A DNA stretch of 15,030 bases from an uncultured delta proteobacterium. GTDB taxonomy: Bacteria > Desulfobacterota > Desulfuromonadia > Desulfuromonadales > BM103. The notes below the pieces were generated by a model that had not been told where the DNA came from, searched no databases, and worked only from the letters and a program-made list of their open reading frames with translations. This document shows positions 1 to 15,030 of this stretch, piece by piece. A program made the position numbers and the translations under genes. How positions within the stretch are numbered: the first letter of the stretch is position 1; each line of letters begins with the position of its first letter. The stretch is taken from assembly GCA_963715335.1 (NCBI GenBank), contig CAVQRZ010000020.1:1-15030 (forward strand). Direction: 5' to 3'.

Positions 1-47
1 ACTAGGTCCGCGGGACGAGGTACGGGGTACGAGGAAAACATTAAATA

Positions 48-80
48 AAGCGAGGGCAGATAGTCAATCTGCCCTCGCTT
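48..80. terminator. Intrinsic terminator hairpin downstream of the efflux operon, possibly bidirectional
   Basis: Perfect 14-bp inverted repeat AAGCGAGGGCAGAT-agtca-ATCTGCCCTCGCTT with T-rich tails on both strands, about 55 nt past the TolC-family stop. Confidence 0.85.
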
Positions 81-134
81 GTTATTGTTCTGATCAGTTT
101 TTTCAGGACTTTGATTATCGTGTCCCCCGTCCCG

Positions 135-1405
135 TTATTCCGCCCGTGTCGGTCCGCGTTCCAGGACCCGTTCGATCGCTGCCGCTGAAAGGTGGAGGTC
201 GTATAGCGCCTTGACTTTTTCGTTGCGGGCGCGGGTCAGGTACTCCTGAGCGTCGAGCAGGTCCACTGTGGTCGCGATGTTGGCCCGATAACGGTTCTCG
301 TTGACGCGATAATTCTCTTCGGCCTGGACCGCCGCGGCTGAGGCCGTCGCCAGGTTCTCCCCTGACACGCGAAAGGCTTCGAGGGCCGTCTGTAGCTGCA
401 GCGTCAGACGATCTTCAGTGGCTTTGATTTCCTGTTGCCGGGCACGGATTTCATGTTCGCGCCCGACCAGCTCATAGCGGGTGTCGAATCCGCTGAAAAG
501 AGTCCAGGTCGCCCGTACGATCGCCCTTGATTCGCTGTCGTAGTCGGCATCGCCGGGCTCCGGCAGGGCATCGTTGCCAAATCGGTCGTAGCTTAACACC
601 AGGTCGATATCAGGCAGGAGATCGCCGCGTACAGCCTTGCGTCCGGCCACTTCGGCTGCGAGCAGGCTGTTGAGGAATTTCAGCTCGCTGCGGTTTACAA
701 ACATCTCCTGGTGTAGTCCATCCATTGGCCCGGGCAGGGCCGGTTCCAGAGAGAGGTCGGTAACTTCCTCATCTTGGCCGACGGGTCTGCCCAGCGCCAG
801 GGCCAGGGCCTGGCGAGAGATTTCATGGCGGCCTACGGCGATTGACAGGAGTTGTCGGGCGGTCGCCAAGACCACTTCCACTCGCAGCAGGTCGTTGCGG
901 GCGACCAGCCCCTGCTCCAGCCGCAGCTGTGTGTCGTGGCGTTGCTGTTCGAGCAGCTCCACGCTCTTCCTCTCGGTTGCCACGGTGCGACTGGTCCGCA
1001 GCACTTCAATATATGCTTGCTTGGTTTCGAGGACGATGTCTGCGACGGTGCTGCGGCGCTGATAATTGGCAGCCGAAGCCCGGTGTTTGGCTTCATGCAA
1101 ACGAAACCAGTCGCTGCCGCCGTTGAAAAGGTTGTATCCGGCGCTGGTCTCGGCCAGGCTCAGCTCCCGGCTGTTCAGACTCGGATCGCGATCTCCGCGC
1201 CAGTAGCTGTAATTTGCGTCTATGCGCGGCCAGAAGGGGGCTCTCGCCTGATCAGCACGGGCCCCGGCCGCATTTTCGAGCTCCACGAACTGGTGGACCC
1301 TCGGGTTGTATCGCAGGGCGTCGTTCACGGCCTCGTTAATCGTCAGGGCCTGGACCGGGTTATGACTTAAGGTCAGCAATGCCAGCCACAGGATCAGCAG
1401 GACTC

Positions 1406-1409
<4 letters not shown>
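135..1409 (-). CDS. TolC-family outer membrane efflux protein
   Basis: 424 aa with signal peptide (MRVLLILWLALLTLS...VQA), two OEP-type repeats (YNLFNGG / WTLFSGF; RYRANIATTVDLLDAQ), ATGA overlap with the RND permease stop and a GAGGAG RBS. Confidence 0.93.
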
Positions 1410-4540
<3,131 letters not shown>

Positions 4541-4545
4541 GTCGT

Positions 4546-5613
4546 TTACTCCGTGCGCACGGGCTGGCTGTCATGAATGCGTTCATTGCCCTTCACGACC
4601 ACCATCTGGCCAGCTTCAACACCTTCACCGATGATGCCGGCCAGGGTCCCTGAATGTCCGGTAATCTCGACCGGAACCATGCGGGCCTGGTTATTGTCAT
4701 TGACGAAGATCACGTTCTTGCCAAAACTGTTGATGATGGCATCGCGCGGCACCAGCAGGCTGTCCCTGGCTGCCGCGGTCGGTAGCGTAACCTGCGCCTC
4801 CATTCCTTCGATCAACGACTTGCTGCCCGGGAGGGTGAACTTTGCGATAAAGGTGCGGGTGCTGATGTCGCCACGTGGAATAATGGCTGTGAACTTCCCC
4901 GGCCTCTCCTGGCCGGCAACTTTCAGTGTGACCGCTTCTCCGAGAGTCAGGAAGGGGATGATGCTGGACGGTATGTCGACGTGCACCACAAAACTGCGGT
5001 TGTCGGCGAGGGAGACTACAGCTCCGCCGGCTTCCACCCACTCGCCGGCCTCCACGAGGCTATCGATGACAAGACCGTCGAAGGGCGCGCGCACGGTCTT
5101 CTTCTTCTGCTCCAAAAGCAGCCGGTCGAGACGTGCTTCGAGTACGGTGGAGAGTTTTCTCAGGCTGTTGAGCCTGGTCCCATAAGACTCGAATTCAGAG
5201 ATGGCAACGGATTTCTGCTCATTTAAAGCGGCGAACCGGTTGTAGTCCTTCTGCGCCTGTTCTACGTCAATCTGGTTTTGCTCGAAAGTCGCTCGCGTAC
5301 CGGTAATTTCTGTTTGCAGCAAGTCATCATCAAGCTGTACCAGGCGGTCGCCGGCTTTCACTGAGTCACCGTCATTGACGTAAGCCTGCAGGACAATGCC
5401 ATCCACTTCCGCGGCAACTTCAGCCGACCGGGCAAAGTAGAGCGTGCCGACAAAATTGGCGGTCGGTTTTGACGAGCCACTGACGATTGCTGTTGTGGTG
5501 ACCAGCATGGGGGGTGGCCCGTCGGCCGCCTTTTTCTGCTCTTCGGCGGTCGCGGTGTTGACTGCCAGTAACAGTGCTGTCGCCGTAAAAAACATACAGA
5601 GTGCTCTATTCAT
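4546..5613 (-). CDS. RND efflux periplasmic adaptor (membrane fusion protein), 355 aa
   Basis: Lipoyl-like and hairpin motifs (EVDGIVLQAYVNDGDSVKAGDRLVQLD, VRAPFDG). Start moved from 5790 to ATG 5613 (MNRALCMFF..., signal peptide), which has a GGAG RBS and an 8-nt overlap with the tetR stop. Confidence 0.93.
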   Translation of the reverse strand: MNRALCMFFTATALLLAVNTATAEEQKKAADGPPPMLVTTTAIVSGSSKPTANFVGTLYFARSAEVAAEVDGIVLQAYVNDGDSVKAGDRLVQLDDDLLQTEITGTRATFEQNQIDVEQAQKDYNRFAALNEQKSVAISEFESYGTRLNSLRKLSTVLEARLDRLLLEQKKKTVRAPFDGLVIDSLVEAGEWVEAGGAVVSLADNRSFVVHVDIPSSIIPFLTLGEAVTLKVAGQERPGKFTAIIPRGDISTRTFIAKFTLPGSKSLIEGMEAQVTLPTAAARDSLLVPRDAIINSFGKNVIFVNDNNQARMVPVEITGHSGTLAGIIGEGVEAGQMVVVKGNERIHDSQPVRTE

Positions 5614-6250
5614 GTTGATTGCTCCCGAGTCCGTGCAGGGAAAACTGCGTAATATGTTCAATGATATCTTCAATAAAAGGCTGGTTTTGTTCCGGGCTGT
5701 GGATGCCGCGTAAAATGTCTCTGCTCCGGACGAAGTGCAGGACCTGGCCGGTGATGCTGCTGACGCAGAAAGAAGCGCGTTTCTCGCCAAGCCCAGGGCT
5801 TGCTTTAAGGATTAGTTCCTTGAACGCCCGATTGATCGGGACAATCAGGCGTGAGGCGATCAGGTCGCCGGTGACGGCATCCGGGCCCATTTCCCGGTAG
5901 ATGGTCTGCATGAGCCGGTCGCTGTCCGGTGAGGAGAGACGAGAGTCAAAAAAACTGCGGATATATGCGCGTAAAATTTCCTCAAGCGTCGCGGGGGGCT
6001 GTTGCTGGTCGAGTTTTTCAAGCAGGCTGAGTTTTTCTATGGTAATGCCGTCCAGAATGCGCACAAGAACTTCACGGTACAGGCCGGTCTTGTCGCTGAA
6101 GTGATAGTTGACAGAGGCCACATTGGCGCCGCTTGTCCTGGTGATCTGACGAATGCTGACGCTTTCGAAGCCGTGGGCAAGGAAGAGTCTCTCCGCACAT
6201 GCCAGCAGGGCCGCTCTGGTATCTTTGTTGTTTAATGGCGATTTTTTCAT
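5606..6250 (-). CDS. TetR/AcrR family transcriptional regulator (probably CecR/YbiH-like C-terminal domain)
   Basis: N-terminal HTH ALLACAERLFLAHGFESVSIRQITRTSGANVASVNYHFSDKTGLY; first gene of the efflux operon. Confidence 0.93.
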   Translation of the reverse strand: MKKSPLNNKDTRAALLACAERLFLAHGFESVSIRQITRTSGANVASVNYHFSDKTGLYREVLVRILDGITIEKLSLLEKLDQQQPPATLEEILRAYIRSFFDSRLSSPDSDRLMQTIYREMGPDAVTGDLIASRLIVPINRAFKELILKASPGLGEKRASFCVSSITGQVLHFVRSRDILRGIHSPEQNQPFIEDIIEHITQFSLHGLGSNQHE

Positions 6251-6252
6251 GT

Positions 6253-6288
6253 AAACGTCGTTTTAAACATTGTTTGAAAAATTGTCAA
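6253..6288 (-). promoter_or_regulatory. Sigma70-type promoter of the tetR-RND operon overlapped by two tandem palindromic operator candidates
   Basis: Minus strand TTGACA (6288-6283), 17 nt, TAAAAC (6265-6260), ending 9 nt before the ATG. Palindromes AAACAATGTTT (6275-6265) and AAACGACGTTT (6263-6253). Confidence 0.75.
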
Positions 6289-6392
6289 GAACGAACCTGC
6301 GCAATCGAGTCGGCAAAAGCTGGGGTGCTGGCAAGGATCGGAAGGGGTAAGTTGTTGTCAAATCAGAAAGAAGGCTGACCTAGAAAATAAGC

Positions 6393-7181
6393 TTAGACCC
6401 TGGCCGGCATCTCTTGCCGGTTTCGGCCGTTATCGACCGGGGCCTGATGCCAGTCGCCGTAAAGATACTGCAAAATGGGCGTTGCCGCCAAGCCGGCAGT
6501 TTCAGTGCGCAGAATTCTCGGTCCCAGGTGTACGGCCCGAAACCCGGCCGCCGCAATGTCATCGATTTCCTGGTCGGTAAAACCACCTTCCGGTCCGATC
6601 AGAAGCCTGACCCCGGTGGGCCTCTCCCCGGGCAAGGCCTCTGCAAGGGGGACCGACCCCGCCTCCCACAGCACGAGCTTGAGGTCACTTGTCTGCTCTT
6701 CGATAACTGCAGACAGCCTTTGCATCGACCGGATCTGAGGGAGAAAACTGCGCCGGGACTGCCTTGCGGCTTCACTCGCTATGCGTAGCCAGCGCTGTTG
6801 ACGCTTGTCCATGCGGGCCTCGTTGACTTGCGCTACTGAGTATGCAGTCTCGACGGGCTGAAAGCAGTGCACCCCGAGTTCGGTGCCCTTTTGCAGGACG
6901 AGGTCAAACTTGTCGCCTTTCGGCATGGCCTGGATAAGGGTAATCGGTAAACTGCTGTCTTCGTCCCGCCAGCGTCGAACCACCCGGGCGGACGCTTGAC
7001 GTTTGCTGATACTCTCCAGCTCGACTTCGCAACAGAGTCCCCGGCCGTCGAGCAGGGTCAGGACACTGCCGAGCCTGGTACGCAGAACGTTGTGCAGGTG
7101 GTGATGCGGGTCGCCGCTGATGTCCACCTGGTCGCCTTGCAGAGTTTCAGGCGGAACGAAAAAACGCAGCGGATCACTCAT
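6393..7181 (-). CDS. rsmE: 16S rRNA m3U1498 methyltransferase RsmE, 262 aa
   Basis: Motifs HHLHNVLR, KGDKFDLVLQKGTELGV, EAARQSRR, LIGPEGGF and LGPRILRTETA. Start moved to ATG 7181 (MSDPLRFF), overlapping the prmA stop by 8 nt. Confidence 0.96.
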   Translation of the reverse strand: MSDPLRFFVPPETLQGDQVDISGDPHHHLHNVLRTRLGSVLTLLDGRGLCCEVELESISKRQASARVVRRWRDEDSSLPITLIQAMPKGDKFDLVLQKGTELGVHCFQPVETAYSVAQVNEARMDKRQQRWLRIASEAARQSRRSFLPQIRSMQRLSAVIEEQTSDLKLVLWEAGSVPLAEALPGERPTGVRLLIGPEGGFTDQEIDDIAAAGFRAVHLGPRILRTETAGLAATPILQYLYGDWHQAPVDNGRNRQEMPARV

Positions 7182-8097
7182 GGCTCTGGTAGACGATACA
7201 GGTCCACTCGTCACGGTGGTTGCTGGCGAGCAATGCCAGGGGGAAACCGGCAAAGCCTTTGATAACCGCCTGCTCCTGCTCGATCAGGATTCCGGAGAGG
7301 ACCAGCCGCCCTGATCCGGGAGTAAGGTGCGCGACCAGTTGGTCGGCGAGACGCAGGTTCTCGGCCGCGAGGATGTTGGCAAGCACCAGGTCGTAGGTCC
7401 CGGTAATCTCCTCCAGTGTCGCGTCGGTAACTGAAACCAGGTGGTCGAGCCGGTTGCTCGAGATGTTGTGCCGGGCGACCTGGCATGCCTCGTTGTCGAT
7501 GTCAGTGGCAATCACCTGTCTGGCGCCGAGTGCGGCCCCCGCCATGGCCAGGATTCCCGAGCCTGTGCCGACATCCAGAATGTTTTTGGGTGGTTGCTCG
7601 CTTGCAAAATGCTCGGCCAGCGCGTCCAGGCAAAGGCTGGTGGTGGCATGGGTGCCGGTACCAAAGGCCTGGCCCGGGTCAAGGGTGAGGACCGCTTCGT
7701 CGCCGGTGGCTTGCCAGTCTATCCATGAGGGGCGAATGACGAGACGGCGGCCAACCCTGAATGGTGGGAAATGCTGTTGCCAGTCACTCGCCCAGTCCTG
7801 GTCGGCCAGTTCGCGGGATTCGAGGCGGGTCTTGGCAAGCGCTGGATGAACGACCGCGAGTTCGGAGAGAATCTGCTGTACGGCTGCCAGCAGCGCATCC
7901 ATCTGGTCCGGGTAGATGAAGTAAGCTTTCATGACCGGATCGTTGACCAGGCTCTCCGGTGCCGGCACAACAAACGTGTCCAGCTGTGTTTCGGCGGCAG
8001 TGACACCGGTACAGCCAATTTCCATCAGGTTTTGTGAAACCAGGTCGACGGCTTCGTCCGGCACAGCGAGGCGTATCTCCAGCCATTTGCTTGTCAT
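7174..8097 (-). CDS. prmA: Ribosomal protein L11 methyltransferase PrmA
   Basis: Motifs DW...WQQHFPP, LDPGQAFGTGTHATT, ILDVGTGSGILA, DLVLANILA and LVLSGIL; adjacent to rsmE as is usual. Confidence 0.97.
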   Translation of the reverse strand: MTSKWLEIRLAVPDEAVDLVSQNLMEIGCTGVTAAETQLDTFVVPAPESLVNDPVMKAYFIYPDQMDALLAAVQQILSELAVVHPALAKTRLESRELADQDWASDWQQHFPPFRVGRRLVIRPSWIDWQATGDEAVLTLDPGQAFGTGTHATTSLCLDALAEHFASEQPPKNILDVGTGSGILAMAGAALGARQVIATDIDNEACQVARHNISSNRLDHLVSVTDATLEEITGTYDLVLANILAAENLRLADQLVAHLTPGSGRLVLSGILIEQEQAVIKGFAGFPLALLASNHRDEWTCIVYQSHE

Positions 8098-8292
8098 GAT
8101 GGTTGTTTAGCGAAGTTTCCGGGGCATTGCAACAGAAATTCTTGACCAGCTTGAGGAGGGTCTGAAATAATGGCCTGTAACTTAATGAGACAAAGTGCGC
8201 ATATCGCATATAATAACCCTTCTGTGATACATTAAGCTGCCAGAAGTTACTGATTTGCCAAGTAAAGTCGAGGTTTTCCCTGCTTTTGGTGT

Positions 8293-8320
8293 TTGCTTTT
8301 TCATTAGACTCTGTTAGACT
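8293..8320 (+). promoter_or_regulatory. Candidate promoter for the dikinase regulator gene
   Basis: TTGCTT (8293-8298), 16 nt, TAGACT (8315-8320) with an extended -10 TG, 27 nt upstream of the ATG; GAGG RBS at 8337-8340. Confidence 0.4.
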
Positions 8321-8347
8321 TCACCGGTGTTTTCATGAGGATTTTCA

Positions 8348-9157
8348 ATGTCTGCTGCTGCCCAAGTTATCTATCTTCTTTCTGACGCGACCGGCGAAAC
8401 TGCAGAAAAAATGGTCATGGCAGCGCTAACGCAGTTTCGTGACAGGCCGGTCCGTTTGAAACGGATTAACAACGTCCGGACCAAGAACCAGGTGTACGAG
8501 ACCCTGGACGAAGCGCTCGACAAGCAGGCCCTTGTGGTTTTCACTATTGTCAACCGCGACCTGGCCCAACTGGTCCATGACGAGTGCGACAGCCTCGGTC
8601 TGGTCAACATTGACCTGCTGACTCCGCTGTTGATGAAAGTGGCGCACTGTCTTGGGCGGTCACCGAAAGAGACCCCCGGCCTGTTGCATGGGATCGATGA
8701 GGCCTATTTCAGACGTATCGAGGCGATTGAATTTACCGTCAAGCATGATGACGGGCAGGAACCCCGCAATCTTTACCAGGCTGACATCGTTCTGGTCGGG
8801 ATTTCCCGTACCAGTAAAACACCACTCTCCATCTACCTGGCCCACAGGGGGTGGAAGGTGGCAAACGTGCCCCTGGTGAAAGGCATAGATCCGCCGTCGC
8901 AACTTTTTGAAGTAGATCCGAAGAGGATTGCGGCCCTTGTTATCGACCCACAGAGACTGTTTGAAGTGCGCGCCTCGCGGCTGCGGAATCTTGGCCAGGA
9001 CCCGAAGGCGGCTTACGCCGATTATGAAGAGATCGAGGAGGAGTTGAAGCACGCGAAGAGATTCTTCCGCCAGCACCCATGGGTGGTGATCGATGTCTCC
9101 AGCAAGGCTATCGAGGAGACGGCCAATGAGGTGCTGGTTCGCCTTGGACTCAAATAG
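8348..9157 (+). CDS. ppsR: Pyruvate,phosphate/water dikinase regulatory protein (kinase/pyrophosphorylase, DUF299)
   Basis: Motifs [55 protein letters not shown] and [12 protein letters not shown]. Confidence 0.95.
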
Positions 9158-9265
9158 TTGCCGGTTTGTGTGCTGCGCGTACCGGTTTTGATGATGATCC
9201 CCTGACAATCGACGCTCGGACCATTTTTACGAAGATAGCCGTTCATTTAGAAAAGGAGAAACCTC

Positions 9266-9937
9266 ATGCACATTCTGGTTGTGGAAGATGAGAAGAAAGT
9301 TGCCAGCTTTATTCAACGCGGGCTTGAAGGTGAAGGCTATACCGTTGATGTCGCCAATGATGGTGAGTCGGGAGTCGAACTTGGTTCCAAGAACAACTAC
9401 GATCTGATCCTCATGGACATCATGCTGCCCAAGATGGACGGCCTCGAGGCGGTCAAGGCTCTGCGTGCCAATGGTGTGGTCTCACCCGTTCTCTGCCTGA
9501 CGGCCAAGGACACGGTCGACGATATCGTCGCCGGCCTGGAAGTCGGCAGCGACGACTACCTGACCAAGCCTTTCGCCTTTGCCGAACTTCTGGCCCGGGT
9601 CCGGGCTCTGGCCCGCCGGGGCACCCAGGAGCGCGGGGCGGAAGTCACCTATGCTGATTTGCGGCTTGATCCGGTTGCCCACAAGGTCTGGCGTGGAGAA
9701 AACGAGATTGACCTGACCGCAAAGGAATATGCCCTGCTCGAATTTTTCATGCGCAATCCGGAAACGACATTGACGCGGACGATGATCGCTGAGCATGTCT
9801 GGGATTATACGTTTGATTCGTTCACCAATATCATTGACGTCTATGTCAATTATCTGCGCAAGAAGGTTGACCGCGACTTCACCAAGAAACTGATTCATAC
9901 CGTTCGCGGAATCGGTTACGTCCTCAAGGAGGACTAG
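9266..9937 (+). CDS. OmpR-family response regulator (CusR/CzcR-like)
   Basis: Receiver domain (ILVVEDE, LMDIMLP, LTAK, DDYLTKPF) plus winged helix (LTAKEYALL, IIDVYVNYLRKK, IHTVRGIGY); AAGGAG RBS. Confidence 0.96.
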   Translation: MHILVVEDEKKVASFIQRGLEGEGYTVDVANDGESGVELGSKNNYDLILMDIMLPKMDGLEAVKALRANGVVSPVLCLTAKDTVDDIVAGLEVGSDDYLTKPFAFAELLARVRALARRGTQERGAEVTYADLRLDPVAHKVWRGENEIDLTAKEYALLEFFMRNPETTLTRTMIAEHVWDYTFDSFTNIIDVYVNYLRKKVDRDFTKKLIHTVRGIGYVLKED

Positions 9938-9938
9938 C

Positions 9939-11399
9939 TTGGCCATTTCACCTTTGGGGTCGATCCGGGTCCGCCTGACGTTCTGGTATGCAATGACGCT
10001 GGCTGTCATCCTGGCAGTCAGCGCTCTGTTTTCTTATCATTATTTTTCTCACAATCTGAGAGAACAGGTGGACCGTCAGGCTCGCGAGATCGCCCGCATC
10101 ATTGACCAGCACTACGTTGACACCTTGTCCGAGGCTGTTCATTCAGGGGATTGTCAGGGCCTGCAGACGCTGGCCCACAATTACAACTGGGATGCTTTTC
10201 TGGTCTTGCGCGATGCCGGCCTGCAGGAAATCTGCAGAACAGAGAATTTGATGGAGCGTGACCTGCCGTTCGGGCCGGTGGCCCGCCAGCAGGTCCGATG
10301 GCTGAACGAGCACCTGGAAACAATCGCGCTGGAGCCCAACCGGCAGATGAGGCTCCTCTCCTATCCCTTGTTGGAAAAGGGTAAGCTGATCGGCGTGGCC
10401 CAGATTGGCCAGGAACTCGGCCCCCTGCAGCAGACCATCGAAGAGCTGCGCGTGATCTACCTGGTGGTCGGACCCTTTGCAATTTTCTGGCTCTGTCTCG
10501 GCTGCTGGCTGTTGGCCGAACGCACGATCGCGCCGATCATCGAGGTGACCGAAGCGGCCCAGGGTATAACCGCAGACAACCTGACCCGCCGCCTGCCTTT
10601 CGGCAATCATCAGGATGAGCTGTCGCAGATGGTTGCCTGCCTGAACCAGATGCTTGATCGTCTTGAAAAATCTTTCCGGCGGATCCGGCAATTCTCCGGT
10701 GATGCCTCCCATGAGCTGCGCACGCCTCTCACCATCTTGCGGGGTGAAACCGAAGTGACCCTGCGCTGGGCGAAAACGACCGACGAGTTCCGCGATATGC
10801 TGCGTTCCAACATGGAAGAAATCGATCGCATGGAGCGGATCATTGAAAGCCTGCTGACGCTGGCCAAGAGTGAAGTCGGTGAATTGACGCTGGAAATGAA
10901 GCAGCTCAGCCTCAGCGACATGGTCCAGGAGCTGTACCTGCAGAGCCAGCTCCTCTGCGAAACCAAGCAGATCGAAGTTAGTATGGGCCTGAAGGTCGAG
11001 GAGGAGGTCCGGATCCGCGGTGACGAACTGCGTTTACGGCAGATGTTCCTCAACCTGATCTCCAACGCCATCAAATATACCCCTGAAGGCGGTGAGCTGA
11101 AGATCGTTCTGGCCCAGGAAGATGATTTTGCCGTGGTCGATATCGTCGACACGGGAATCGGCATGCACGCCGAGCATCTGTCCCATATCTTTGACCGATT
11201 CTACCGGGTCGACAAGGCGCGCAACCGTATGGACGGAGGCACCGGTCTTGGCCTGGCGATTGTCAAGTGGATCGCCGAGGCCCACGGTGGAAGCATCTCG
11301 GTCACGTCCGAGGTTGGCAAGGGCAGCTCATTCTCGGTACGCCTGCCTCTAAAGGGACCGGAAGAAGGCAAACACCCGAAAACGACCATTCTGGATTAA
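9939..11399 (+). CDS. Membrane sensor histidine kinase with HAMP domain (CusS/CzcS-like architecture)
   Basis: Two TM segments, HAMP, H-box DASHELRTPL, N-box NLISNAIKYT, DTGIG, IFDRFYR and GGTGLGLAI. TTG start 1 nt after the regulator stop, with an AAGGAGGA RBS. Confidence 0.95.
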   Translation: MAISPLGSIRVRLTFWYAMTLAVILAVSALFSYHYFSHNLREQVDRQAREIARIIDQHYVDTLSEAVHSGDCQGLQTLAHNYNWDAFLVLRDAGLQEICRTENLMERDLPFGPVARQQVRWLNEHLETIALEPNRQMRLLSYPLLEKGKLIGVAQIGQELGPLQQTIEELRVIYLVVGPFAIFWLCLGCWLLAERTIAPIIEVTEAAQGITADNLTRRLPFGNHQDELSQMVACLNQMLDRLEKSFRRIRQFSGDASHELRTPLTILRGETEVTLRWAKTTDEFRDMLRSNMEEIDRMERIIESLLTLAKSEVGELTLEMKQLSLSDMVQELYLQSQLLCETKQIEVSMGLKVEEEVRIRGDELRLRQMFLNLISNAIKYTPEGGELKIVLAQEDDFAVVDIVDTGIGMHAEHLSHIFDRFYRVDKARNRMDGGTGLGLAIVKWIAEAHGGSISVTSEVGKGSSFSVRLPLKGPEEGKHPKTTILD

Positions 11400-11447
11400 C
11401 CTTTCACAACTGCACATTCCATCAGTTGATTACTGTGCTGCTGACGA

Positions 11448-11476
11448 TTGACAGTGCGCACGGCGGTTATTACATT
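11448..11476 (+). promoter_or_regulatory. Sigma70-type promoter of degP
   Basis: TTGACA (11448-11453), 17 nt, TACATT (11471-11476), followed by a GGAGGA RBS at 11495-11500. Confidence 0.65.
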
Positions 11477-11504
11477 TGTTATTATAACCACGATGGAGGA
11501 CATC

Positions 11505-12896
11505 ATGAACAACCTGTTACGCTCGAAACACTTCCTGCTCATATCCCTTTTGATATTCGGCTGGGCTGTCACCGTCTCGGCACAGCCGCCGGATTTTGTC
11601 ACCCTGGCAGAGCAGCTCAAACCCGCAGTCGTCAACATCGGCACCGCCAAGACCGTAAAGCCCAGGGCGCCGATGCCCCCCGGCCCGCATGGCCCCGGTG
11701 GTGACATGTTCGATGAATTTTTCGAACGGTTCTTCCGCAACTCGCCACAGTCGCCGCGCAAGGAGAGATCCCTCGGCTCCGGGTTCATCATCTCTGAAGA
11801 CGGCTATATCCTGACCAATGACCACGTGGTCGATGGCGCAGATGAAATCAAGGTCAAGCTCTCGGACGGCCGGGAATTCACCGGCGAGATTCGCGGACTG
11901 GACCCGAAACTGGACCTGGCGCTGATCAAGATCGATGCCGGCGAAAACCTGCCTGTCGCAAAGCTTGGCGACAGCGAGGCAATCAAGGTTGGTGAATGGG
12001 TTATGGCGATCGGCAATCCCTTTGGCCTGGAGCAGACCGTCACGGTCGGTATTGTCTCAGCGAAGGGCCGCGTCATAGGGGCCGGGCCCTACGATGATTT
12101 TATCCAGACGGACGCATCGATCAATCCTGGCAACTCGGGCGGCCCGCTCTTCAATGTGCAGGGTGAGGTCATCGGCATCAACACTGCGATTGTTGCCCAG
12201 GGTCAGGGGATCGGTTTCGCCATCCCGGTCAACATGGCCAAGCAGATCATCCCCCAGTTGCGTGACGAAGGTCATGTGACCCGCGGCTGGCTCGGTGTGA
12301 CCGTCCAGGCGCTGAACAAGGAGCTCGCCGATTCATTTGGCCTGGACAGCACTCATGGCGCCCTGGTCAACGAAGTCATCAATGATTCCCCTGCCGACAA
12401 GGCCGGCCTGAAGCGGGGCGATATTATCGTCGAATATGATGGCAAGCAGGTCGGTGAGCTCAATGACCTGCCGCGACTGGTTGCTGCAACCCCGGTCGGC
12501 GAAACGGTCCAGGTCAAGGTCTTCCGTGACGGCAAGGAACGCACGGTCAAGGTCCAGATCGGCAGGCTCGACGACGGCAAGGCGGAGCTGGCTGCCGATG
12601 ACGGGGAAAGCGGCGGGGCTCTCGGTCTCACGGTCGCGAATGTGACCCCGGAGCTGGTCGAGCGCTACAGCCTGGAGAGCGACAAGGGCGTTCTGATCAC
12701 CAGGATCGACCCGGAAGGCCCGGCTGCCGAAGCCAACCTGAGAGTCGGTGACCTGGTTGTCGAGGCTGACGGCAAGGAAGTCGGTACGGTCAAGGAGTTT
12801 GAAGGATTGGTTGACAAGATGGCCGCCGGCAAGGTGTTGCGGCTGCTGGTCCAGCGCAGGGCGACCCTGCTCTACACGACGGTGACGTTGAAATAG
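11505..12896 (+). CDS. degP: DegP/DegQ (HtrA) periplasmic serine endoprotease with two PDZ domains, 463 aa
   Basis: Signal peptide, catalytic triad motifs TNDHVV / DLALIK / INPGNSGGPL, and two PDZ domains (RGWLGV, ALGLTV). Start moved to ATG 11505 after GGAGGA. DegP versus DegQ is not resolved. Confidence 0.94.
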   Translation: MNNLLRSKHFLLISLLIFGWAVTVSAQPPDFVTLAEQLKPAVVNIGTAKTVKPRAPMPPGPHGPGGDMFDEFFERFFRNSPQSPRKERSLGSGFIISEDGYILTNDHVVDGADEIKVKLSDGREFTGEIRGLDPKLDLALIKIDAGENLPVAKLGDSEAIKVGEWVMAIGNPFGLEQTVTVGIVSAKGRVIGAGPYDDFIQTDASINPGNSGGPLFNVQGEVIGINTAIVAQGQGIGFAIPVNMAKQIIPQLRDEGHVTRGWLGVTVQALNKELADSFGLDSTHGALVNEVINDSPADKAGLKRGDIIVEYDGKQVGELNDLPRLVAATPVGETVQVKVFRDGKERTVKVQIGRLDDGKAELAADDGESGGALGLTVANVTPELVERYSLESDKGVLITRIDPEGPAAEANLRVGDLVVEADGKEVGTVKEFEGLVDKMAAGKVLRLLVQRRATLLYTTVTLK

Positions 12897-12920
12897 TTGA
12901 TACTGAAATATGTTTTGTCG

Positions 12921-12954
12921 AGCCCCTGCTGCGTTTTGCGGCGGGGGCTTTTTT
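12921..12954 (+). terminator. Intrinsic terminator after degP
   Basis: 12-bp stem AGCCCCTGCTGC-gtttt-GCGGCGGGGGCT with two G-U pairs that work only in plus-strand RNA, followed by a T run. Confidence 0.88.
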
Positions 12955-13000
12955 GTAACGCAAAGATGCAAAGGGGAAGACAAAGGGAAGGGGAAAGAGG

Positions 13001-13035
13001 GAAGAAAAGAGCCCGGCTGGATGGACCAGCCGGGC
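13001..13035 (-). terminator. Intrinsic terminator after the beta-barrel gene
   Basis: Perfect 10-bp stem GCCCGGCTGG-tccat-CCAGCCGGGC followed by TCTTTTCTTC on the minus strand, 37 nt after the TAA at 13073. Confidence 0.82.
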
Positions 13036-13072
13036 ATGACATAAAGAGGCAAATCTTTATCAGCTTGGTTGT

Positions 13073-15030
13073 TTAAAAGCGGTAACCGAATCCGAGGTAA
13101 CCGTAGTAGGCGTCACCGTCTTCGTCACCATAGACATACATTTGATCACTTTCAAATACGTCATAGGTGAATGATGCGGATGGCATACATCCTTTCGGTG
13201 AAGTCGTAGCTGCCACCAACTGTGAGCTGGTACTGTTCATACGACAGATCAGAGTAGCCGTCGATCTTGTTGTTGAGCTGCCAGTTGTCGTAATTGACGG
13301 AGCGTATGCTCCTGGGGGCTCACTGCGGTCTCAGCCAAAGGTGTCGTGGTGTTGTTTTCACCATACACACGGGCTCTTTCGGTGAACTTCCAGTCCCAGC
13401 TGCTTTCCGCGTTGTTGTAGGTGAAGCCAGCATTCAGCTTGAGTTTTTCTGTTGCCTGATAATCTACATTAAGTGCCACGGTGTGAACGTCAGAGTTGTA
13501 TTCGCTGTCATTACAGATCGAGCCAAACTGGCTCGACGAGATGTCGTTCGCTCAGCCATGGTACCAGCCGACACACATCTGGTTCTCCGTCTTCTGCTTG
13601 TTGAATGTGTAGGCCATGGTCAGGTTCAGCTTGTTGTTGGGTGCATAGTAGAGAGAAGCGCCGGGAACATAAGTGTCTTGTTCGTAATTGGTCTCGTCGT
13701 TTTCTTCCATGCGGACCCGCGCAAACAGGGTTGCTGACATGTTGGGGCTCGCGACCCAGGTTGCGTTCACTTTGGCTTCATGAACCTTTTCAGGCAGGTT
13801 GCTTGCTTCGAGCTGGCGGTTTGGGTAAACATCTGTCCAGTACCAGATCGCAGCAGGGGAGCCGAAATCAGTGACGTCGTAATACCAGAGCCCTGAACCG
13901 AGAGGATCTTGGGTGGCCAAGGGTGAATCGCCTTGAGCGATGCCTACGTGACCACTTAAGGGATCACTGATGTCCTGGTATTGGTAGCTGACCATGCCCG
14001 ACCATTGGTTGTTCAGGCGCGATTTAACGGAGACCTTGAAGGTGTTGGTCTCTGTCTCGCCGAGCGCTTCGTCTTCGCGATCGACTTCTTCATACTCGTA
14101 GCCGAAACGAAGGGTTGTCGCTTTGGCAAGTCGGTAAACCGCATCGAAGCCAAGCTCAGTGACTTCACGAGCTTCCGCGGGGTTCCATTCATCGCTGTCT
14201 GCGTAGGGCCAATCACCGTTAACCTCAGGCAGTGCGCGCCGGGAAATAGATCTCTCTGTCGCTGGTGTCGATCTCGTAAGTACTGCCGCGTAAGGACAGG
14301 CGGAGGTTGTCGCCAATCTTGGTTGAAACCTTACCACCGAACGATTCGTACTCAGTCTCCAGGTCGTTTCCAGCCCAGCAGGTCGTAAGAATCCTGGGTG
14401 GCGCTTTTTGAGCTTTCGATGTCGGACTTTACGTAGCTCGCGGTGATGCTGGTAGAGTTGGACAGATCAGCTCTTGCACTCAGACTGTGACTGTCTTTAT
14501 CCGAATCCGGAGTGCGTCCGAAAGGCAGGAAGTCATTGTCATAGTTTAACTGGTCTGCATTACCGTGGTTTGCATCCAGGTAGTAACGTATCGGTGCAGC
14601 ACTGTCTTCGCTGAATGAACGGTTCAAGTATTCATAGTCAACTGTTACCGGACCAAATTTACCGGTTGCGCCGAAAGTGAAGTCTTCAGTCCGTTCATCG
14701 ATGTCCTTGCCTGCGGCGGAAACGTCGGCAGGAGTCACATTTGCTCAGGCTGATGGCCTGTTCCATGCCTTCACGAGTTTCTACTCGAATGCCAGCATGA
14801 AGAGCGACATTCGGTAGATCAGGGATGACCAGAGTTGCTTCGCCGTTATATTCGCGGCGCGTGACAATGTAGTCGTTTGCCATCTCATTGGCATAGGCCG
14901 TTGCAGCATTGTACTCGGTGTAGACGTTGTCGCCAGCGATGCTTGTTGCTAGCCCTGCTGCACTCAAATCAGCATACGTTTTGTCTGTAGTAATACGTGG
15001 TTGACCACCAGCAACGTCATCGCGGGCAGT
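13073..15030 (-). CDS. Outer-membrane beta-barrel (MtrB/PioB-like) protein with a CxxCH motif and a predicted selenocysteine; 5'-truncated by the window and interrupted by five apparent +1 frameshifts. Resembles the GSU2204-family CxxCH-containing (seleno)proteins
   Basis: Manual translation joins the fragments into one protein: ...QAISLSKCDSC[H]VSAAGKDID...ETEYESFGGKVSTKIGDNLRLSLRG...LRFGYEYEEVDR...QMCVGWYHG-U-ANDISSSQFGSICNDSEYNSDVHTVALNVDYQATEKLKLNAGFTY...YSDLSYEQYQLTVGGSYDF...DAYYGYLGFGYRF*. It has alternating amphipathic strands and a C-terminal Y-x-F. 1958 nt minus 5 equals 651 codons exactly. The family name is from memory, not a search. Confidence 0.8.
13518..13554 (-). promoter_or_regulatory. 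In-frame UGA plus bacterial SECIS-like hairpin
   Basis: UGA at 13554-13552, 15 nt, then a perfect 8-bp stem UCGAGCCA-GUU-UGGCUCGA (13536-13518). The loop G lies 23 nt after the UGA and is followed by U. The frame stays open and barrel-like downstream. Confidence 0.8.

What the first reader, a model, noticed from the sequence alone, without database searches (positions are those of the whole stretch)
13500..13580. In-frame UGA with SECIS-like hairpin: predicted selenocysteine in a Cys-x6-Sec-x12-Cys segment
Seen: the ORF apparently ending ...MCVGWYHG* continues in the same frame as ANDISSSQFGSICNDSEYNSDVHTVALNVDYQ, joining the 13249-13479 ORF with no indel. About 158 further residues, including the terminal beta-signal, lie beyond it. 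The hairpin UCGAGCCA-GUU-UGGCUCGA starts 15 nt after the UGA and has no U tail. Established: bacterial SECIS elements are stem-loops just 3' of the UGA with a G, often GU, at the start of a small apical loop. Inference: this is Sec. The only Cys residues I see outside CxxCH in the reconstruction flank it, suggesting a selenenyl-sulfide or metal-binding site. Because truncation would remove the beta-signal, barrel assembly would depend on selenium supply.
Basis: partly seen in the sequence, partly recalled or inferred. Interest (0 to 1): 0.88.

Follow-up and report, generated by a model that had tools for sequence, protein, structure and literature searches.

The report
Known selenocysteine codon in OmcL porin
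The in-frame UGA is almost certainly a real selenocysteine codon in an outer-membrane barrel that partners a ten-heme cytochrome, but this barrel family is already catalogued as a predicted selenoprotein, so the call is right and not new; what the selenium does is still untested.

Summary
Confirmed: TGA at 13554-13552 (minus strand), with an 8-bp hairpin and GUU loop starting 15 nt later. The gene belongs to the GSU2204/OmcL family (NCBIfam NF041027), whose model ends exactly at this codon. Two reviews already list the family as a predicted selenoprotein. TGA stands here in 41 of 43 close and 29 of 29 more distant loci; 39 of the 41 read on to a barrel C-terminus. The stem covaries, Cys homologues exist, and the genome has selA, selB, selD and tRNA-Sec. 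Corrections: the window copy carries five frameshifts, two after the UGA. The 158-residue tail and beta-signal therefore exist only after frame changes, probably assembly errors. Cys-x6-Sec-x12-Cys is clade-specific (2 of 29 distant loci). A model of a homologue gives an MtrB-like 26-strand barrel. Sec tips one long outer hairpin, the CxxCH tips another, and the two flanking Cys face each other across the strand. Best guess: a surface heme/Sec redox site ending the OmcK-OmcL conduit; this is inferred, not shown. The scan has reported this family in at least eight earlier notes on other DNA.

The parts
13073..15030 (-). 3' ~650 codons of an omcL/GSU2204-family outer-membrane barrel gene, ending in TAA at 13075-13073; 5' end beyond the contig; five frame changes in this copy
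   Evidence: NF041027 matches on four pieces; six blastx segments in successive frames against homologues; three-frame translation
13552..13554 (-). In-frame UGA, predicted selenocysteine
   Evidence: TGA in 41 of 43 and 29 of 29 homologous loci; NF041027 ends at position 580/580 right before it; Cys at this column in P0142, P0145, P0148, P0186
13518..13536 (-). Bacterial SECIS hairpin: 8-bp stem, GUU loop 23 nt after the UGA
   Evidence: Fold -13.7 kcal/mol; 92.4% of cells paired, 4 of 8 pairs with two-sided changes; meets the four criteria quoted in PMC13188914
13573..13575 (-). Cys at Sec-7, on the strand before the Sec loop
   Evidence: present in 20 of 29 distant loci
13513..13515 (-). 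Cys at Sec+13, on the strand after the loop, in cross-strand register with the -7 Cys in the homologue model
   Evidence: present in 3 of 29 distant loci
14722..14739 (-). CxxCH heme-attachment motif, with a 1-nt insertion in the His codon in this copy
   Evidence: invariant C195, C198, H199 in all 32 full-length homologues
13076..13108 (-). Terminal barrel strand / beta-signal (YYGYLGFGYRF), two frame changes beyond the UGA frame
   Evidence: G755 and F758 invariant in alignment A1
13180..13326 (-). Single-base indels downstream of the UGA (near 13326, 13300 and 13180) that break the tail in this copy
   Evidence: DNA alignment with the C19 allele and six homologues

Best explanation
The UGA is decoded as selenocysteine by the standard SelB/tRNA-Sec route, using the hairpin 15 nt downstream, in an OmcL/GSU2204-family barrel (sequence evidence very strong; no peptide evidence). 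Read-through yields a 26-strand MtrB-like barrel (modelled on a homologue); termination would drop five strands and the beta-signal, so a working barrel should need selenium (inferred). The barrel is encoded behind a ten-heme OmcK cytochrome and most likely sheathes it as a trans-outer-membrane electron conduit (neighbourhood and fold shown; complex inferred). The two longest hairpins point outward: one carries the CxxCH, the other carries Sec at its tip. I think Sec and the barrel's own heme form a surface redox site, with Sec ligating the iron or sitting beside it, that passes electrons between OmcK and an outside partner in place of an MtrC-type outer cytochrome (inferred, about 40%). In this clade the two flanking Cys probably staple the Sec hairpin as a disulfide (inferred). 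The frameshifts in the window copy are probably consensus errors at the end of a strain-variant contig (about 75%). The confidence given is for the Sec assignment and family membership.
For: TGA at the column in 41 of 43 GTDB loci; 39 of those 41 have open tails of 137-161 aa ending in a barrel C-terminus. Also 29 of 29 phylum-level loci, 14 of 14 family-level loci (some repeat loci) and 15 of 20 further regions. Stem: covariation score 0.307 against 0.116 shuffled (0 of 500) and at most 0.072 when slid; pair 44-54 is paired in 43 of 43 as C-G, G-C, G-U or U-A, an amino-acid-changing base tracked by a Gly wobble base. Cys at the column in four proteins and two loci. selA 629 bits intact, selB 408 bits, selD 367 bits with its own TGA and hairpin, tRNA-Sec(UCA). 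A second allele on contig C19 keeps the TGA and stem, scores 645 bits on NF041027 (cut-off 350) and follows an OmcK gene (NF041028, 435 bits, cut-off 325). An ORF with 8 or more CxxCH lies on the same strand in 30 of 33 loci with enough upstream DNA. Model: best match MtrB 6r2q_B, Z 27.9, rmsd 3.4, 590 aligned; strands 574-596 and 608-631 put C592 opposite C612. Precedent for a heme/Cys/Sec site: MccSep (PMC13510729). Frameshifts as errors: only 1 substitution at 85 covered invariant residues other than the Sec column; other duplicated contigs also show many gaps, such as 85 gap openings in 5.8 kb between C40 and C6; the C6 selA copy is frameshifted while the C40 copy is intact.
Against: No Sec peptide and no reads from this organism. 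Seven read-through homologue proteins keep the CxxCH but have neither Sec nor Cys at the column (P0143, P0173, P0182, P0185, P0206, P0218, P0246), as do three loci (L123, L124, L129). One protein that ends at the site lacks CxxCH (P0175). So heme motif and Sec are not strictly coupled. Heme attachment to an outer loop of a barrel is not shown. The outermost stem pair is unpaired in 21 of 43 sequences, and the sequences are related, so the shuffle count is no probability. The seeds included the residues just before the UGA, which biases towards this clade. The window copy differs at 4 of 89 near-invariant residues against 1 of 100 for C19, so real decay of this copy is possible.
Confidence: 0.93

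Rival explanations
1. Sec is real but works with a nearby Cys as a selenenyl-sulfide redox pair or soft-metal site, independent of the heme.
For: All 29 distant Sec loci have at least one Cys at -7, +13 or in the neighbouring outer loop at -109 to -125. The close clade keeps both flanking Cys: 32 of 32 in alignment A1.
Against: The partner position is not fixed: -7 in 20 of 29, +13 in 3 of 29, loop Cys in 24 of 29. Cys-type P0148 and P0186 have no Cys outside the CxxCH other than the one at the Sec column. The -7 and +13 Cys are in register to pair with each other.
Confidence: 0.35
2. Sec is real but its main role is regulatory or structural: read-through makes barrel assembly conditional on selenium, and the residue has no catalytic part.
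For: The UGA precedes five strands and the beta-signal. Some homologues have Gly or other residues at the column.
Against: Where the UGA is replaced by a sense codon in the closer read-through homologues it is often Cys, which points to chemistry at this residue.
Confidence: 0.12
3. The window copy is a true pseudogene: the codon is an ancestral Sec codon, but this allele makes no barrel.
For: Five frame changes in 2 kb, while the 6-13 kb flank shows only three 1-nt indels against C19; slightly more changes at near-invariant residues than C19.
Against: No nonsense codons in the aligned segments other than the Sec TGA and only 1 change at invariant residues; the gene sits at a contig end; the C19 allele also has one frameshift and other duplicated contigs are gap-rich.
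Confidence: 0.25
4. The TGA is a true stop, or a TGG-to-TGA error or mutation.
For: The assembly has errors, and a TGG-to-TGA change does occur elsewhere in one Cys-type paralogue (L128 has TGA where P0186 has Trp).
Against: No homologue examined has Trp at this column; TGA is conserved across the phylum with open, conserved tails and a covarying stem.
Confidence: 0.02

Closest known systems
GSU2204 / OmcL family, NCBIfam NF041027 'GSU2204 family CXXCH-containing (seleno)protein'; partner GSU2203 / OmcK, NF041028
   Same: Same family: the model covers the protein up to the residue before the UGA; the C19 allele scores 645 bits against a cut-off of 350; OmcK gene directly upstream. Listed as a predicted selenoprotein with one Sec in PMC13188914 Table 1 and PMC9312934. 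Called the OmcKL porin:cytochrome conduit in PMC10553843, where 'selenocysteine' does not occur.
   Different: The window copy is frameshifted, so its best piece scores 249 bits, under the cut-off. The reviews give no Sec motif for the family ('-'); the C-x6-U-x12-C pattern marks the Desulfuromonadales-type clade only.
MtrB of the Shewanella MtrCAB complex (PDB 6r2q_B; TIGR03509)
   Same: Best structural match (Foldseek E 3e-23; Z 27.9, rmsd 3.4, 590 aligned); encoded beside a DmsE/MtrA-type decaheme (TIGR03508, 217 bits, cut-off 192).
   Different: 14% identity and far under the TIGR03509 cut-off (46 against 240 bits). OmcL adds an outer-loop CxxCH and a Sec. No MtrC-like gene lies next to the pair on C19.
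MccSep / ExtKL of Geobacter sulfurreducens (NF040886; PMC13510729)
   Same: Experimentally shown selenoprotein with Sec beside a His/Cys-ligated c-heme, on a D-G-U loop; the OmcL family has H/D-G-U. Serves as a chemical precedent only.
   Different: Periplasmic five-heme enzyme, not a barrel. No match over the cut-off in this genome (best 33 bits against 250).

Membership tests
Bacterial Sec-UGA with bSECIS | In-frame UGA with conserved coding sequence beyond it | tested here: met
   41 of 43 and 29 of 29 loci; in the window copy the frame is open for 100 codons, conserved for about 75
Bacterial Sec-UGA with bSECIS | Stem 4-16 bp, loop 3-9 nt with G in position 1-2, 16-37 nt from the UGA, at most -7.5 kcal/mol (criteria as quoted in PMC13188914) | tested here: met
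   8-9 bp, GUU loop, 23 nt, -13.7 kcal/mol; covariation. The bSECISearch program itself was not run.
Bacterial Sec-UGA with bSECIS | Cys-containing homologues at the same column | tested here: met
   P0142, P0145, P0148, P0186; L127, L128. Seven other read-through proteins have neither Cys nor Sec.
Bacterial Sec-UGA with bSECIS | selA, selB, selC, selD in the genome | tested here: met
   one of two selA copies is frameshifted; the bin shows 6.87% contamination and strain duplicates
Bacterial Sec-UGA with bSECIS | Selenium detected in the protein | not testable with these tools
   Needs mass spectrometry or 75Se labelling
GSU2204/OmcL (NF041027) | Score over the curated cut-off of 350 bits | tested here: inconclusive
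   Window pieces score 249, 122 and 69 bits on successive parts of the model because of frameshifts; the syntenic allele on C19 scores 645
GSU2204/OmcL (NF041027) | Single CxxCH motif and model end at the Sec codon | tested here: met
   Model end 580/580 at the codon before the TGA; CxxC present, His codon interrupted by a 1-nt insertion in this copy and intact on C19
GSU2204/OmcL (NF041027) | GSU2203/OmcK decaheme gene upstream | tested here: inconclusive
   Beyond the contig end for the window copy; met for the C19 allele and 30 of 33 related loci
MtrB/PioB subfamily (TIGR03509) | Score over 240 bits | tested here: not met
   38-46 bits; the fold is nonetheless MtrB-like
MccSep-type heme/Cys/Sec catalytic site | Sec within reach of a c-heme distal pocket | tested here: inconclusive
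   Both loop tips have pLDDT under 50 and distances could not be read from the model

The most novel reading that the evidence does not exclude
OmcL is not a passive sheath but a cell-surface selenoenzyme. Its CxxCH hairpin and its Sec hairpin fold in from opposite sides over the pore and form a His/Sec (or His/Cys plus Sec) heme centre on top of OmcK. That centre would reduce polysulfide, elemental sulfur or another outside acceptor directly, or accept electrons from a partner cell, as an outer-surface counterpart of MccSep, with barrel assembly gated by selenium supply.
Probability: 0.25. Interest if true: 0.75.

Novelty: new member of a known kind. Interest (0 to 1): 0.27.

Why it matters
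As an annotation it matters modestly. Gene callers stop at this UGA: 119 of the 120 listed hits end at the residue before it, so these barrels appear truncated and without their assembly signal in databases. Biologically, a selenocysteine and a heme motif on the outer loops of an electron-conduit barrel would tie one route of extracellular electron transfer to selenium supply. The OmcKL conduit is reported as highly expressed in HotSeep-1, a partner of methane-oxidising archaea (PMC10553843), and as up-regulated on hematite and magnetite in G. sulfurreducens (PMC4070692). That chemistry is untested in everything I found, but this window adds only one more, error-ridden copy of a catalogued family.

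Tried and rejected
Reads: no RNA holder was listed and no run held more than 0.12 of the sampled words. Laying four runs gave only diverged relatives over the gene, so the TGA and the indels could not be checked against reads. Rfam gave nothing at the hairpin, only two weak hits under gathering score at the terminator near 12819-12955. No NCBIfam model matched the intact post-Sec tail of L031. A Met at the Sec column of P0173, which would have supported heme ligation, was an alignment artefact; the residue is Gly, so I dropped it. The TGAs in L127 and L128 are not alternative Sec sites by any test I ran; the one in L128 aligns with Trp. MccSep/ExtKL was not found over the cut-off in this genome. 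I did not run a complex prediction, since an MtrA/MtrB-like pair would pass by likeness and not bear on the Sec. Papers: PMC12013261 and PMC9879109 (Haft) were not held. PMC12013277 had no hit for six terms. The 'OMCL' hits in PMC12977616 are a clustering algorithm. PMC2398784, cited by the 2026 review as the source for this family, has no main-text hit for 'cytochrome' or 'outer membrane', so I could not confirm the original identification; its supplements, which I did not open, may hold it. One search ended in a script error after printing L128 and was completed. Look-ups of earlier findings by sequence and by place returned nothing.

Full report
Observation. The window is the whole of contig C20. 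On the minus strand, the ORF ending MCVGWYHG stops at a TGA at 13554-13552, and the same frame continues into the 13249-13479 ORF. A perfect 8-bp hairpin with a GUU loop lies at 13536-13518, 15 nt after the codon, with no U run. It folds at -13.7 kcal/mol; z is -3.93 for the 26-nt hairpin but only -1.32 for the 60-nt segment. In this genome 459 of 119,000 TGA triplets have such a perfect stem at the right distance, and 3,775 if G-U pairs are allowed. The hairpin meets the four bSECIS criteria quoted in PMC13188914 (passages read).

The frame after the UGA is open for 100 codons only. The beta-signal is reached after two more frame changes, and the gene shows five frame changes over the 2 kb in the window. 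Single-base indels map near 14726 (in the His codon of the CxxCH), 14373, 13326, 13300 and 13180, with a further break near 14228. The N-terminal ~130 residues are off the contig.

Family. Four pieces of the gene match NCBIfam NF041027, 'GSU2204 family CXXCH-containing (seleno)protein'; the main piece ends at model position 580 of 580, at the codon before the TGA. The genome holds a second allele on C19. It is about 70% identical in this gene and 96-100% identical over most of the shared flank, which looks like two strain haplotypes in one bin (contamination 6.87%). The C19 allele scores 645 bits (cut-off 350), keeps the TGA, keeps the stem with one A-U changed to G-U, and has one frameshift of its own in the tail. 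Upstream of it lies a ten-heme cytochrome of family NF041028, GSU2203/OmcK (435 bits, cut-off 325). An ORF with 8 or more CxxCH lies on the same strand in 30 of 33 related loci with enough upstream DNA. The closest named relatives are Desulfuromonadales.

Is it Sec? Of 43 loci from GTDB genomes, 41 have TGA at the column, one ends before it and one error-rich locus has an insertion in the codon. Of the 41, 39 have open tails of 137-161 aa ending in a barrel C-terminus, one runs off the locus and one is cut at 34 aa. That scan was seeded with close motifs, so I sampled the phylum with the family model: 51 of 401 genomes matched, and the 29 best loci other than C19 all have TGA and tails of 136-153 aa. 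In one search, 14 of 14 family-level loci (some repeat) and 15 of 20 further regions have TGA; three read through with neither Cys nor Sec and two have Cys. Among 150 representative proteins, 77 of 540-720 aa end at the site, four read through with Cys there and seven read through with another residue. On 43 aligned sequences 92.4% of stem cells pair, 4 of 8 pairs show two-sided changes, and the covariation score is 0.307 against 0.116 shuffled and at most 0.072 slid. One pair is kept in 43 of 43 sequences as C-G, G-C, G-U or U-A; its 5' base changes the amino acid and its 3' base is a Gly wobble position. Against this, the outermost pair fails in 21 of 43 and the sequences are kin. The genome has selA (intact on C40, frameshifted on C6), selB, selD with its own TGA and hairpin, and a 92-nt tRNA-Sec with anticodon UCA. 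I put the Sec assignment above 90%; no protein evidence exists here.

Error or pseudogene. The window copy keeps 84 of 85 covered invariant residues apart from the Sec column and has no other nonsense codon in the aligned segments, but differs at 4 of 89 near-invariant residues against 1 of 100 for C19. Other duplicated contigs are gap-rich. I favour consensus error at a contig end (about 75%). No run from this organism was found, so this stays open.

How it probably works. A model of an intact homologue (L031, 68% identical to the window's main segment; mean pLDDT 74.6, pTM 0.66) has 26 long strands by my count. Its best match is MtrB, 6r2q_B (E 3e-23; Z 27.9, rmsd 3.4, 590 aligned). Stopping at the UGA would remove the last five strands. 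The two longest hairpins are 172-222, tipped by the CxxCH, and 574-631, tipped by Sec. By the usual topology of outer-membrane barrels (recalled, not tested) both face outward, on opposite sides of the pore. The strand limits put C592 opposite C612, so the flanking Cys can pair with each other. The motif is not family-wide: in 29 distant loci the -7 Cys is in 20, the +13 Cys in 3, both in 2, and a Cys in the neighbouring outer loop in 24; each locus has at least one. Cys-type P0148 and P0186 have no partner Cys at all. An unpaired chalcogen residue on an outer loop of a protein with one heme motif suggests a heme-linked site. MccSep offers a precedent: a His/Cys heme with Sec beside it reduces polysulfide (PMC13510729; abstract, passages and section 9 read). 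I therefore favour a surface heme/Sec redox site that ends the conduit (about 40%) over an independent selenenyl-sulfide (about 35%) or a purely regulatory role (about 12%). Against it: both loop tips are modelled at pLDDT under 50, no distance could be measured, seven read-through proteins keep CxxCH without Sec or Cys, and one protein that ends at the site lacks CxxCH.

What is known. PMC13188914 lists the GSU2204 family, NF041027, among selenoproteins 'predicted with high confidence', one Sec, no motif given (passages and part 1 of 3 of section 7 read). PMC9312934 lists it as an MtrB/PioB family barrel (passages). PMC10553843 calls the pair the OmcKL porin:cytochrome conduit, expressed four-fold above oetABI in HotSeep-1, and does not use the word selenocysteine (passages). 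PMC4070692 shows GSU2203 and GSU2204 up-regulated on hematite and magnetite (table passages). PMC13194489 and PMC5877670 added nothing on OmcL (passages). I found no experimental study of the Sec in OmcL in eight full-text searches; the library lacks most subscription papers and two Haft papers, and I opened no supplements. Earlier notes of this scan reached the same family assignment on other DNA; I looked them up after forming my reading and count them as no evidence.

Verdict. A real Sec codon with its SECIS, in a new and error-ridden member of a catalogued selenoprotein family. The open question is the chemistry, which this window does not advance. Interest 0.27.

Noticed in passing
window 5607-14886 against G000:C19:70612-79890: Two syntenic haplotypes in one bin: 96-100% identical over most of the shared flank but only about 70% identical in the omcL gene, as if the barrel allele was exchanged or diversifies fast; left of about 5600 the contigs are unrelated.
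   Followed up: partly
L127 (G089:C41) and L128 (G139:C19): Cys-type paralogues occur in genomes that also hold a Sec-type copy (L089, L098); both Cys-type copies carry a TGA elsewhere, in L128 at a Trp column.
   Followed up: partly
G000:C6:149754-154149: selA, selB and selD lie in a row; this selA copy is frameshifted with an internal TGA while a second copy on C40 is intact; selD is itself a Sec-UGA gene with a hairpin.
   Followed up: partly
L065-L069, L071 and L055: The Sec loop is one residue shorter in one subclade (hairpin 3 nt closer to the UGA) and ten residues longer in L055, yet the downstream Cys keeps its place on the next strand.
   Followed up: partly
G000:C19:131394-132040: Weak, two-piece match to the N-terminal part of NF041027: a further, distant barrel gene.
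   Followed up: no
G000:C19:80291-82576: The omcK gene starts with a lipoprotein-like signal (LAAC) and a divergent LysR-like regulator gene lies upstream; both labels are my reading of the sequence, not library hits.
   Followed up: no
window 12901-12935: G+C-rich hairpin with a T run after the degP-like gene, between it and the convergent omcL gene; looks like an intrinsic terminator.
   Followed up: no
window 135-12896: Ordinary-looking genes by translation only: TolC-, AcrB- and AcrA-like efflux genes with a TetR-like regulator, rsmE- and prmA-like genes, a kinase/pyrophosphorylase-like gene, a two-component pair and a degP-like protease (names recalled, not searched).
   Followed up: no

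What the first reader, a model, noticed from the sequence alone, without database searches (positions are those of the whole stretch)
13073..15030. Hidden large outer-membrane barrel combining a heme-c motif and selenocysteine: a candidate redox-active porin-cytochrome conduit
Seen: the small minus-strand ORFs, plus segments the track misses (about 14374-14234, 13298-13182 and 13180-13073), reassemble into one protein of over 650 aa. It is acidic and Tyr-rich, ends in ...YLGFGYRF*, and has its own terminator. Established: a terminal aromatic beta-signal marks BAM-inserted barrels, and MtrB/PioB-type porins sheath multiheme cytochromes for extracellular electron transfer. Inference: a porin with its own CxxCH and Sec would be an active redox or metal(loid)-handling component rather than a passive sheath, and a multiheme cytochrome gene is predicted nearby, most likely upstream beyond 15030. 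I recall an NCBI family named GSU2204 CXXCH-containing (seleno)protein that may cover this, but I know of no functional characterisation.
Basis: partly seen in the sequence, partly recalled or inferred. Interest (0 to 1): 0.85.

Follow-up and report, generated by a model that had tools for sequence, protein, structure and literature searches.

The report
Frameshifted heme-selenocysteine porin gene (OmcL)
The scattered fragments are one damaged copy of an already catalogued gene (OmcL/GSU2204) for a predicted outer-membrane barrel with a heme-binding motif and a likely selenocysteine, which probably wraps a ten-heme cytochrome to carry electrons across the membrane; the family is known but untested, and the breaks here are likely assembly errors.

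Summary
Seven minus-strand pieces (15030-13073) align as one protein to residues 128-787 of an intact ortholog: 648 residues, 66% identity, six one-base frameshifts, and the only stop on the path is TGA 13554-13552. One break lies in the His codon, so CxxCH is literal only in the sibling copy. The gene belongs to NCBIfam NF041027 (GSU2204/OmcL). UGA, a covarying SECIS hairpin, Cys-bearing homologs and selA/B/C/D support selenocysteine. A model of the ortholog is an MtrB-like 26-strand barrel, with CxxCH and Sec on inferred outside loops on opposite walls. The family is listed as a predicted selenoprotein and as the 'OmcKL' conduit; my searches found no test of the heme or the Sec. This scan found the family before on other DNA. 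Likely mechanism: the barrel's heme is an eleventh, surface heme that replaces MtrC, and Sec works at or near it (untested). The frameshifts are probably assembly errors (about 75%). New member of a known kind.

The parts
14728..15030 (-). Piece 1 of the omcL-type barrel gene (ortholog residues 128-227); runs off the contig end; ends in the two Cys of the heme motif (codons 14739-14737, 14730-14728)
   Evidence: NF041027 positions 124-189, E 4e-19
14724..14739 (-). CxxCH heme-c motif, broken by a one-base shift in the His codon as assembled
   Evidence: C224, C227, H228 present in 85 of 85 aligned homologs; CDTCH in the C19 sibling
14376..14723 (-). Piece 2 (ortholog residues about 229-345)
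   Evidence: NF041027 191-309, E 4e-35
14232..14371 (-). Piece 3 (about 346-392), missed by ORF callers
   Evidence: NF041027 306-351, E 1e-9
13321..14229 (-). Piece 4 (about 393-705), read through the in-frame UGA
   Evidence: NF041027 363-580, E 1e-73
13552..13554 (-). In-frame TGA, predicted selenocysteine (MCVGWYHG-U-AND)
   Evidence: TGA in 53 of 53 related loci that reach the site, of 60; Cys at this column in 4 of 26 full-length homologs
13518..13536 (-). Bacterial SECIS-like hairpin: 7-bp stem, loop AGUUU, 22 nt after the UGA
   Evidence: 95% of 140 cells paired, 3 of 7 pairs change on both sides, slid controls 22-56%; fits the consensus model quoted in PMC13188914; folding energy alone is not unusual, z -0.74
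13513..13575 (-). Two Cys flanking the Sec (codons 13575-13573 and 13515-13513); lineage-restricted
   Evidence: C621 in 47 of 83 rows, C641 in 12 of 26; both absent in a Sec-bearing clade
13073..13320 (-). Pieces 5-7 (about 706-787) ending in the aromatic beta-signal YLGFGYRF and TAA
13011..13035 (-). Intrinsic-terminator-like hairpin; a plus-strand one at 12920-12950 follows the converging htrA/degP gene
5607..14886 (.). Stretch that duplicates G000:C19:70612-79890 (second haplotype of the same locus); the barrel gene is the most diverged part
   Evidence: 92.3% overall; 94.8-100% in 250-nt bins from 6500 to 13000, 61-83% across the barrel gene

Best explanation
The fragments are one frameshifted copy of a GSU2204/OmcL-family gene, predicted to encode a 26-strand MtrB-like outer-membrane barrel that likely sheathes the decaheme OmcK and likely carries an eleventh heme plus a selenocysteine on its outer loops, where they would form the surface electron-exchange site in place of a separate MtrC. 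Shown: family membership, UGA and SECIS conservation, CxxCH conservation, the upstream decaheme, the absence of a third cytochrome gene in nearly all loci. Predicted: the fold. Inferred: heme c is attached in the periplasm before BAM insertion; OmcK (a lipoprotein) enters from the periplasmic side as MtrA does; the loop-4 hairpin bends over the pore to set the barrel heme next to heme 10; Sec on loop 11 reaches in from the opposite wall as distal ligand or adjacent nucleophile, so that the site could act on soft substrates such as polysulfide or metal(loid) species. The last five strands and the beta-signal lie after the UGA, so assembly would depend on selenium. The six one-base shifts in this copy are likely assembly errors at the thin end of a second-haplotype contig.
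For: Family and fold; model pLDDT 85, pTM 0.83; best PDB match MtrB 6R2Q_B, E 3e-27, TM 0.77. Partner: decaheme over the NF041028 cut-off at the sibling locus, best solved relative MtrA 6R2Q_A, E 2.5e-42; multiheme ORF upstream in 18 of 18 and 20 of 20 loci; lipobox-like motif in 68 of 71. No third cytochrome: same-strand multiheme ORF downstream in 0 of 25 and 1 of 20 loci. Sec goes with the heme motif, not with the flanking Cys: 86 of 115 long 50%-identity representatives end at the Gly before the Sec site and 85 of these have CxxCH (TGA not seen, no DNA); G627 in 82 of 84 rows against C621 in 47 of 83; 12 loci of a distant clade keep G-U and CxxCH without either flanking Cys. Precedent for a heme/Sec site: MccSep (PMC13510729, passages). 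In MtrAB, MtrC heme C5 sits 8 A from heme A10 at the pore mouth (PMC7198977, passages). Assembly error: no nonsense codon, 79 of 80 invariant columns kept, 166 of 362 conserved codons differ synonymously from the sibling, many duplicated contigs, sibling also has a shift, 3 of 7 background shifts lie within about 2 kb of a contig end.
Against: No coordinates were returned, so the heme-Sec distance was not measured; the Sec loop is the least certain part of the model (pLDDT under 50 at 629-636), and the two loops are about 14 strands apart. His115 is kept in 83 of 85 rows and could be the distal ligand instead. Homologs exist with CxxCH but neither Sec nor Cys (3 of 20 loci; a whole Sec-free sister family), so the heme does not need Sec. 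The genome has no MccSep match over cut-off, and the only expression data seen concern iron minerals (PMC4070692) and ANME partners (PMC10553843), not sulfur. The barrel scores 34-43 bits on TIGR03509, far under 240. On the breaks: 6 in 2 kb is about 55 times the background of 7 in 131 kb, the other end of the contig is intact, and no read data cover the breaks properly.
Confidence: 0.5

Rival explanations
1. The barrel heme is a plain bis-His relay (His228 plus His115 or His119) that only extends the wire; Sec is a separate add-on on the far wall (gate, metal or protein-thiol contact, or a selenium-dependent assembly switch).
For: H115 in 83 of 85 rows and 110 of 115 representatives; the HxxDH motif and a CX2CH/CX3CH motif persist in the Sec-free sister barrels (8 CX2CH, 6 CX3CH, 1 CX5CH, 1 broken, of 16 loci); the loops are on opposite walls.
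Against: H115 is also kept in both motif-less members seen (P0181, P0260), so it need not be a ligand; it ends strand 5 near the membrane while CxxCH tops a 22-residue strand. A pure switch does not explain Cys replacements or the invariant Gly before U.
Confidence: 0.3
2. Sec forms a selenenyl-sulfide redox couple with the flanking Cys of its own loop (C-x6-U-x12-C), independent of the heme.
For: Both Cys are invariant in 16 of 16 close orthologs and present in the window.
Against: Both are missing in 12 Sec-bearing loci; C621 in only 47 of 83 rows and shifted in register, C641 in 12 of 26. The two Cys face each other at the loop base, which fits a structural disulfide (inference).
Confidence: 0.12
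3. This particular copy is a real pseudogene of a strain that has lost the conduit (independent of what the family does).
For: Six frameshifts in 2 kb, about 55 times the genome background; intact ORFs at the other contig end.
Against: All lesions are single-base indels with no nonsense codon and no loss of invariant residues apart from the broken His codon; it lies at a contig end; the sibling copy and a paralog are also shifted; the same gene is split in 5 of 60 other loci.
Confidence: 0.25
4. The UGA is a true stop and the gene is split in two.
For: Databases hold the product cut at the UGA (119 of 120 top hits end in WYHG).
Against: The frame stays open 136-165 codons to the beta-signal, a covarying SECIS follows, Cys homologs exist, no TAA or TAG was seen at the site in 53 of 53 loci, and selA, selB, selD and tRNA-Sec are present.
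Confidence: 0.03

Closest known systems
OmcL/GSU2204 with OmcK/GSU2203 of Geobacter sulfurreducens (NCBIfam NF041027, NF041028, regulator NF041036); 'OmcKL conduit' of ANME-partner bacteria
   Same: Same HMM families, same two-gene order, divergent LysR gene at the sibling locus; listed as a predicted selenoprotein (PMC13188914, PMC9312934, table rows).
   Different: Nothing at family level; this copy lacks its N-terminus and has six frameshifts. PMC10553843 (passages) calls OmcK extracellular and notes a missing periplasmic partner; my reading is that OmcK is the MtrA-type threaded wire and that the missing part is the outer cytochrome.
MtrAB(C) of Shewanella (PDB 6R2Q); TIGR03509 MtrB/PioB
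   Same: 26-strand fold (TM 0.77), acidic surface, MtrA-like decaheme with ten invariant distal His.
   Different: 13% identity, under the TIGR03509 cut-off; own CxxCH and Sec; decaheme has a lipobox; no MtrC-like gene in 0 of 25 and 1 of 20 loci.
Cyc2 fused cytochrome-porin (10.1101/228056, passages)
   Same: One c-type heme motif within an outer-membrane barrel chain.
   Different: Cyc2 has 16 predicted strands and an N-terminal cytochrome domain; here 26 strands, the motif sits at a hairpin tip, there is a Sec, and a decaheme partner.
MccSep/ExtKL polysulfide reductase (PMC13510729, passages)
   Same: c-type heme and Sec in one protein, Sec after a Gly, same bacterial group.
   Different: Soluble periplasmic pentaheme with His/Cys heme; no homology shown; no match over cut-off in this genome.

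Membership tests
GSU2204 family (NF041027) | HMM score over 350 bits | tested here: met
   Collinear pieces sum to about 477 bits, none over the cut-off alone (best 249); the sibling copy on C19 scores 645.
GSU2204 family (NF041027) | Single CxxCH | tested here: inconclusive
   Both Cys present, His codon broken by a one-base shift in this copy; intact in the sibling and 85 of 85 homolog rows.
GSU2204 family (NF041027) | GSU2203-type decaheme directly upstream | tested here: met
   Not visible on this contig (ends at 15030); met at the duplicate locus C19, 435 bits against 325.
Bacterial selenoprotein | Conserved in-frame UGA with open frame beyond, and Cys homologs | tested here: met
Bacterial selenoprotein | SECIS: G in the first two loop positions, 16-37 nt from the UGA | tested here: met
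   Loop AGUUU at 22 nt, covariation.
Bacterial selenoprotein | selA, selB, selC, selD in the genome | tested here: met
Bacterial selenoprotein | Selenium in the protein | not testable with these tools
   Needs 75Se or MS.
MtrB/PioB (TIGR03509) | HMM score over 240 bits | tested here: not met
   43 bits for the window piece, 34 for the intact ortholog.
MtrB/PioB (TIGR03509) | 26-strand barrel fold | tested here: met
   Model of the ortholog P0002, not of the window copy; strands counted by me from DSSP; Foldseek best hit MtrB.
MtrB/PioB (TIGR03509) | Decaheme bound inside the barrel | not tested
   No complex job sent: a textbook pair, and the full pair exceeds the size limit.
Cyc2 | 16 strands, N-terminal cytochrome domain | tested here: not met
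   26 strands, motif at residue 224 between strands 7 and 8.
MccSep/ExtKL (NF040886) | Five CxxCH, HMM match | tested here: not met
   One motif; no hit of the window.

The most novel reading that the evidence does not exclude
OmcL is an outer-membrane barrel that is itself an enzyme: a c-type heme on loop 4 and a selenocysteine on loop 11 meet over the pore to give a His/Sec-ligated or Sec-assisted heme at the cell surface, fed by a threaded decaheme, which reduces or oxidises sulfur or metal(loid) substrates outside the cell and makes the conduit selenium-dependent in sulfur reducers and ANME-partner bacteria.
Probability: 0.3. Interest if true: 0.8.

Novelty: new member of a known kind. Interest (0 to 1): 0.3.

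Why it matters
The window copy adds little: it is a damaged duplicate of a catalogued gene. The family matters because it is common (match in 55 of 401 genomes of the phylum), is reported as more highly expressed than the main conduit in one ANME partner (PMC10553843, passage), and is stored cut at the UGA in databases, so its last five strands are usually missed. If heme and Sec meet, it would be a surface catalytic site built into the porin and would explain why OmcKL has only two genes. G. sulfurreducens makes this testable. A practical lesson: hypervariable barrel genes at contig ends collect false frameshifts.

Tried and rejected
Reads: no run holds half the words of the stretch. Contigs of 4 of 22 runs cover only short bits and nothing from 13680 to 15030; one 151-nt contig covers 13183-13301 without a gap but does not bridge a break. 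Undecided, no habitat inferred. DNA-level indel counts between duplicate contigs rise with divergence (0.22 to 7.7 per kb), but blastn gaps at low identity are partly alignment noise, so I did not use them as proof. The residue before CxxCH is K or H in 85 of 85 Sec-type representatives and M in 7 Sec-less ones; I considered it a ligand for a partner heme, but the decaheme has ten invariant distal His of its own (71 of 71), so rejected; the M forms may be one clade. I first read the sister barrels as CxxxC disulfides; they are CX3CH. A second Sec at about 14228 was rejected. SECIS folding energy alone was uninformative. No complex prediction was sent. PMC12013261 (Haft and Tolstoy 2025) is not held; PMC12977616 hits were the OMCL algorithm. 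Supplements were not read and may hold omcKL expression or fitness data.

Full report
Observation. The stretch 15030-13073 on the minus strand holds no long ORF, but its pieces hit one family, NCBIfam NF041027 'GSU2204 family CXXCH-containing (seleno)protein', in model order (7 pieces scanned; 4 strong hits, 1 weak, 2 none, the model ending at the Sec site). A frame-aware alignment against an intact ortholog (P0002, 787 aa) covers residues 128-787 with 648 aligned residues at 65.7% identity, six one-base shifts (about 14726, 14372, 14230, 13320, 13300, 13181) and a single stop, TGA 13554-13552; 79 of 80 invariant columns are kept, the exception being the His of CxxCH, whose codon holds a break. 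The product is acidic and Tyr-rich, ends in GYRF, and is followed by a terminator-like hairpin. The window is the whole contig C20, so the first 127 residues and the upstream gene are not on it.

Context. C20:5607-14886 duplicates C19:70612-79890 at 92%. Flanks are 94.8-100% identical per 250 nt; the barrel gene is only 61-83%. The assembly has many such duplicate contigs and 6.87% contamination, so C20 is most simply a second strain haplotype (inference). On C19 the gene is open for 626 codons with CDTCH, then UGA, with one shift later. Directly upstream lie a GSU2203-family decaheme (435 bits, cut-off 325) and, divergently, a multiheme-associated LysR regulator (NF041036).

Are the breaks real? 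For error: only single-base indels, no nonsense codon, 166 of 362 conserved codons differ synonymously from the sibling, contig-end position, shifts also in the sibling and in a paralog, and a short or broken frame in 5 of 60 other loci. Against: the rate is about 3 per kb against 0.053 per kb in 108 conserved genes (7 shifts in 131 kb, best copy counted), and the other end of C20 is clean. Public contigs from 4 of 22 runs do not bridge the breaks. I put error at about 75%.

Selenocysteine. Of 60 related loci, 53 reach the site and all 53 have TGA; 7 end before it. In 20 loci picked by hand from the 73 matches of a 401-genome phylum sample, chosen to include those without TGA, 15 have TGA, 2 Cys and 3 neither; all 20 have CxxCH and an upstream decaheme. 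Cys stands at the site in 4 of 26 full-length distant proteins. A 7-bp hairpin with loop AGUUU begins 16 nt after the UGA; in 20 sequences 95% of cells pair and 3 of 7 pairs change on both sides, against 22-56% for slid controls (related sequences, so not a probability). selA, selB, selD and tRNA-Sec are in the genome.

Fold. A model of the ortholog from 90 sequences (pLDDT 85, pTM 0.83) is a barrel in which I count 26 strands; MtrB is the best match by fold (E 3e-27, TM 0.77) and by profile (E 9e-5). By strand alternation (inference) CxxCH lies at the tip of the long strand 7-8 hairpin and Sec in the 22-residue loop between strands 21 and 22, both outside, on roughly opposite walls. The Sec loop is poorly predicted and no coordinates were available, so their distance is unknown.

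Mechanism. The decaheme is closest to MtrA, has ten invariant distal His and mostly a lipobox. A further multiheme gene follows in 0 of 25 and 1 of 20 loci. In MtrABC the outer cytochrome places a heme 8 A from heme A10 at the pore mouth (PMC7198977, passages). I infer that the barrel's own heme takes that place. What is conserved with the Sec is the Gly before it and CxxCH, not the flanking Cys, which favours a role at the heme, as in MccSep where Sec lies beside a His/Cys heme (PMC13510729, passages). The main rival is a bis-His heme using His115 (83 of 85 rows), supported by Sec-free relatives that keep the heme motif. Substrate and direction of electron flow are not shown.

Known status. 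The family is a table row among predicted selenoproteins in PMC13188914 and PMC9312934 (rows seen; both cite Zhang and Gladyshev 2008, which I saw only as a reference). GSU2203 and GSU2204 rise together on hematite and magnetite (PMC4070692, table passage). PMC10553843 (passages) names the pair OmcKL, a putative conduit in ANME partners, and remarks on its missing third gene; the word selenocysteine does not occur in its main text. Searches for GSU2204, GSU2203, omcL, OmcKL and selenocysteine with MtrB/porin or heme ligand found no test of the heme or Sec; the library lacks most subscription papers, and supplements were not read. Earlier notes of this scan describe the same family in at least six other genomes; they are not independent support, though one gave me the name OmcL.

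Verdict. Real feature, correctly read, known family, damaged copy. New member of a known kind; interest 0.3. The open and testable question, what heme and Sec do on the barrel, belongs to the family and is better studied in an intact member.

Noticed in passing
window 13073-14900 against G000:C19:78075-79900: The two haplotypes are 95-100% identical in flanking genes but only 61-83% in the barrel gene, except around the UGA and SECIS: looks like exchange of whole alleles of a surface protein, possibly under phage pressure.
   Followed up: partly
G000:C19:130000-133250 (L046) and L031-L045: A Sec-free sister cassette: decaheme with nine CxxCH plus one CX3CH, and a barrel with CX2CH, CX3CH or CX5CH at the same hairpin, followed by a periplasmic-binding-like gene and a chemotaxis-receptor-like gene (named from sequence look, not scanned). 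May be a redox-sensing conduit.
   Followed up: partly
window 9266-12896: Response regulator, heavy-metal-type sensor kinase and HtrA/DegP protease converge on the barrel gene; the same neighbours occur in L087 but not in most other loci.
   Followed up: no
window 135-6250: TetR-like regulator, RND efflux adaptor, permease and TolC-like gene; 1-5600 has no match on C19, so the two haplotypes carry different efflux modules here.
   Followed up: no
L132 (G075:C1:521200-531500): The one locus of 20 with multiheme genes (12, 12 and 7 CxxCH) right after the Sec barrel.
   Followed up: no
L142, L143, L147; P0174, P0180, P0211, P0217, P0240, P0254, P0255: Members with neither Sec nor Cys have Met just before CxxCH where Sec-type members have Lys or His.
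   Followed up: partly
L082 (8474-11792): Genes that look like selA and selB lie directly downstream of the Sec barrel in this locus (not scanned).
   Followed up: no
G000:C6:149754-154149 and C40:6614-7981: selA-selB-selD cluster; selA is present twice, the C6 copy with a stop inside the match and the C40 copy intact; selD has its own in-frame TGA.
   Followed up: no
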